The notes beneath the pieces are model-generated. The model was given only the letters and a program-made list of their open reading frames with translations. It did no database searches and had not been told where the DNA came from. The position numbers and the translations under genes were made by a program. From the NCBI GenBank assembly GCA_963756875.1, contig CAVWPA010000003.1, positions 1,280,001 to 1,344,000 of the forward strand: 64,000 nt of DNA, written 5' to 3'. This document shows positions 1 to 64,000 of this stretch, piece after piece. The DNA is from an uncultured Verrucomicrobiae bacterium (GTDB lineage: Bacteria; Verrucomicrobiota; Verrucomicrobiia; Chthoniobacterales; UBA10450). Every line of letters starts with the position of its first letter. Positions within the stretch are counted from its first letter, which is position 1.

Positions 1-3000
1 CCCCGTTGGCGCAAACTACTGATGACGCGCTGGTGGTGATCGAGTCGATACGAATGCCGCTGACGCCTGCTGCCGTCGAGTTGCTATCGGTCCCCACGCG
101 CCAACGCAATTTAAAGCTCTGTGTCGCTGTCTGTGACGGGAGGTTGACTGTTGTCGTTATGTAAGCGGGCGAGCTAGTGGTCCCGGCCGAGAGCGCGCTC
201 CATGCCTGACGGCCGCCGAGCGGATTGCCGGAACTGCTACTGATGGTGCGGTTGTAGCCGCCCGAGGCAAAACTGCCGCCCGCCGTAATGATGTCGGTAA
301 AGTTGGCGCCGCCATCGAAACTGATCTCGAGCACCATCCCGTCATATCCGACCGTGGCGTCCTGCACCTCGAGGTTGAACAGGTTCCGGAACGTGAGTTT
401 CTGCGCCGGCTGAAAAATCGCCGACACAAGATCGACGGTGCCCGCTGTGGCATTGTCGGGGCCAAAGGCATCGTTAGGCGACGAATCGGGCGTGGCCGTG
501 GATGTGACAAAGTTGACAGAGCCCACCGTATGCGCCGAGGTCCAGCCGCTTGGGAGAGCGGGCGCGGACTACCCCATCGAAATTCTGTGTGTCAACTGTC
601 GCTAACCCGCCGGGTGCGCCCAGTTGCATGGTAAACGTGACCGTGCCGAGATTCGTCGCGCCATCCTGCAGTCAAGCGTGAGCGTGATGTTGTTGCCGCA
701 CGCGCCGGTCGCGGTGAAAGTAAACGAGCGCGCGGCGGAGCCGCCGTTTCCCGGAATTACTCCGTAGTTTTGCGGACCGTTTGGATTGGTGACGCCGCCG
801 GTTGCATCAGTGTCGCAATCAGATTGCTCGTGTCGCTGCCGCCATTGTTTATCAATGGCAGGCTGACGGTGACAGTTTCTCCCGGGTCTACCGCGTTGTT
901 GGCCGGCGCGTAGCTTTCAGCCGTCAAAATGGCCGGGGGAGCCGCCGCGATCAGCGCACCGCAGCAAACAAAACCATTAGAGACGCGAACGCCGTCAATG
1001 CTCCAACCGCTGAGACCGACGCTGGTATCAGATCCCATTCGGAACTGCAGTTTGATGGTTTGTCCGGCGACATGTGGACCCAGGTTTGCCACTGTCGTGA
1101 CGTAGCCGCCCGAACTGCCGCTCCAGGCCTGGCGTCCTGCCAACGGATTGCTGTAGTGCGTGTCGATCGTGGCGGTGTAACCGCCACTGACAAAACTGCC
1201 GCCGACAGTTGGATCGGTGATATCGGTAAACGCGCCGCCGTTGATGTTGGGAGAAGAAACTTCAAGCACGCCGCCGTCGTACGTGCTCTCCAGGTTATAG
1301 CTGTTTCGGAAGCTCACCTGCGCCGCGCTCGACGTGATCGCGATACTGGGTGTGTCGAGCCGCTTGTCACTTACGCTTGTCGGATCGTCAACGAACGCGT
1401 CGTTCGGCACGGTGTCAGCGCTGGTGGTTGAAGTAACCCAAAGCGGGGCTGCACCGGCAGCGTTGGTTGCCACCCAGTTCGCAGGCAAGGCCGGCGCCGC
1501 CACGCCGTCGAAATTTTCCGAAAGCGCTACGTTCATCATGCCCGTGGTGAAATTGTAAGTGACTGTGCCGAGATCGGTGCCGCCGTCCTGTAACTGCAGC
1601 GTGGCCACCAACGTCGAGCCGCATGCAAGATTGTCGGCGGTGAACGTGAACGATCTGTACACCGTCGCGCCGCCGGCAACGACTACGCCGTAATTCTGCG
1701 GTGCGCTCGGGCTGGTTACGCCGCCCGTGGCTTGCAAAGTCGCCGTGAGGTTGCTCGTATTGGCGGACCCGGTGTTTTTAATGCCAAAGCTCACCGTCAC
1801 AGTCTCGTTAGGATCAATGACCCCGTTCGAGTTGCAGTTGTCCGTGGTCACAGTCGCGTTGTCCGCGACGACAACCGGCACTCCCATCAGGCAGGCATTG
1901 AACGTTGCCGTTCCGCCATTGGTCACTACCAGATTGCCCGATGTGACTGTGCCGAGATTGGGGCCGCTTACCGTGGCAGTATAAGTGCCGGGCGCCACAG
2001 TCGCACTGTAATTGCCGCTGGCATCGGTCATCCGGAAATAGCCACCCGTAATCTGCACGGTCGCATTGGAAATCGGCACCCCGGATGCGCAATCAGTTAC
2101 CGTCCCGGAAATCGTTCCGCGCGGTGAGACTGCCAGCGTGCCAGGCACGATTTTGGCGATGCGCGTATGCCAACTGGAGCTGCCCGACGACGGATAATAC
2201 TCCTGCGTGTACCAAAACGAACAATCGTCGGCCGGATCGACGGTCATATCGCTGTAGTCGCCCCAGCGCCCCGAGGTGCTGGTTTGCGAACCGGAGCCAC
2301 TGATGATCGTTTGTTCGCCCTGAGCAAGGCCGCTCCCGGCCGGATCGGTGCCTAACTTTGCGGCATAACGAATCGAAGGGAACACCGTGCTGCTCGATAC
2401 GCTGTAACCCACGGCAATGTCGCCTTGGAAATTCATCGCGCCGCTGCCCATCCAGCGCTGTGCAGTATCGCCCGGCGTGCCCGCCCAGGTCTGTTGCTCC
2501 GCAATCGTGAACGGCGCACTTGGCGATGTGCGGGTCAGTTCATAGAAACGGACGCCCGCGCGGTAAGCCGGATTCGTTGCAGCGTTAACCGTGTGGTTGA
2601 GGATCAATGTTTCGCTTGTGCCGAGGTTGCGGTACGCGAGCCGAAACATCAGCCGGTCGTTGATGGCATCGAGATAACTGCTGCTGCTCACCGAAGGTTC
2701 CGGAATAACATTTCTGGAGTTTGGTACCGTTACTGGATCGAACGCGGCAACCGTCAACGGGCTGCCGGTCCTTTCAACGAACGTCGAATTTGCCGGCGTC
2801 GTGAAATCGACGTGAAAATCGAAGATCCGCAGCCGATCCCCGGGATCGCCGAACTCATTCGCTTCAAAATATGCGAACGGACATGGCGCGCCGACCGGCG
2901 GCGGCGTCAAACCATCCACACACGCCGGTAACATCCCGCCGATGCCGTCCGGGCCGGTGTTGCCGGTTGACGGCGGATAAAGCACGGCCGTGTCGAAGTA

Positions 3001-4008
3001 CACGTAACTGGCCGTGGGATCGCCTGCGAGCATCTTCGCTCGGTCGAACGCAAAAACCCCGGCTTGTTCGAATAGGTTACCCGCCTGATTGAACTGGTTA
3101 TCGGTCATGTAGTAACCGTCCGGCCACACGCTTAACTTCGGATAATCGTTAAACTTGATGTTCGGCATCATAAAGTCGTAGAGATAATATGCGCCGGTCG
3201 GGTCGCCTGTTTTCGAAACGGCAATCAGTTGATGATTGTTCGGATTGATGACGCTCACGCAGAACTGGCTGATGATCCAACGATCGGCCAATTGATCGTA
3301 AAGAACGACTGGGTCGCCGTCGTTTGTGGTAGCGCACGGTCCTCCGAGTGGAGCGAACAGGCTGCTCAGCGCCGCCGTGTTGGTGAGCGGACTGCCTGTT
3401 TTGTTCCAGACGCGAAATGTCACGTTGACCGTCTGAACGTAATGGTTCGGGCCGACTGCACCGTTGGTATCGGGCGGCAGATAACCCTGGCCCAGCGAGA
3501 TCGTGTCGGCCTGCGAGGTGCCTTCGAAGCTCACCGCGGGAGTCGGCAAAGCCTGCGGCGTCGCCGCGCTCGCCGTCCCAACTCCCGGCCGAATCCTCTT
3601 CGCGTTGTTTGACGAAACCACTTTGTCCAGGCTGGGCGTGACTTTCGGGTCCACGTGACGAATGATTTCGCGGTTCTCCTCGTTGATTTCCTTCCCAGCT
3701 CCAACCGCACCACCGGCCATCGCGGGCGGCAGTTGATAAACCGACAACGACTCGGTGAACCCGGACGCTCGTACAACAATCGGTTTACCGGGACTCTTGG
3801 TCTGGCCGGTGGCGGACACGATCGTCAGTGCGAAACCGATTGCGCCGAGCAAACTGGCGGCAATTTGGGGGCTTGCTGTCCTGCTGTGGTTCCTGGTTCG
3901 GATAATCGTGGTTTCCAAAAAAGCTAATTCCTGGCGGCTTTTCCCTGACCGGTCCCTGCTGGAGAGCCTCTTACTTGTGCCAAAAAACCGAGTCAAAGTC
4001 GAGCCCAA
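1..4008 (-). CDS. Large secreted multidomain protein (conserved PPDTNGAVGPNHYVQ domain, carboxypeptidase-regulatory-like beta domain, repeated beta-sandwich modules); runs off the left edge, frameshifted below ~805
   Basis: ORF 757..4008 has an N-terminal hydrophobic segment. The module DPxETVTV...TSNLxATL..TGGVT..PQNYG...NFDGV.APALP occurs once in frame and again across several 1-nt indels below 805. Bases 1-120 still read ...FKLRWRVGTDS...GIRIDSI..., paralleling KLQFRMGSD...WSIDGV. Confidence 0.75.
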
Positions 4009-4018
4009 AATCCTCCCT

Positions 4019-4041
4019 GTAGAGGCGGCCGTGTCGGCCGC
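4019..4041 (+). repeat. GTAG-type REP-like palindrome
   Basis: GTAGAG-GCGGCCG-TGT-CGGCCGC. A near-identical copy is at 35262-35284, and related GTAG hairpins are at 29315-29338 and 62327-62355 (minus). Confidence 0.65.
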
Positions 4042-4111
4042 GAAGCAGTTAGGCCGACGACTGCATATATATTAAGAGTACCGGCGGCAGGCGTTGAATA
4101 TTGGACCTTTG

Positions 4112-4180
4112 CTTCTCTGCTTCTCTGCTTCTCTGCTTTCTCTGTCCTCTGTCCTCTGTCCTCTGTCCTCTGACTTCTGC
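4112..4180. repeat. Short tandem repeats (TTCTCTGC x3, CTCTGTC x4)
   Basis: Directly visible 7-8-mer tandem repeats. Similar tracts occur in many intergenic regions, e.g. ~15920-15975, 54470-54510 and 55270-55295. Confidence 0.85.
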
Positions 4181-4197
4181 CGGCCAGCGGCCGTCCG

Positions 4198-4839
4198 CTA
4201 GCTCCGCGCCGGGGTGCGAAATTTGCGAGGTCGCCGTTGCTGTTGCTGCTGTTGCCGCGGACTTGCCCGCTGTTCATCCGGAATCTTTATCTCGAACGAG
4301 CGGAAAAGGGGCGCCAGATCGATCACCTCGTTGGCGGCGGATCTTAATATGTTGCCGAGATTTTGCGCGACGGACGCCACTTCCACCCGGATGCCGCGCC
4401 GCCGCAGCTTGGTAGCGAGATAAGCGAAATCGGTATCGCCGGTCACAAGAATGACGACATCCGGTTGCATCTCGACAGATAGTTCCAGCGCGTCGATCGC
4501 CATCATCACGTCGACGTTCGCTTTGTAATGACCCTCCTCGGCGGGCGACCCATCTTTGGTGACGGCCATGAATCCGTTAGAACGGAGCCAATGCACAAAC
4601 TTGTTCTTTTTGTCGCGCTCTTCCTGCCAAATCGGTATCGCCGGTGGGAGCCCGGCATACACCACCATCTCGACCAGTTCTCGTCCGGTGCTGGGCCCCG
4701 CCAAAAATTCGCGTAGCTTCAGCCAATCCAGGCCGCGCCCGGCGGTGCGCACGGAGCTGCCAATATTCGATTCATCCACCAGCACCAATAACCTCGGCCG
4801 TGCCGGTTCTTCGTGACTTTTCCCTCGCATGTTTGGCAC
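4198..4839 (-). CDS. NYN domain (LabA/DUF88, PIN-like) protein
   Basis: Motifs VLVDESN, KANVDVMMAID, LVTGDTDF, GIRVEV and L...A.E.IDL are typical of NYN domains. Confidence 0.85.
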   Translation of the reverse strand: MPNMRGKSHEEPARPRLLVLVDESNIGSSVRTAGRGLDWLKLREFLAGPSTGRELVEMVVYAGLPPAIPIWQEERDKKNKFVHWLRSNGFMAVTKDGSPAEEGHYKANVDVMMAIDALELSVEMQPDVVILVTGDTDFAYLATKLRRRGIRVEVASVAQNLGNILRSAANEVIDLAPLFRSFEIKIPDEQRASPRQQQQQQRRPRKFRTPARS

Positions 4840-4982
4840 TGGCTTTATCGCTCGTTCCTAACAACTCTCAACTAAGATTCGTGAATCGAGCGGCTCTCCT
4901 CTGTGGCTGCAGGCGTGCCGCCTGCGCGGTCCGGCCTCTGACCGAAGTTTACCCGCCGTGGCAGGACTTCCGACTTCAGTGC

Positions 4983-5270
4983 TTAGGCTGCTTTTTTCTT
5001 CGCCGCGACCTTTTTTTCGACGATGATGCCTGGAAATTGCACAACCGGCGCAGGCTCGCTATTCCCATTCTGGCCGAAGGTCGACTCGAACGCGAGCTTG
5101 CCATTGGCGATCTCAGTGAGGGCGATATCGGCATGACCGAGCCCGGGGATATATTCTACTAGCGGGCGATGCCCCAGACAGAGTTGCCGCACGCGGCGTG
5201 AGACCATGTTCACGAGAATTTGCTGATTGGGAATAATTTCGGAGGCGGCTTTAACGAGATCGGCTTTCAT
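4983..5270 (-). CDS. rpoZ: DNA-directed RNA polymerase omega subunit
   Basis: MKADLVKAA...LVNMVSRRVRQL..GHRPLV...DIALTEIANGKL matches the omega pattern; ATG at 5270. Confidence 0.75.
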   Translation of the reverse strand: MKADLVKAASEIIPNQQILVNMVSRRVRQLCLGHRPLVEYIPGLGHADIALTEIANGKLAFESTFGQNGNSEPAPVVQFPGIIVEKKVAAKKKAA

Positions 5271-5484
5271 AATTAATAACTGACTTCTGCACGGCACCAA
5301 TATCGCACCGCAGTCGTGTGGCTTTGGCGCGCAGGAGGACATCCCCTGACTTTTAATTTCAGCCTTTCTGCTCTTTACTTCCGAAAAGCCGGTCTAACTA
5401 TCGCCCATAACACGCGATTCACAACCTCGAATCTCACTCCGACATTGAGCGCCTGCTACCGAGGAGTTTCGGACTTGGACGCCC

Positions 5485-5925
5485 TCACTCCTTCGCTTCC
5501 TGGTTCTTGCTCCCTGCCGTCCGCACCGTCAGCATCAGTCGGCCATACACTCTGCGGCACGTTGCTTTGGCTTGATGATCGCCGCGCTCAAATCTCCGTT
5601 CCGTCGAATGGCTTTGACCAACACGCGTCCAGGTGGTTTCTCTTGCGGCATTCGCTTTTAGAAATCTGGCGATCTCTTTTTCCGAAAGATCTGTACGATC
5701 GAATCGAGAATACCTTTCCAAAACGCTCCGGCGATTGACGAAAACTACAAAATAAAGATACCGGCCCCTGTGATAAAGCACGCTGACGCTTCCGTCGTCG
5801 CGCAAGTGCCGCTCGACAATGTTGCCATAGGACTCCTCAATTCTCTCGTCATTATCGCCCAGATTAGCGCGGACCGAGCTGGCACCGGTCAAAACTATTG
5901 CAAACAGGAGCAGATATCGCTTCAT
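5485..5925 (-). CDS. Hypothetical secreted protein
   Basis: 146 aa with signal peptide MKRYLLLFAIVLTGASSVRA. Confidence 0.7.
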   Translation of the reverse strand: MKRYLLLFAIVLTGASSVRANLGDNDERIEESYGNIVERHLRDDGSVSVLYHRGRYLYFVVFVNRRSVLERYSRFDRTDLSEKEIARFLKANAARETTWTRVGQSHSTERRFERGDHQAKATCRRVYGRLMLTVRTAGSKNQEAKE

Positions 5926-6074
5926 GATGATTCATCCCACAGTTTTCGTTTTCTATCCTCTGACTTTTAGCTCAACCCTTTGCTCTTCGCGCCCTCATAT
6001 TTGTTCTTGTGTGGCGGCGGCGCGCCTCTACGATCATGCCCGCCCGACGCAAACATTTACCGGAGATCATAGCC

Positions 6075-6719
6075 ATGAAAACATCTCAAAAACTTTCGAC
6101 GTTCGCCGGCGGAATCGCCGCGTTCTGTTTATCCGGACTAATGCTGTTCGCAGCGGAACCGACCGAGAACTGCTGGCCGTTCACGGTAGGCAACACGTGG
6201 ACGGTGGAAACCAAGGTCAACGACAAGTCCATTACCCAGGTGCTCACCGTCACAAAAGTGACTCCTGGCGAAGCGGGGGCATCGGACGCCACGATCGAGT
6301 ACAAGGTGGGTGACAACGTTGTCCAGACGGAGATTTACCGGTTCGACGCCAAGGGTATCACGCGCGTAAGCAGTGGAGCCAGTGGCGGGAATACCATTAC
6401 CCCGCCGATTCCAGTGGTGCAATACCCCATGGTGGCGGGCAAGAAATGGAGTTGGAAGGGAACGGTCAAGAGCGGCGATCAGGAAATGCAGGCGACTGCG
6501 GATTTTTCGACCAGCGGCCCCGAATTGCTCAAGCTTGCGTCGGGAGAATTTCAGGCGATGCGCGTCCATTCGAACCTTGTGGTGACACAACCCGGCGGCG
6601 AGAAGGCGGAGTTCCCAAATGACTACTGGTTTGCGCCGGGGGTCGGCATGGTGCAACAGTCGGCGAAGTTTGGCGACATCTTTGTCAAAGGTGAGCTGAC
6701 CAGTTACAAGGTGAAATAA
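6075..6719 (+). CDS. Hypothetical secreted beta-rich protein
   Basis: ATG at 6075 gives a signal peptide; has WPFTVGNTW and a C-terminal YWFAPGVGMV motif. Confidence 0.75.
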   Translation: MKTSQKLSTFAGGIAAFCLSGLMLFAAEPTENCWPFTVGNTWTVETKVNDKSITQVLTVTKVTPGEAGASDATIEYKVGDNVVQTEIYRFDAKGITRVSSGASGGNTITPPIPVVQYPMVAGKKWSWKGTVKSGDQEMQATADFSTSGPELLKLASGEFQAMRVHSNLVVTQPGGEKAEFPNDYWFAPGVGMVQQSAKFGDIFVKGELTSYKVK

Positions 6720-6800
6720 GAAGAGCGCCGGGATCAGGGACTCGTTTTTGCAGATATTGAGTCAACTCGCTCACACCTAATGCGAGCGCGAGCCCGGATC

Positions 6801-7277
6801 TTATTTTGCCTCGAGCAACGTGCCGCGGCAATTCGCAGCACCGCAGTGACAGGGGGATTCCTGCTCGATCTCTTCCGTGCGCGGTTCGTCCACCTGCAAG
6901 GCGTAATCGTAAAACAGTTCTTCGCCTGGTTGAATATCGCGCAATGCATGGATGAAAACGCGATCGTTTTCGTCCTCGATCGCTTCGCAGTTCGGCTCGC
7001 AGGAATGGTTGATCCAGCGCGCTTCATTTCCGCCGATCTCCGGGTCGATAACGTGAACGCCATCATCGAGTCCAAACAAAAACGTGTGCGAATCATCGAC
7101 ATCCTTCGGAACGTTTTTCCACAGCACTCGTTTGCCCGTGTATTCAATGATACAGGTATCCTTCGGAATGCGGCGCGTGGCATAGACGCCGAGACCGTGC
7201 ACGCCGGAAGCGCGGACTTCAATGCACGTTAGAGGTCGATCGCTGACTGTTGAGAGCTCGGCTGTTTCAGTAGTCAT
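6801..7277 (-). CDS. SET-domain protein-lysine methyltransferase with post-SET zinc motif
   Basis: Motifs HGLGVYA, IIEYTG, RWINHSCEPN, GEELFYDY and post-SET CHCGAANCRG. Confidence 0.92.
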   Translation of the reverse strand: MTTETAELSTVSDRPLTCIEVRASGVHGLGVYATRRIPKDTCIIEYTGKRVLWKNVPKDVDDSHTFLFGLDDGVHVIDPEIGGNEARWINHSCEPNCEAIEDENDRVFIHALRDIQPGEELFYDYALQVDEPRTEEIEQESPCHCGAANCRGTLLEAK

Positions 7278-7428
7278 ACTAGTACAGAATTAATCGGAGT
7301 TCGAATGCCAAACGGCCGCCGGATCAGGCTGACGCCATCGCAATCTGCGTATGTAACCGTGAGTTCGGGGCAACGCAAACAGGCCGGTCTTTGGACGACT
7401 CCATGTCGATCCACGATTTAAAGTAATG

Positions 7429-7533
7429 CTATTTCGCCGGCTTCTTTTTCTTTTTAGCGAGCGCGAGGCGCTCCGTCTTTTTACGGCGTGCCGCGCGTTT
7501 CTTAACGTTGTCTCGGCCTTGGCTGTGTCCCAT
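7429..7533 (-). CDS. Small Lys/Arg-rich protein (34 aa), not in ORF track
   Basis: Read by hand: MGHSQGRDNVKKRAARRKKTERLALAKKKKKPAK*, ATG at 7533, TAG at 7429-7431. Confidence 0.55.
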   Translation of the reverse strand: MGHSQGRDNVKKRAARRKKTERLALAKKKKKPAK

Positions 7534-7689
7534 AAGGCCTTACACTCGCCCACCTGTCGCCCCGTAGCAATGGCACGGGCGGTTCCGCGCTTTCCAAAAC
7601 TTTCGCCCGTAGTGTATCCAGGGCGCGACTTGAGAACTTGACTGCTTTATTCCGCATTCAGTCGGTCCATTTTCCCATCTGCTTCGAGA

Positions 7690-9111
7690 CTAGGTCAGCG
7701 GGCCCAGCGGGCGGACCATGCTTTCCTTCCATCGCTGCCAGCGCGAGCGGCGGGCAAATTCCTCCGGAACGATGCGACGGGAGCTTTCCATGTCTTTCGT
7801 CAATACTCTTTCAAGAACAATCGCCGTCGCCGGATCGCGCACGAGTGCGTTCAGTTCGAAGTTTAACCGCATGGAACGCACATCGAGATTCGCGGATCCT
7901 ACCATCAGCCATTCTTCATCCACGAGCGCGACCTTGGCGTGATTAAAACCCGCCTCGTATTCGTAAATCCTCACACCGTAACGCAACAGCTCCTCGTAAT
8001 ACGAACGTCCGATATTGACCAGCATCGGATGATCCGATTTGCCCGCGACCAGCATTCGCACATCGACGCCGCGTGCCGCGGCCAGCTGCAGCGCCGTTAG
8101 AAGAGGCTCGTTCGGACCGAAATAACCCGCCGTTAGCCAGACCCTGCGCTGCGCCGTGTTCAGCATCCAAACCAGCGACATCTCGATCGGATCGTCGGGA
8201 TCGTCCGGGCCATCGGTCATCGGTTGGACGATCAGACACTGCTCGCACTCCGGTGGAGGGTAGTATTCCGGCGCGAGCAGTTTTTCCTGCGTCGCGAAAA
8301 ACCAGTCGTCGGCGAAAATCATCTGGAACTTGCGCACCGCGCCGCCGCGGATCTCGATCTGACGATCGCGCCATGGTCCAATGGCCGGATCTTCGCCCGC
8401 GTAGTCGCGCCCCATGTTCATCCCGCCGACGAAACATCGGTGGCAATCGATAATCTGAAGCTTGCGATGATTTCGAAGCGTAAAGGTCCACTGATTACGG
8501 AATGGATGTGCCGTACGGAACCAGGCGAACTTGCCACCTGCCTCGGTCAGGCGCGTGAAATGGGAACGCCGCAACCCGAAACAGCCGATTGGATCGAGCA
8601 ACAACCGCACTTCCACGCCGCGCTGTGCCGCGGCCACAAGCCGCTCGAGCATGGCATTTCCCCGGGCATCGTCGCGCCAGATATAGAACTCGATGTGTAC
8701 ATGATGTCGCGCCTCGTCGATGCGTTGAGACAGGGCGGCATAAAATTCGACGCCGTCCGCAAGAAGGCGCGTCTCGTCCGCGCAGGATATCGCATACTCA
8801 TTCACTTCCGAAAGCAGCTCGACTTCCGTCCGCTCCTGCTGAGGCAAACTCTCGAGTAACGTCCGGGTGTCGGCGTTAATCCGGCGCTCGCCCCGCCCTC
8901 CGGAGGCATCCATTTCCCGCGTCGCGCGCAACTTTTGTCTGACCAGACGGTCCGTTCCAAAAGCGAAATAGAAAATCGCGCCGCCAAACGGAAACAAAAT
9001 GACGGCCCAGATCCACGCCAGCGTCGAGGCTGGCGGTTTATTGCGCGTTAGAATATGCGGAATGGTCGCCCACGTGAGCAGATATCCAATCCAGAGGTAC
9101 GACCAATGCAT
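7690..9111 (-). CDS. cls: Cardiolipin synthase (PLD family)
   Basis: N-terminal TM hairpin and two HKD motifs (NHRKLQIID; NHAKVALVD...GSANLD). Confidence 0.92.
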   Translation of the reverse strand: MHWSYLWIGYLLTWATIPHILTRNKPPASTLAWIWAVILFPFGGAIFYFAFGTDRLVRQKLRATREMDASGGRGERRINADTRTLLESLPQQERTEVELLSEVNEYAISCADETRLLADGVEFYAALSQRIDEARHHVHIEFYIWRDDARGNAMLERLVAAAQRGVEVRLLLDPIGCFGLRRSHFTRLTEAGGKFAWFRTAHPFRNQWTFTLRNHRKLQIIDCHRCFVGGMNMGRDYAGEDPAIGPWRDRQIEIRGGAVRKFQMIFADDWFFATQEKLLAPEYYPPPECEQCLIVQPMTDGPDDPDDPIEMSLVWMLNTAQRRVWLTAGYFGPNEPLLTALQLAAARGVDVRMLVAGKSDHPMLVNIGRSYYEELLRYGVRIYEYEAGFNHAKVALVDEEWLMVGSANLDVRSMRLNFELNALVRDPATAIVLERVLTKDMESSRRIVPEEFARRSRWQRWKESMVRPLGPLT

Positions 9112-9369
9112 CGGCGCCGAGCATCGCCTACTGCCCCGCTGTCATCCAGTCCATAAAAGAATGAGGTCAGGGCCGTTCGAACGGCCGGTAACCAACAACG
9201 AATATCTTCGTCAACCTCTCCTCTATATAAAGAACTGAAAATCTTAGTATTCTCAGGCGTGTCCGCCAGGGATTTCGAAACTATTTCGCGGCTAAGCCGG
9301 CGCCTGATAACTCAATTAGACGGATCGCTTGCGTAGCCGGTACAAACGCTGCTGCCTTTTAGGTGCAGC

Positions 9370-9741
9370 ATGAACGCGCCTGTCAGAATTTTGGCCGTCG
9401 ACAACGAACCGTCGGTCACCCTTTCCCTGAGATATGTTTTTGACGGGCCGCGATATGAAGTGCTCTGCGTAGACAACGGCAACGCTGCGCTGGCAAAACT
9501 AGGTGCCAGTGTGGATCCGTACGACCTGATTATCGTCGATGAAAAAATGCCGGACCTCACAGGTGTCGAGCTGGTCGGCGCGATGAGGGAACGCCACATT
9601 CCTGGCAAGATCATGGTATTGTCGGCATACCTTTCGCCGGAAATTCGCGAAGCATACGAGCGGATGGATGTGCGCGTCATGTTTGGTAAACCGTTTAACA
9701 TCGACCAACTGCGCTCCGCGGTAGATCGCCTCACCGCCTGA
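9370..9741 (+). CDS. Single-domain response regulator (receiver)
   Basis: ILAVDN, IIVDEKMPDLTG, VLSA and KP motifs. Confidence 0.9.
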   Translation: MNAPVRILAVDNEPSVTLSLRYVFDGPRYEVLCVDNGNAALAKLGASVDPYDLIIVDEKMPDLTGVELVGAMRERHIPGKIMVLSAYLSPEIREAYERMDVRVMFGKPFNIDQLRSAVDRLTA

Positions 9742-9829
9742 CCGAAAATTCTCAGCATTCGTGTCTGCACCGGGACGCGGTTGCTTCAATCTTCGATCTT
9801 CTGGCTTCCATCTGCAGATTTCTCCGTGT

Positions 9830-10780
9830 TCACTCGCCCGCTACAAGCGCGGTAGCCTTCGTCTCATCGCTCACCGCGACGCTGAAATGTTTTCCAATTC
9901 CCGCTGTTCCATCGACCGGCGTCTGGTCGTATATAATCGACCAGGTTCGGTAAGCCGGATCGTACTGCGGATCCGAATGTTCGTATTCGGCAGGATCGTA
10001 GCCGCGCGAGCGAGCGATTGCGTCGGCAAGATTAAGAACGTCCTGTTTCGTTAGGCGCACATTGGCGGTTAGCGACGATCTCATGTGCAATGACCGCGGC
10101 GGCCAAACCAGTAGCCGTAGAGAATTATCGATACCAATCCTGGGCTCGCCTGCGGTTGTCGCACGCCGAGGGCTTGTCACCGCGGACCCTCGCTTGGGCA
10201 GGTTGAGAGCCAAAGGTTGAGACGATTCTGTGATTGTGGATTTGGAACTTGGACCCTGGGCTTTCTCGGCCTCGGCCGAGACCGGTCCTTCTGCCGGTGT
10301 TTCCGGAACGGCTGGCGCGGCCGGTCGATTAGCGATCTCTGACCTCTCGGCTCTGATTTCGGACCTCTGGACTATGGCGCGCCAATGAGCATTTGCGCGG
10401 TAAGGCGCCGGGCCGGTTACCCACCGCGTCATTCGAACGCCGTCGACGAAAATGGCGTGATCCGTTTTGCCCCTCGAATGAACGTTTACCGGTCCGTTAA
10501 ATTTTCCTCGCTCCATGTGACCCCAGTAGCGGGCATAAAGCGCCGGCTCGCCGGAGCCGGTTTCGGTCGGCTCGATTGTGTACCAAGTGAGCGTGCCAAA
10601 CCCGTGGGCATAGCCTTCACCGTCTCGACTACCCGACCATGTCGCTTCGTCACCGGGCTTGGGATAGTTGTTCCAGACGAGCGTCCTGCCATCTTTGGTG
10701 CGTTGATAGGGACCGTTGCCGAACGCCAGATTGGCGAAGGCCAGCAGCATGGCGCAGAAAAAGAGGGGGCGCGCGGCCAC
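9830..10780 (-). CDS. Hypothetical secreted protein with MORN-like N-terminal region
   Basis: Signal peptide, WSG...GYAHGFGTLTW and YWGHMERGKFNG, followed by a low-complexity linker. Confidence 0.7.
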   Translation of the reverse strand: MAARPLFFCAMLLAFANLAFGNGPYQRTKDGRTLVWNNYPKPGDEATWSGSRDGEGYAHGFGTLTWYTIEPTETGSGEPALYARYWGHMERGKFNGPVNVHSRGKTDHAIFVDGVRMTRWVTGPAPYRANAHWRAIVQRSEIRAERSEIANRPAAPAVPETPAEGPVSAEAEKAQGPSSKSTITESSQPLALNLPKRGSAVTSPRRATTAGEPRIGIDNSLRLLVWPPRSLHMRSSLTANVRLTKQDVLNLADAIARSRGYDPAEYEHSDPQYDPAYRTWSIIYDQTPVDGTAGIGKHFSVAVSDETKATALVAGE

Positions 10781-10843
10781 AGCGATGATTGTGACGGAAC
10801 TATCACAAATGACAACTGTCGCGAAGTAACCGAGCGGTGCCGT

Positions 10844-12508
10844 TTACGGAGCAAGTACCGCTTGATAGAAACGCTTGGCGAAATTGCCTGCGTTCGTATC
10901 CACAAATTCCCAGATCGTGCCGGTAAACGTGTGCGTTTGGAGAGGAACCCAATTCACCAGGTCGGTCGACGCCATGACAGTTACATCCTGGCCGGGAAAG
11001 GCGTGGACGTCGAAGTCCAGCACGCCGCCGCTGAGCATGAGCGAAGCCGCGTCGATGGACGGCGCCTGGAGGCTGGGCGTAACGGTCAGCGGTTGCGGAG
11101 CGTAAAGGTAGCGTGTGCGTCCGCCGTCGTTTACTCGTGCGAAAACCGAATAGGTGCCGGGCGGCACGGCGGCCGCGTTTACGGTCGCATTTGGCGCATT
11201 GAGCGAGACCGCGCTGGTTCCCGTCTTCGGCAGCGTCTGTTCATCCACTTCGATTTCGTTGCCGTTGTACGGATTGTAATCCACATCGAGAAAAATCCCG
11301 AGATCAATCTCCCCGGTTGGGCTTGCCCCCGCTTGATAGTAGAGCGTGGCGTCAAAAGATTCGCCCGCGGAGATCGTATTCGTGTTCCCGAGCCCAAAAA
11401 GAATTGCGTCCGGCCACAAGCCTGCATTCGCCGGTAACGCCATGCGGTTGGCCGCCACGCCGCCGCCCAGATCCCAGTTCGTGTTGAAACCGTCACTGAT
11501 CCTTCCGTTGCCGGCGCCGGCGGGCGCCACGTTGCTGAGCCGATCGCCTCCGCCGATCAAGCTATAATAAAAACCGGCGGCCGCGCCCGACATCTCCGTC
11601 GATGTCCACCACGTGCTGCGTTGGGTCGCGGTGATCGTCGCCTGCGTATCGCTCGCCGGCGTGGCCAGATCGATCGTGCCATGATACCAGAGATGAACGT
11701 CGCTGTGGCTGGACGAATAGCCGCCGTTCAGATCCAGCAACTTCCGGTTGTAAGCGCCGAAGACCGATTGGCCGTTAGGCACGATGATGCCGTCACCCAT
11801 GTCCTGCCAAAAATTGTCCGCGTAGAGCACGTTCGTCCAGCTCGTCACGGCAGGGTCACCGAACGCTGCAACCGGCCGCGGATCAAGCGTCGTAACCTGG
11901 TCAACCCAGATCCCTTCGGCCCCGAGCAATCGGGCCATTTCCGTCACAACCGACCCGCCGCGACTGTGACCGATCAAATGGAGGGGTAGCTCTACGAGCG
12001 GCCGGCCGCCCATTTCCGGAATCAAATTCGTCGCGAGCAGCGCATTCACCGCCGTTTGTGCAACCGTCGTCGTAGAGGCCCCGCCAAAGCTCGATAGCGT
12101 GGACCAATCCAGCTTCACGACAATCTCTCCGGAATCGCTCAGCAGAGGAGGCACTCCGGAAAGAAAAGTCGCCGCGGCGACGTATTGCCTGGAACCATTC
12201 CGCGTGATGGAAATCTCGTAGCAAGTGTAGGTGGTGCCGGGAAATCCCGGATACGCTCCAATTTTTCCCGCCATCGGAATGATCCAGTCGGTTACGTTCG
12301 AGTTGAAACCGTGCGTGATCACCGTAACGCCGCCCGCAGTGACAAAGCCGCTCGAACAAAGTGCCAGCAGGAGCGCGCCGAAGAAGCAGCGCAACTGCTT
12401 GTTGAATGCTAACGCCTCCCCAGCGGTGAATATTTTATTCGAGGAGAAGCCAGCGCAATCCACAACTGCGCAAGTTGTAACAGAACGGCGAAAGAAAAAT
12501 CGAGGCAA
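10844..12508 (-). CDS. Secreted alpha/beta-hydrolase-fold protein with C-terminal beta domains
   Basis: THG oxyanion motif, GHSRGG nucleophile elbow, TTLDP and SHSDVH; C-terminal STDLVNW...RFYQAV. Start uncertain. Confidence 0.75.
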   Translation of the reverse strand: MPRFFFRRSVTTCAVVDCAGFSSNKIFTAGEALAFNKQLRCFFGALLLALCSSGFVTAGGVTVITHGFNSNVTDWIIPMAGKIGAYPGFPGTTYTCYEISITRNGSRQYVAAATFLSGVPPLLSDSGEIVVKLDWSTLSSFGGASTTTVAQTAVNALLATNLIPEMGGRPLVELPLHLIGHSRGGSVVTEMARLLGAEGIWVDQVTTLDPRPVAAFGDPAVTSWTNVLYADNFWQDMGDGIIVPNGQSVFGAYNRKLLDLNGGYSSSHSDVHLWYHGTIDLATPASDTQATITATQRSTWWTSTEMSGAAAGFYYSLIGGGDRLSNVAPAGAGNGRISDGFNTNWDLGGGVAANRMALPANAGLWPDAILFGLGNTNTISAGESFDATLYYQAGASPTGEIDLGIFLDVDYNPYNGNEIEVDEQTLPKTGTSAVSLNAPNATVNAAAVPPGTYSVFARVNDGGRTRYLYAPQPLTVTPSLQAPSIDAASLMLSGGVLDFDVHAFPGQDVTVMASTDLVNWVPLQTHTFTGTIWEFVDTNAGNFAKRFYQAVLAP

Positions 12509-12607
12509 AAGCAGTCGGCGCTTGCTTAAAACTCACGGCCCCCCCGTGACGTCTGACATCCGACCTCTGACTTGGGAGTTGGGCGTTAGCTTAAACCTGC
12601 CGTTCGA

Positions 12608-13210
12608 TCAGGCCGGACGCACCATTTCGAATCGATCGCGAGTGCGGCAATACCAGTTCGGACCGGCCATGCGCCCAATCACATGGAAACGCTCGGTTCG
12701 AATGCGCAATTTGGCCGGGTCGATCAATTCGTCGCGCACGTGCACGCGTCTGACCAATCCGATGACAACTCGATTCCCACCGATTTCGAGCGTGCCCCAT
12801 TCCTTACATTCGAGGCTGGCTGGAGCTTCCCCGATCCGCGGCGGCCCCACGACTGATGATGCTACTGCGGTTAGTTGCGCGTTCTCCAGTTCGCTCGCCC
12901 CATACGGAAGCGACGCCGCGGTTCGGTTCATTGCCTCCGCTGTTGCTTCATCGACGAGGTTCACCACGAATTCGTGCGTTCGGCGGATGTTACGCGCCGT
13001 GTCTTTCGGCGATCCGTCGTCGCGGTCGCCGGGAGCGAATCCGATGATCGGTGGATTTCCGCCCAGCGCATTAAAAAAACTGAACGGCGCCGCGTTAACC
13101 GCGCCGTTTTCATTCAGCGTCGTCACCCACGCGATAGGTCGCGGGGTAATGAGAGAGACGAGCATCGCATAACCGCGGCTGGCATGTTTGCCTTCCATGT
13201 CGAGTTCCAT
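12608..13210 (-). CDS. Flavin reductase family protein
   Basis: PRPIAWVTT, NAAPFSFFN, KDTARNI...EFVVN and GRMAG motifs. Confidence 0.9.
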   Translation of the reverse strand: MELDMEGKHASRGYAMLVSLITPRPIAWVTTLNENGAVNAAPFSFFNALGGNPPIIGFAPGDRDDGSPKDTARNIRRTHEFVVNLVDEATAEAMNRTAASLPYGASELENAQLTAVASSVVGPPRIGEAPASLECKEWGTLEIGGNRVVIGLVRRVHVRDELIDPAKLRIRTERFHVIGRMAGPNWYCRTRDRFEMVRPA

Positions 13211-13438
13211 CCAAATAGATACGTGAACAAACGGATTTGAAAACAGGCCGAGTTGCGATTCAAGCAAATCGCCTCAACAGAGCGAGGCAGCTTGTATCTA
13301 CAGCCGACTTCTGATTCCGGCGTTCGACGTTGAGTGCCTGCTCGCGAAAGCTTTCGGGTTCGGCGGTTTCTTCTGCTCTTACACTTCGCTCTTCGCCGTC
13401 CCAGCCGGCAGCCGCATTCAGTTCTGCTATGTTCCCAT

Positions 13439-14635
13439 ATGCGGTTCATCCTCGCGTTGATTGGAATTATGTTCGCACTCGACGCCCTGTTTTGGGTGGC
13501 CGCCGCGCGAATTGCCAGGCCCGTTGCCGCGCGCATCGCCATAGCCGTTTTCAGCCTGGCTCAATTAACGGGCCTGGCCTGGCTGCTGACTCAACGCTTT
13601 TCTCATGCGGAATCGACTGCAGTATTCCTCAAGTTCGCGATCGCGGCCGTGTTTATCTGGCACATGATCATCCTGCCTCTGCTTCTTCTGCTGGCAGTTG
13701 CGCTGCTGCCGATTCTCGCCGCGGCGGCTGTCCTCCGGATAGCTCGACGTCGCCAGAGAAATTCCAGCGCGGTTCCACCCGATACGAGCGGAGCACTAAG
13801 TCGGCGGCGATTTCTCGGGGTCGCTCTCGCCACGGCGCCGCCATTGCTGGACCTGAGCCTTGCTACGATTGCGGTGCGGCAACTCAATCATTTTCGCGTT
13901 CGCCGGTTCATCCTGCCCATTGCTGGTTTGCCGGGCGATCTTCACGGGTTAACCATCGCCCAGGTCAGCGATATGCATGTGGGCCGGTTTACGTCCGGCC
14001 GCGTTCTGCGCGAGATGGTCCGGCTCGTTAACGATTTCCGCGCCGATCTCGTCCTGCTTACCGGTGACTTGATTAACGACGCCCTCGCTGACCTGGCCGA
14101 TGGTCTTGAGCTGGTAAGGTCAATGGAAGCCCGGTTCGGTCTTTACCTGATCGAAGGGAATCACGACCTGATCGAGAACGGTGCGGAATTCGAACGTCGG
14201 GTGAAACAATCGGGCATTCCGTTTCTCCTGGACGAGTCGGCCATCCTGACGGTTCGTGGGATGCCGGTGCAGCTGCTTGGACTAAGCTGGACACGCGCGT
14301 GGAAAAATAGAGATGCGGCGATTGCCGCCGCGGTGCACCGGCTCATGATCCAGCGGCAGCCGGAGACTTTTCCCATCCTTCTGGCACATCATCCGCATGC
14401 CTTCGATGCAGCAGCGGAGTCGTTGGTCCCGCTGACGCTTTCCGGCCATACGCATGGCGGGCAGTTGATGTTAAACGATCAATGCGGGTTTGGACCGGCG
14501 CTGTTTCGGTATTGGTCTGGCCTTTACACCAGAGGCGCGAGCAAACTGATCGTTTCAAACGGAGTAGGCAATTGGTTTCCGCTACGGGTGCGCGCGCCGG
14601 CGGAACTCGTGCATCTCACGTTAGTGCGAACGTAG
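13439..14635 (+). CDS. Membrane-anchored metallophosphoesterase (YkuE-like)
   Basis: N-terminal TM helices; calcineurin-like motifs SDMH, TGDL, GNHD, LAHHP and GHTHGG. Confidence 0.9.
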   Translation: MRFILALIGIMFALDALFWVAAARIARPVAARIAIAVFSLAQLTGLAWLLTQRFSHAESTAVFLKFAIAAVFIWHMIILPLLLLLAVALLPILAAAAVLRIARRRQRNSSAVPPDTSGALSRRRFLGVALATAPPLLDLSLATIAVRQLNHFRVRRFILPIAGLPGDLHGLTIAQVSDMHVGRFTSGRVLREMVRLVNDFRADLVLLTGDLINDALADLADGLELVRSMEARFGLYLIEGNHDLIENGAEFERRVKQSGIPFLLDESAILTVRGMPVQLLGLSWTRAWKNRDAAIAAAVHRLMIQRQPETFPILLAHHPHAFDAAAESLVPLTLSGHTHGGQLMLNDQCGFGPALFRYWSGLYTRGASKLIVSNGVGNWFPLRVRAPAELVHLTLVRT

Positions 14636-14732
14636 ATTGCCGCCTGCATCTTCCGACATCTGACATCAGATCTCTGACTTCGCCGTTCGGCGTTTTCTTT
14701 GCCGTTTTCCCTTCGCTCTTACCGCTTAGCTC

Positions 14733-15845
14733 CTAGCTCCCGAATGCTTCCTTATTCACCACATACGGCATCTTCGTCGGATCCCCGCCGTAATTCCCTT
14801 CCAGCACATCGATCACTCCCTGCACCGTGCGTCCCGCCATGCCTTTGTCGGGATCGACTGAAAGCCGCGTAATCTTCCCGCCACTGGCGAAATGATGGAA
14901 CAGCCGCGTGCGATCTGCAATTTCCGGATCGAGCAGCGGCGAATCCGGTGGCAGCGGTTCTCTTTCGAAGACGTCCAGCGCCGCTCCGGCGATGACTTTG
15001 TCTTTCAACGCTTTGGCCAGCGCCTTCTCGTCCACAACCGGGCCGCGCGAGGTATTCACCAGGTACGCCGTCGGCTTCATCAGTTTGAGCGTCTTCTCGT
15101 TGATAAAGTGGTATGTCGGCTTGTCGGTTTCGATCTCGAGCAACAACGGCACGTGGATACTCACGTAATCGGCGCCGCGCAGTGCTTCCTCGAGCTCCAC
15201 GTACTTGATCCAGGTCCTTTCCTTCTGAATTCCCCTGGCGTGACGCAGGTCCATCACTTCCTGGATGGCGGCAATGTACTGGTCATTATGATATGCCGGG
15301 TCGTAGCACAGGATGTTCATATCCAAACCCGAGCACTTCTTGATCATCGCCAGGCCGATGCGTCCGGTGCCGATGATGCCGATGGTCTTGCCCGTGACTT
15401 CGTCGCCAAGGAACGGCAGGAACGGGTGCCACGATGGCCATTTTTGTTCCCGCACCAGACGCTCACTCGCAAACATCTTGCGCGCCAGCACGCCGAGCAT
15501 GAAAAAACCGAACTCGGCCGTCGCTTCGGTGAGCACGTCGGCCGTGTGCGTGAATGGGACTTTGTACTTGTTGGCGGCGGCGCGATCAATGTTGTCGAAC
15601 CCGACCGCGATCTGCGCCACGACCTTTAGCGTGCCTTTACCCGCTTCGAAACTCTCCGCGTCGATGGGATCGCGGAGCGTAGTGATCAAGGCGTCGATGC
15701 CACTCTTCACTTTCTCGATGATCAATTTCTTCGGCGGCGCCTCCGGCCCTTCGAAGACCTCGAGCTCGTAACCGCGCTCGCGAAGACGGTTCTCCGCAGG
15801 ATCCCCAATGTGCGCGGTGGCAAAGATTCGTTTCTTGTCAGTCAT
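14733..15845 (-). CDS. D-2-hydroxyacid dehydrogenase (glyoxylate/hydroxypyruvate reductase-like)
   Basis: AVGFDNID, GIIGTGRIG, VNTSRGPVVD and ALDVFEREP motifs. Confidence 0.9.
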   Translation of the reverse strand: MTDKKRIFATAHIGDPAENRLRERGYELEVFEGPEAPPKKLIIEKVKSGIDALITTLRDPIDAESFEAGKGTLKVVAQIAVGFDNIDRAAANKYKVPFTHTADVLTEATAEFGFFMLGVLARKMFASERLVREQKWPSWHPFLPFLGDEVTGKTIGIIGTGRIGLAMIKKCSGLDMNILCYDPAYHNDQYIAAIQEVMDLRHARGIQKERTWIKYVELEEALRGADYVSIHVPLLLEIETDKPTYHFINEKTLKLMKPTAYLVNTSRGPVVDEKALAKALKDKVIAGAALDVFEREPLPPDSPLLDPEIADRTRLFHHFASGGKITRLSVDPDKGMAGRTVQGVIDVLEGNYGGDPTKMPYVVNKEAFGS

Positions 15846-16087
15846 GATTTAAGAAATGGAATCGACAGAATAGACGCGGCTTTCGCATTTTGGCTATTCG
15901 ATTGAAACCGATTCCCCGGTCATCTCTCAACTCTCAACTAAATATCCTTATCCGTTATCCGTTATCAGCTATTGGCTATTAGTAAACGCGGCTCCGCGAT
16001 TTTGGCCAACAGAACCGCGGATTTCGCGGATGACAACACTCGCAATGGAGGCCGATCAAGACGGATCCGCAATCCGCACTCCGCAAT

Positions 16088-17273
16088 TTACAAATGTTTC
16101 TTCGTCCAGTCGTCGACGCGATCAAGCGCTTTCTCGATGTTTTCGATCGAATTCGCAACGCTGAAGCGCACATAGCCCTCGCCGAAGGCGCCGAAAGAAG
16201 TCCCGGACAGCGCGGCGACACCCACGTCGTCGAGCAACGCGTTCGCCAGTTTCTGCGATGGCCAACCGGTACCGGTGATGTTCGGGAAAACGTAGAACGC
16301 GCCCTTGGGCAAACGGCAGGAGAAACCTTTTATCTTATTAAGACCCGCCACCATGATGTCGCGCCGTTTCTTGAACTCGGCGCACATCGCTTCGACCGAG
16401 CCCTGCGGTCCGCGGAGCGCCTCGACGCCCGCGACCTGCGTGAAGCTCGCTGTGCAGGAATTGGAGTTCGTCATCAGCCGGGAGATGTGCGTCGCCAGAT
16501 CGGCGCGCATCACGCCGTATCCCATCCGCCAACCGGTCATGGCATACGTCTTGGAAAAACCGTCGAGCAAAATGCAGCGGTCCTTCATCCCGTCGAGCGA
16601 CATGATGGACTGATGCTCGCCCTCGAAGATGAGCCGGCTGTAGATCTCGTCAGTGAGATACCATGATGTCGCGATCGCCGATCGCGCGCGCGATCTCTTC
16701 CAGATCCTTTTTCGTCAACACGCCGCCGGTGGGATTTTGCGGCGAATTCAGGATGATCAGTTTTGTGCGGTCGTTGATCAACCCGGCGAGCTCGCCGACG
16801 TCGAGCCGGAAATCCATCTCCTCGCGCAACCGAATCGGCACCGGTTTCGCGCCGAGGAAATTAATCATCGACTCGTAAATCGGGAATCCGGGATTGGGAT
16901 AAATGACCTCATCTCCTTCCTCGACCAGCGCGAGGATGGTGAAAAAGATGATCGGCTTACCGCCCGGGACAACGACCACTTCTTCGGGCGTCGCGTTTAC
17001 CCGGCGCGTCTCACTCACGTATTGAGCGATGGTCTCGCGCAGTTTCGGCATGCCGGCCGAAGGCCCGTAATGGGTGAATCCCTTGTGCAACGCGTCGCAA
17101 GCTGCGTCGATAATGTTGCCCGGCGTATCGAAATCGGGCTCACCGATCTCCAGATGAACGATGTCGCGCCCCTTCGCCTCCAGCGCTTTCGCTTTCACCA
17201 GCACTTCGAAAGCGGTCTCGGTGCCGAGACGCGCCATGCGCCTGGCGAGGTGGAGTTCCGAAGCCTTGTTCAT
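16088..17273 (-). CDS. PLP-dependent class I (aspartate-type) aminotransferase, split by a 1-nt frameshift near 16655
   Basis: N-terminal half has GEPDFDT and NSPQNPTG; C-terminal half has GFSKTYAMTGWR. Removing one base restores DIMV-LTDEIY. Confidence 0.88.
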
Positions 17274-17417
17274 AATGGTGAGACCAGCAACAGACCACAT
17301 GGATCAGCCATGATCAAAACCTTTCAGATTCCTGCTCTTTTCAACCTCCCCGCTTTATCCTTTCCAAAGTTGCAGCGAAGATGCGGCCGCGCGCGCAGAT
17401 CCCGTCCATCTCCGCGA

Positions 17418-17795
17418 CTAGACGGAGGCATCTGCCTGCAGAAGCCAGTCGCGAGCCGCCTCCGCCTCCGCGTTGGCGAAAAAGCGCACCCGATGATGCA
17501 AAAGCGGCACGATCAGCCGCATTCCGTCGGCGATCCATGGGACATCGGAAACCATGGCAATGCGTCGCCAGGCATTCCAATTAGAAATATCAAGTTTGGT
17601 GTCCTCCCACATCGCTGCCACGCTGATCCCGGTGAAATCCGGGCCGAGTTGATAATAGAGGCTGAGATGCTTGTGCTTCTTGAGCTTCGCTTCGATGGCC
17701 GGCCACACCACGGAACGGAAATCGTCAGCCATTACTTTCCCCACTCCTGAAATAGCCAGTATCTCTTCCGGGAAACCTGAAAGTATTCGTATCAT
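17418..17795 (-). CDS. SpoIIAA-like (STAS/SEC14) protein
   Basis: G.V...DF, AMWED, RRIAMVSD.PW and F...EA..ARDWL pattern. Confidence 0.8.
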   Translation of the reverse strand: MIRILSGFPEEILAISGVGKVMADDFRSVVWPAIEAKLKKHKHLSLYYQLGPDFTGISVAAMWEDTKLDISNWNAWRRIAMVSDVPWIADGMRLIVPLLHHRVRFFANAEAEAARDWLLQADASV

Positions 17796-17883
17796 GGTAT
17801 TCTCCCTCTGAAAAATAACCGCTTTCTGCCCTGCGGGCCAGTTTGGCTGACTAGTTTGGAGTATATGAAACTGCGCCGAAACG

Positions 17884-18579
17884 TCAGCCGCCGAGCCAGC
17901 TGAACGCGCGGGCGACGTATGGCTTTGCATCTTTTCCGACGCAGACGCCATGAGCGAGGATCAGCTTATCGAAATCCCATGACAGCAACCTTTCGAGTGA
18001 TCGCCTTGCCAGGTCACGGTTGGTGAAAGAAAGCCGAATATCCAATGGCACGCCTCCCTGCGGATAGGCGACTCCGGCCAGTTTGAGGAGCGCATTGCGC
18101 AGCGGCCTGCCCTTCGCCAACGGATGATTTTGGATGAAATCACCGAAGATAACCGTGCGCGACTTTTTGTGAAAAAAATAGACCTCCTCAACGAAACAGT
18201 TACCTCTGAAAACGAGTTGATCGAAGTCATCCGCCCAGCCTGCAGGCGGTTTATCCCCCAGGGTACCAGCGAAGGGCAAGCGCTTGAACTCATTTGGTAT
18301 CTGAGGAGGCGACCACAGTTCTGCGTCGGGAAATAGCTGGTGCCACGATTTCAGTCGCCAGACGTGCAGCTTGGTGGGAGCGACAAGGTATCTCACCGGC
18401 CCCGACCCCGTAATGCGATCGAGCACATCGGACGGCACGGACACAGGCGAATTCACCCAGATTGACCGGTCGCCGAGCTGTACGACGATCATGCGAGTGG
18501 GAAACGGAATACCGACGGCGCGAACAGTGGCACCGTCAACGATCCAAACATTTTCGGCAAAAGGCTGGAGCCAAACCAT
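17884..18579 (-). CDS. DUF4336-type metallo-beta-lactamase-like protein
   Basis: FPTRMIVVQL, VNSPV, LVAPTKLH, EEVYFFH and WDFDKLILAHG motifs. Confidence 0.8.
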   Translation of the reverse strand: MVWLQPFAENVWIVDGATVRAVGIPFPTRMIVVQLGDRSIWVNSPVSVPSDVLDRITGSGPVRYLVAPTKLHVWRLKSWHQLFPDAELWSPPQIPNEFKRLPFAGTLGDKPPAGWADDFDQLVFRGNCFVEEVYFFHKKSRTVIFGDFIQNHPLAKGRPLRNALLKLAGVAYPQGGVPLDIRLSFTNRDLARRSLERLLSWDFDKLILAHGVCVGKDAKPYVARAFSWLGG

Positions 18580-18809
18580 AGACGCTTTTCTTTCTGATGT
18601 TATTACATCCTGCGCGCAGTGACGTCGAATCGGAACTCAGCACTGGGAATTTGCGCATGGGCCCAAGATTCGTCTGGGCTGGGTCGTGGCGCTCTAACAA
18701 CTTCTCGCAAATTTCGTGCAGCCATTCTGGATGCTGCCGGTTTTCGTTGTGCATGATCGTAAGTCGCTTGCGAGGCACGAGACAGACGATATCGGAGAAT
18801 CGGCGTGGG

Positions 18810-19319
18810 TCAGATGGCGAACACTTTCGCCTCCGGGCCATCGGGCGTCAGTCGAGCCAGGCGTTCAAAGCGAAATCCAAGTTTCTGGAGAAGCTTCGCC
18901 GATACCTCATTGTCTTGCGACGTGACCGCGAGCAACCGCGACAGCCCAAAGGTTCGTCGTCCGTATTCGATCACCGCCGTGGCAGATTCAAACGCGTACC
19001 CTTTACTCCGGAACGCCGGTAGAAACGCAAACCCGAGATCGACGTGCTCCAGCGAATCACGCTTGATCAGGCCGCACATGCCAATCGGCTCACCGCTTTC
19101 TTTGAGTTCAACCAGGTACAGGCCAAACCCGAAACGGCGATACATCGCCACCGGCCCTTTCCCAATGTAATTGCGAGCGTCATCGATCGTGTACACGCCC
19201 TTGTCACCGATAAAGCGCAACCACGCCGGCTCATTAACCAGGTGAAGTATAAAAGCCGCGTCGGAATCGTCTTCTTCGAGCCAACGTAGCGCAAGCCGCG
19301 CCGTTTCCAGGACTTTCAC
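18810..19319 (-). CDS. GNAT (RimJ/RimL-like) N-acetyltransferase
   Basis: LETARLALR, IGMCGL, GKGY-like FRSKGYA and N..SAKLLQKLGF motifs. Confidence 0.9.
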   Translation of the reverse strand: MKVLETARLALRWLEEDDSDAAFILHLVNEPAWLRFIGDKGVYTIDDARNYIGKGPVAMYRRFGFGLYLVELKESGEPIGMCGLIKRDSLEHVDLGFAFLPAFRSKGYAFESATAVIEYGRRTFGLSRLLAVTSQDNEVSAKLLQKLGFRFERLARLTPDGPEAKVFAI

Positions 19320-19392
19320 AGTGTCAGAAAGATTTAGAACTCTGCCCTCTGAGTTCGACGTTGAGCGTTTGCTTTAAGTTCCGTATTCCTCC

Positions 19393-19719
19393 CTATGTTC
19401 CTCCGACAACGGCGTAACCCTGGACGCGCAGATCATCAGCGAGATCTTTCTCCATTTGAGCCGCGTGTTCATACGGCATCGGATTCAAATGCTCGTAAAG
19501 CTGCGGCAGAAGTCGAACTCCAAATTTCTTCACCCAAAACGACGACTTATACCCGTCCACATGATTACGAAACCGATCGGCAACCGGTAGACCGGTCATT
19601 CCAACGTACACCGCCGGCTTGGAACGATGCCATTTAGGATTTAGGCGCTTGACCCTGGGATGTTTAACGGCCTCTCGGTCGAGCAAAATCACGTAAACGT
19701 TGTGATGAAATTGATCCAT
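19393..19719 (-). CDS. Small GIY-YIG-like nuclease-fold protein
   Basis: NVYVILL...VYVGMTG...RFRNH...MEK resembles the GIY/YIG hairpin with conserved Arg, His and Glu. Confidence 0.6.
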   Translation of the reverse strand: MDQFHHNVYVILLDREAVKHPRVKRLNPKWHRSKPAVYVGMTGLPVADRFRNHVDGYKSSFWVKKFGVRLLPQLYEHLNPMPYEHAAQMEKDLADDLRVQGYAVVGGT

Positions 19720-19952
19720 CGGCCGATTACGAAGCAGAACCTCCCCTGAAACGATTGGTTCGGCTATTGGCGTCAGCGATTGTCTCTCCTTGGACGAATT
19801 GTTAGGCGTCCGTGCTATCGACATTTAGGCCCTAACCTGCTGAAGAAAAAGGAACCCGCAAAGATAGAGCATGCCCTCCGATCTGCTGCCCGCTCCGCAA
19901 TCCGCAGTTCGAGAATTTCGACGGCGACGCTGCCGGGTTAATCCGTTTTCGT

Positions 19953-20375
19953 TCAGGGGCTCTCTGTCGCGAGAGGATGGAAGGTCAGGAGCAGATCCTT
20001 CGCGGTCACTTTGCCGTCGCCAGGCAGGATCGGTTCGTCCTGTAACACTGTCGACCACGCTCGCGGCAAGCTCCACGTGTCGGAGACACGCTCGAATCCC
20101 ATCGTCCATTGCGGAAACGAGCGCTCCTCGACTTCTTCGGTCAGTAGCACTTTGATGTCGTGATGCCTCGGGTCGCGCTGGATGACGTCGAAACAGGCAC
20201 GGACTGCTTCTTCGGGCCCTTCGAGCAGCTGCAGGAATTGGTTTTTATGAAAGACAAGCATGCCGGTGATGGCGCGTGCTGCGTTTTTGGTGCGCGACTT
20301 TTCCACCAACCCGAAAAGATCATTCGGCCAAAACTCCTGGCTGGCCGTGCTACGGTAGAGGAGTTGAAAGATCAT
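19953..20375 (-). CDS. BLUF-domain blue-light sensor (stand-alone)
   Basis: LLYRS, SRTKN, ITGML, FLQLLEG, DPRH and R.F..WTM; the Tyr, Gln, Trp and Met positions are present. Confidence 0.93.
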   Translation of the reverse strand: MIFQLLYRSTASQEFWPNDLFGLVEKSRTKNAARAITGMLVFHKNQFLQLLEGPEEAVRACFDVIQRDPRHHDIKVLLTEEVEERSFPQWTMGFERVSDTWSLPRAWSTVLQDEPILPGDGKVTAKDLLLTFHPLATESP

Positions 20376-20682
20376 GCCACAATTGAAGCACCACCCATGC
20401 CGGGTCCGCGGCCTGTTTGGTTTCCAGCCCCCCTAACTTCCCGCGCATCTCGCGCAGCTTATTCAAAAAGCTTTGGGAACGGAATTTGGGGTGAAGTCAT
20501 AATGGTTTCCCGCCTGAAGTCTCCGATTTGTTCCGGCAGGCACGACTGTTTCGCGGCCGGAGCTTCTTGGGGATGGCGATAATCGAGCAGCCGCGGAAAG
20601 GCAGTCCGGCTTCTTTCGGCCCTTTCAGGGTCCAAGCTATGCTCTATCTCGAGAGAACAGTGGTGGCAAACGAGTTACTTCG

Positions 20683-21054
20683 GTGAAAAAGAAACTGCGA
20701 ATCTTGGGGGTCGACGACGAGCCATTCATTGGCGAATCGATCGCGTGTGTCCTGGAAGCCCCGCATCGGAAGATCGTTATCGCCAAAGACGGGCGGGAGG
20801 CGCTTGCCCTGGCGACGAAAGAGAAGTTCGACGTCGTGATTACGGACCATCGGATGCCTCGATCCGGCGGGCTGGAGTTGGTGAAAAAACTTCGGGCGCG
20901 CAACTACGCCGGCAAAATCGTGGTCCTCTCAGGTCATCTTTCGCCGGAAAACATCGGCCCTTACGAGGAACTGGCCGTGGACGAAGTCGTTGGCAAACCG
21001 ATCGATTCGACCGAGCTCCGCGGAATCATCGCCGATCTCGAAGACGAAGTGTAG
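20683..21054 (+). CDS. Single-domain response regulator
   Basis: GVDDE, ITDHRMP, VLSG and KP motifs. Confidence 0.9.
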   Translation: MKKKLRILGVDDEPFIGESIACVLEAPHRKIVIAKDGREALALATKEKFDVVITDHRMPRSGGLELVKKLRARNYAGKIVVLSGHLSPENIGPYEELAVDEVVGKPIDSTELRGIIADLEDEV

Positions 21055-21424
21055 AGGCGATTGTTCCGGAATCATAAGCCGCTTACGATGCGCGCTTTCA
21101 AGCGTCAGCCGTCGCCACATCTTTGGGACAGAAGGGCGCCAACCGCTTGACAGGCTGATCAAAAAGCGTCCTCGATTCTCAGTGTCGGTGGCCACGTTCG
21201 GCCTGAATGCGCTTGAGCAGCTCGATGTGAGTTCGTTCGAGCTCATTGGCAAACTCGACAGTGGCTTGCAGAGCTTCGGGATATCCGGCGGCGTTGCTTG
21301 CTTCTTCCAGACCGCAACGGGCATGCTCGTCGCTCGCGTCTTGCCATCCGCCCTAAATTGCTCTTGCGCGGCCAACCCCATTTATGAGATGGCTTCTAAC
21401 TAAACAAAAGCCCGGTCCGCATTT

Positions 21425-22069
21425 TTGAAGAAACATCAAGGAAAAGGAATCCTTCGGCACCGCTTTGTGATCGGTGTCGCGCTTTTTGGTGTCGCAATCG
21501 GCATTTCGAGCACATTCGCCGGAGATGCGGTGTCACCCGACAAACAATGGGAATACCGGTGCGCTGACGGTCACTGGCCGGAAATCGTTAGGGCAGGCAC
21601 GACGCAAGTGGTGTTGGATCTTTCCACGCAGCTGGACGTGCCGCATGGGAACGACGCGGAGATCGTCTGGGCGCCGGACTCGAAACGGTTTGCTTTCAAT
21701 TACAGCCCGCCGCACGCGCCTCACACCAGCTACGAAACGATCGCGTTTTATGAGTTGCGCGGCGACAAATGGGTGGCGTTGTCTTTGCCCGTGGACGAGA
21801 CATCGGAGCGCGCGCAGTTGGCGCAGTTGGCCAAAAAGCAATTGCCGAAAAACGCTTACCCGCCTGGTGCCGACATAATTCGCGACATCTTGAAGGTGCG
21901 CAAATGGACGGACGCGAATACCGCGGTCCTCTATGCTCATGCTGCCTGGGAAGGAAGCGAATCGCGCAGCCCGGAAGCGAGTTTTCTTTTCACATTAAAG
22001 TTCGATGCGGAAGGCAACCCGAAGATCATCAAAACTCAACGCGTGCCGGACAACAGCGCAAAAGACTAG
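21425..22069 (+). CDS. Hypothetical secreted protein (WD40/PD40-like motifs)
   Basis: Signal peptide; SPDKQW and WAPDSKRFAF motifs. Confidence 0.7.
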   Translation: MKKHQGKGILRHRFVIGVALFGVAIGISSTFAGDAVSPDKQWEYRCADGHWPEIVRAGTTQVVLDLSTQLDVPHGNDAEIVWAPDSKRFAFNYSPPHAPHTSYETIAFYELRGDKWVALSLPVDETSERAQLAQLAKKQLPKNAYPPGADIIRDILKVRKWTDANTAVLYAHAAWEGSESRSPEASFLFTLKFDAEGNPKIIKTQRVPDNSAKD

Positions 22070-22105
22070 CCCGCCGCTTCAGTTCGGCGAAGAAGTTGTC
22101 GATCT

Positions 22106-24379
22106 TCACTGTTTTGGGCCAAAGACTTTCTGCACCAGCGTCTGGAAGCGCGGCTCGTTGCGCACGCTGTCGTAAATTTGGTCGATCTTCAGATACCAAC
22201 AGGCGCTATCCTGCTGCTCATAGGCCCTTTCCAGCCAATCCAACGTTTTCTCCTTTTCGCCAAGTCCCAGATAGATCGTCGCGAACGCTGTCGGACTGAC
22301 GTATTGCTGTTTCGCAAGATCTTCGAGTTCGCCCAACGCTTGCTCGGCTTTCGCTCGATCTCCGGAGATGGCATAAGCGTAGCCGAGGTACCCTTGGTAC
22401 CAAGCACCGGGATTCGGCGTTTTAGCTTTTTGCAATTCCACGATCGCGTCGGCCGCGTCGCCCTTTTTAAGGAAAGAGAGGCCTATCAAAACGTGGTTGA
22501 TCGTTGAATTCGGATCCATTTCCAGCGTCTTTCTGGCCTGCGCGATCGCATCGTCGTATCGGCCCGCCCAATACTGGTAAAAACTCAGACTCATTTGAAA
22601 AAACGGATTCAGCGGATCGAGTTCGATCGCTTTCCTGGTCTTCGAGATCGCCTCGTCGAATCTGCCAAGTCCATTCACAGTCCAGGCTTGTGTCTCGTAG
22701 GCGAATGCCAGATTTGGATTTAGTTTGAGCGCACGATCGAATTCTTTCAGGCCGTTTCGCCAGTCGTAAGCGGCGACGAGTGCAAGCGCTAGCGACATAT
22801 GCGCTTCCGCCAGTTCCGGATCGAGCGCCAGCGCCTTCTGCGCAAATTCTTTTTCCTTTCCGATAGCTTCTCTCTCCGGCATCACCACGCTTCCCATGTA
22901 CGCGTAGTTGTCAGCCAGTCCGCAGTAGGCTAACGCGTAATTCGGATCCAGTCTCAGCGCCTGCTCGTAATAACGGATCGCATTATTCCAGCCAGCCTGC
23001 GTGTACTTGGCGAACTCGTAGCGCCCCAGCAGATAAAGCCGGTGCGCTTCCGGATTGTCGGTCGGCTTCTTCGTCAAAAGGCGCGTCTCTTGGACACCTA
23101 ATTTCCCCTGCAACGCCTTCACTACCTGTTCGGCCACGTTGCTCTCGAAGTTGAGAATGTCCTTCATATCGCCGTCATAATCCTTCGACCAGAGATGGTA
23201 GCCGTCGGCGACGTTGATCAGCTGTGCGGTGACGCGAAGCTTGTTGCCGGCTTTGCGAACGCTTCCTTCCAGCACCGTATTGACATGCAACTCGTCGCCG
23301 ACTTTTCGGAAAATGTCCTCTCCCGTTTTGCCCTTGAAAGCGAAACAAGATGTTCGTCCCGGCACGCGCAGCCCTGGCACCGTGGCCAGTGCGTTAATCA
23401 GTTCCTCCGTCATGCCGTCACTCAAATATTCGTCGTTCTTGTCTCCGCTCATGTTTACGAAAGGCAGGACGGCGACGCTCTTCTCCGGGATCGCCGAATC
23501 GGTAGGGGACGGCTCGGGTGCGGCGGTTTTCTTGTCGGAAAGATCTTTCTTTAATTCCTGGGTGATTTTCTTGGCGACTTCGCTCTTAATAGTATCGACT
23601 AACGAAGGGGACCCGGTGGCGGTCGGTTGAGGTACTGTCGCTGATCGGCGTTGGCCGAGCGTGCGCACAATCGCGGGAGCGAAAATCACCGACACGATGG
23701 CAAGCGCGATCAGCAAGACGGCGACAATGAAGATCGCCCGGGCGAGCGGAGAGAGGGCTTTGTGCGTCCCGGCTTTAGAGCGGGGGATGCTGCGACGCGC
23801 TTTCCCGATTCGCGTCGGTGGCGCGGGATTGCCAATTGTCTCGGCATAAAGATTAACCAACGAGACAACAAGTCCGTGTTTCATTTCCACGTCGCCCAGT
23901 TCGTGAAGATACGGCTGCCAACGACGCTGTTGTGCGAGATCGTCACCCACGCGTTTACTAATGAGAATGTGGCCGGCGTCGCCGCAATCCATCACTCGTT
24001 GCGCGATATTGATCCCTACGCCGGCAATGTTTTCCCGCTCGTTTGCGTCCTTCACGTGATGGACCGGGCCGCTGTGGATTCCTATTCTCACCGGCAGGCT
24101 CGGCTGCGCGCGCAAAGCGTGGCTGATTTCCAGGGCGCATTCAACCGGCTCCTCCACGGATCCGCTGAAAACCAGCGCCATGCCATCGCCGGTCGGCAAA
24201 ATCGTAAGTGTCCCCGCAGTCTCGGCCTCGTGGACCGCCTCGGTGTTGCGCACAATCTGATTCAACTCCTGAAGCGCTTCCGATTGTTCGTCGGTCAGGA
24301 GCTTGGAATACCCGACGATGTCCATGAAGAGCACGTGCGCGATCTCCAAACGCAGCTTGGTCTTATCGTCCTCTGCCAT
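22106..24379 (-). CDS. Class III cyclase domain + TM + TolB-like domain + TPR repeats
   Basis: FMDIVGYSK, TGDGMAL, RIGIHSG and INIAQRV; TM helix; KSVAVLPF.N.S; TPR repeats; C-terminal R.EPRFQ. Confidence 0.9.
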   Translation of the reverse strand: MAEDDKTKLRLEIAHVLFMDIVGYSKLLTDEQSEALQELNQIVRNTEAVHEAETAGTLTILPTGDGMALVFSGSVEEPVECALEISHALRAQPSLPVRIGIHSGPVHHVKDANERENIAGVGINIAQRVMDCGDAGHILISKRVGDDLAQQRRWQPYLHELGDVEMKHGLVVSLVNLYAETIGNPAPPTRIGKARRSIPRSKAGTHKALSPLARAIFIVAVLLIALAIVSVIFAPAIVRTLGQRRSATVPQPTATGSPSLVDTIKSEVAKKITQELKKDLSDKKTAAPEPSPTDSAIPEKSVAVLPFVNMSGDKNDEYLSDGMTEELINALATVPGLRVPGRTSCFAFKGKTGEDIFRKVGDELHVNTVLEGSVRKAGNKLRVTAQLINVADGYHLWSKDYDGDMKDILNFESNVAEQVVKALQGKLGVQETRLLTKKPTDNPEAHRLYLLGRYEFAKYTQAGWNNAIRYYEQALRLDPNYALAYCGLADNYAYMGSVVMPEREAIGKEKEFAQKALALDPELAEAHMSLALALVAAYDWRNGLKEFDRALKLNPNLAFAYETQAWTVNGLGRFDEAISKTRKAIELDPLNPFFQMSLSFYQYWAGRYDDAIAQARKTLEMDPNSTINHVLIGLSFLKKGDAADAIVELQKAKTPNPGAWYQGYLGYAYAISGDRAKAEQALGELEDLAKQQYVSPTAFATIYLGLGEKEKTLDWLERAYEQQDSACWYLKIDQIYDSVRNEPRFQTLVQKVFGPKQ

Positions 24380-24768
24380 GAGCCTCTGAATTTAGGCGTT
24401 TGCCCCGGCAACAACTACAACATTCTTTCGGCGCGTTCCAGCCGCAGCGCTGGATCGGTTCGCCGGGCGTATCGAAGTAGCGATCTGGAGCCTGTCAAAG
24501 CGGAGCGTAACAAGTGGTTCGCAGCGAGTGCCGGGAGCGGTTCGATCACGGATCGCCAATCGAACTGATGACCGAGCTCCCTATCGATTGCCTAACAAGT
24601 AATTTTTGTAATACAAAAATCCCGAAGCCTGCGGGGTCCGGTACTCCCGGCAGCTGTCGGAGCATTTGCGGCTTTTGTTCAACCGAAACGGAAAATCTAA
24701 AAAGGTGATTTCTTCTGGGTCGCGTGCCGCGCCATAGTTGCAGTAATGAGCAGGCATTGTGGCGATGG

Positions 24769-25353
24769 TCAGTGCCCGCGCTTCTTTAGAGCCTTCTCGA
24801 TTCGAGGATCGGGAATCAACCACAAGAGCGCGGCGAACACATACAGTGCGCTGGCGATCCAGGAGCTCACAAACGCGAGCGGGATCCCGGCGAGGTAGAG
24901 CGCGAGAGAAAGTTTGGCTTTCCAATCTTTGCCAACAGCCAGCTCGAGAAACGATTCGCGGCCTTGTTTGGCGATGATGGCGCGCTCGAGAATATAGTAG
25001 GCAAGCCCCGCCATCAGCAATACGAAGCCGTAAATAGCGGTCGGGATCGCAGCAAGGTGATTTTCACCCATCCACGCCGTAGTGAATGGGAAGAGCGACA
25101 ACCAGAACAGGAGATGAAGGTTGGCCCAGAGAATCCCGCCGCTGACCTGCTCAGTCGCCTGGAACAAGTGATGATGATTGTTCCAATAGATGCCGAGGTA
25201 TATGAAACTTAGGACGTAGCTCAACAATACCGGCAAGACCGGCTTCAACGCGGCAAGTTCAACCGCATGTGGCACCTTCAATTCCAGCACCATAATCGTG
25301 ATGATGATGGCAACGACACCGTCGCTGAAGGCTTCGAGTCGGGTTGTTTTCAT
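24769..25353 (-). CDS. TMEM175-family potassium channel (DUF1211)
   Basis: RLEAFSDGVVAIIITIMVLE and YWNNHH motifs; six TM segments. Confidence 0.92.
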   Translation of the reverse strand: MKTTRLEAFSDGVVAIIITIMVLELKVPHAVELAALKPVLPVLLSYVLSFIYLGIYWNNHHHLFQATEQVSGGILWANLHLLFWLSLFPFTTAWMGENHLAAIPTAIYGFVLLMAGLAYYILERAIIAKQGRESFLELAVGKDWKAKLSLALYLAGIPLAFVSSWIASALYVFAALLWLIPDPRIEKALKKRGH

Positions 25354-25397
25354 TTTCGCACGCCTGACTGCCGATTCATTTAAGGCTACAATGCAAA

Positions 25398-26579
25398 TCA
25401 AGCCGCGCTGGGGCGGTCGTGTTTTGGAATCAGAACAATGAGTCCAATGCTACCGGCGAAAGCGAACGCTGCTCCATAATAGAACACAGCGGCGTGGCCT
25501 ACTCGGTCCCAAAGCACTCCGGCTACGACGCTCGCCACCAGTTCCAACAACCCGACGGTGCTGCTGTACCATCCGACTCCGCTTGCGCGTAAATTTTCGG
25601 GAACAAAATCTGATGCGAATGCTTTTCCGACTGCCCGGAATATTCCCTGATATAGACCGTAGAAGATAAACAGTGCAGCGAAAAATAGGACAGTCTGTGC
25701 ATGCGCAAAGCCAATATAGGCGAACATAAAAATGATAAACGAGGCGAGCAGGACATTTTTTCTTCCCAATTTGTCGGAGAAGGAGCCTGCGGGATAGGAA
25801 ATGAGTGCCGCGGCAAGGTTAAACAGAGCATACATCAAAATCGTCGTCTCCAAGGGGGCGCCAATATCCTGTGTCCGCAAAATCAAAAATGAATTGCTGG
25901 AATTGCCCAATCCGAAAAGAGCGATCACCGAAAGGTATTTCCAATACCCGCTCGGGAATTGGCGCAGGCTCACATCCATCTTTGATTTTACCGTCACTGC
26001 TGCGCGGCGCTCCGTTACGAGCAGAACCATGACAAAGGCGAGCAAGCCGGGAATGAGCGCTAGATAGAAAATAGCGCGCATTCCAACATGCAACGAATAC
26101 AGAAGAAAGATCGCGAAGAGCGGCCCGACGAAAGCGCCGGTGTTATCGCCAATACCTTCAAGTCCAAAGGCTTTTCCCCGCACGTTTTCGTTCACCGAAG
26201 ATGCAATGAGTGCATCGCGCGGAGGCGACCGTGTCCCAGCGCCTACTCGGTCCAGCAACCGTGCACCGAAGACGCCCTGCCAGACCGTCGAAATACCCAT
26301 CAAAGGCTTGCCTATTGCCGCCGCGAGATAACCGGCCAGCGCGATACCTTTCCTTTTTTGCAACCTGTCGGAAAGTGCGCCGGAGAAGCCCTGCACAATG
26401 TTCTGCGCTGCTTGGGCAAAACCCTCTACCAACCCGACGATACTGCCGCTCGCCTTCAACGTTCGGGTCAGAAATACCGGCAAAACCGGATAGAGCATTT
26501 CCGTAGAGGTATCGGCAAAGAAACTCGCCGCGGCGAGCAGGAACGAATTCCTCGAGAGCCCGGCGAAGTATCGCTTCAT
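25398..26579 (-). CDS. MFS transporter
   Basis: About 12 TM segments; motif A variants GALSDR..KRK and GSFSDKLGRK. Confidence 0.92.
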   Translation of the reverse strand: MKRYFAGLSRNSFLLAAASFFADTSTEMLYPVLPVFLTRTLKASGSIVGLVEGFAQAAQNIVQGFSGALSDRLQKRKGIALAGYLAAAIGKPLMGISTVWQGVFGARLLDRVGAGTRSPPRDALIASSVNENVRGKAFGLEGIGDNTGAFVGPLFAIFLLYSLHVGMRAIFYLALIPGLLAFVMVLLVTERRAAVTVKSKMDVSLRQFPSGYWKYLSVIALFGLGNSSNSFLILRTQDIGAPLETTILMYALFNLAAALISYPAGSFSDKLGRKNVLLASFIIFMFAYIGFAHAQTVLFFAALFIFYGLYQGIFRAVGKAFASDFVPENLRASGVGWYSSTVGLLELVASVVAGVLWDRVGHAAVFYYGAAFAFAGSIGLIVLIPKHDRPSAA

Positions 26580-27186
26580 GCTTCGCTAGTCCTCTAGTTT
26601 AAACGTAGACGCTGTTACGTGCGGCCTGGTATCGTTCCAAATCCAATCCCGAATCTCAGGCGGATCCGATACCGAAACAAGCTTGGGAAGGTGAACAGTC
26701 ATGGACGTTGAGTATCTGCAGTAAATGGAAGAAGAGCCCAGGTTCAGATCTACACTTCGTTGAAGTTCCGGCCTATAATGCATGAGCTAACATGGGAATA
26801 TTTCTCCGCCGCTCTTCCCGAACCACTCAACATTCGATTGTTTCAGAATGCTGTGTCGCCGATTTTCAGGAGCTTTGTTTCCGTTGATTGTCACTGAGAA
26901 GAGATTTTTTGAAAAGGAGTTTCTAACAAGGCTGCGGCGCGACAGCTCAACGTTTTGCCTTGTAAAGCTCGATGTCCGTAGCTGATTCGTTAGGGATTAA
27001 ATGTGATACAAAATCCTCGGAGCCTACGGAGACAGACTCAAGCAGAGACGATTACGAGCAGGATTCCCGTGACACCCGGAGCCTACTGATACCTTTTTGA
27101 CACCAGCAGCTTTTGGCTTTGCAGCGGCGTGTTCCGCATCGTTTCGTCTCGACATTTCGTTCGATTTGCGTATAAAGGCGCCGGTC

Positions 27187-27993
27187 ATGATGGTCAGGCG
27201 TTTTGTCGGGATAATCGTTTTCGCATTTTTGTTTTCTTCCGCTCGCGCGGCTTCAAATGCATTCGATAGTGCTGCTGACCCGACGTACGCGAGCGGCTGG
27301 ACCGATGGCAGCAATGGTGGGTTTGGGTTTGGACCGTGGTCGATCACGGCGAATCCGCCGGGCACCACTTCGGCGGGAACTTTTCTTGGAGATTCGACGA
27401 CGCTGGCGCCTGGAAACACCGGCGGCAATATCAATACCGCCGGCGTTTCGTTCGGACTCTTCGGCTACGACAATGCATACGTGAATGCAATTCGCGCCTT
27501 CAACGCTCCTCTTTCGGTTGGGCAGACCTTCTCCATGCAGATCGCGGTCAATTACCGGAATGGAAACAAAGGGTTCGACGTGACGGACCCGAGCGGTAAC
27601 AACATCTTCGATTTAAACATCGGGGGCGATGACTACAGCGTGAACGATACCGGTGGAGGGACGACCAACTTGTTTAATATGGCTTACGATCCGAACACTG
27701 TTTTCACTGTTTACATCACACAAACAAGCGCCACAGAAGGCTCATGGACGATAGTTCGAAGCGGCGGAATGAGTGGAACTGCGTCATCGGGAGGATTTCC
27801 ATACCAGGGAGTCGCCGCGGGAATTAACATTTACAATGTGCAAACTGTCGACGGCAACTTGGCCCAAGACTACCTGTTTGTGAACAATATGCAGATCGTC
27901 CCCGAGCCGTCGACCTTCGCCTTGCTCGGTGGCTCCGTTCTCCTCGGAGCGTTACTCCACGTCCGTCGCCGTCGATCCGCTCAAATCCGCTAA
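27187..27993 (+). CDS. PEP-CTERM surface protein
   Basis: Signal peptide; C-terminal VPEPSTFALL-TM-RRRR. Confidence 0.9.
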   Translation: MMVRRFVGIIVFAFLFSSARAASNAFDSAADPTYASGWTDGSNGGFGFGPWSITANPPGTTSAGTFLGDSTTLAPGNTGGNINTAGVSFGLFGYDNAYVNAIRAFNAPLSVGQTFSMQIAVNYRNGNKGFDVTDPSGNNIFDLNIGGDDYSVNDTGGGTTNLFNMAYDPNTVFTVYITQTSATEGSWTIVRSGGMSGTASSGGFPYQGVAAGINIYNVQTVDGNLAQDYLFVNNMQIVPEPSTFALLGGSVLLGALLHVRRRRSAQIR

Positions 27994-28296
27994 AGTTTTA
28001 CAGGTGGCTAAAACTGGTAATCACTATTCACGTCTTGCCGTGAGGCCAGGTTACGGACCCTTGGTTTTGACCAAAACCAAGTCGCCGGCTGCCCTAGGCG
28101 GATCGTAAAAAACTGACCGCCTCCCGAAATTCCAGATTCGGTGCCTGGCCTCCCTCCCGAGCACGTCCCCGTCCAGCCGTAAAGTTGGCTCCCGCCAACG
28201 CCGCCGTAAAGTTCGCGCCTGCGAACCGTTGACCTCCGACCTCCGTTTTCTGAGCTTACACTTGTAAACTCGATGAACCTGAGACAAAGATGATTT

Positions 28297-28617
28297 ATGG
28301 CACATGTCGTTACCAATAAGTGTGTGGGGTGCAAATACACCGATTGCGTGTTGGTCTGTCCCGTGGCCTGCTTTTACGAGATGGAGAAGCAACTGGTCAT
28401 TCACCCGGAGGAATGCATCGATTGCATGGCTTGCGTGGATGAATGTCCGGTGCACGCCATCTACGCCGAGGGGGACGTACCGCCGGAGTTTCAGGCGGAC
28501 ATTGCGTTCAACGCGACGGAGGGCAGACGGATACAAGAGTCGGGGCAGGCTGCCATCGAGACGAAAAAGGATCCCTTGCCGACCGCCGCCCAAAGAAAAG
28601 CGGAATTGGGATACTAG
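28297..28617 (+). CDS. FdxA-type (7Fe) ferredoxin
   Basis: [15 protein letters not shown] and [13 protein letters not shown] clusters. Confidence 0.9.
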
Positions 28618-28873
28618 AAGGAAGAAGAACGCTTTCGCTTTAGCTGAGAGAACCCCGAAGAAGTTCGGGGTCGAGAGCTTTTTGGAATTTGTAGCTTGGA
28701 GCTTCCCTGGTGCTTGGGGTTTGGAATTTGGTGCTTCTAATTCCCCTTCGCTCTTACCCCTTACCTCTTCGCCTACGCTCCGCAATCCAGCATCTAGTAT
28801 CCGGTATCCAGCAGCGTCCCCACTTCGCGCTCCGCCTGCTCCGGCCCGCGTCCTGCTAATTCAATGCGGGAAC

Positions 28874-29272
28874 ATGACCCATCCCTTACAGATCCTGGTT
28901 GTCGAGGATGAAAAAGCCCTCGCGCACATGATTGCAATGGTGCTTGGAGGTCCAACGGCCAAGGTGGTTAAGGCGAGGAACGGCTGGGAGGCACTCATCA
29001 GGATCGGCGTTGCGCCCCGGCCCTTTGACGTGGTTATCACCGACCATCGCATGCCGCGCATGACGGGCCTCCAATTGGTGCGCCGTCTAAGGGCGCAAAA
29101 CTTTGCCGGCAAGATTCTTGTTCTGTCAGGTTACCTGTCGGACGAGGACATTTCCGCTTACGAAGAGCTGCGTGTGGACATGATGATGTCCAAGCCGTTC
29201 GACTTTGACGAGCTGCAACAAGCGATGGCCGTTCTGGACAAGAAACCATCGGTGCTCGCTGGAGCAGCCTGA
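28874..29272 (+). CDS. Single-domain response regulator
   Basis: ATG at 28874; VVEDE, ITDHRMP, VLSG and KPF motifs. Confidence 0.9.
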   Translation: MTHPLQILVVEDEKALAHMIAMVLGGPTAKVVKARNGWEALIRIGVAPRPFDVVITDHRMPRMTGLQLVRRLRAQNFAGKILVLSGYLSDEDISAYEELRVDMMMSKPFDFDELQQAMAVLDKKPSVLAGAA

Positions 29273-29361
29273 TTGTCAGTCCGGTCGAAGACTCGCCATG
29301 GACCGCTCGGACTTGTAGCCGCTGCCGTCGGCTGCGGCATTGTTCCCGGTATTATCTCCCA

Positions 29362-29388
29362 AACTTGACTGCTTAAAGCAGTCAAGTT
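29362..29388. promoter_or_regulatory. Perfect 13-1-13 inverted repeat upstream of the SLATT gene (putative operator or hairpin)
   Basis: AACTTGACTGCTT-A-AAGCAGTCAAGTT. An identical half-site is at 7635-7647. Confidence 0.45.
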
Positions 29389-29519
29389 CGAAGAACGCTG
29401 GCTAACAGCCGGCACCAGCACGCGGGCCGCGCGCGAATACGAAACGAGATTAGAAGCCGCAACTTTTTGCTCGCTTTAGCAGTCCAATTCGGGTTTTCTG
29501 GATCCGGAGGATTCGGCGT

Positions 29520-30068
29520 ATGGATGAAGGTGTAGAGAAGCTCATCACCGGCTGGTTCGAACGGGCGCGCGACAACCAGCTGACACACGATGAATGCGGC
29601 ATCCGGCTCAACCGCTGGCATTATCGTTTGGGAATACCAATCATTGTCCTGACGACTGGTGTGGCAGCGGCCATTTTCTATTGGTTAGGCCGTCCGGATC
29701 TAAGCGACCCGATCAAGATGGCGATTGGAGTCGCCAGCGGTGCGGCGGCTCTCCTGGCCTGTTTGCAAACCTTCCTCGGCTTATCGCAGCGGGCCGACCA
29801 GCATAAGATTGCCTCCTCACGGTACGATGCGTTACGGCGAGCGCTCGAAATCTTGAAAACGTTTTCGCCGTCGGACCCGATCGAGCTGCGTCGCGCCGTC
29901 ACCGATATTCAACGAGGGATGGACCGGCTGGCCGAAACATCGCCGGCTGTTCCGGCGCGCTGGAAGGAAAAAATCGATAAGGAATTGGACAGCCGAGGCC
30001 AGGAACGCATTTTTCATCTTCCGGCTGCCGATCGCTCACCGGAAAAAATCGAACTCGGCGCCGCTTAA
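29520..30068 (+). CDS. SLATT-like two-TM effector protein
   Basis: W...AR..Q..H...LGIP.IVL (TM1), G.....LA.LQTFL (TM2) and RA..H......Y..LRR..E. Confidence 0.75.
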   Translation: MDEGVEKLITGWFERARDNQLTHDECGIRLNRWHYRLGIPIIVLTTGVAAAIFYWLGRPDLSDPIKMAIGVASGAAALLACLQTFLGLSQRADQHKIASSRYDALRRALEILKTFSPSDPIELRRAVTDIQRGMDRLAETSPAVPARWKEKIDKELDSRGQERIFHLPAADRSPEKIELGAA

Positions 30069-30114
30069 AGCACTGACCACCGTGGAGCTTCCCAAAGTTT
30101 ACTCGCCGGGGCGA

Positions 30115-30186
30115 GCGCGCGAATACCAAGCCAAACTCAAAGCCGAAAAGGAACAAAAAGCCCGCGCCTCCGTCCCGCAGTTCTGA
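30115..30186 (+). repeat. Orphan gene 3'-end fragment (AREYQAKLKAEKEQKARASVPQF*), longest contiguous copy of a dispersed direct repeat
   Basis: Other copies at 31821-31863, 34082-34108, 37056-37104 plus 37183-37212, and a diverged one at ~29424-29460. Confidence 0.75.
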
Positions 30187-30740
30187 CCGCTGATCGCCGT
30201 TCTCTGATAACCAATAACAGATAACTGCGGGCACCCCCGCCGCTGCCAATGTCGAAAGTTTAGATCTGACCACCATTCCCCCCGCACTCGTAAAGGACCT
30301 GACCGCACTCCTTTTTAGAACTGGCAAGCTGACAAACTGAATGGAGCGACTGGGTGAGCGCGACATGGCCGGTAAAGCCGCGAGGTAGCGGTCGAGCGCT
30401 GCGGGGCAGCCGAGATACAAATTCAGATCGCTCTCAAATACACACCTTTCCGAAAGAATTAGGGAAAGGGCTTTTACGCTGTAGATTGACACGGTTACTC
30501 AATCCCTTTCCCCGGATTGAACCAGATATGGAATTAACACGAACTCTGTCTCAAAGCGGCGCACTTTACTTCGCGCAACTACACACAACGGAGCGGCGGG
30601 CTGCTCTTTTTCGGCGGTTCGCTGCCGCAGCCAGGCTGCAGCCACCGGATGTGCGGCGACGGACTTTTGCCGACTCGCACGTCTCGAGGCGATTTCGTCC
30701 CGATAACGGGCGGTAATCGATTAACGAATTTAAGATCGAC

Positions 30741-30983
30741 ATGTCCAAAAAGTCCCGAGTATTAAATCGCCACCGAAGCAAGTGGATCGGATTTATTATA
30801 GCCGAAGGCTCGGCGATCGGTGTTCTTCTTCTGGCGGGGACATTTGCCTGGTCGTCACACCTGACCAATTCCACGCTGGGTTTTTTGATCAACATCGTGA
30901 TCCTCGCTGCCGCCGTGGCCATCGCTTTTATCCCAATCGTCCTCTTCGCGATCTCCCCCATTCTTCCACGCGCAGATCGTTAG
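30741..30983 (+). CDS. Small two-TM membrane protein
   Basis: 80 aa with two hydrophobic helices. Confidence 0.65.
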   Translation: MSKKSRVLNRHRSKWIGFIIAEGSAIGVLLLAGTFAWSSHLTNSTLGFLINIVILAAAVAIAFIPIVLFAISPILPRADR

Positions 30984-31073
30984 CGAAAGCCGACCTCCGG
31001 CCTTGGCCAATGTCCTTTCGTTCGTACCACCGATAGATCTCGCAATTGGTTCGATGTCTGCGATTGGTGTCAT

Positions 31074-31258
31074 GTGCCGCTTGAATCCTGCCCCGTCTGT
31101 GGCCATGCGCTTTCCGTCCTTGAGCGCCATTGCCGTCATTGCGCTGTCTCATCTGGGGCCGCGCGGTCGTCTTGGCGGTTTAACGTGAAGCATCTGCGAA
31201 AGCGGATCGTCGCGTGGTGGCGATGGGCGTTCTCGTCTACTTGATATTTCTCCGCTAA
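31074..31258 (+). CDS. Small zinc-ribbon protein, possibly with a C-terminal TM helix
   Basis: Read by hand from GTG 31074: MPLESCPVCGHALSVLERHCRHC... with stop at 31244. A 1-nt shift near 31215 would instead give VVAMGVLVYLIFLR* ending at 31258. Confidence 0.5.
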
Positions 31259-31321
31259 CGCAAGGCGCGGCGCGATCCGGGCGCGTTGACTTTACGCATT
31301 GCCGGACGAGCCTCTCTCATT

Positions 31322-31447
31322 ATGGGCGACAAATCTCCGAAAGCGAACCAGAAGCACAAGGCGCAGCAACAGGCGAAAGCCAACAGCGCGTCCCAGAAGA
31401 AAGCGCAACAAGCCTTAACCGCCAGGGCGGCGCCGGGAAAGAAGTAG
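31322..31447 (+). CDS. Small basic K/Q/A-rich protein (41 aa)
   Basis: Read by hand: MGDKSPKANQKHKAQQQAKANSASQKKAQQALTARAAPGKK*. Confidence 0.6.
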   Translation: MGDKSPKANQKHKAQQQAKANSASQKKAQQALTARAAPGKK

Positions 31448-31973
31448 GATCTCGCTGGCAGGCGGCGGGCGCTTGTTTTTCACAAAACGTCTACCCCGAA
31501 AGGTGAAGACGCGTTCCTGGTTCAGGCCTAAGTTGGGGGCAGAAAACAAAAGATAATGCGCAAAGAAAAACCCAAAGCCAATTTCAAGAGTAACCCTTCA
31601 ATCCCCGGCCGCGAAACCTTGCGGCCAAAGAATGTGTCGACAAAACATAACAAACAAATCGCACATCACGCGCCGGTACGCCGGGCTGCGAACAAAGGCC
31701 GCGGCTTCTGAGCAACATTGAGCGCCGGTCAGCGTTGTAATGGCCTTGTGTTTGCCGCCACGATCGCTTGCAGCTCGTAGTCTTTTATCGTCGGATGAAC
31801 CGCTGCCGCCGAAATTTGGCCGGAAAAGAACAAAAAGCCCGCGCGTCAGTGCCGCAGTTCTGAGCGCTGACTGGAGTTTACCCGTCCTGGTCGCCGTGGC
31901 GACCGCGTCGGGACCTCCGGCCACTGATCCCTATTTCCCGATCTCCTGACCCCCGAGCTGCTGCGAATTGCCG

Positions 31974-32837
31974 TTAGGAAAGGCGCGCTCGAAACCGAAT
32001 CCCCATAAATAGCGCGCCGATCGCCAACATCGTCCAAGTGGATGGCTCTGGAACTACCGTGAATGCGATAGCGTCGGAGTTATTTGGTAACAGACCAATG
32101 TTGGTGATAGAACCAGTCGTGGTGTTGATGCTTATCAAGCTCACGGTTCGGTCCGGCGTAGTCTGGCTGTTATTCGATCCAAACAGCACACCCGCGGCGT
32201 CGATGGCGAACGCGTTTATTCGGAAACTCTGCGGAGCGTTCGTCAGGGTTGGGCCCGTGGTCAGTGCGCCGTTGGAGGGATCCAGCGTGTCAAGCGTGCC
32301 CGAGGGGCCTGAGTTCGAGGAGTAGAGTGTCCCGGTGGGACTGAACGCCAAGGCATCGCCCTCGCCGCCGTTTCCAGAGGAGCCAACCGCCGTCAGGCCG
32401 CCCGTCGAAAGATTAACCGTATACAAAGTTGATCCGCTATAGCCGAAGAGCGTCCCGTCCGATCGAAATGAAATGTCGCCCAGCCCCACGGATCCAAACG
32501 GATCGATCAGGCTGCCGATCACCGAAGCCGCGCCCGTTGCCGGATTGATCGTTACCAAGGTGCGCGGGGAATTTGGCGATTCTAAACCGGTGACGCCATA
32601 GAGCAGACCATTCAAAGGATCAAAGGCCAGGCCGGTGATGCCAAGCGGACTGGCGCCCGCGAGAATGGGACCGACCTGGGTAAATACCGCTGTCGTCGGA
32701 TCGACGGTGTAGAGAACGCCGTTCACGCCCCGCGAACCCGTTGCCGCATACAAGAGTTCCTGCGCCTGGAGAGGCGTGGCCAAAGCCCAAACGACGCCGA
32801 TCCCGACCAGCAGAAATCTGAACGCGCATTTCGGCAT
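31974..32837 (-). CDS. PEP-CTERM protein with beta-propeller-like repeats
   Basis: Signal peptide; repeated L.T.DP.TG/LAF.P.G.LY units; VPEPSTW-TM-RFRAR. Confidence 0.9.
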   Translation of the reverse strand: MPKCAFRFLLVGIGVVWALATPLQAQELLYAATGSRGVNGVLYTVDPTTAVFTQVGPILAGASPLGITGLAFDPLNGLLYGVTGLESPNSPRTLVTINPATGAASVIGSLIDPFGSVGLGDISFRSDGTLFGYSGSTLYTVNLSTGGLTAVGSSGNGGEGDALAFSPTGTLYSSNSGPSGTLDTLDPSNGALTTGPTLTNAPQSFRINAFAIDAAGVLFGSNNSQTTPDRTVSLISINTTTGSITNIGLLPNNSDAIAFTVVPEPSTWTMLAIGALFMGIRFRARLS

Positions 32838-33391
32838 CTCGCCATCATGCGATTTTTAACCACGCACAGTCAACAGCCGAAACAGCTTTCCGTGTTTCAG
32901 TTTTTAGCTTTTCCAACGCCTCAACGCCTCTCTCTGCTCTTGGCTCTTCGCCCTTCGCCCCCCCGCATATTCTCTGGTGTCGCGGCGAATTGTGGGGCGT
33001 CTGTGTCAGACGCCAAGCGCCTTTCCGGCCCTGCGCTCGTTAAAGCGCGAAACTCGGTTCCCCGAAACCTGTGGAATCGAGTTGTTGGCGTGCACGAATT
33101 CGACCGAAGCCTGACGGAGCGATGTCAGCCGTTCTTTCTGGACGACTATCTACGGGCAAACCCGGAACACCACCATGCAAGTCCGGGCAGTTGGAGAAGG
33201 ATTTAGGATTGAAAGTGAGTTCCGCCAGACATGCTGCACGGCTGGTAATGTTCGAGGTCATGAGGTCCTTTTTCGTTGGTTCAAATGGGTCCAGGCCCGG
33301 AATGGAACTATTCAAGATCGACGGACACCCTTGCCAGGCCGAGGCGCTGTTGCGCGGGGAGCAGGCAAGCGTGCCGTTGATACGTTACTGA

Positions 33392-33625
33392 TTAACTTTT
33401 CCCGGCCAGGACTCCCTCGACCTTGCTCTTCACGAAACCGCCCGCTTGCTGGGTAATCCCGCTCGTGTTTCCGGTTCCACCGGTAAGGAATGGTTCCAGT
33501 TGGCTGGCGATCGGCGCCGGCAATTTCGTTTTCAGGAAATCAAACACCACGAGCACCGCCTTCTGGGCGTTCTCCTGGGTGATCCCTGTTTTCTTTACAA
33601 TCAGGTTTATTACTTGTTCGTTCAT
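33392..33625 (-). CDS. Small conserved hypothetical protein
   Basis: MNEQVINLIVKKTGITQENAQKAV..V..FLK.KLP.PIA pattern. Confidence 0.7.
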   Translation of the reverse strand: MNEQVINLIVKKTGITQENAQKAVLVVFDFLKTKLPAPIASQLEPFLTGGTGNTSGITQQAGGFVKSKVEGVLAGKS

Positions 33626-33724
33626 GCAGGACTCTCGGCCCGCGCATGATGAACTGCGCGCTGGATATTGCCAAAAGCAGCCCGCTTATTGCAGTCCGGG
33701 CCCGGACCTCTGACCTGTGCCCGC

Positions 33725-33871
33725 TCAGAGCCCTCGCCTGCCTTGGATCAGGTTAATGATGATGACGATGACGGCAATCACCAGGAGGAGATGGATTAGA
33801 CCGCCGCCGATGTGGGTGAGGAAGCCGAGAAGCCAGAGTACGACCAGGATAACAACTATAGTCCAGAGCAT
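33725..33871 (-). CDS. lmo0937/DUF5670-like small membrane protein (48 aa)
   Basis: Read by hand: MLWTIVVILVVLWLLGFLTHIGGGLIHLLLVIAVIVIIINLIQGRRGL*. Confidence 0.85.
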   Translation of the reverse strand: MLWTIVVILVVLWLLGFLTHIGGGLIHLLLVIAVIVIIINLIQGRRGL

Positions 33872-34175
33872 GATTTTCCTTTCGATTTATTGAATTGGCC
33901 GCTATTGCGACACACCGTGGAGATTCGATCAAGCAAAAACCGATCAAGCAAAAGCTTTGACTGCCGCCAGCTAAAACGTCCAAAGCCCGCCTGCCGTGTG
34001 TGGGTCGCTCCGCGTCGTCCTGGGCCGGCTCCGCGCTTCCTCAGCTCTTACCGCTCCGCCCTTACCCCTTTGCTTCCCGCCGCCCGCGCCTCAGTTCCGC
34101 AATTCTGACTGGCATCCTCCCTGGCTCACCGTAGCTAACGGAGGCAGCTGCCCTGCGCTATGCGCTTGAACGTTT

Positions 34176-34274
34176 CTAGCGACGGCGGTTCGTCCATAGG
34201 CTGAGTTCGAGTTGACGATGAAATTCCCTGGAGCGCCGTGCCCAGAGCCAGCGAAACAGACGATAAACGTTCAT
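34176..34274 (-). CDS. Putative 32-aa peptide with QLELSL motif
   Basis: Read by hand: MNVYRLFRWLWARRSREFHRQLELSLWTNRRR*; the start codon lies inside a LexA-box-like palindrome. Confidence 0.35.
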   Translation of the reverse strand: MNVYRLFRWLWARRSREFHRQLELSLWTNRRR

Positions 34275-34281
34275 GTGAACA
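34268..34281. promoter_or_regulatory. Putative Verrucomicrobia-type LexA box
   Basis: CGTTC-ATGT-GAACA, one mismatch from TGTTC-N4-GAACA. Confidence 0.45.
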
Positions 34282-34420
34282 TATAAGCCTGTACAGCCAC
34301 GCTCGGCAACCCAAAATTTCAGCCGCCGGCTATTTTGCAACCGGTGGCGCCTTAAAAAGATCGCCTGCGCGCTTCATTCTTACTTCTTAAGTCTTACTTC
34401 GTTAGTACAGTTCCGGATTC

Positions 34421-35143
34421 ATGAGCGCCGATTTCGCCGAACTTGATTACCGCCAGACCCCGCTGGGCGAGCTCATCCTGCGTCGCCGCCGACTTCTCTC
34501 GCTTGATCGCCTTGAGATCTTCGAAGTCAAACTGGGCGACTACTTTCTCATGTCGAGCCTCTTCCACGACGTGGAAGTCGCGCTGGCCGATCTCGGGCTC
34601 GCCGCGCTGAACGCGCCGGAGCTCGATGTCGTAGTCGGCGGGCTCGGGCTCGGCTACACCGCCCTCGCGGCCCTGAAGAATCCGGCTGTGCGCTCTCTTA
34701 TTATAGTGGAAGCGCTCGCCCCGGTCATTGAGTGGCACGAGCGTGGATTGGTTCCGCTCGGTCCGCTGCTCACGTCCGATCCGCGCTGTCGCTTCGTGCA
34801 GGCCGATTTTTTTGCGCTAGCCGCCGTACCGGAACAGGGGTTCGATCCGGAAAGTCCCGGCCGCAAATTCCACGCTGTCCTGCTCGATATCGACCATTCG
34901 CCGCGCCATCTCTTGTATGAACAGAATGCTGCCTTTTACGAAGTGGACGGCCTGCGCCGTCTCGCCGCCCAGCTTCATCCCGGCGGCGTTTTCACCCTGT
35001 GGTCGGACGACCCGCCCGACCACGATTTTCTGGTTAATCTTCGCCAAAGCTTTACTGAGGCCGACGTGCGCACCGTTTCTTTTTTCAATCCGCTCCTGGA
35101 AGAAAATTCCTCCAGCACGGTTTACATTGCGCGCCGCGCCTGA
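34421..35143 (+). CDS. Spermidine-synthase-like SAM-dependent methyltransferase
   Basis: VVVGGLGLGYT SAM motif, LLDIDHSP and LHPGGVF.LWS. Confidence 0.85.
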   Translation: MSADFAELDYRQTPLGELILRRRRLLSLDRLEIFEVKLGDYFLMSSLFHDVEVALADLGLAALNAPELDVVVGGLGLGYTALAALKNPAVRSLIIVEALAPVIEWHERGLVPLGPLLTSDPRCRFVQADFFALAAVPEQGFDPESPGRKFHAVLLDIDHSPRHLLYEQNAAFYEVDGLRRLAAQLHPGGVFTLWSDDPPDHDFLVNLRQSFTEADVRTVSFFNPLLEENSSSTVYIARRA

Positions 35144-35303
35144 GCCCGTTAGGCGTGCCCCTCGTCGCTCCGGAGAGGCGAAACTCGCGTTCGCTGAGAT
35201 CGCCATATGAAAACGCATTCCGGTTCCACGGAGATTCGTCCCGGCACAAGATCGACAAGGTGTAGAGGTGGCCGTGTCGGCCGCAACGCGCGACGCGAGC
35301 GCA

Positions 35304-35711
35304 TCACCGTTTCAGCTTCGCTCGGAGCTGTCGTTCAATGTCGTCGTCGTCGTAGGTTCGCCGCACCGGAACGCGCAAAATCGGTAAGCTGGCGATCTCA
35401 AGTATTCGATCAACGTCGCGGTCTCGTGCTTGGCGATCTGGGCGTTGATGCGAGGAATCGTCAAGCTCGACAGCGATGATCGGGCAGAGTGCTGCGTCGC
35501 AGACCACAAAATCGACATGTTTTGAGCAGATCCGCCTGAAGTTTGCTTGCCGCAGGCGATGTCGTTCGTCGGCCTCGACTAAATCAGCCAGCCTCACTTT
35601 TGCGTGGACAGTGTGTGGGACTACAATGCGGCGAAGAACTCCGTAGAAGTATCTTTCGGCCCGCGATAAAAGGAATTTCCGGCGAAAAAATGGCTTCAGT
35701 GCAACGTCCAT
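35304..35711 (-). CDS. DUF2726 (PD-(D/E)XK-like) protein
   Basis: LLSRAE..F, KVRLADL, KHVDFVVCD, AVELDDSSH, RD and LPILR motifs. Confidence 0.88.
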   Translation of the reverse strand: MDVALKPFFRRKFLLSRAERYFYGVLRRIVVPHTVHAKVRLADLVEADERHRLRQANFRRICSKHVDFVVCDAALCPIIAVELDDSSHQRPDRQARDRDVDRILEIASLPILRVPVRRTYDDDDIERQLRAKLKR

Positions 35712-35815
35712 CCATGAAATTTCAGCAGTTGATATGCCGACCACAGCAATTGCGTGCCCGAACAGTGGGGACGAAACTTGCTCTTTAAAGCCTTTTCGAA
35801 GAAAGTCCTGAAACG

Positions 35816-36520
35816 ATGACGAACACAGAGACCCAAGACGTGAGAGAACTGCCTGCGTACGGAGTTGCGGAGGCAGCGCACTACCTTCTGGTCCCCCGCG
35901 CGACTTTGCGTTCGTGGCTCGCGGGAATGTCATACGGTACAGGCTCCGGACGAAAACTATTCAAACCCGTGATTCAGCCGGCTGCCAGGTCCCCGGTCGC
36001 ACTTTCGTTTGTTAATTTGATTGAGGCCCATGTCCTGGCCGCCATCCGGCGAAAATATCGAGTCGACATGCCGGCCGTTCGTAGATCCATCGACTTTTTG
36101 AAAAATAAGCTTGGCTCGGCGCATCCTCTCTCTGATCACAAATTCGAAACCAACGGTGTTGACCTGTTCATAGAACGTTACGGGCAGCTCATGTCTGTAT
36201 CGCAAGGTGGGCAGCTTGCAGTGAGAGAATTGCTGAAAGCACATCTGCGCAGAATCGAACGCGATGAGAAAGGATTTCCACTGCGGCTTTATCCATTTAC
36301 GCGCGTGGGTGACACCGATCAGCCGAGGAACATCGTCATCGATCCGTTTGTGTCATTTGGTCGTGCCGTCATTTCTGGAACGGGAGTGAGCACCGAGTTG
36401 GTTGCCGAACGCTTCAAGGCCGGCGAATCCGCGGACGAACTCGCCAGCGATTACGGCTGCGAACGGGAAAAGATTGAAGAAGCGATCCGTTGCGAACTCA
36501 GCCTCGCCGAAGCCGCCTGA
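35816..36520 (+). CDS. DUF433-domain antitoxin (VapB45-like)
   Basis: N-terminal HTH (Y...EAAHYL.VP..TLRSW), SF.NL.E, and C-terminal IDP...FGR.V..GTGV...AGES...LA.DY. Confidence 0.85.
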   Translation: MTNTETQDVRELPAYGVAEAAHYLLVPRATLRSWLAGMSYGTGSGRKLFKPVIQPAARSPVALSFVNLIEAHVLAAIRRKYRVDMPAVRRSIDFLKNKLGSAHPLSDHKFETNGVDLFIERYGQLMSVSQGGQLAVRELLKAHLRRIERDEKGFPLRLYPFTRVGDTDQPRNIVIDPFVSFGRAVISGTGVSTELVAERFKAGESADELASDYGCEREKIEEAIRCELSLAEAA

Positions 36521-36908
36521 AGAACTCACTTTCTTTCTCGATCGCCAACTTGGCCGTTACAAGATGGCTGGGGCGCTTCGGAATGCCGGTCTCAAGGTCG
36601 AGATACACGACGATCATTTTCCGCAGAACGCTCAAGACCCGGAGTGGTTGGCAGCGGCTGGGAAGAACAACTGGGTTGTAGTCACGAGGGATGAACGCAT
36701 TCGCTACCGTGTCGCCGAGAAACAAGCGATCCGCCGCGCCAAAGTCCGGGCATTCGTGATCGCTGCTCAAGGCGATTTGCGAGCAGAAATACTGGCAGAC
36801 ATTTTTCTCAAAGCGCTTCCCAAAATTCGGCGAACCGTGAAACAGCGGAAGCCGCCCTTCATCGCAAAGATTTCACGCGGCGGCGACGTCGTTGTCCTTG
36901 AATTCTAA
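36474..36908 (+). CDS. PIN-domain toxin (VapC45-like)
   Basis: FFLDRQLG, D.EWL and VVTRDERIRY motifs; likely TTG start at 36474 overlapping the antitoxin end. Confidence 0.82.
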   Translation: MKKRSVANSASPKPPEELTFFLDRQLGRYKMAGALRNAGLKVEIHDDHFPQNAQDPEWLAAAGKNNWVVVTRDERIRYRVAEKQAIRRAKVRAFVIAAQGDLRAEILADIFLKALPKIRRTVKQRKPPFIAKISRGGDVVVLEF

Positions 36909-36945
36909 TCTCTGACTTGTGACCGTCGACCTGCGGGCTTTCAGC

Positions 36946-37241
36946 CAGTGTCGATAGTTAGCTCAGACCCCTTTTTGCCTGACCCGTTGTGCGACGTCTT
37001 CGCCGGCTCCGCGCCCTTAGCCCTTACCGCTTCGCCCTTACCCCCTTGCTTCCCGCAGCGCGCGAATACGAAGCCAAACTCAAAATGCGGAAAAAGAACA
37101 AAATGGAGCGAAAGGGTTGAGCGACATAGAAGGTAAAGCCGTAAGGGTAGCGGCGAGAGAGCGTAGGAAGCGACCGAGTTTCAAAGCCCGCGCGTCAGTG
37201 CCGCAGTTCTGACGCAGCAGTGTCGATAGTTAGCTCTGACC
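36946..37241 (+). repeat. 24-bp direct repeat CAGTGTCGATAGTTAGCTC(A/T)GACC
   Basis: Copies at 36946-36969 and 37218-37241; a diverged copy at ~30247-30271. Confidence 0.75.
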
Positions 37242-37263
37242 GTTAGCTAGTTTCCGTGGTAAT

Positions 37264-37896
37264 TCAGTGGGGCGTCTTGGGCGGCAGGCCTTTAAAGAAG
37301 ACGACCGGCTTGAGCGCGTTGAGCTTTGCCGTCACACTCCTGCGACCAAGTTGATATTCAATTACGGGAGTCATATCAAAGACTCCTTCGGACTTTCCGC
37401 GGACGACAATTTCAATCGATTCCTGATCGTTTGCTTTAACGACGTTAAAGTTAGCGTTCGGGTCCGTCACGTGTGCATCAAAATCTCCCGTGCGACCTTC
37501 GACAGCGCATTCGTATTGCCTATATTGGCTTCCCGCGACCATCTCTCCGTTACCGACATATATTTTCCCCTGTCGGTAACTTGAGACTTGGATGCGGATG
37601 CTAGTCAGAGTAACGGTGAACGGGTTCCGGTTTGTTACCTGGAAACGAACAATCGGCGCCTGTGTCTCGCGACCTGTTCGGAAAATCGGGTTATCGATCG
37701 TAGGAAAACCATAAAGACCCTTCAGCTGTTCCCCGTTGCGGAGGTCGACCCCGTTAATGTCGTAACCGCGTTGCGGCGCTGCTACAGCTTCGCCGAATTC
37801 GAGAGGCTTAGAACGTTCTTTTAGCCAGTAAAGCAGAAGAGATACTGAAGCGCCCGCGACGATCGCAATTATCGCTACCCAAACGGCAGGAGTCAT
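37264..37896 (-). CDS. Hypothetical single-TM-anchored protein directly downstream of hsdR
   Basis: N-terminal TM helix then a beta-rich domain; starts 5 nt after the hsdR stop. Confidence 0.7.
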   Translation of the reverse strand: MTPAVWVAIIAIVAGASVSLLLYWLKERSKPLEFGEAVAAPQRGYDINGVDLRNGEQLKGLYGFPTIDNPIFRTGRETQAPIVRFQVTNRNPFTVTLTSIRIQVSSYRQGKIYVGNGEMVAGSQYRQYECAVEGRTGDFDAHVTDPNANFNVVKANDQESIEIVVRGKSEGVFDMTPVIEYQLGRRSVTAKLNALKPVVFFKGLPPKTPH

Positions 37897-37901
37897 GGTC
37901 T

Positions 37902-41072
<3,171 letters not shown>

Positions 41073-41075
41073 GGA

Positions 41076-42189
41076 CTAGACTGGTTCTGAAAAGAGACTC
41101 GCTGAATCGCAGACGCATCCAACCGAGCATCACGAGGTGATGAATGGCGCTGGCGACCTCCAGCTGTTTCTCGTCCGTCCGCCACGCCTTTTTCCAGTCC
41201 AGAATGAAATCGTAGAGCTGCTGTTCGGCGACTTCCTCTCCTGGTCTTGCGCGCTTGAGCTCCCGGCTCGCGAAGAGAACTGTCAGGACTTCCTCGGCTT
41301 GATCCGTATTCTTGATTCGGCTGAAAAGGTCGACCGTTTTCGCGATCCGTTTCGCGTGCCGTTCGATCACCTCGGTGTATTTGAGCCGATCCTCTTCGTA
41401 TTGCGGGGCTGCGCGCAACGCGGTCATTTTGCCCAGCTGCTCTTCGCGCACCCAGTTCCGGTTCGCCAATTCATGAAGGGCGATTTTTACCTCATCCGCG
41501 AATGGTCCGTAGCTTCCTTTTTCAAAACGGAAACCGGTTTGAACTCCCGTCTCCGTGAGGACGTAGGCAATTTTTTGTAAAATGGTTCGCCCCACCGGAT
41601 TCGTGTACGGCTGCTGACCCAGTTCACGCACCACCTCCACCAGCGCCACCCATTCAGGATTAAGCTTCTCTGGCGACGGCCTTTGCCGCTCAGGCTCATC
41701 TGCGAATTCGCGCCGAGGAAGTCCAGAGTGAGTTCATTTTTTGGCGTGCCGTAGGGGGCATAAACCTCCACATCGAAGTCGGCGTCGCGCAGCTTCGAAT
41801 AAATAAGCGGCCCAACCTCCGACCAATCCAGTCCGCCGTTTCCGCAGCCGAGAGGTGGAAAGGCCACGCTTTGGACGCCCCACTCCTCAGCGTGCGCGAC
41901 GAAGTAATCCAGGCCCCGGTTCATATCCGCGAGCCGCGATGCGGATCGCCAGTGATCTTTGGTCGGAAAGTTCACGATCATCGCACCGCCTGGATCGCGG
42001 TAAAGATACGGTTCACCCAACCGCACTTGTTTGCGCATGCACCGCGCGGCGTAATCTTCGAACATCGTCGGGTAGGCCTTCTTAAACTCCAGCGCGACGC
42101 CTTTCCCCATCACGCCAACGCAGTTCACGGTATTGATCAGCGTTTGAGCTGGGCTGTCGGAAAATGTCTCCGATCAGAGGTTTGAACAT
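41076..42189 (-). CDS. darG: DarG macrodomain antitoxin (frameshifted near 42160, 41665 and 41090)
   Basis: NTVNCVGVMGKGVALEFK, VNFPTKDHWR and PPLGCGNGGLDW; C-terminal LQKIAY...F.KG.YGPF. Confidence 0.88.
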
Positions 42190-42201
42190 GCGAATGCGGG
42201 A

Positions 42202-42788
42202 TTAGTGAAAGAATAAGGCCGAATCGACCACAATGGATAGTCCAAAGCCGAGTGCTCGGAGACGTTCCTCCGAGGTTTTGTCTACGCGGTACGCCCCCAG
42301 AAGGTATTCGGGTCCCACCCGATGCGGCACGAGCACTTCGGCGCATTTATGCGCGCTGTGCCTCCATTCCGCGATTTGGTCGTCAGGATGCTTCCAATTC
42401 AAGGCAAAGATATCCTCAAACGCGAGCACCCGCCACTGCGATGGAGCGAGGAACCGAACATACTTGCTTGAAGCATTGGAGTCGGCCAGGACGACGCCAT
42501 CTAAATTGAGCACATCAATCGAGACACGCAGAACACAAAGTTCCGTGGCTTCTTTTCTTCGCTTGGAGAGCATCGGATTTCGCGCGTGAAAATAGAGATT
42601 CGCATATTGATGCAGTTTTAGGCCGCTCGGCACCTGCTTCGATCCCGCAAATCTTGGACTGCCTGTAACGCCACCGAGCGGTGCTCCAGGCGGGCCGCCT
42701 GTTCGTGGGAGAGAATGCCGTGCTTCAAGACCGATGAGACGTTCTCAAGCGGCATGATGCACTGAAATTCGGTTACGCGCGGGTCCAT
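42202..42788 (-). CDS. darT: DarT DNA ADP-ribosyltransferase toxin (DUF4433), frameshift near 42645
   Basis: SVLKHGILS, LHQYANLYFHARNPML, DSNASS and catalytic CAEVLV; directly upstream of darG. Confidence 0.88.
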
Positions 42789-42854
42789 CGGTAGGTCGTA
42801 GCTTAGCGAGAGAACTCTATTCCCGAGGAGTCAATCTTCTGCTTCGCATCCATG

Positions 42855-43716
42855 TCATGGATGCTTCTCTTCAGACCAAGCTTCTGACGACATTTTCGGC
42901 AAAAGAGTGGCGCATCGAGCCGGGAGAAATTCCTTTCAACTCGAAGGTTTCACCCGTGATTTCGTGCGTCATGCGCGAAGCAAAACCAGCAATGAAATTC
43001 AGGATTGATCGAAATTCTTGCTCGGTTACTTCCCGAGCAAGCACGCCGAAAAGCTCCACCGAGTCCGTCCTTTGGCTCTGCTCCGGGAAGCGTGTGAAGT
43101 CGTTTCGCCAAGTTCACCGACTCACCCAAGAGAGTCCACTCACTATAGCCTTTCCTTCAATGCGATCCACGAACTGTAGGCCGGACCAGAGGCCGATTCG
43201 GAACGGATAGTTTGGTCCCAAGGGTGCGCTGGAGATCGTGCAGACTCCCGAGCAAGAAGCTCATGTCAAAGATTCCGGGAACTCCGCCGTCTGCCTCCAT
43301 GTCCGGTACAACAAACATAACTTCGTCTCCGATGGTCTTATCAACGAGTGCGCCGGCGTCGACAGCCTTATCCGTGATGCCGACAAGGAATGGCTTCAGG
43401 TATTCGCTAATTTCCGATGGCGATGAACCTGCAACGCGCGTCGAGAAACCGATCAAGTCTACGAAACCGACGAAGCCCTTAATTTCCCGCTGGCCGAAGT
43501 AAGCATTGGCAAACGCCGCGCCGCTGTCGGTAAGTTCGAGAGCGCGAGTGGAGTAAGCCCGAGGGTGGCGGCCGAGTCGATGTAGACCGGCTCGATGTTC
43601 AAGCCATTCATCCGTCTTTCGTCCAGCAATCATGCGGTCACCTGAATCATGTGCGTTCGAAACTCCACGAACCAGCTTGACGCTTCTTCAATTCTTGCAT
43701 CGTCCAACAAGGTCAT
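42855..43716 (-). CDS. Stand-alone class III nucleotidyl (adenylate-type) cyclase, several frameshifts
   Basis: Reassembled by hand: FVDLIGFS, VDKTIGDEVMF, FRIGL, EWTLLGESVNLAKRL and ELKG. Probable ATG at 43716; start and end are approximate. Confidence 0.78.
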
Positions 43717-43723
43717 GCTCAAG

Positions 43724-44623
43724 TTACCAACCGGCTTTCTTAGCTTCCGCGATCAGCGCCGCTGCACTGTAATTCATTTGGTTTTCGAAATCATTCCGTA
43801 ACCATCGGAAAATGCGGTCAAACACGAGCGGGCTCTTGCGGCGATTGTCGAAGACTTCGTCCTGAAGAAGCCGCGAGGTTGCCGTGACGTCGGCCTCCAC
43901 CTTCCCAACTAGTGCATCAGTCCACAGTTGCTGCGCATGATCTTTCAAAGCATCAAGGCGCTTTGCCGCCTCCAGTTGCTCGGTCAATTGCCTAACACCG
44001 AGGATCAGCAGCGGCGCCAAGGGGGCCACCACGCTGACAACAAATGTTCCAGGCTGAGTTGCCTTTGCAGCGCGACGCACAAAACAAGTCCGCAGATGAA
44101 AAGCACAAGCGATATGATGATAACGGCGTACCGGCGTCTCTGTTTTGCGTCCCACCAGCAATTCGAGCGTTGACACACGATGCGCCCGAGATGGAGCGGC
44201 AGCTGTGAGACCGAAGGGGCATACCAGTCGCGGAGAGTTGGCATCTCAGCCCGGAAGGGCGTATCGCCCTGATTTGTTCCTTTATCAGTTCCGGGTCCGG
44301 TCTGTGGCCAGCCTTGACTGAATTCCATGGGAGCTGAAGCACGTCACAGTCGAACTCCTCTTGGACTCGCGCCGCTCGTTCCCTGAGCAACTTCTGCCAT
44401 GGGGTCAGCCAGAGCACGTCGCACAGTGCGACGCCGATTCCGAAAAGAGCGGAGTAACCTTTTAGGTTTGGCCAGATCAAGCCAATCACGGCGGAAACGA
44501 CAGCGCCAGGGCCGCTCAGTATGATCAAGGGGTACTAAAGACACGCTTCGCTGGACCGGACAGCTGCCGTTGAGCGGCCAGTCGCTCGAGCTGTAGTGGC
44601 GAATTCTGTTCCGCAGCGATCAT
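43724..44623 (-). CDS. S-4TM (SMODS-associated four-TM) CBASS membrane effector, frameshifted
   Basis: EQNS...L..LAAQRQL..PAKR, AARVQEEFDCDVLQLPWN, LRDWY, CQRSNCWWDAKQRRRY and RLLQDEVF.NRR.SPLV across frames. Confidence 0.85.
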
Positions 44624-44625
44624 AC

Positions 44626-45497
44626 CTAGTAGGAGTAGGTCGGAAATTCGTAGTTATATAAAAGTCGCCACCAGTCGAACGCTTCGGAGATTTTCCCCTT
44701 GGCAGATTCATCACGAGCGTTTTGCGCGCGGGTGTATGCGGTTTCCAGCTTCGAGAGGGCGTCTGTCCGTGCGGCATCACTCTTGCAGGGTGCGATGTAT
44801 CCAGAAACTCCCATGGGATCCTGCAAGCTCGGTAGTTGACCATCCCAAAGTAACTTCAGAACGTTTCTGACATCATACTCATACATGATCGTAGTTTCTC
44901 CAGACGCATACTTCGCTACTCGAATCTCCAAATAGAATGACGAGATCGGAACAGCGCGGAAGTATTTCCAGGCTTTTAGATATCGAATGAGGGGCTTGAC
45001 CCTTTTGGCTAATTTGTCATCGACGGACCGCACGTACGCATTGTGCGCGTCCGGACTCGCTTTCATCCAACCGCCTGAACAGTCTGCGATATCGTAGACC
45101 TTGAAGCCGTTGGTCTCTCCAGTGCAATCTGCCGGCACGATCTCTGTTATTTCCGACTTCCTGGTGCCGAAAGGAACAGCAACCGCTGGACAGTTGACCG
45201 CCACACCAGTGTCGGAAACCGCGTATCCAGCGCGTTGCGAACCTTGACCAATGATGAGGTAGAAACCTGCGTCAGTTGATCGGTAGGAAGAGAGGCCAAG
45301 TAGTCGACATCGCTATATCTCGATATGCTTGTCCAGTTACCAAAAGAGCCGATACGAGCGAACCGCTTCAACCCGAAATTATTCTTGAGGCATGCCTCGA
45401 TTGACGCGCGGTGGCTTTTAGCGGCATCGGACTCGCCCGTTTGGGGTTTCAGCTTCGACAGGAAATCGTCAAAGCCTTCTTCGATAGTTCGCGGCAT
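44626..45497 (-). CDS. CD-NTase / SMODS nucleotidyltransferase (CBASS synthase), one frameshift near 45210
   Basis: GSF...TSI..YSDVD (GS plus DxD), PAV.V.F, EIVPA, W...SP, KPLIRYLKAW, SF.LE, DP and C-terminal W..L...FP. Confidence 0.87.
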
Positions 45498-45499
45498 AT

Positions 45500-46758
45500 C
45501 TATTGCCTCATTGACTTCTGTTCTGTACTCTTCCCGCTCAGCAGCTTCGGCAGCAGCGTGTCGCGCAGGGTGTCAGAGTGCGGGCTTCTCTTCATTGTTC
45601 CGAATCTGAAAACCAACGGCTTGCAAACCGGCCAAACGCGTCGTAATTCGCCGGCGGTACGGGACGACTGACTTGAATCACAGAAGTCGTGCCAATGCCC
45701 TTCGTATTCGGAGAACGACGAACGGCCCATCGGTTGCATAGTAGAGCCCAAAAGGTATCAAGGCCCGAAACCGACGAACGGCAGGACTTCTGACTCGCGG
45801 AAAAAGAATATCGTGATCAGCCGCATGTAGCGGTGTGATTTGCAAAAACCGCGACTAGGCCTTTTGGGTCGCTGATCACGTCCCGGCTCGTTGCTGTGAA
45901 ACGCTCATTATGAAGCCGATCGCCTTGGTCCAGAGACTGATATTTTCGCACCGGGGATAGGTCTCTGTTAGTGCTTTTGCCCGACGAAAGGGCTTGATGA
46001 ACTCCCCAATTTTCATCACTTTCCAGCCTTTCGGAATGTGACCAAGCTCTGAATTTTCGAACTCGTTAGGGAAGAGAGCGGCGGTGGCGGGGTCGAGGCC
46101 GGCGGGTTGGCGGCCGTCGAGTTTGGCGCGGACGGGGTCGAAATCCACGAACCAGCTCTGGAACAGCGCCCGCGCCATCGCCTCCAGCGTCGCGTTCATC
46201 CGCCGGTTCAACTCGATCTTGTCGTCCAGCGCCCCAAGCACCGCCGCGATGGCTTTTTGCTCGGCGAGGGGTGGGACGGGATTGAAACTCGATAGATGTC
46301 GTCGCGACGTAAGTGCTTCCTGACTGTCGCGTACCGCGGCAGTGCCACCAATGAAGGCTGATCGTGCGCAGTGATTCAGAAAAGTAGCAGAAGCGCTGGT
46401 CTGGCTCGCCCCTTGCAGCTAACGGACTGCTTGATTAAGCAAACGCGTTGCCTTCGCAACGCAACACGGTACTGCCGACGTCCGATCAGCCGAGTTAATC
46501 AGCGTTCAGCGAGAACGCCAACAGTCGCGATGAAACAGCATCACCTCTCGTGAGTTGTAGCTTCAGCTACTTCGGCGAACCTTCGTAATCGAAGTCGTCC
46601 ACTCGTCGCGCGCATGCCATCGCCGATACTTGAACGTTCACGCATCAACGAAGGCATCGCGGCTCGGACCGATAGTGATCGCTCTTGAAGAGGCAAACCC
46701 TTTCCATGTGGCGCAACGCCTTCACAGCGAGTTCAACGTCTGTCCATTCACTCGCCAT
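45500..46758 (-). CDS. hsdS: Type I R-M specificity subunit; conserved regions readable, both TRDs garbled
   Basis: ATG at 46758 overlaps the hsdM stop. Central [30 protein letters not shown]...ELG.IPKGW and terminal [12 protein letters not shown] are intact. Confidence 0.8.
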
Positions 46759-48358
46759 AACCCAACCCCCTCAGGTTTGCTTTGATGGCCTGCTCCAGTT
46801 TCGCGGACTCGGCGAACTGGGCGTGCAGTTCGGCGACGAGGCGCGGCATCTTTTCCTCGAAGGGGTCGCCGTCGTCTTCGACTTCCTCGGCGCCGACGTA
46901 GCGGCCAGGCGTCAACACATAGCCATGCGACGCGATTTCGTCAGTCGTGGCTGACTTACAGAAACCGGCGACATCTTGTATGTCGCCGGAGTTCGTTATC
47001 GGTCCTGTGTTACGGTGGTCGCCTCTCCATGCGTGATAGGTGTTCACGATCTTCGCGTGATCGGCTTCGGTGAGTTCGCGGTGGACTCGGTCGATGAGCG
47101 TTCCCATTTTGCGCGCATCGATGAAGAGGGTTTCGCCTTTGCGGTTGCGACGTTTCAAAGCAGACGGCCGGAACTCGCCCCGCCGGTTTTGTTTTTCGCC
47201 AAAAACCAAAGGCAGACGGGAATCTGCGTGCTGTAGAAGAGCTGGCCGGGGAGGGCGACCATGCAGTCGACGAGGTCGGCCTCGATGAGGGCTTGCCTGA
47301 TTGTCCCTTCGCCGGACTGGTTGGAGGACATGCTGCCATTGGCGAGGACGAAGCCGGCCATGCCGTGGGGCGCGAGGTGGTGGATGAAGTGCTGCACCCA
47401 GGCGAAGTTGGCGTTGCCCCGGGGCGGGACGCCATACTGCCAGCGCACGTCGTCGTCTTTGCGGAACCAGTCGGAGTCGTTGAAGGGCGGGTTGGCGAGG
47501 ACGTAGTCGGCGCGGAGGTCGGGATGGAGGTCGCGCCGGAAGGTGTCGGCGTGCTCGGGGCCGAAGTCGGCCTCGATGCCGCGCAGGGCGAGGTTCATGA
47601 CGGCGAGGCGGCGGGTGGTGGGGTTGCTCTCCTGGCCGTAGATGCTGATGTCGCCGAGCTTGCCGCCGTGGGCTTCGACGAATTTCTCCGATTGCACGAA
47701 CATGCCGCCGGAGCCGCAGCAGGGATCGTAGATGCGGCCTTTGTAGGGGGCGAGCATCTCGACGAGGAGGCGGACGACGCTCTGCGGGGTGTAGAACTGG
47801 CCGCCTTTCTTGCCTTCGGCGCTGGCGAATTGGCCGAGGAAGTATTCGTAGACGCGGCCGCAGGACGTCTTTCGAGCGGCGGCCTTGTCGCCCAGGCCGA
47901 TCGTGCCGATGAGGTCGATGAGTTCGCCTAAGCCGATGTTTATCGAGCGCGGGCCGGGCGTATTCTTTCGGGAGGACGCCTTTGAGGCGCGGGTTGTCGC
48001 GCTCGATCGCGACCATCGCGTCATCGACGATCTTGCCGATCTCGGGCTGCTTGGCGCTGTTCTGGAGATAGGTCCAACGCGCGCCAGGCGGAACCCAGAA
48101 GACGTTGACGGCTTTGTATTCGTCCTGGTCTTCGGGATCGGCACCAGCGTAATCGCCTTTGCCTTCTTTCAACTTTGCGTGGTGCTCTTCAAAAGCGTCG
48201 GAGATGTACTTCAGGAAGATGAGGCCGAGGACGACGTGCTTGTATTCGGCCGCGTCCATGTTGCTGCGCAGCTTGTCGGCGGCGAGCCAGAGCTTGGCTT
48301 CGAATCCGATATTGGCGGAATTGTTGTTCGACGAGGCTTTGGATTTCCCGCGCGCCAT
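46748..48358 (-). CDS. hsdM: Type I R-M N6-adenine methyltransferase, frameshifted
   Basis: [35 protein letters not shown] and LTPGRYVG motifs. Confidence 0.93.
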
Positions 48359-48591
48359 TTGAAAGGCGAAACCTAACAGAAGCGTTGTTCTCTGTAGAGC
48401 GGAAAAAGCGTCCGCCAGGCGGACGCGGTTATCGGTTAATCGTTAACGGTTATCGGGGGAAGCAAGAAAGCCAAGGGGCAAGAGGTAAGGGGGAAGAGCG
48501 AAAAGGGCATGGAGCAGGGAGCGCGGAGTGCAGATTTTTCACAGAAGGAAACGAAGGCAGCGAAGGAGGGGGAAACGGCGAAGCGGTAAGG

Positions 48592-48615
48592 GCTCGCCAC
48601 GGCGAGTAAACTGCG
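48592..48615 (+). repeat. Dispersed micro-palindrome CTCGCCACGGCGAG-TAAACTGCG
   Basis: Copies at 54316, 55152 and 61110, an inverted copy at 30097-30116, and the variant CCCGCCGCGGCGGG-TAAACTGCG at 49611. Confidence 0.8.
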
Positions 48616-48920
48616 GGCGAGGAAGGACGACAAGACCGCGGACTACGGGACAACGAGGACGCGGAAAAGCCGAAAACGAAAGAAACGTCGAACCCTCCTT
48701 CGCCATGCTCCGGCGGGCAGGCTGCCCAACGTCCAATGTCGGAAATGCAGAGGATGAGGTCATTTGGGAAGTGGCGAGTGACCCACCGCGGCGGGTTCGT
48801 CTAAGCGAACATGTGGCGAGTGACGAGAAGGAACGAAGGCTGCAATCTTCGAGGACGATCAGCGAGCGAGTTTCAAATTAAGAATTAGAAATTAGGGAGC
48901 AGATGCGTTATTCTTGTGCT

Positions 48921-49124
48921 ATGAGCGCGACGGAAATCATCGAGCAGTTCAAGGCTCTTCCCGCCACTGAGCGGGCCCAAGTGGCCAAGTTCGTTGTGGA
49001 AAACGATGATTCCTGGATTCCGGATTCCTTTAAGCAAGGTATGGCCGATGCCGCTGCCGGTCAGTTTGTGGATATGAAAACCGCGCTCAGCGGAGCAAAA
49101 CCGCCGTCTCGAGCGGCGGAATGA
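48921..49124 (+). CDS. Putative antitoxin
   Basis: Small acidic protein whose stop overlaps the start of a RelE-like gene (ATGA). Confidence 0.7.
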   Translation: MSATEIIEQFKALPATERAQVAKFVVENDDSWIPDSFKQGMADAAAGQFVDMKTALSGAKPPSRAAE

Positions 49125-49390
49125 AATACTTTGCTACCCAGCGATTCTGGGAAAGCTTCTACGCCCTTTCATCAAGCCAGAAGGAGTCTACGCGTCGAGC
49201 TTGGGCAATCTTCAAGGAGAATCCTTTCGATCCACGACTGCGAACTCACAAGATTCACAGGCTTTCGGCCCGGTTCAATCGCACGATTTACGCGGCCGAG
49301 ATTGAAGCTGACTTGCGAGCGGTATTTTACATCGAAGCCGATGTCGTGGTGACGGTGGATATCGGCTCGCACGATATTTATCGCGGGTAA
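49121..49390 (+). CDS. RelE/ParE-superfamily toxin
   Basis: F...F..L, F.ENPFDPRLRTHK, LRAVF and DIGSHDIY motifs. Confidence 0.8.
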   Translation: MKYFATQRFWESFYALSSSQKESTRRAWAIFKENPFDPRLRTHKIHRLSARFNRTIYAAEIEADLRAVFYIEADVVVTVDIGSHDIYRG

Positions 49391-49652
49391 ATAGATCTGG
49401 GGTTGCTTGTTCTTCCCAAAGTGTCGCGGGGTTCGAAGCCGCGCTTCGGGTTAATTGTTATCGGTTCTCGGTTATTGGGGGGAGCAACAAAGCCAAGGGG
49501 CAAGAGGTAAGGGCGAAGGGCGGAGCGCGGCGAAGCAAACGTCGAACGCCGAACTCTCAAAGCAGAAATGGAAAATGGCAACCGGAGCGGTTGCCCTACA
49601 ATTCAGATGTCCCGCCGCGGCGGGTAAACTGCGGGGAAAGGGCGAAGGTCAT

Positions 49653-49966
49653 CCGCCTACGCCAAGGCTTCGGCGTGATTCGTCCCGCTTCGCGGGCGAA
49701 AAAGAGGTGAGGGTTAGCGCAAGGCGCCGTTGAGGAGGGTAAGGGGCTTGGCTCCCCGAGCCAAGTCGCCGGCTTCCCTAGGTCGCGGTTGCGACCTCCC
49801 GCCGTAGAGTTCGCGCCCTGCGAACCGTAGAGGTCGGAGGACGGAATTTGTTCGGAGGGAGAACAAAACAACGAAGGGCGACCGCCTACGCCAAGGCTTC
49901 GGCGTGATTCGTCCCGCTTCGCGGGCGAAAAAGAGGGTGAGGGTCAGCGCAACGCGCCGTTGATGG
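49653..49966. repeat. ~83-bp direct repeat that includes the last codons of the OLD gene
   Basis: 49653-49735 versus 49882-49966. On the minus strand the copies read LNGALR-TAA and INGALR-TGA. Confidence 0.85.
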
Positions 49967-51968
49967 AAGTGATCAATTTTTCCCAGCTGGTGCGTTCGGT
50001 GTCGGACAGGTTGGCGGCGGTGTGGTCTCGGGTCCAGCGCACGAATGCTTTGGCCAGGCGGTATCGGGAAAAATCGCCGATCTGGGTTTTGAAAATATTG
50101 ACCACGGATCTGCCGGGCTCGGCGTTGGAAGCGGCTGCGACGTCCCAGTTCAGCTCGGTCCGGGCGACGTGGACCAGGGTGTCGCGCAGCAGATCTTCAA
50201 CTGCCGGGCGTTCGAGCGGGCCGTCGTAAACATCTTTGGTCCGGAGAACGGATTTGTTGCCGAGCGCTTGCACGAGGCGTTCCTGGTGCGCGGCCTGGTC
50301 GGGAAACATTTCCGAATCCAATAGTGCTGCGACTTTGAGTTTGGATGCGTGCAAAACCGTGGCGTAATAAACCACCTTGCCGGCGCCGCTCGCGGGCAGA
50401 AGCGAGATCTTGTCACTGAGATCGGCAATGCCGGCATCGCGCAACAGTTGGGCGACCGCGTCGAGGTACCAGTAATCGGTCAGGCTCTCAAGAACGAGAT
50501 TGCGCTGCTGCGCGAACAGACTCTGGGCAAGATCGTACCCGAGCGATTCTCGTAACGGCAAAAGCGCAACCGGGTCTTCGGCGGCAATGCCGGTGTGGAC
50601 CTTGGTGCCAACGGTGCGGTCGGTCATTTCCACGACCCGAACCAGATTCAACTCGTCCGGCCCGACCAGAAACGGCGAGTGCGTGGTATACATGGTCTGA
50701 TTAGATTCGGCCAGGCGGGAAATGGTGTTGCGGAATTCGCGTTGCTTGAGCGCGTGCAAACTCAGGCCTGGTTCGTCGAGCAGCAGGATGGCGTTTTTGT
50801 GATTCTTCGCGGCCTCGGCGAAAAAGACGATGAAGAACGAGACCAGCCACTGAAAACCTTCCGAACGCTGGTCGAGCTCGATCTCAACCCCGACGTCATC
50901 CTCGACAATCATTTTGAGATACTGACCATCGCACACGATGCGCAAGCGCTCAGCTTCATCGCGTTTCGAATCGGGCATCCAGGTGGCGCGCAACTCGTCG
51001 GTCAGCCGGACACTGGCGGCGTTCAGTTGGTAGGAGCGACGATCGAGTTGATCGCGATAAGCCTGGAGCGCGGCCGGATCACCCATCGGCGGTTCCTCGC
51101 CCTTGCCGAGATCGGAAAGCTCGCGGGCGCTGAACCCGAGCAATTTCAAAAGACATTTGTTTCCGTAATCGTAGTAATCGTCGTCGATCAGGTTGCGTTC
51201 GATGCGTGTGGCGAGATGATCGAGATGAATCAGCGGACGAACACGGAAGAAATCGCGGAACCGAATGAACAAGGGTAAACGCCGGCCCAGGGTCCAGAGC
51301 ACGTTTGAGCGCTGGTCGTTCGCCTCAATGGTCTTGACCAGGTCGTCGTAGCGTTTTTCTTCGACTTCGTTTTTTTCTTCGACGTGCGGGAAGGCCTTTT
51401 CGATTGCCGCCTTCAAAATCCGCGCGGGCTCGCCAGCGAGCTCGTAATCGTCTTTCCAATCGTGGGCCAGGGCAACGATCGGGGTGCTGGGAGGATCGGC
51501 CGGCGACATGTCCGGTGCCGGCGCCGGCACATGGCTGTCGATGTGCGCGCAAAAACGGGCCAGATCCTTTTTGATGTCGCCGAATTTCTTTGCCGGTGGC
51601 GCGCCGAGAAAATCGTGCCAGAACGAATTATCCAGTTTCCGACCGAACACGTAATCGTATTGGCGATATTCAGCCGGAATTGTCTCCTTGTCCTCGTCGG
51701 TCAGGCCGAAGTGCGCTTCGACCACTGTGACCTGGCTGGGCAGGATTTTTCCAGAATTGATATCGTCGTATTCCGAGCGCGGATAATCGCGCAGCGGATC
51801 GAAGGCGCGAATGCCAACCGGAGGATTGATTCGCTGGATCGCTTCCAGGAGAGCGGTCTTCCCGGCCTCGTTAGGCCCGATCAAAATAGTTTTGCCTTTC
51901 TCGAGATCGAACCATCCGCTGTCGCGAATGGAACGATATTTTGTGACCCGAACCCTTTTTAGAAGCAT
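49944..51968 (-). CDS. OLD-family ABC ATPase with C-terminal TOPRIM-like domain
   Basis: YRSIRD, Walker A GPNEAGKT, signature RSEG, Walker B LLLDEP, TTHSP and TOPRIM-like LVLESLTD...LLDSE; ATG at 51968. Confidence 0.85.
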   Translation of the reverse strand: MLLKRVRVTKYRSIRDSGWFDLEKGKTILIGPNEAGKTALLEAIQRINPPVGIRAFDPLRDYPRSEYDDINSGKILPSQVTVVEAHFGLTDEDKETIPAEYRQYDYVFGRKLDNSFWHDFLGAPPAKKFGDIKKDLARFCAHIDSHVPAPAPDMSPADPPSTPIVALAHDWKDDYELAGEPARILKAAIEKAFPHVEEKNEVEEKRYDDLVKTIEANDQRSNVLWTLGRRLPLFIRFRDFFRVRPLIHLDHLATRIERNLIDDDYYDYGNKCLLKLLGFSARELSDLGKGEEPPMGDPAALQAYRDQLDRRSYQLNAASVRLTDELRATWMPDSKRDEAERLRIVCDGQYLKMIVEDDVGVEIELDQRSEGFQWLVSFFIVFFAEAAKNHKNAILLLDEPGLSLHALKQREFRNTISRLAESNQTMYTTHSPFLVGPDELNLVRVVEMTDRTVGTKVHTGIAAEDPVALLPLRESLGYDLAQSLFAQQRNLVLESLTDYWYLDAVAQLLRDAGIADLSDKISLLPASGAGKVVYYATVLHASKLKVAALLDSEMFPDQAAHQERLVQALGNKSVLRTKDVYDGPLERPAVEDLLRDTLVHVARTELNWDVAAASNAEPGRSVVNIFKTQIGDFSRYRLAKAFVRWTRDHTAANLSDTERTSWEKLITSINGALR

Positions 51969-52304
51969 CCTGAACCGAGAATATGTTTTTGTCGGTTTAA
52001 AGGAAAGATTTCTTTGGGCCTGTGAATAAGTCTGATGTGAATAGTTTGTGAATAACAAACTGAGGACGGAGGTCGACGAGCCGTCCGTTAGCAAAGGGGG
52101 AAGAGGTAAGGGGTAAGGGGGAAGAGCTTTGCGCGGCATGATTCGGACGAACCGGTCTTTGAGGTCACAAATTGTGACCAGTTCCGGATGCGGGAGATTT
52201 AGCGCCATAGGCGCCGGTAAGCGCGAAGAGGCAAGGGCGAAGCGTCCGCATGGCGGAGGCGGAATTGCTTGCTAAAGTACGCGGTTTAAAGGTACAACCA
52301 TCCC

Positions 52305-52451
52305 ATGGGGCTAATCATTCTTATCATTGTGATTTTGTTGTTGATCGGAGCTTTCCCGACAGGCGGTTATGGATTCGGCTACCGGTCGCACGGCTTGATC
52401 GCAACCATTCTCATTATCGTTCTGATTTTGTGGCTGCTCGGGCGGTTGTGA
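52305..52451 (+). CDS. DUF3309-like small membrane protein (48 aa)
   Basis: Read by hand: MGLIILIIVILLLIGAFPTGGYGFGYRSHGLIATILIIVLILWLLGRL*. Confidence 0.82.
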   Translation: MGLIILIIVILLLIGAFPTGGYGFGYRSHGLIATILIIVLILWLLGRL

Positions 52452-52599
52452 CGAAACAGGAAATGTTTCGGGTTAATCGCCACGGCCATGCCGTCCGTTG
52501 GCGGATCGGTTAATTGTTATCCGTTCTCAGTTGTTGGGGGGAGCGAAACGGCGAAGTGGCGATACGGCGAAGCGGTAAGAGGTAAGGGCGAAGGGCGCG

Positions 52600-52645
52600 G
52601 CAAACGCCTCTCCGAGCCGTATGGCTCTACGAGCAGGAGGCGAAC
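52600..52645 (+). repeat. 46-bp dispersed repeat
   Basis: GCAAACGCCTCTCCGAGCCGTATGGCTCTACGAGCAGGAGGCGAAC, identical at 60988-61033. Confidence 0.85.
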
Positions 52646-53070
52646 GCTCAACGCCCAACGTCCAACGCTTAACTCAGAAGGCAGAGGCTAGACATCAGAG
52701 GTCGGATTTTCACAAAAGGAAACGAAGGGAACGAAGCGGGGAGAAAAGGACGACAGGACGACTGGGGAAAGCGAAGCGGTAAGAGCGAAGGGGTAAGGGG
52801 GAAAGGCGTGGGCGGGAGCAGGGAGCAGGGAGCGTGGAATTTCGATTGGCGATTTTCGATCTGGCGAGCGGAAATAATCAGAGATGTTTCCCAGCCTTCG
52901 CATAACCATTCCTACGAGGTATAGGCTGATAGATTTTAAGTATTACGGGTTAAGTTTCAGAGTGGGTGATTGTCCGGGGTTGAATTCCTTTCCGCTCACG
53001 CGGCTTAGCGAAAATTAAAGGAAGCGGCTGAATAGATCGCGAAAGCCCAACGACTAACACATTAAATAAT

Positions 53071-54147
53071 ATGAAAAAGTTTACCAGTTTACTAATAGGG
53101 TGCGCGCTGGCTCTGGCTGGAGCCGCGTTGGCTCAAGGGCCTACTGAGCAGCAGTCACCAACACAGCAACAGGCTCAGGCCCCGGAAAAAACCCACAAGG
53201 GCAAAGCAAACCGCGGTGAGAACGCAAATCGCGGTAAGAAGGCGGCAAACCCAGAAGCAACGGGCATGACGAAGCAGCGCGGGGCGAAGAAGAACGAGCG
53301 GGCTGGATCGAAGATGCAGAAAACCGAGGCGAACACACCAAACCCGGAGGCTACCGCCGCGATGAAGCAGCACGGAATGAAGCACGAACGGGCTGGGTCA
53401 AAGGGGCTGAAAACCGAGGCGACGCCAAAATCTGAAACCTCGGCTAATAAGACGGGCACGAATGTTTCCGGTCAGGCGGGCTCCAGTGCGGCTCCCGAGG
53501 GCAAAAAAGGGAAAAACGCGCGTGGTGGTGCAAACGCAGAGACATCGCCAAGTGCGACTTCGGGAACATCAGTTGCGGCTACCGGCCAGGAAAAGGGGAA
53601 GCGTAAAGGGGCCGGCGCGGCGAAGAAGCTTGAACCGAAGAAAGTCCAGCAAATCAAATCGCAGCACGCGAACTTCAAAGCGCAACCAAGGCCTGAGAAG
53701 GTTCCGGCGGTCACGTTCAGCGCGAGCTATCGGATTCAAGGAAGCGATCACTGGCAGGGTCCGAAATACGAAGTGTTTCGCTCGTATCATCCGGAACGGC
53801 ACGATCGCGGTTGGTATCATTCGCGTTACCATCGCGTGGAGTTGATCGGTGGCGGTTACTACTACTTTAACAACGGCTACTGGTTTCCGGCATGGGGTTA
53901 CAGTCCTTCAGCCGAGTATTACGCCTACGATGGACCGATCTATGTGGGTCACCGCGCTCTGCCGCCGGACCGCGTGATCGCGGACGTGCAAGCCGAGCTG
54001 CAGGAGATGGGCTATTACACGGGCGAGGTGGATGGATTGCTCGGGCCATTGACCCGGGAAGCGCTCACCGCCTACCAGGCCGATCAGGGGCTGGACACGA
54101 CGGCAGCGATCGACGAGCCGACGCTCGATGCCCTCGGGATGGGATAA
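53071..54147 (+). CDS. Secreted protein with Lys-rich disordered region and C-terminal peptidoglycan-binding domain
   Basis: Signal peptide; VQAELQEMGYYTGEVDGLLGPLTREAL.AYQ...GL...TL.AL. Confidence 0.88.
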   Translation: MKKFTSLLIGCALALAGAALAQGPTEQQSPTQQQAQAPEKTHKGKANRGENANRGKKAANPEATGMTKQRGAKKNERAGSKMQKTEANTPNPEATAAMKQHGMKHERAGSKGLKTEATPKSETSANKTGTNVSGQAGSSAAPEGKKGKNARGGANAETSPSATSGTSVAATGQEKGKRKGAGAAKKLEPKKVQQIKSQHANFKAQPRPEKVPAVTFSASYRIQGSDHWQGPKYEVFRSYHPERHDRGWYHSRYHRVELIGGGYYYFNNGYWFPAWGYSPSAEYYAYDGPIYVGHRALPPDRVIADVQAELQEMGYYTGEVDGLLGPLTREALTAYQADQGLDTTAAIDEPTLDALGMG

Positions 54148-54204
54148 GGGACGCGACGCTGCTGGTTAATCGTTAATCGTTAGCGGTTAACGGGAAGCAG
54201 TTAA

Positions 54205-54243
54205 CGAAAAGCCGCCGATGGAATTTCCTCGGCGGCTTTTTCG
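54205..54243. terminator. Rho-independent terminator (probably bidirectional)
   Basis: AAAAGCCGCCGA-loop-TCGGCGGCTTTTT downstream of 53071..54147. Confidence 0.8.
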
Positions 54244-54304
54244 TTTTGGAGGACAACGGTTCGCAGGCGCGAACTTTACGGCGGGAGGCGGTGAGCCAAG
54301 GGCC

Positions 54305-55280
54305 AAGGGGTAAGGGCTCGCCACGGCGAGTAAACTGCGAGCGAAGAGGTAAGAGCACGGAGCTAGGAGCACGGAGGCGGAAAACGCCGAACCCCGAATG
54401 GTTTCGGGGCCGTCCTGCGGCAGGCGCCGAACGCCGAAGACCAGAAGTCAGAAGTCGGAGGTGCTCAACGTATCGAGCATCCAGCATCGAGCATCCAGCA
54501 TCCAGCATCCCGTCGGAGAGGCAGTAGACAGTTGGCAGTTTAGGCTTTTAATGGGAGAGCCTCGGTTCTAGCTTGCCGCCCTATGTTTACACGAATCTTT
54601 CTCGGTCTTCTTTTAATCACATTGGCTTTTTCCTCCGCGCCGGCGGTTCGGGCAGCGGGCTCCGAGCCGAGCGAGGCGTCGGTCAAGCAGTTGATCGGTA
54701 TCATGCAACTGCACAAATCGCTCGATTCGTTGGTGGCGCAGATGAATAAGATCATGGAGACCGCGGCAGAGCAGGCCAGCCAGGGTCAGCCGCTTTCGAC
54801 TGTTGCGAAGGCGAGCCTGGATAGATGCCGCACCGACGTGCATACGTTAATAAGACACGATGTTTCCTGGGAGAAAATGGAGCCGGTTTACATCAAGATC
54901 TATCAAAACACGTTCAACCAGAGTGAAGTCGACGCCATGATCGCCTTTTACAAGACTCCCGTGGGCCAAAATGTCGTCACCAAGCTGCCAGTCGCCATGC
55001 AGAACGCGCAGAACGAAACGATGCAAACGATGCGTCCGATGATGGAGCGGATTAAGCAGATGCAACAGGAAGTGGCGGCGGCAGCGCAGGGTTCGCACTA
55101 AGGCGCAGGGGCGGAGAGCAAAGGGCCAAGGGCAAGGGCTAAGGGGTAAGGGCTCGCCACGGCGAGTAAACTGCGAGCGAAGAGGTAAGAGCACGGAGCT
55201 AGGAGCACGGAGGCGGAAAACGCCGAACGCCGAAGACCAGAAGTCAGAAGTCGGAGGCGCTCAACGTATCGAGCATCCAG
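54305..55280 (+). repeat. ~140-bp direct repeats flanking the DUF2059 gene
   Basis: 54305-54484 versus 55141-55280, near-identical apart from 40 extra bases in the left copy; partial third copy at ~58412-58465. Confidence 0.88.
54583..55101 (+). CDS. DUF2059-domain secreted protein
   Basis: Signal peptide; IYQ.TF...EV.AMIAFYKTPVGQ....KLP. Confidence 0.85.
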   Translation: MFTRIFLGLLLITLAFSSAPAVRAAGSEPSEASVKQLIGIMQLHKSLDSLVAQMNKIMETAAEQASQGQPLSTVAKASLDRCRTDVHTLIRHDVSWEKMEPVYIKIYQNTFNQSEVDAMIAFYKTPVGQNVVTKLPVAMQNAQNETMQTMRPMMERIKQMQQEVAAAAQGSH

Positions 55281-55364
55281 TATCCAGTATCCAGTGTCGG
55301 CCACAGACTGACTCTCAACTAAAGGAGGCTTGCCGTCCGTTCTCTCAGCTATCAACTTCTCCCA

Positions 55365-57855
55365 ATGCGTGGTTTTTATCTCGGGGTTGTCTTTGCGGTT
55401 CTCGTTTCGTCATCGGCTTATGCCGACAAGAAAAAGCAGCCTAACGAGAACGATGAAAATAAGCCGTTGCCCACGATTGCGCAGAAGACGCGCGGGATGC
55501 AGGCGATGCCGGGCTTCTTCAATATTTATTGGGATGCGCCCGCCGGGAAAGTGTGGCTCGAGATTCCGAAGTTCGATTCGGAATTTCTTTACGTTGTTTC
55601 GCTCGCGGCGGGTGTCGGTTCGAACGATATCGGATTGGATCGCGGGCAGTTCGGCGATCTGGAAAGCGAGGTACGTCCGGCCCGAGCACCTGGTAAAGTT
55701 CGAGCGCGTGGGACCAAAGGTCCTGTTCGTCGAGCGAAATCTCGCGTTTCGCGCGGTCACGAAAAACGTCGACGAAAAGCGCGCGGTCGAGGAAGCGTTT
55801 GCGCGCTCGGTGCTGTGGGGATTCAAGGTAGAAGCCGAAGAGAATGGGCGCGTCCTGGTCGACGCGACGCCGTTCCTGCTCAATGACGCGCACGGCGTCG
55901 CTGAGAAGCTGAAGGAGAAGAAACAGGGGAAATACAAAGTCGATGACGCGCGGTCGGCGATCTATCTCCCGTTCACGAAAAATTTCCCGAAGAACACGGA
56001 GTTTGAAGCGACGCTGACTTTTGCCGGTGAGCCGACCGGAAAATGGATAAAGTCCGTCACGCCCGTTCCCCAGGCGGTGACGGTGCGCGAGCATCATTCC
56101 TTCGTCGAGCTGCCGGACAATCAATATCAGCCACGCGCTTTCGATCCGCGTTGCGGCTATTTCATGATGAGCTACGCGGACTACGCGACGCCGATTCAGG
56201 ATCCGCTGGTGAAACGGTTCATTATCCGGCATCGCCTGCGCAAGAAGGATCCCAACGCGGCCATGAGCGAGCCGGTGCAACCGATCGTTTACTATGTCGA
56301 TTCCGGCGCGCCGGAACCGATCCGGTCGGCGTTGATCGAAGGCGCCTCGTGGTGGAACCAGGCATTCGAAGCGGCCGGCTACAAAAATGCGTTCCAGGTG
56401 AAGGTGTTGCCGGAAGGAGCCGATCCGATGGACCTGCGTTATAACGTGATCGAATGGGTGCACCGCTCGACGCGCGGCTGGTCGTACGGCAATGCGATCA
56501 TCGATCCAAGGACGGGCGAGATCATCAAGGGACAGGTGTCGTTAGGCTCGCTGCGTGTGCGGCAGGATTTTCTCATCGCGCAAGGGTTGGTGGAAGCTTA
56601 CGCCAACGGCGCGACGCCCGATCCGCGCCTGCTCGAATTGTCGCTGGCGCGGTTGCGGCAACTGGCGGCGCACGAAGTCGGCCACACGCTTGGATTGCAG
56701 CATAACTTTGCCGCCAGCACACAGGACCGCGCGTCGGTGATGGATTATCCGCCGCCGGTGGTGACCATTGATAAGAACGGCAACATCGATCTGAGCCACG
56801 CCTACGCGACCGGTATCGGCGCGTGGGACAAGCGAACGATTCTTTACGGTTACCAGGATTTTCCGCGCGGGACCAGTCAGTCGGCAGGGCTGGCGGCCAT
56901 TCTGAAGGAAAATATCGCGAAAGGTTTTCGTTATCTGACCGATGCCGATGCGCGGCCGCCGGGAAGCGCGAATCCTTTCGCGCACTTGTGGGACAACGGC
57001 GCATCGGCGACAGACGAATTGAATCGCCTCATCAAAGTGCGCGCGCTCGCTTTGGATCGCTTGAGCGAGAAGAACATTCCGCCGGGCGCGCCGGTGGCGA
57101 CGCTCGAAAACGTGCTGGTGCCGGTTTATTTGATGCATCGTTTCCAGGCCGAAGCTGCGACGAAACTGGTGGGTGGAGTGAATTACACCTACGCGGCGCG
57201 CGGTGATGGCCAAACGACAATGAACGAACCGCTTCCGCCGGACCAACAACGCGCCGCGCTCACCGCGGTGTTGCAAACTTTGCGGCCCGATTTTCTCGAG
57301 CTGCCGGCGAAACTGGTCGCGATGCTGCCGCCGCGGCCGCCCGGTTATCCGCGAGACCGCGAATTGTTCGATTCACACGACGGGCTGGTGTTCGATCCGC
57401 AGGCGGCGGCGGAAAGCTGGATCAATGCCGAACTGGATCTGTTGCTCAACCCGGAGCGTCTTTCGCGGATTGTTGCGCAGAACGCGAACGCGCCGAAAGG
57501 GCTTTCGTTGAACGAACTTTTCGACGCGGTTTTGCAAACCGCGGCGCGCACCGCCAAGCAAACAGGGCCGCAGAAAGAAATCGCGCGCGCGCTGGAAAAG
57601 CAGTTCCTGAATCATCTCCTCAAACTTGCGCTCAATCACGAAACCGAGCCGCAGGTCAACGCGTTTGCCTTGCAGCAGATCGCCGAGTTGGACGCGAAAT
57701 GGAAAGCGCGTTCATCGAACGATCCGGCGGAGAAGGCGCAGAATGCGTATTTGCTCTCGCAGATCGATCAGTTCCGGCGCGATCCGAAAGCGCTGGAGAT
57801 ACCGAAACCGCCGCGCATTCCGGATGGATCGCCGATTGGGGAGGCAAAGTGGTAA
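55365..57855 (+). CDS. Secreted zinc metalloprotease (DUF5117/DUF4953, EcxA-like), frameshift near 55670
   Basis: Signal peptide from ATG 55365; DPRTGEI, metzincin motif HEVGHTLGLQH and Met-turn SVMDY. Confidence 0.9.
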
Positions 57856-58148
57856 GGGCGAAGCGCGAAGCGCTAAGCGGTAAGGGGCAAGGGCGAAAGA
57901 GCTTGGAGCGGGGAGTAAGGAGCGAGGAGAGATTGCGGATTGCGGAGGGGATGTCGGAGATCTTGGAGCCGGCGCCAGGACTTCGCGCAACGCTATAGTT
58001 TACCAAGAGGCTGCCAGCTATGGGGAGCGGGGAGCAAACGCCGGACGTCGTTGTGGAAGGCGCAGCACCAGGGGCGTTTTGTCTATTCTATATATAAATT
58101 ATGGGATTTTCCAGAATTTCTGGCACGGATTTAGCAGTATTAGGACGC

Positions 58149-58403
58149 ATGGCCAGGGTTTTTGAAGGGGCAGGGGAAGACGCGGGGCACGAGTCTGCCG
58201 CGACGTTCAAGAGAATGTTTGTGACTCTGATCGTTCTTGGGATTGTGTATGCCTTTTGCGAAGGCCTGATGCTGACCGTGCTCACAACCCATCGAGCGCT
58301 CGGCTTGCTGTTTTTGAGTGCGATGACCGCCGCCTTTCTTTGGTGGCTCGCCCATTACGCGAATAGACGGGGCGTCGACGCGGAGAAGAAGAGCAAGGGC
58401 TAA
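58149..58403 (+). CDS. Small two-TM membrane protein
   Basis: Two hydrophobic helices; start uncertain. Confidence 0.55.
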   Translation: MARVFEGAGEDAGHESAATFKRMFVTLIVLGIVYAFCEGLMLTVLTTHRALGLLFLSAMTAAFLWWLAHYANRRGVDAEKKSKG

Positions 58404-58601
58404 GGACAAAAAGGTAAGAGCGCGGAGCTAGGAGCACGGAGGCGGAAAAGGGCAAACGCCGAACGCCCAACTCCGAAAGCCTTCGCGAGCAGGCGCCCAA
58501 CGCCTGCCTCTACAGAAGAGAAGGGCGGAAGTCCGAGGAGGCTAAGGGCTGAAAGGGTTGGATATTTAGACGGTTCACGCGTTACTTCAACGCAAACGCG
58601 C

Positions 58602-59762
58602 GTGAAGGTAGGCGGACAACATTTTCGGACGATCTGGCTTAAGCCGGAAAATGAGCAGGTCGTGCAGTTGATCGATCAGAGATTTTTGCCGCACCGTTTC
58701 GTGATCGAGGAAGTCAGCACGGTTGCGCAGATGGCGACCGCAATCCGGGAAATGCATGTGCGGGGAGCGGGCTTGATCGGCGCGAGCGCTGGATACGGGA
58801 TGTACCTTGCGGCAATCGAGGCGGCAGGGAGCGATTCGTTTGATCAACACCTGGCCGACGCAGCGGTCCGACTTAAAGCTACCAGGCCGACAGCGGTGAA
58901 TCTGACATGGGCGGTTGAGCGGCAATTGACCAGTATCGCCAAAGGAAAGTCCGAGCTCGCCACCGGACGAGTCCGTCCGACTGGCGGACCGGACTGGCAC
59001 GATACGGCGCGGGAAAAGATTGATGTTGCTCTGCGCACAGCCAAAGAGATTGCCGAGCAAGATGAGGAACATTGCCGGATGATCGGGCAGCACGGTCTAA
59101 ATCTCATCGAGGAGATTGCCCGGAAGAAGGAAGGGAAGCCGGTCAATGTCTTGACGCATTGCAACGCCGGATGGCTGGCGTTTGTGGATTACGGGTCCGC
59201 TCTGGCGCCCGTTTACGCCGCTTACGATCGCGGTTTAGCGGTTCATGTATGGGTCGACGAAACCCGGCCACGAAACCAGGGATCCAAGCTCACCGCCTGG
59301 GAACTGGGTCAACATGGTGTGCCGCATACGATCATCGCGGACAACGCCGGCGGGCATTTGATGCAGCGTGGGGCGGTCGATCTTGTGATTGTCGGATCGG
59401 ATCGAACCACCTGCACCGGAGACGTGGCGAACAAGATCGGAACGTATCTGAAGGCGCTGGCTGCGCACGACAACGAGATTCCTTTCTACGTGGCGTTGCC
59501 TTCATCTTCATTTGACTGGACCATCCGCAACGGCTCCGAAATTCCGATCGAGGAACGCGGCGCAGAAGAGATCAAGCGCGCTGACGGCTGGCGGAACGGC
59601 CAAATGCTGGAGGTCAGCGTTGCGCCGGAAGGCAGTCCCGCGGCGAACTATGGATTCGACGTGACGCCGCGACGCCTGGTGACCGGGCTCATTACCGAGC
59701 GGGGCGTTTGTAAAGCCAACGAAAAAGGCATCCTCGAACTTTTTCCCGAGCACGCGTCGTGA
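58602..59762 (+). CDS. mtnA: S-methyl-5-thioribose-1-phosphate isomerase
   Basis: IDQR.LP, VRGA, TRPTAVNL, THCNAG.LA, ETRP..QG and NKIGTY motifs. Confidence 0.93.
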   Translation: MKVGGQHFRTIWLKPENEQVVQLIDQRFLPHRFVIEEVSTVAQMATAIREMHVRGAGLIGASAGYGMYLAAIEAAGSDSFDQHLADAAVRLKATRPTAVNLTWAVERQLTSIAKGKSELATGRVRPTGGPDWHDTAREKIDVALRTAKEIAEQDEEHCRMIGQHGLNLIEEIARKKEGKPVNVLTHCNAGWLAFVDYGSALAPVYAAYDRGLAVHVWVDETRPRNQGSKLTAWELGQHGVPHTIIADNAGGHLMQRGAVDLVIVGSDRTTCTGDVANKIGTYLKALAAHDNEIPFYVALPSSSFDWTIRNGSEIPIEERGAEEIKRADGWRNGQMLEVSVAPEGSPAANYGFDVTPRRLVTGLITERGVCKANEKGILELFPEHAS

Positions 59763-60364
59763 GCGAAACGGGCTCAGTAAAGTTCACATGCCAACAGGTG
59801 GCGGCGGAGAGCCCCCGCTTCGCCGGATTTGCCGAACTGAACAAATGCCGGCGCAAACTTCTTGAACTTGGGATGATCGGCGTGGATGCGAGTGGCGTCG
59901 GTTTTGGAAATCTAAGTATACGAGACGGCGCGACCTCGTGGTTTTACATCACAGGCTCGGCAACCGGAGGGATCGCCGAGCTCACTGCGGCGGATTATGC
60001 GAAAGTGGTTGCTTACGATTTCGCGAGGAACTGGCTCCAGTGCGAGGGATCCACAGTTGCGTCATCGGAGTCGCTTACACATGCGGCTGTTTACGAATCG
60101 GATCCAACCGCTCGCGCGGTGATTCATTGTCATGACATGAAGTTATGGGCGGCGCTTCTGGACAAAGCTCCGACGACGCCGAAGAAGCTGGACTATGGGA
60201 CACCCGAAATGGCCTACGCGGTTCGGCATCTTTTCGGCGTCACAGATGTGAAAAGGAGAAAGATTTTTGTTATGGCGGGGCATGATGGAGGTGTGGTGAC
60301 GTTTGGGAGAGATCTGCAAGACGCATTTCGAACCTTGATGCGCTCCGGCGGGCGAAGCCTCTGA
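59759..60364 (+). CDS. Class II aldolase/adducin family protein
   Basis: GNLS.R, ITGS, ASSE..TH..VY, VIHCH, YGT.E.A and GH.GG motifs; overlaps the mtnA stop. Confidence 0.85.
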   Translation: MSETGSVKFTCQQVAAESPRFAGFAELNKCRRKLLELGMIGVDASGVGFGNLSIRDGATSWFYITGSATGGIAELTAADYAKVVAYDFARNWLQCEGSTVASSESLTHAAVYESDPTARAVIHCHDMKLWAALLDKAPTTPKKLDYGTPEMAYAVRHLFGVTDVKRRKIFVMAGHDGGVVTFGRDLQDAFRTLMRSGGRSL

Positions 60365-60402
60365 AGTCGGAAGTCAGACGTCGGCCGAGAAAGTTTTGAG
60401 TT

Positions 60403-60840
60403 TTAAGCGGCGGAAGCTCGGGAGCTGACGGTGAGGTGCTCGCTGGGAATCGTGTTTTCGCTTTCTGTCTCTGCTTCTTCTTCCTGCTGGAGTGTTCGAG
60501 CGACGGCGTCGAGCATTGCCTCGAGCCGTTCCAGACGCACCGGTTTTGCCAGGAGAGCCATGGCGCCCGATTTGTCCGTTTCGTACGACGGCGACCATCC
60601 TGAAACGAGAATGATGCGAGCCGAGGGATCCCTGGCCAGAATGTTGCGGCACGCGGTCGCTCCGTTGAGTCTCGGCATCAGGTAATCCATCAACACGACA
60701 TCCGGATGATGCCGGGTGTAGCCCAGGATAGCTTCCAAGCCGGAACCGACCACCTCCACCACTTCGTGGTTACAGTAGCCAACAAGCTCCGCCAGTGAAG
60801 TTCCCACGCTTCTTTGATCGTCGGCGATCAACACCCGCAT
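60403..60840 (-). CDS. Single-domain response regulator
   Basis: VLIADD, PDVVLMDYLMP, VSG and KP motifs. Confidence 0.88.
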   Translation of the reverse strand: MRVLIADDQRSVGTSLAELVGYCNHEVVEVVGSGLEAILGYTRHHPDVVLMDYLMPRLNGATACRNILARDPSARIILVSGWSPSYETDKSGAMALLAKPVRLERLEAMLDAVARTLQQEEEAETESENTIPSEHLTVSSRASAA

Positions 60841-61182
60841 ACAGCTTTTTGCAGAAGCTTCCGTGCCAAGCCCGCCGGGGGTAAGAGGTAAGGGCAAAGG
60901 GGGAGGCGTTCGCCACGGCGGACGCGGTTATCCGTAATCTGTTATTGGTTATCGGGAAGCAGACGCGGGAAGTCGGATGGCGGAGAAGCAAACGCCTCTC
61001 CGAGCCGTATGGCTCTACGAGCAGGAGGCGAACACTCAACTCCGAAAGCCTTCGCCCACCGCGGCGGGCAGGCTGAGCAGGCGTCCAACCTTAAATACAG
61101 ATCAGAGGTCTCGCCACGGCGAGTGAACTGCGGTCGGAAACCGGACGTCGAAAGTAGACTGACGCTTTTTCCGGTCTGCTGT

Positions 61183-62160
61183 TTATCTTATCATTCTCGG
61201 CGACGGCGACGGCGTTGGTTTGCCCTTGGTCTGTGGCGTCCTCATCCTTGTCGATCTGGTATGCGAAACGGAATTGCCAGACTGCGTCGGCGTAGCGTGT
61301 GTGCGTAACCTTCTCCGCGGCTTCGGAGTCGACTTTACATTACGGAGCGGACGCTTTGTGTGACTCGGAGTCGGCGTCTGACGGACTCTAACGGGAACTC
61401 CTGTGATTCCCGGCGGCTGGTTTGGCGTCGGCGTGCGGCGCACAGGCGGCGGGAGCGTTGGCGTTGGCGTTGGAGTCCAATTCGGCCGTGTGGGCGTGGG
61501 CGTCGGCTGACGTCTCGGCGGAGTTGGCGTTGGCGTCGGCGTGCGTTCGGGCGGAGTAGGAGTAGGAGTGGGAGTGGGCCGGTGGCAGGGAGGAGGGCAC
61601 GGTAGCGGGAACCACCAGCAGGGAGGCGGCTCGCGCGGACACGGAGGGTGCCTGCCCGGCGGGCCATGCCATTTGTAACAACCACAATTGCTTTCCCACC
61701 ACCAACCGCCGCCCTCTTGAATCCAAACCCATTGACAACAGACGTACGACCATTGCCCGCCAGCCACGGGGATCGGCGTCAGCAAAAAGGCGTGTTTAGC
61801 GCCGTTCGTAGTGATTCCTTCGCCCACGATGAGGCAGGAATCGTTGATCGTCTTCGCTACCGTAAGGACACGAAAATCGCTTTTCGAAAGGTCGCACAGC
61901 GTGTTGAGATCAAACATTTGGCCGTTGGCATAAAGGAACGCGTGTTCAGAGTTGTCGTTCGTGGTCGATGATCCAACGATCATCCCAGCTGCGTTGGTGC
62001 CCTGCGCGGTGATGCCGTTGGCCGTGCTGGTAGCTCCACCGAGTGTTCCCAGATCGACGACGTCGTAGCTTTCACTTACGACCGTTTGCGCCTGTGCTCG
62101 GCTGAAAGCCAAGAGGAGGAGGAATATTGCTGCAAAACCGACTTTGTTTTTCGCTTTCAT
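61183..62160 (-). CDS. Secreted HAF-repeat protein with Cys/Trp-rich segment and Pro/Thr tail
   Basis: Signal peptide; DLGTLGG, HAFLY and HAFLLTP; PT repeats. Confidence 0.8.
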   Translation of the reverse strand: MKAKNKVGFAAIFLLLLAFSRAQAQTVVSESYDVVDLGTLGGATSTANGITAQGTNAAGMIVGSSTTNDNSEHAFLYANGQMFDLNTLCDLSKSDFRVLTVAKTINDSCLIVGEGITTNGAKHAFLLTPIPVAGGQWSYVCCQWVWIQEGGGWWWESNCGCYKWHGPPGRHPPCPREPPPCWWFPLPCPPPCHRPTPTPTPTPPERTPTPTPTPPRRQPTPTPTRPNWTPTPTPTLPPPVRRTPTPNQPPGITGVPVRVRQTPTPSHTKRPLRNVKSTPKPRRRLRTHATPTQSGNSVSHTRSTRMRTPQTKGKPTPSPSPRMIR

Positions 62161-62375
62161 GGCAGTGGTCCGTCTTAATCCGACTTACCCAGTGGTTGCC
62201 CCTGTAAGCTTCGGCGTTACGTTTATGCTTCGGCTTCAGATTTGTCAATTCCTTTGCCGAGGCCGGAGGTCGGACGTCGGACGAAAGAAGACAGAGATAG
62301 CAAAAGCAAACGCAAACGCCGAACGGCGGTCCGGCAGCTGCCGGACCGTGGCTACAACTGAAACCGAAAGTCTGC

Positions 62376-62816
62376 CTAACTGCTCGGGGGAGTGGTCGAT
62401 TGGCTGCCGAGACTTTGCAGGAGCGACGGGATCAGACTGGCCAGGCCTTGTTGATGGTCGGCATTGGGATCGATCTTTCCCGCAGGCGTCAGTTTATCGA
62501 CAACTTTGGGAAGGTATTCAGCCAGAAACTGCGAGGCTTGGTTTGGATCGACGCCCAGTTTTGCGGCGAGCGCCCTGACCTGGTCCGACCCAAGCACCTT
62601 TTGGATTTGATCGCTGGAAATCGGCTGGTTTTGTCCGGTGCCGACCCAGGAACTAAATGTGTTCCCATGACCGGCTTGCGAAAATTTGCTCATCAGGCCT
62701 TGCAGCCCACCGCTCTGTTCGAGGAGGCCGCCCAAAACTCCGACGATTGGGTTCGTGCCGCCGGGGGCTCCAGTCTGCCCGCTCACTGCGCCGAGTATTG
62801 AATCGAGTAATCCCAC
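62376..62816 (-). CDS. YidB/DUF937 family protein
   Basis: GGLQGL..KF..AG....SSWVGTG.N.PIS and LP..VDKLTP.G motifs. Confidence 0.9.
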   Translation of the reverse strand: MGLLDSILGAVSGQTGAPGGTNPIVGVLGGLLEQSGGLQGLMSKFSQAGHGNTFSSWVGTGQNQPISSDQIQKVLGSDQVRALAAKLGVDPNQASQFLAEYLPKVVDKLTPAGKIDPNADHQQGLASLIPSLLQSLGSQSTTPPSS

Positions 62817-62911
62817 AACTTTGTTCCTTTCTTGGTTGATTGGTTTAGCAATGAAAATCGTACCAAAAGGGCGAACTGTCTATCTGTCATCCGGATTCAG
62901 AGATTTGAGGA

Positions 62912-64000
62912 TCAGCGCGATTGTGAAAGTGTCGGCGATGTAAATCCAGAACTAAACGGCAACGCACGTTCGTACCAGCGTTTTGAGCCGACGCAGGCGC
63001 GGCACACCGAGAGCATCACCGGCACCTCGACAAGCACACCTACGGCCACGGCCAGGGCGGCAGGGCTGGTCGCGCCGAAGAGCGTGATCGCCACTGCGAC
63101 GGCCAGCTCGAAGAAGTTGCTTGCACCGATGAGCGCGCCAGGGGTCGCGACGTTGTGCCGCACCTTGAACAAGCGCATGAGCAGGTAGGTGAGACTCGAG
63201 TTAAAATAAATCTGAATCAGAATGGGGATTGCCAGCAGCACGACCGCGAACCAGTTGTTGAGGATGTTCTCGGCTTGAAAGGCGAAGATCAAAACCAGCG
63301 TTCCAAGCAGCGCCACGATAGTCACAGGCCGGAACTTCGGCAGGAAAATCAAATCGAACCACGCGATACCTTTGCTGTTGATAAGCATGCTTCGACTGAT
63401 CCATCCGGCGGCCAAAGGAATCACGATGAATACCAGCACCGAAATGAACAGCACATGGCCGGGGATGTGGACGCCGGTGACGCCGACGAGGAACATCACG
63501 ATCGGCGCAAAGGCAAAGACCATGATGAGGTCGTTTACCGCTACTTGCGCCAGTGTGTAAGCTCCGTCGCCATCGGTCAGATAACTCCAAACGAACACCA
63601 TCGCCGTGCACGGTGCCGCCGCGAGGATGATCAATCCGGCGATGTAATTGCCTGCGGTTTGCGCATCGAACAATCCGAGCCAGCCGGAGAAAATCATCTT
63701 CACGAACACCCATCCCAACAGCGCCATGCTGAAAGGCTTGATCAGCCAGTTAACGAACAAGGTAATGAATAACCCTTTCGGCCGGGCGAACACACCCTTG
63801 ATGCCGCCGAAATCAATCTTGAGCATCATCGGATAGATCATCAGCCAGATCAGAATCGCGATGACGATGTTGACGTGGGAATCACTGCCAAACTCCCAGT
63901 GCGCGAGCGCAGTGGTGACATTCGGCAGGAGCTTGCCGAGGGCGAGTCCTGCCGCCATGCACAGCAGGACCCAGAACGACAGGTTCCGCTCGAAAAAGTC
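62912..64000 (-). CDS. acr3: ACR3-family arsenite efflux transporter (5' end beyond the window)
   Basis: [34 protein letters not shown] and [10 protein letters not shown] motifs. Confidence 0.93.

Follow-up and report, generated by a model that had tools for sequence, protein, structure and literature searches.

A CBASS pair, a lone class III cyclase and DarTG between hsdS and hsdR of a type I restriction–modification operon from an uncultured Verrucomicrobiae bacterium

In the EcoprrI locus the PrrC gene lies inside a type I restriction–modification (R-M) operon, and its product is kept inactive by the R-M complex until it is freed by Stp (PMC12707154). The placement of DarTG within type I operons has also been published (PMC12255303, PMC5179494): the RRDM island of EPEC reads RptR-hsdM-hsdS-DarTG2-hsdR-M48, and its authors described the site as a potential recombination hotspot (PMC12255303). 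Defence systems nested within Hma, BREX, DISARM and type I R-M were reported by Payne et al. (bioRxiv 10.1101/2024.01.29.577857); the main text of that preprint mentions neither a cyclase nor CBASS, and its Discussion gives no insertion mechanism beyond a genomic sink.

The locus analyzed here lies in a 64-kb window (the whole stretch of DNA under study). As with PrrC in EcoprrI, its cargo is embedded between hsdS and hsdR of a type I operon, so the comparison with the PrrC slot made in the initial annotation holds. As in EPEC RRDM, a macrodomain DarTG stands directly before hsdR (PMC12255303; PMC5179494). Unlike the island as published, the window has two further cassettes before darT, and no RptR or M48 gene was recognised in it. 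The systems of Payne et al. resemble it in that co-oriented cargo lies inside type I R-M and Hma operons, and the cyclase family found here occurs in both.

Layout and state of the operon

The minus-strand order hsdM-hsdS-CD-NTase-S_4TM-cyclase-darT-darG-hsdR-TM ORF and the gene identities, as first annotated, were borne out by Pfam and PADLOC, with the class of the cyclase taken from homologues and fold, its window fragment having no Pfam match. The features are as follows.

46748..48358, minus strand: hsdM, type I methyltransferase, frameshifted (Pfam HsdM_N, N6_Mtase)
45500..46758, minus strand: hsdS, specificity subunit, frameshifted (PADLOC Specificity_I, E 1.4e-41)
44626..45497, minus strand: CD-NTase (SMODS), one frameshift near 45212 (PADLOC PDLC00776, E 6.7e-80 and 2.2e-32)
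43724..44623, minus strand: S-4TM membrane effector, three frameshifts (Pfam S_4TM, E 6e-24 and 3.8e-22; PADLOC 4TM effector)
43630..43716, minus strand: 28-codon putative decayed copy of an hsdR 5' end, an insertion scar (resemblance to hsdR N-termini)
42855..43633, minus strand: single-domain class III nucleotide cyclase with adenylyl-type residues, four frameshifts (93% identity to the homologue P0002)
42202..42788, minus strand: darT, DNA ADP-ribosyltransferase, one frameshift (Pfam DarT, E 1.3e-18)
41076..42189, minus strand: darG, macrodomain antitoxin of DarTG2 type, frameshifted (PADLOC DarG, E 1.1e-58 and 1.5e-20)
37902..41072, minus strand: hsdR, restriction subunit, heavily frameshifted (Pfam HSDR_N, SWI2_SNF2, T1RH-like_C)
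37264..37896, minus strand: TM ORF, open, 210 aa, N-terminal hydrophobic stretch (no family)

All three type I genes, hsdM, hsdS and hsdR, are thus present in one orientation. Read from the sequence, hsdM and hsdS overlap by 11 nt and the following gaps measure 2, 2, 7, 66, 12, 3 and 5 nt, in line with the spacings given earlier. The 7-nt gap had been assigned to the interval between S-4TM and the cyclase; the ORF found there is instead a 28-aa hsdR-like remnant, and the cyclase begins at 43633, where its homologues begin, overlapping the stop of the remnant ORF (ATGA). The cargo is indeed less GC-rich (0.52-0.57) than hsdM (0.62) and hsdR (0.65), but it is not unusually poor: because the contigs average 0.56-0.57, hsdM and hsdR are to be called GC-rich rather than the cargo GC-poor. 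Co-transcription of the operon is plausible from gene spacing. Promoter and terminator scans stayed at shuffle level (4 vs. 3.2 and 18 vs. 14.0), and the RNA run gave nothing but short pieces from the locus. No tRNA was found within the window. In run X2, a contig joint between 37138 and 48860 may mark an empty site; it was given no weight because it is sited among dispersed intergenic repeats.

The TM ORF had no match in Pfam, PADLOC or NCBIfam, and its Atlas matches were unnamed clusters at 0.90-0.91. Its sole homologue among the fetched loci (L030 of genome G028, 69%) likewise comes after R-M-like genes, one of them an hsdM tblastn match; the R-M identity of these neighbours is partly our presumption from the look of their N-termini.

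In the assembly each of the eight genes, hsdM through hsdR, has a broken frame, and the TM ORF alone is open. The cargo carries 11 single-base indels (CD-NTase 1, S-4TM 3, cyclase 4, darT 1, darG 2) and no stop codon in 4.25 kb. For the hsd genes we counted 2 net frameshifts in hsdM, which is 80% identical to an intact homologue, about 5 events in hsdS, a count made against a poor homologue, and 17 events plus one stop in hsdR, in its aligned part only. Genome-wide sequencing error was rejected as the cause, since core genes of the same genome are nearly frameshift-free (8/110 with frameshifts); for the same reason the damage must be local, which leaves room for genuine decay. True pseudogenisation of the operon, with the locus as a dead sink for defence genes, appears unlikely. 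The indel densities of ~2.6/kb in the cargo and ~7/kb in hsdR against ~0.06/kb in the 110 core genes speak for such decay, as do the open frame of a 754-aa gene 1.6 kb away, the position of most indels outside homopolymers (judged by eye) and the stop in hsdR. Against it, 11 cargo indels came with no stop, catalytic residues are retained, and differences from homologues show a third-position excess. Moreover, all indels are single-base events with insertions exceeding deletions (21 vs. 10), opposite to the bias of gene decay, which in bacteria favors deletions. Most likely, the frameshifts are errors of the local consensus, in an island that varies between strains and has poor coverage. A public contig spans 44742-45517 with 21 substitutions and one gap; none of the public runs held half of the locus's words, and shares of 0.10 or less reflect conserved parts of relatives.

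The two known cassettes and the duplicated hsdR starts

The CD-NTase (81% to P0063; homologues of 290 aa) has the GS motif and acidic residues expected of type I CBASS: GS, D63, D65 and E119 are invariant in alignment A2 and present in the window frames, E119 being probably the third acid on account of its invariance, as its alignment to 6p82 is gapped. The closest solved CD-NTase is 6p82 (E 2e-23). As in minimal CBASS with a 4TM effector, the single adjacent effector follows 2 nt downstream and ancillary genes are absent; against NCBIfam CBASS_cyclase_b the score was 99 bits, under the cut-off of 200. The S-4TM homologues have 301 aa, and hydropathy, at the chosen threshold, gave four segments in one of them (L053) and two each in L173 and L071. 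An S-4TM gene follows the CD-NTase in 59/80 related loci, and in 28/80 the pair comes directly after hsdS. On the CD-NTase tree (17/64 rows ungrouped), adjacency to hsdS requires 9 changes, and no bootstrap tree had a single change, so a one-clade origin was rejected. Plasmids yielded six distant CD-NTase records (37-39%).

The last cassette consists of darT, 69-76% identical to an intact protein of G633, and darG, 78-85% identical to its G633 counterpart, with two frameshifts and a probable third in the last codons. DarG aligns with solved DarG macrodomains with FPTK-x-HW in register (K80, H82 and W83; PMC5179494). The order of DarT followed by a macrodomain DarG with the catalytic lysine is that of DarTG2. 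In DarT, the Glu of KCAEVLVP aligns to an Ala of 7omu, which we take to be a catalytic mutant.

The remnant behind S-4TM may point to the way in which such cassettes were gathered. Its score against 26 hsdR N-termini was reached by 1/3000 shuffles and by 2/6000 random ORF starts, one of which was the real hsdR start. We surveyed the 24 CBASS loci next to hsdS in which S-4TM is complete and a further 90 nt follow it, and an hsdR start occupied the same position in 17 of them: 12 remnants of 25-109 codons (nine clusters at 95% CD-NTase identity), 3 full hsdR genes and 2 running off the contig, with none in the other 7. A second hsdR lies downstream, after other genes, in 7/12 remnant loci. The window remnant itself is weak, and a blind genome scan with a 3-sequence HMM of hsdR starts placed it outside the top 15 of 40,201 ORF starts; this and the 7/24 loci free of a remnant are among the weak points of stepwise growth at this site. 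Inspection by eye of the 66 nt separating cyclase and darT revealed no scar.

Altogether, a mobile type I operon probably gained [CD-NTase + S-4TM], [lone cyclase] and [darT-darG] stepwise at its hsdS–hsdR junction, leaving hsdR-start scars, and the cassettes would act in parallel. New cargo would bring a fresh hsdR start with it, a single crossover within the conserved first hsdR codons being the most likely route, so that the earlier start would remain upstream of the insert as a duplicate in decay. Long-target-duplication insertion is similar in that the duplicated stretch spans a translation start and the target gene stays intact; in that case whole R-M systems enter the genome (Furuta 2010, PMC2853133), whereas here the hsdR start is duplicated and the insert is cargo. 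To judge from their spacing, the cassettes would share the operon promoter and translational coupling. From what is known of the families, the R-M enzyme would cut unmodified DNA, the CD-NTase would make a cyclic oligonucleotide on infection, opening S-4TM and killing the cell, and DarT, once released from DarG, would ADP-ribosylate phage DNA. The residues and context of the cyclase suggest that it most likely turns ATP into cAMP on infection, as a defence gene with no effector.

The initial annotation had proposed that the cargo guards the R-M complex, for which no direct support was obtained. Were this so, the CBASS pair or the cyclase would sense inhibition of the type I enzyme by Ocr, ArdA or Stp-like proteins and, as PrrC does, trigger abortive infection, which we regard as improbable. 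The slot identical to that of PrrC, the 28/80 CD-NTase relatives directly after hsdS, the 2-nt spacing of hsdS and CD-NTase, and the R-M or Hma genes beside the cyclase in 9/19 loci would suit a guard. However, PrrC is described as almost exclusively embedded, unlike the genes here, and this cargo is not bound to one R-M family: three hsdR types of low mutual similarity follow the CBASS pair, and no hsd gene was detected near the CD-NTase in 32/80 loci. The cyclase, for its part, neighbors type I, type ISP, Mod-like and Hma genes, and because these systems have no subunit in common a specific protein contact would be hard to keep.

The lone class III cyclase

The cyclase homologues are single-domain proteins of ~255 aa (model pLDDT 91.6), and CyaB and CyaC were the best matches by both fold and sequence. 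D58, D102, K98, T166, N173 and R177, i.e., two metal-binding Asp, the Lys and Thr of adenine recognition, and the Asn and Arg of the transition state, as in adenylyl cyclases, occur in both P0002 and the window protein. K98 (55/56) and T/S166 (52/56) fall opposite the CyaB and CyaC K and T in the alignment, and N173 varies within the family (28/56). K98 and T166 would act in base selection as residues of the adenine type. The C-terminal LLPK of the cyclase was considered as a mimic of the HsdS end motif, which was rejected because the model shows LLPK as one strand of the cyclase fold.

Pycsar PycC shares the class III cyclase fold and the defence context. Unlike Pycsar, whose defining features we give from general knowledge, the window cyclase has the residues of an adenine-type rather than pyrimidine-type base pocket and no adjacent PycTM or PycTIR effector, its neighbors being the hsdR remnant and darT. 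Adenylyl cyclase folds outranked PycC folds for its model (Z 16.6 and 16.3 vs. 14.2, 13.6 and 13.5), and PADLOC PycC matches to the cyclases (E 6e-8 to 1.5e-15) cover the core only. No PycTM or PycTIR match was found among the scanned neighbors of 19 cyclase loci (84 and 33 ORFs), five of which extend no more than about 1 kb to one side, and no conserved effector or membrane gene flanks the cyclase across its loci.

The adjacency of cyclase and S-4TM in the window raises the question of whether S-4TM receives a second signal from the cyclase. The cyclase could activate it or, in the manner of Panoptes, act as a constitutive decoy, with the pore opening once the decoy is lost; Panoptes has a membrane effector paired with a constitutive cyclase and is found together with CBASS (PMC12657230). 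We consider this very improbable: neither S-4TM nor CD-NTase was found in 19 cyclase loci and no cyclase in 80 CD-NTase loci, the hsdR scar stands between the two genes, and the cyclase lacks a conserved flanking membrane gene.

The family comprises ~90 clusters. It had no match in plasmids or viral contigs, none as long fusions (weak evidence), and none to the candidate models of PADLOC 2.0, seven members being scanned against HEC/PDC at E 1e-4. It is possible that the cyclase is a hitch-hiker outside defence, serving ordinary cAMP signalling and landed in permissive loci, as would fit its canonical adenylyl residues, the lack of an effector partner and the 10/19 loci with no R-M neighbor, several among housekeeping genes. 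On the other side, type I, ISP, Mod-like or Hma genes adjoin it in 9/19 genome loci against a background of 0.93% of G000 with the same queries, and one further locus lies directly before a dCTP deaminase. Its distribution is patchy (1/300 other family genomes; 1/400 other genomes in the phylum sample), and 48/52 full-length representatives have no sensor or membrane domain, judged by length. On these sequence grounds the lone cyclase may be a candidate undescribed anti-phage gene.

A one-off stack and what it means

The five cargo genes had been read at first as one layered-immunity unit, with a lack of co-occurrence named beforehand as decisive against it. A search for synteny of the whole cassette came up empty in 60 relatives compared by DNA and in the 19 cyclase and 80 CD-NTase loci, and the modules were never together in the loci examined: CD-NTase, S-4TM and darTG were absent from all 19 cyclase loci, as were cyclase and darTG from all 80 CD-NTase loci. 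Because many of the contigs compared are short, joint occurrences may have escaped notice. Host-family genomes hold the two halves separately: G562 has hsdM-hsdS-CD-NTase-S4TM-hsdR with open cargo frames, and G633, G598 and G685 have hsdS-(other cargo)-darT-darG-hsdR, G633 matching the window at 76% over 4.9 kb, beginning at the start codon of darT and ending with hsdR. Since the modules did not co-occur in the loci examined, the locus is a stack of independent cassettes and not a designed unit. The five-gene combination is a one-off stack in the known hsdS–hsdR slot, and hence of little weight alone. Titles and abstract openings in our literature searches gave no report of CBASS between hsdS and hsdR, of this cyclase family or of hsdR-start scars; Burroughs 2015, Millman 2020, Tal 2021 or the supplementary lists of embedded families in Payne 2024 may already include them.

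The pile-up itself is a known kind of arrangement and the newer part is the cyclase, whose family adjoins R-M and Hma genes far above chance. Possibly, it is the first member to be noticed of a single-gene anti-phage family not yet described. A conserved N-terminal arm (H13, R14, G16) would keep it off, infection or lost DNA-restriction activity would turn it on, and it would act with no dedicated effector by draining ATP into cAMP or flooding host cAMP receptors; the same proposal has the region of the hsdR start codon serve repeatedly as an entry site for tandem defence cassettes that leave countable scars. If the cyclase blocks phage, cAMP-type chemistry with no paired effector would join bacterial immunity. 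The reason why the junction gathers defence genes is left open in the relevant passages of published accounts, and duplicated hsdR starts offer a possible mechanism for it, as well as a sequence mark for mining further cargo.

Gene order and reading frames of the operon

Pfam and PADLOC searches bore out the identities and order of the nine minus-strand genes proposed in the initial annotation. In the sequence, hsdM and hsdS overlap by 11 nt and the successive gaps measure 2, 2, 7, 66, 12, 3, and 5 nt, but the 7-nt gap does not lead into the cyclase. The ORF following it, previously taken for the cyclase, has only 28 codons (43716–43630); according to homologues, the cyclase starts at 43633, overlapping the stop of this ORF. 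The cargo is, as claimed, less GC-rich (0.52–0.57) than hsdM (0.62) and hsdR (0.65), but the contigs of the genome have a GC content of 0.56–0.57; hence, the cargo is not marked as foreign by this feature. The operon genes may be transcribed together.

In frameshift-aware alignments to intact homologues, the cargo (4.25 kb) showed 11 single-base indels and no stop codons; hsdM carried 2 net shifts, and the part of hsdR that aligned had 17 shifts and one stop. Among 264 proteins from 400 kb of the relative G020, a clear orthologue was identified here for 110, and only eight of these, over 136 kb, needed more than one frame. This rate of approximately 0.06 per kb, a lower bound, indicates that the damage is local. 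Insertions accounted for 21 of the 31 indels judged against at least three homologues. One public contig covering 44742–45517 differed by 21 substitutions and one gap somewhere along this stretch, in which one frameshift is predicted. None of the public sequencing runs searched contains this strain. We regard local consensus error as the quite probable source of the frameshifts and real decay as an unlikely one.

Other features on and around the operon:
29520–30068 (+): lone SLATT_4 two-helix membrane gene (94 bits versus the NCBIfam cut-off of 55)
35816–36908 (+): toxin–antitoxin-like pair, DUF433/HTH and PIN_10, flanking the operon
37000–37190 and 48427–55300: dispersed purine-rich intergenic repeat families bracketing the operon, with many copies here and in the family genomes
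48408–48426 (−): hairpin resembling a terminator, with a T run, located 50 nt ahead of the hsdM start
48903–49390 (+): toxin–antitoxin-like pair (73 aa/89 aa) without family matches, flanking the operon on the other side
49944–52208 (−): open frame for an ABC-type ATPase of 754 aa (AAA_15/AAA_21), lying 1.6 kb upstream of hsdM

Given the hairpin, either the operon promoter lies within those 50 nt or the hairpin is read through. The second gene of the 73-aa/89-aa pair has what we take to be a RelE/ParE-like appearance. The ATPase, a candidate single-gene defence, gave OLD/AriA/GajA-like PADLOC matches and has homologues in several family genomes (67–78% DNA identity). By eye, neither a cyclase nor a SLOG gene was recognised among the ORFs upstream of the SLATT_4 gene.

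Modular distribution of the CBASS pair and DarTG

Restriction, CBASS killing, and DarT action are established for these families. A search with the CD-NTase yielded 1254 relatives (E 1e-20 or better), and a metagenome scan confirmed 397 loci. Among the best 80 of these, hsdS lay directly upstream of the CD-NTase in 28 (24 of the 64 clusters formed at 95% identity), hsdR directly upstream in two, and an hsd gene elsewhere in five; no hsd gene was detected in 32, and another 13 had less than 700 nt upstream. Downstream stood S-4TM (59/80), another gene (13/80), or a cut (8/80), and none of the 80 contained the cyclase or darTG. On a 64-row tree, hsdS adjacency is clustered but still requires nine changes, versus a shuffled mean of 16; this CD-NTase clade therefore resides in type I operons by habit rather than by necessity. 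A CD-NTase subgroup (L089, L090, L097, L099, L111, and L117) carries a different shared gene of ~255 aa in place of S-4TM.

Among 354 other family genomes, the CD-NTase occurred only in G562 (hsdM-hsdS-CD-NTase-S4TM-hsdR, cargo frames open) and darT in seven: complete hsdS-...-darT-darG-hsdR operons hold it in three, hsd fragments flank it in one, and it lies elsewhere in three. In G633, the match to the window is unbroken from the first codon of darT to the hsdR end (76% over 4.9 kb). G038, a genome of the same taxonomic order, has hsdS-darT-darG. The unpublished genome G007 underlies none of the claims made here. The window can be read as a front of G562 type, the cyclase, and a back of G633 type. 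The five-gene stack is genuine, though a one-off, and sits in a slot already known for cargo; DarTG inside type I operons is described in PMC5179494 and PMC12255303. Guarding of the R-M complex by the cargo is conceivable, yet nothing observed here supports it: the cargo is not bound to a single R-M family, whereas PrrC, as described in PMC12707154 and bioRxiv 10.1101/2024.01.29.577857, is tied to one.

Scars of the hsdR start

The survey took in 24 hsdS-adjacent loci in which S-4TM is complete and followed by 90 nt or more. In 17 of them, an hsdR start lay no more than 16 nt from the S-4TM stop; seven had none. The 17 starts, of three N-terminal types, comprise 12 remnants of 25–109 codons (nine independent clusters), three full genes, and two cut by the contig end. 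A second hsdR follows other genes in seven of the 12 remnant loci, and L073 has three hsdR starts. The 28-codon ORF of the window occupies the same position. Its score against 26 hsdR N-termini was equalled once in 3000 shuffles and twice in 6000 random ORF starts, one of these two being the true hsdR; it escaped a blind scan with a 3-sequence HMM, and so its support as a remnant hinges on the position chosen beforehand. Duplicates of the hsdS 3′ end were also found (L033, L054).

On the simplest reading, cargo together with a fresh hsdR start would have integrated by a single crossover at the hsdR start, akin to the insertion with long target duplication outlined in PMC2853133.

In L021, L022, L071, L072, L073, and L077, the type I operon has two or three hsdR starts, split by cargo such as RhuM-like, HipA-like, or ATPase genes; L021 and L022 show tandem accretion without CBASS as well.

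The cyclase family and its neighbourhoods

A word-based search returned 57 cyclase relatives and a representative library 94 clusters with E values of 1e-30 or better; 48 of 52 full-length relatives have 280 aa or less, and fusions to GNAT, receiver, or peptidase-S74 domains are rare. The model of the intact homologue P0002 (pLDDT 91.6) is closest to the adenylyl cyclases CyaB/CyaC (Z 16.6, rmsd 3.0, 180 aligned; Z 16.3, rmsd 2.7, 177 aligned), with PycC structures ranking lower (Z 14.2, 13.6, 13.5). D58, D102, K98, T166, and R177 fall at the catalytic positions of adenylyl cyclases in the alignment and are kept in 52–55 of 56 diverse members; H13, E103, and E164 are likewise conserved, and N173 is variable. 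The cyclase would make cAMP.

A genome scan gave 19 cyclase loci in 18 genomes, nine with R-M or Hma genes within 3.5 kb:
L034: between hsdS and hsdR
L035: between hsdM and hsdR fragments
L038: after hsdR
L033: before an hsdS-end remnant
L047: after type ISP
L037, L048: before N6/N4 methylases
L049, L050: between an SNF2-type gene and hmaB

For background, the same queries place 0.93% of the window's genome within 3.5 kb of R-M genes; these queries were drawn from the cyclase loci themselves, the neighbours being named independently by Pfam and PADLOC. Nine other loci had neither an R-M/Hma nor a dCTP deaminase neighbour, five of them with ~1 kb or less on one side. No recurrent effector neighbour appeared in the 19 loci, and no HEC or PDC model matched the seven members scanned. 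A GNAT–cyclase fusion immediately precedes a defence gene for a dCTP deaminase (L042:9566–12437), and an HTH/MqsA-like gene and a SecB-like chaperone, resembling a toxin–antitoxin–chaperone module, just precede the cyclase of the Hma-like locus (L050:1849–2993).

By analogy with Panoptes, as presented in PMC12657230, the cyclase might provide a second signal for S-4TM. This reading fails the co-occurrence test: neither CBASS nor darTG was found in any of the 19 cyclase loci, matching the cyclase-free CD-NTase loci (best 80 of 397). A defence role of the cyclase itself may be proposed; the main text of the guilt-by-embedding preprint (Payne et al., bioRxiv 10.1101/2024.01.29.577857) does not mention cyclases. 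What gives the locus its value is the family of cyclases together with the hsdR-start scars, and intact homologues would allow a direct test of each.

Follow-up and report, generated by a model that had tools for sequence, protein, structure and literature searches.

The gene analysed here is a genuine stand-alone class III nucleotidyl cyclase with a Lys/Thr pair at its specificity sites, and the family to which it belongs is associated with restriction operons. It lies in a 64,000-nucleotide stretch (hereafter the window) of contig CAVWPA010000003.1 (C3) from an uncultured Verrucomicrobiae bacterium, next to a CBASS pair of which it is not a part and from which it is separable. We consider it probable that this is an orphan class III cyclase located inside a restriction operon, apart from CBASS, that it is a candidate defence cargo, and that the indels interrupting it are likely errors. 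The enzyme would then act as a head-to-tail homodimer producing a cyclic mononucleotide, and family members recur as single cargo genes within restriction-type operons; enzymatic activity, product and defence role of the cyclase are those that we infer for it.

The genes surrounding the cyclase are listed in Table 1 and follow each other on the minus strand in the order hsdM, hsdS, the CBASS pair, cyclase, DarTG and hsdR. The window hsdS is the only PF01420 match in the 2.69-Mb genome, was matched by tblastn with the hsdS of the homologous locus L010 (82% over 45 aa), and has a conserved 3′ end at 45533-45572 which is common to soil contigs with differing downstream flanks (loose ends at 45533 and 45572). 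In hsdR, the tblastn stretches alternate among three frames, and HSDR_N, SWI2_SNF2 and T1RH-like_C were found on separate pieces. No tRNA was found in the window.

Table 1. Positions in the window of the cyclase gene, its pieces and the neighbouring features.
Feature	Position	Strand	Remarks
hsdR (type I restriction subunit)	37902..41075	-	six or more frame changes; matched in tblastn by three intact hsdR proteins
DarG antitoxin (macro domain)	40972..42128	-	2 frame pieces; PADLOC 1.1e-58, 1.5e-20; Macro 4.2e-16
DarT toxin	42202..42788	-	2 frame pieces, directly downstream of cyclase; PADLOC 6.2e-18, 1.3e-5; PF14487 1.3e-18
Stand-alone class III nucleotidyl cyclase gene	42855..43633	-	~258 aa; stop codon 42855-42857
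Cyclase gene, 5 frame pieces	43160-43633, 43117-43260, 42953-43156, 42874-43113, 42858-42935	-	
Spacer, S-4TM stop to cyclase ATG	43634..43723	-	90 nt; read from sequence
CBASS cassette missing in a relative	43634..45532		1899 nt
CBASS S-4TM effector	43724..44620	-	at least 2 frames, 5′ end approximate; PF18159 6e-24, 3.8e-22; PADLOC 4TM effector 1.1e-32, 8.1e-25; indel differences at 44044, 44273, 44529
CBASS CD-NTase (SMODS)	44626..45497	-	split in 2 by indel near 45213; PF18144 1.8e-8; PADLOC cyclase PDLC00776 6.7e-80, 2.2e-32, model positions 1-287
hsdS (type I specificity subunit), broken	45500..46747	-	PF01420 at 46182-46280
hsdM (type I methylase)	46748..48358	-	at least 2 frames; HsdM_N 6e-28; N6_Mtase 6.3e-87 in second frame, 47158-48144

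A first-pass annotation of this DNA had described only ORF fragments at 42855-43716, which is true on the minus strand, and the motifs that it described were all found in the fragments (as FVDLIGFS, DKTIGDEV, EWTLLGESVNLAKRL and FELKGIS). It had also proposed a protein of ~285 aa that begins at an ATG 7 nt past the S-4TM stop codon (43724-43726). Such an ATG does exist at 43716, inside the spacer, but it opens a frame of 28 codons only, after which the frame closes, and it is not the start of the gene. The start is the MIAG methionine at 43633 in all 25 aligned homologues, and in the comparison with short-read contigs the similarity to a relative's contig stops exactly at 43633; because both observations give the same position, the length was revised to ~258 aa. 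The sequence AGGTGA is located 4 nt upstream of this ATG, and the scan of the minus strand of the spacer between S-4TM and the cyclase gave no promoter-like or terminator-like site, with counts near those of shuffles. Reading the full cyclase requires four frame changes, at ~43217, ~43147, ~43048 and ~42923, and the contexts of these breaks are CCC, CC, AAAA and GGG.

These four breaks, although present as first reported, are not peculiar to the cyclase. About 19 indels of one or two bases, most of them at homopolymers, are spread over the type I restriction operon between hsdM and hsdR (37.9-48.4 kb), and they split CD-NTase, S-4TM, DarT, DarG, hsdR, hsdS and hsdM just as they split the cyclase; the latter therefore looks cryptic because the whole surrounding operon carries indels. 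The length-weighted median ORF per 10-kb bin on C3 is mostly 320-550 aa and falls to 243 and 180 aa at 30-50 kb of the window, and the flanking genes at 35816-37914 and 49947-52208 are intact. Inspection of short-read contigs of relatives (88-100% alike, depth 2-6, from runs sampled as small shares of 0.05-0.11), which leave 42217-42684 and 42802-42918 uncovered and so place the break at ~42923 and most of DarT outside the comparison, showed the opposite indel state at 43048, 43147, 43217, 44044, 44273, 44529 and 45213. Soil contigs thus have an intact frame at three of the four cyclase breaks (43048, 43147 and 43217). One contig of 161 nt is identical to the window save for the indel at 45213, where a G is inserted in runs X1 and X4.

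From these data, the indels of the operon are very probably consensus errors of the long-read assembly in a strain-variable island. The opposite reading, that the indels are real and that the restriction island including the cyclase consists of recently decayed pseudogenes, so that the cyclase would be inert in this organism, is in our judgement unlikely, although several observations are in accordance with it. The ~19 breaks are restricted to one operon with intact flanks, homopolymers are natural frameshift hot spots too, genome completeness is 87.6% in only three contigs, and the comparison was made with contigs of relatives rather than with reads of the source assembly. One indel, at 44044 in S-4TM, is outside any homopolymer. 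Against decay, all the tabulated contig differences are indels of one or two bases, and the pieces that match homologues showed neither in-frame stops nor larger deletions. In addition, the protein pieces still share 84-89% identity with an intact homologue and retain every catalytic residue, and independent short-read contigs have the intact frame, one of them being identical but for the indel.

A search with PF00211 gave no match on the five window fragments at E <= 1, and the identity was therefore taken from homologues. The genome-wide PF00211 search likewise did not flag the cyclase locus. Many members of the family fall under the cut-off of this model because their sequences are so divergent: the intact homologue P0002 scores 15.7 bits against a gathering cut-off of 21.9, and 18 of 25 relatives match at E <= 0.1 (best 5.6e-7). 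We found 56 homologues, mostly of 247-264 aa, and the family profile (A1) matches the window at 7.3e-75 and 3.1e-17. P0002, which is 89% identical to the window cyclase over the first fragment, stood in for the broken window copy as evidence for the fold. Its AF2 model (pLDDT 89.9, pTM 0.87) has the cyclase fold, with CyaC 1wc3 as the best Foldseek match (E 9.4e-12), and superposes by VIA-align on the class IIIb adenylyl cyclases CyaB of P. aeruginosa (3r5g; Z 16.9, rmsd 3.0 Å over 179 residues) and CyaC of Spirulina (1wc0; Z 16.7). When the A1 profile was compared with PDB sequences, all 45 matches were class III adenylyl or guanylyl cyclases, of which CyaB was the best (4.4e-14). The assignment to class III made in the first-pass annotation, and its proposal to check the fold by structure prediction, thus led to the same answer.

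The two metal-binding Asp residues and the substrate Lys noted at the outset are in the window and were kept in every one of 122 distinct relatives (D58, D102 and K98). Position 166, which aligns with the DYT of CyaB in the alignment of the A1 profile with PDB sequences, is Thr in 97 and Ser in 19 of the 122 relatives (Thr or Ser in 116). As for the Asn-Arg pair, VNLAKRL is present in the window and Arg (R177) is kept in 119 of 122 relatives, but the transition-state Asn is found in only 53 of them, the others having mainly His (42), Gln (11), Ile (9) or Ala (4). In class III cyclases, Lys combined with Asp or Thr corresponds to ATP specificity, and on the strength of these residues the Lys/Thr pair predicts cAMP as the product. 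The layout of the family is a conserved N-terminal segment of 48 residues, with conserved W/Y10, H13, R14 and G16, followed by a single cyclase homology domain. The family thus shares with CyaB and CyaC the fold, the two metal Asp, the substrate Lys, the second-site Thr, the Arg and, by prediction, the head-to-tail homodimer; unlike them, it has no sensor or membrane domain, has an N-terminal segment of its own, a variable Asn, an invariant D-K-T-I-G-D-E motif and a divergent sequence, and is located inside restriction operons.

The homodimer was predicted with a score of 0.62, whereas the best of three controls scored 0.00; the mark used was reached by 20 of 30 proteins solved as one-chain pairs, as against 1 of the 23 solved singly, which are rough counts obtained with a custom alignment. 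Between runs, at least 95% of the contacts coincide, the pLDDT of the partner is at least 82, and the predicted interface takes in residues 61-64, 97-101, 164-173 and 177, with the catalytic and specificity residues inside it. Because dimers of class III cyclases have already been solved, this pass may reflect likeness to those structures. Among 12 longer representatives scanned, one each has a GNAT, a Peptidase_S74 and a receiver domain and none has an effector domain, and the search for fused forms gave a single generic HAMP-cyclase (2.4e-4). No relatives were found in viral_contigs. One family member, L019, is in a prophage-like region.

The family is rare, comprising 97 clusters at 50% identity among matches at E <= 1e-30, and is distributed in Verrucomicrobiota, Planctomycetota, Ignavibacteria and other groups; a literature search found no description of it. 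Scans for two motifs supplied the loci, so the sample is biased to close relatives, and kin are not independent; seven weak loci (L027-L033), which matched Actinomycetota cyclases over 55-131 residues, were dropped ahead of all counts. Type I, Hma or other restriction-modification (R-M) genes were found at 32 of the 97 loci and at 19 of the 37 loci of at least 5 kb, versus none of 16 control loci taken from the same genome. In the other 65 loci, the available sequence contains no R-M or Hma gene, and 43 loci are shorter than 3 kb. The systems concerned are type I (with the cyclase usually right behind hsdS), Hma, type ISP/IIG and methylase-Mrr. An hsdS or other R-M gene abuts the cyclase start at L010, L011, L014, L022, L034, L040, L042 and L048, the order at L010 and L048 being hsdS, cyclase, further genes and hsdR, and in a sister clade the order is HmaA, cyclase and HmaB (PADLOC 6.8e-172 and 2.6e-109).

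In the tree, which leaves out 21 loci with a cyclase ORF of less than 200 aa or fewer than 180 profile positions covered, the subclade of the window has 20 rows, consisting of 7 type I, 4 AbiJ, 1 other R-M and 7 other contexts and the query P0002, and one clade of 29 rows has 24 without R-M context. Other neighbours are AbiJ, PDC-M03 candidates, GmrSD and toxin-antitoxin genes, and there are also housekeeping neighbours, namely an aminotransferase (L046 and L047), a tRNA synthetase (L059) and a GMP synthase (L079). No neighbour cluster is common to more than 11 of the 97 loci. Because no partner is conserved beside the cyclase, its signal would need a receptor encoded elsewhere.

The classic case of a gene embedded in a restriction operon is PrrC, an anticodon nuclease restrained by the EcoprrI restriction enzyme. 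The cyclase resembles such genes in that it is located between hsdS and hsdR here and between hmaA and hmaB in the sister clade. Genes embedded in type I R-M, Hma, BREX and DISARM operons have been treated under a 'guilt-by-embedding' logic (Payne et al. 2024, bioRxiv 10.1101/2024.01.29.577857), and because of this published logic we regard the cyclase as a candidate phage-defence or defence-regulating gene. At L010 and L044, the cyclase is beside PDC-M03A/B, a candidate pair of the same study (bioRxiv 10.1101/2024.01.29.577857). The main text of that paper contains none of the words cyclase, Pycsar, PycC, adenylate and cNMP, and its supplementary tables may list the family (Payne et al. 2024, bioRxiv 10.1101/2024.01.29.577857). 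None of the HEC or PDC models of PADLOC v2 matches the cyclase family.

The same loci could also be explained without any defence role, if the gene encoded an ordinary cAMP-signalling cyclase and restriction operons were merely hot spots for mobile cargo. Compatible with this are the Lys/Thr pair, the housekeeping class IIIb enzymes CyaB and CyaC as closest structural matches, and the eight other class III cyclase matches and nine cNMP-binding (PF00027) matches in the genome. The 65 loci without R-M or Hma gene and the housekeeping neighbours point in the same direction, as does the PADLOC PycC model, which scores multidomain cyclases (2.9e-22 to 4.5e-54) above the family (best 1e-12). Nevertheless, we consider this explanation quite improbable: it has to account for R-M or Hma genes at about half of the longer loci and at no control locus, for an association that spans at least four restriction-type systems and separate clades, for further neighbours such as AbiJ, PDC-M03 candidates, GmrSD and toxin-antitoxin genes, and for a family without a sensory or regulatory domain.

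A bolder extension, which we hold to be rather remote, is that the family guards restriction systems: the minimal cyclase would be expressed together with type I, Hma or ISP complexes and would read their state. The cyclase would sense, for example, inhibition of the restriction complex by an anti-restriction protein or its runaway translocation, and the cyclic-nucleotide alarm would then hit receptors encoded elsewhere, so that the cyclase would be the signalling counterpart of PrrC. If true, this would be the first defence signal of the cyclic-mononucleotide kind that lacks a dedicated adjacent effector, and it would be wired to restriction rather than to a Pycsar or CBASS effector.

Pycsar consists of PycC, a class III cyclase, and a cNMP-binding effector, and the present family resembles it in being a class III cyclase that occurs among defence genes and is matched by PADLOC PycC models. 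The model PDLC00734 matches all of 25 family members, but of ten unrelated class III cyclases with multidomain architecture it matches seven as well, several of them with the stronger scores given above. Because the model is generic to class III cyclases, 'PycC-like' was dropped as a specific label. The earlier statement that no cNMP-binding effector is nearby was confirmed, since all nine PF00027 matches of the genome are outside C3:1280001-1344000 and the window has no cNMP-binding domain. Moreover, no adjacent cNMP-binding effector was found in 281 neighbouring ORFs, and no conserved neighbour cluster in the 97 loci. That the gene is an orphan Pycsar-type cyclase, which would make cCMP or cUMP on infection and whose effector was lost or is encoded elsewhere, is therefore very unlikely, even though the model matches every member and the gene sits in a defence island. 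The match is non-specific, the 97 loci show no conserved adjacent cNMP-binding or transmembrane effector, and no entry named Pycsar cyclase occurs among the 45 PDB-sequence matches or among the ~50 best rows each of Foldseek and VIA-align.

Coupling to CBASS, as originally proposed in the form of an accessory gene, a hybrid system or a toxic effector, was not supported. By tblastn, relatives of the window CD-NTase, S-4TM or DarTG were found at none of the 97 cyclase loci, and none of 281 neighbouring ORFs (131 + 150, with the selected neighbour L111:606-1532 left out) has a Pfam match to SMODS, S_4TM or cNMP_binding. The suggested survey of homologue neighbourhoods thus gave no enrichment near CD-NTase genes but did give enrichment near other defence genes. 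Furthermore, in one contig of run X2 (depth 3.9) only 32 other letters separate 43633 from 45533 and the 1899 nt of the window are skipped, so that in a related strain the 3′ end of hsdS runs straight to the cyclase ATG without the CBASS pair. We take CBASS to be an independent cassette of 1.9 kb that was inserted between hsdS and the cyclase; around it, the search for flanking repeats gave only short matches at chance level. The reciprocal test, run from the CBASS side, was uninformative, since a relative of the CD-NTase was found in a single one of 400 further genomes of the phylum. We attribute the position of the cyclase next to CBASS to chance within a defence island, although co-transcription or cross-talk of the two may occur in this genome.

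Panoptes, reportedly a small stand-alone cyclase of the palm-domain superfamily that acts as a guard in phage defence, is said to have its own adjacent effector and a Cas10-like polymerase as its cyclase. Neither an adjacent effector nor a Cas10-like polymerase was found for the window cyclase family. A second nucleotide cyclase with or beside CBASS has precedents, as outlined for CBASS-DAC, in which a CBASS acquired a diadenylate cyclase (PMC13069673), and for Panoptes, with its mCpol decoy-signal cyclase plus membrane effector (PMC12657218). CBASS-DAC is similar to the first proposal in having a second nucleotide cyclase with a CD-NTase and an effector, but its enzyme is, in that outline (PMC13069673), a DAC domain and part of the function of the operon, whereas the adjacency in the window is unconserved (0 of 97 loci) and separable. 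Despite these precedents and a same-strand distance of 90 nt from S-4TM with no predicted terminator between, it is extremely improbable that the cyclase is a CBASS accessory gene, second signal generator or toxic effector working with CD-NTase and S-4TM, because homologue loci and scanned neighbours lack relatives of the pair, a relative has hsdS and the cyclase directly joined, and the CD-NTase/4TM pair is by itself a complete type I CBASS according to PADLOC.

With the CBASS-accessory idea reduced to a coincidence of neighbourhood and the 'cryptic' state most likely an assembly artefact, the finding as first written matters little. Strain-variable defence islands in long-read metagenome-assembled genomes can be locally full of homopolymer indels, and 'cryptic' genes in such islands should therefore be checked against relatives prior to interpretation. 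What remains is a modest but concrete lead: a rare class III cyclase, strictly conserved and lacking an effector, which recurs as the first cargo behind hsdS or between hmaA and hmaB. If the family defends against phage, cyclic-mononucleotide immune signalling would extend beyond Pycsar, and the family would provide a test case for embedded cargo cooperating with restriction systems.

Translation of 42780-43800 in the three minus-strand frames gave five open pieces of the cyclase in consecutive protein order (see the table), and reading through them requires four frame changes, at approximately 43217, 43147, 43048 and 42923, where the sequence contexts are CCC, CC, AAAA and GGG, respectively. 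All the cyclase motifs quoted in the first-pass annotation were found in this translation. The ATG at 43716, from which that annotation started a protein of about 285 aa, exists 7 nt past the S-4TM stop, but its frame shuts after 28 codons. A search with the largest fragment retrieved 56 homologous proteins, mostly of 247-264 aa; a few have the source name "class 3 adenylate cyclase" and three carry PF00211. The MIAG-type methionine, equal to position 43633, is the start in all 25 homologues of our alignment (A1), and the closest homologue, the intact P0002 (264 aa), shares 89% identity over the first fragment and is colinear with all five pieces. Therefore, the gene spans 42855-43633 and encodes about 258 aa, and the start and length were corrected to these values. 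According to a family profile search, it is the single copy of the family in the 2.69-Mb genome.

Pieces of the cyclase gene and other features of the window
Feature	Position	Strand	Content
Cyclase piece 1	43160-43633	-	MIAG...FVDLIGFS...DKTIGDEV...
Cyclase piece 2	43117-43260	-	...PNYPFRIGL...
Cyclase piece 3	42953-43156	-	GYSEWTLLGESVNLAKRL...
Cyclase piece 4	42874-43113	-	...FGVLAREV...FELKGIS
Cyclase piece 5	42858-42935	-	...PARCATLLPKMSSEAWSEEKHP, then stop at 42855-42857
Cyclase-TPR protein	22109-24379	-	intact, 757 aa; N-terminal class III cyclase domain (PF00211, 1.4e-7), C-terminal TPR repeats
DUF2726 gene	35307-35933		
DUF433/HTH_66 and PIN_10 genes	35816-36905	+	overlapping
hsdS 3' end	45533-45572		40 nt, conserved
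Two small ORFs	48903-49387	+	73 and 89 aa, abutting, between hsdM and the ATPase gene
AAA_15/AAA_21 ATPase	49947-52208	-	intact, 754 aa, just outside the restriction operon

Pfam gave no match for the cyclase fragments, a genome-wide PF00211 search did not pick up the locus, and P0002 itself scored below the Pfam cut-off (15.7 vs 21.9 bits); at E up to 0.1, 18 of 25 relatives matched. The family profile matched 45 solved chains, all of them class III adenylyl or guanylyl cyclases, with CyaB of P. aeruginosa at the top (4.4e-14). The AlphaFold model of P0002 is confident (pLDDT 89.9, pTM 0.87) and its fold matches CyaC (Foldseek E 9.4e-12) and CyaB (VIA-align Z 16.9, rmsd 3.0 A, 179 residues). 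These profile and structure comparisons confirm the original reading of the gene as a class III cyclase. Both metal-binding Asp residues and the substrate Lys are invariant in 122 distinct relatives, and the second specificity site is Thr or Ser in 116 of them; in the transition-state pair, Arg is kept in 119, and the Asn position is N in 53 (H 42, Q 11, I 9, A 4). The N-terminal segment of 48 residues is specific to the family, with conserved W/Y10, H13, R14 and G16. A homodimer prediction passed (score 0.62; best of three controls 0.00, own alignment used). Among proteins with solved structures, the mark is attained by 20 of 30 pairs of one chain and by 1 of 23 single chains. The runs share at least 95% of contacts and partner pLDDT is at least 82, although this pass may reflect likeness to cyclase dimers already solved rather than independent support.

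The family is a small one, and a search of 1.84 billion proteins yielded 97 representative clusters with E values up to 1e-30. A search for longer forms and a domain scan of the longer representatives found no fused effector. In one 392-aa form (P0086, L017:6566-7741), the cyclase is preceded by a fused GNAT acetyltransferase domain at the N-terminus, and a cytidine-deaminase-domain protein is encoded beside it. The intact cyclase-TPR protein of the window has no kinship with the family.

The gene had been described as cryptic, and it is indeed broken into fragments, but this is not peculiar to the cyclase, as the CD-NTase, S-4TM, DarT, DarG, hsdR (at least six frame changes), hsdS and hsdM genes are split likewise. 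About 19 small indels fall within 10.5 kb (37902-48358), all of them in the operon from hsdM to hsdR or in genes embedded there; reading is clean in the rest of the contig, and the genes just beyond (35816-37914 and 49947-52208) are intact. Along the contig, most 10-kb bins have a length-weighted median ORF of 320-550 aa, and the two bins covering 30-50 kb of the window have 243 and 180 aa. In four soil-metagenome runs, short-read contigs from relatives represent small parts of the region, and these differ from the window by one-base indels exactly at 43048, 43147 and 43217, the three cyclase breaks covered out of four. They also show a compensating indel pair at 43186 and 43189, which accounts for WSG in the window where the family has SYG, and further indels at 44044, 44273 and 44529 (S-4TM) and 45213 (CD-NTase), the last being the only difference in one 161-nt contig. 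Real decay of the operon is an unlikely source of the frame breaks, and assembly error is a quite probable one. The indel cluster looks like a local consensus failure at a strain-variable island in a long-read assembly, and an artefact common to the whole operon most likely lies behind the cryptic state.

Coupling to the adjacent CBASS pair, proposed in the first-pass annotation, was not supported when the neighbourhoods of homologues were compared. In 97 loci (18 from genomes, after 7 weak partial matches were dropped, and 79 from metagenomes), clustering of 600 ORFs recovered the cyclase from 90 of them, and any partner was common to 11 at most. None of the 97 matched the window's CD-NTase, S-4TM, DarT or DarG by tblastn, and Pfam found no SMODS, S_4TM or cNMP_binding domain in 131 + 150 neighbouring ORFs. 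One soil contig from a relative (run X2; 553 nt, depth 3.9) joins the hsdS 3' end to the cyclase ATG with 32 other letters between, skipping 1899 nt that contain CBASS, and the CD-NTase/4TM pair alone is a complete two-gene CBASS. Taken together, these results indicate that cyclase and CBASS came to lie side by side through an insertion in a defence island and not by the design of an operon. Searching the other way, from the CD-NTase, gave a match in a single one of 400 further genomes of the phylum, too few to inform. The hsdS 3' end recurs in several soil contigs (X1, X2, X4) with differing downstream sequence, and looks like a recombination anchor behind which different cargo is swapped in.

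The neighbourhoods do show an association with restriction systems. By uniform tblastn, genes of type I, Hma or other R-M systems occur in 32 of 97 loci, and in 19 of the 37 that span at least 5 kb. The controls, 16 loci of the same genome that surround other genes for cyclases or cNMP-binding proteins, gave 0. The cyclase start is abutted by hsdS in L010, L040, L042 and L048, and elsewhere by an hsdM remnant (L011), hsdR (L014), a type ISP enzyme (L022) or an Eco57I-type methylase (L034); the window locus is the sole hsdS match in its genome. A sister clade lies between HmaA (6.8e-172) and HmaB (2.6e-109), with HmaC (4.9e-131) downstream. The Hma clade (13 rows, 9 in Hma) stands apart in a 77-row tree. 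Besides the query P0002, the window's subclade of 20 rows holds 7 type I contexts, 4 AbiJ, 1 other R-M and 7 of other kinds, and in one 29-row clade R-M context is mostly absent. Further neighbours include AbiJ, the PDC-M03A/B candidate pair, GmrSD and toxin-antitoxin genes, and housekeeping genes as well.

Members of the Hma sister clade (L024, L088-L092, L098, L103, L104) are divergent (29-37% identity) with long branches, yet without exception lie between hmaA and hmaB, and match no HEC model of PADLOC v2. In L010 (7807-9490; 1.7e-105, 2.6e-79) and L044 (996-2677), PDC-M03A/B (HipA_C-like + HIRAN) stands directly behind the cyclase in a type I operon, giving the order cyclase, PDC-M03A, PDC-M03B, hsdR, with hsdS ahead in L010; L044 starts about 100 nt before the cyclase. 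The viral contig collection contained no family member, and one (L019:6866-7723) lies in a region resembling a prophage, flanked by terminase and portal genes and by a primase.

PADLOC models of AriA, Old and GajA match the ATPase (best 4.5e-22), and the overlapping DUF433/HTH_66 and PIN_10 genes, at the island edge, are probably a toxin-antitoxin module. The two small ORFs, with no Pfam match, resemble a toxin-antitoxin pair in layout.

All 25 family members tested match the PycC model of PADLOC, but the model is stronger on ordinary multidomain cyclases, so that its match means only "class III cyclase". Pycsar is defined by an adjacent cNMP-binding effector, which the present family does not have; the genome contains nine cNMP-binding matches and the window none. 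A second cyclase can work with or beside CBASS in CBASS-DAC (PMC13069673) and Panoptes (PMC12657218), but neither fits the present data. That operons of the Hma, BREX, DISARM and type I R-M kinds can harbour embedded defence genes is a published concept (Payne et al. 2024); the main text of that report does not mention cyclases, and its supplements may list the family.

The protein is most likely a homodimeric cyclase that would make a cyclic mononucleotide, predicted by the Lys/Thr rule to be cAMP; the receptor for this signal would be encoded at another place, with the cyclase gene travelling as cargo of restriction-type operons. The enzyme may serve in phage defence, tune the restriction system or be a mere passenger; by analogy with PrrC it could guard that system, which we consider improbable. 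The initial observation was largely correct, apart from the start, the length and the CBASS coupling, and its lasting interest lies in an orphan cyclase family that is embedded in restriction operons and apparently undescribed.
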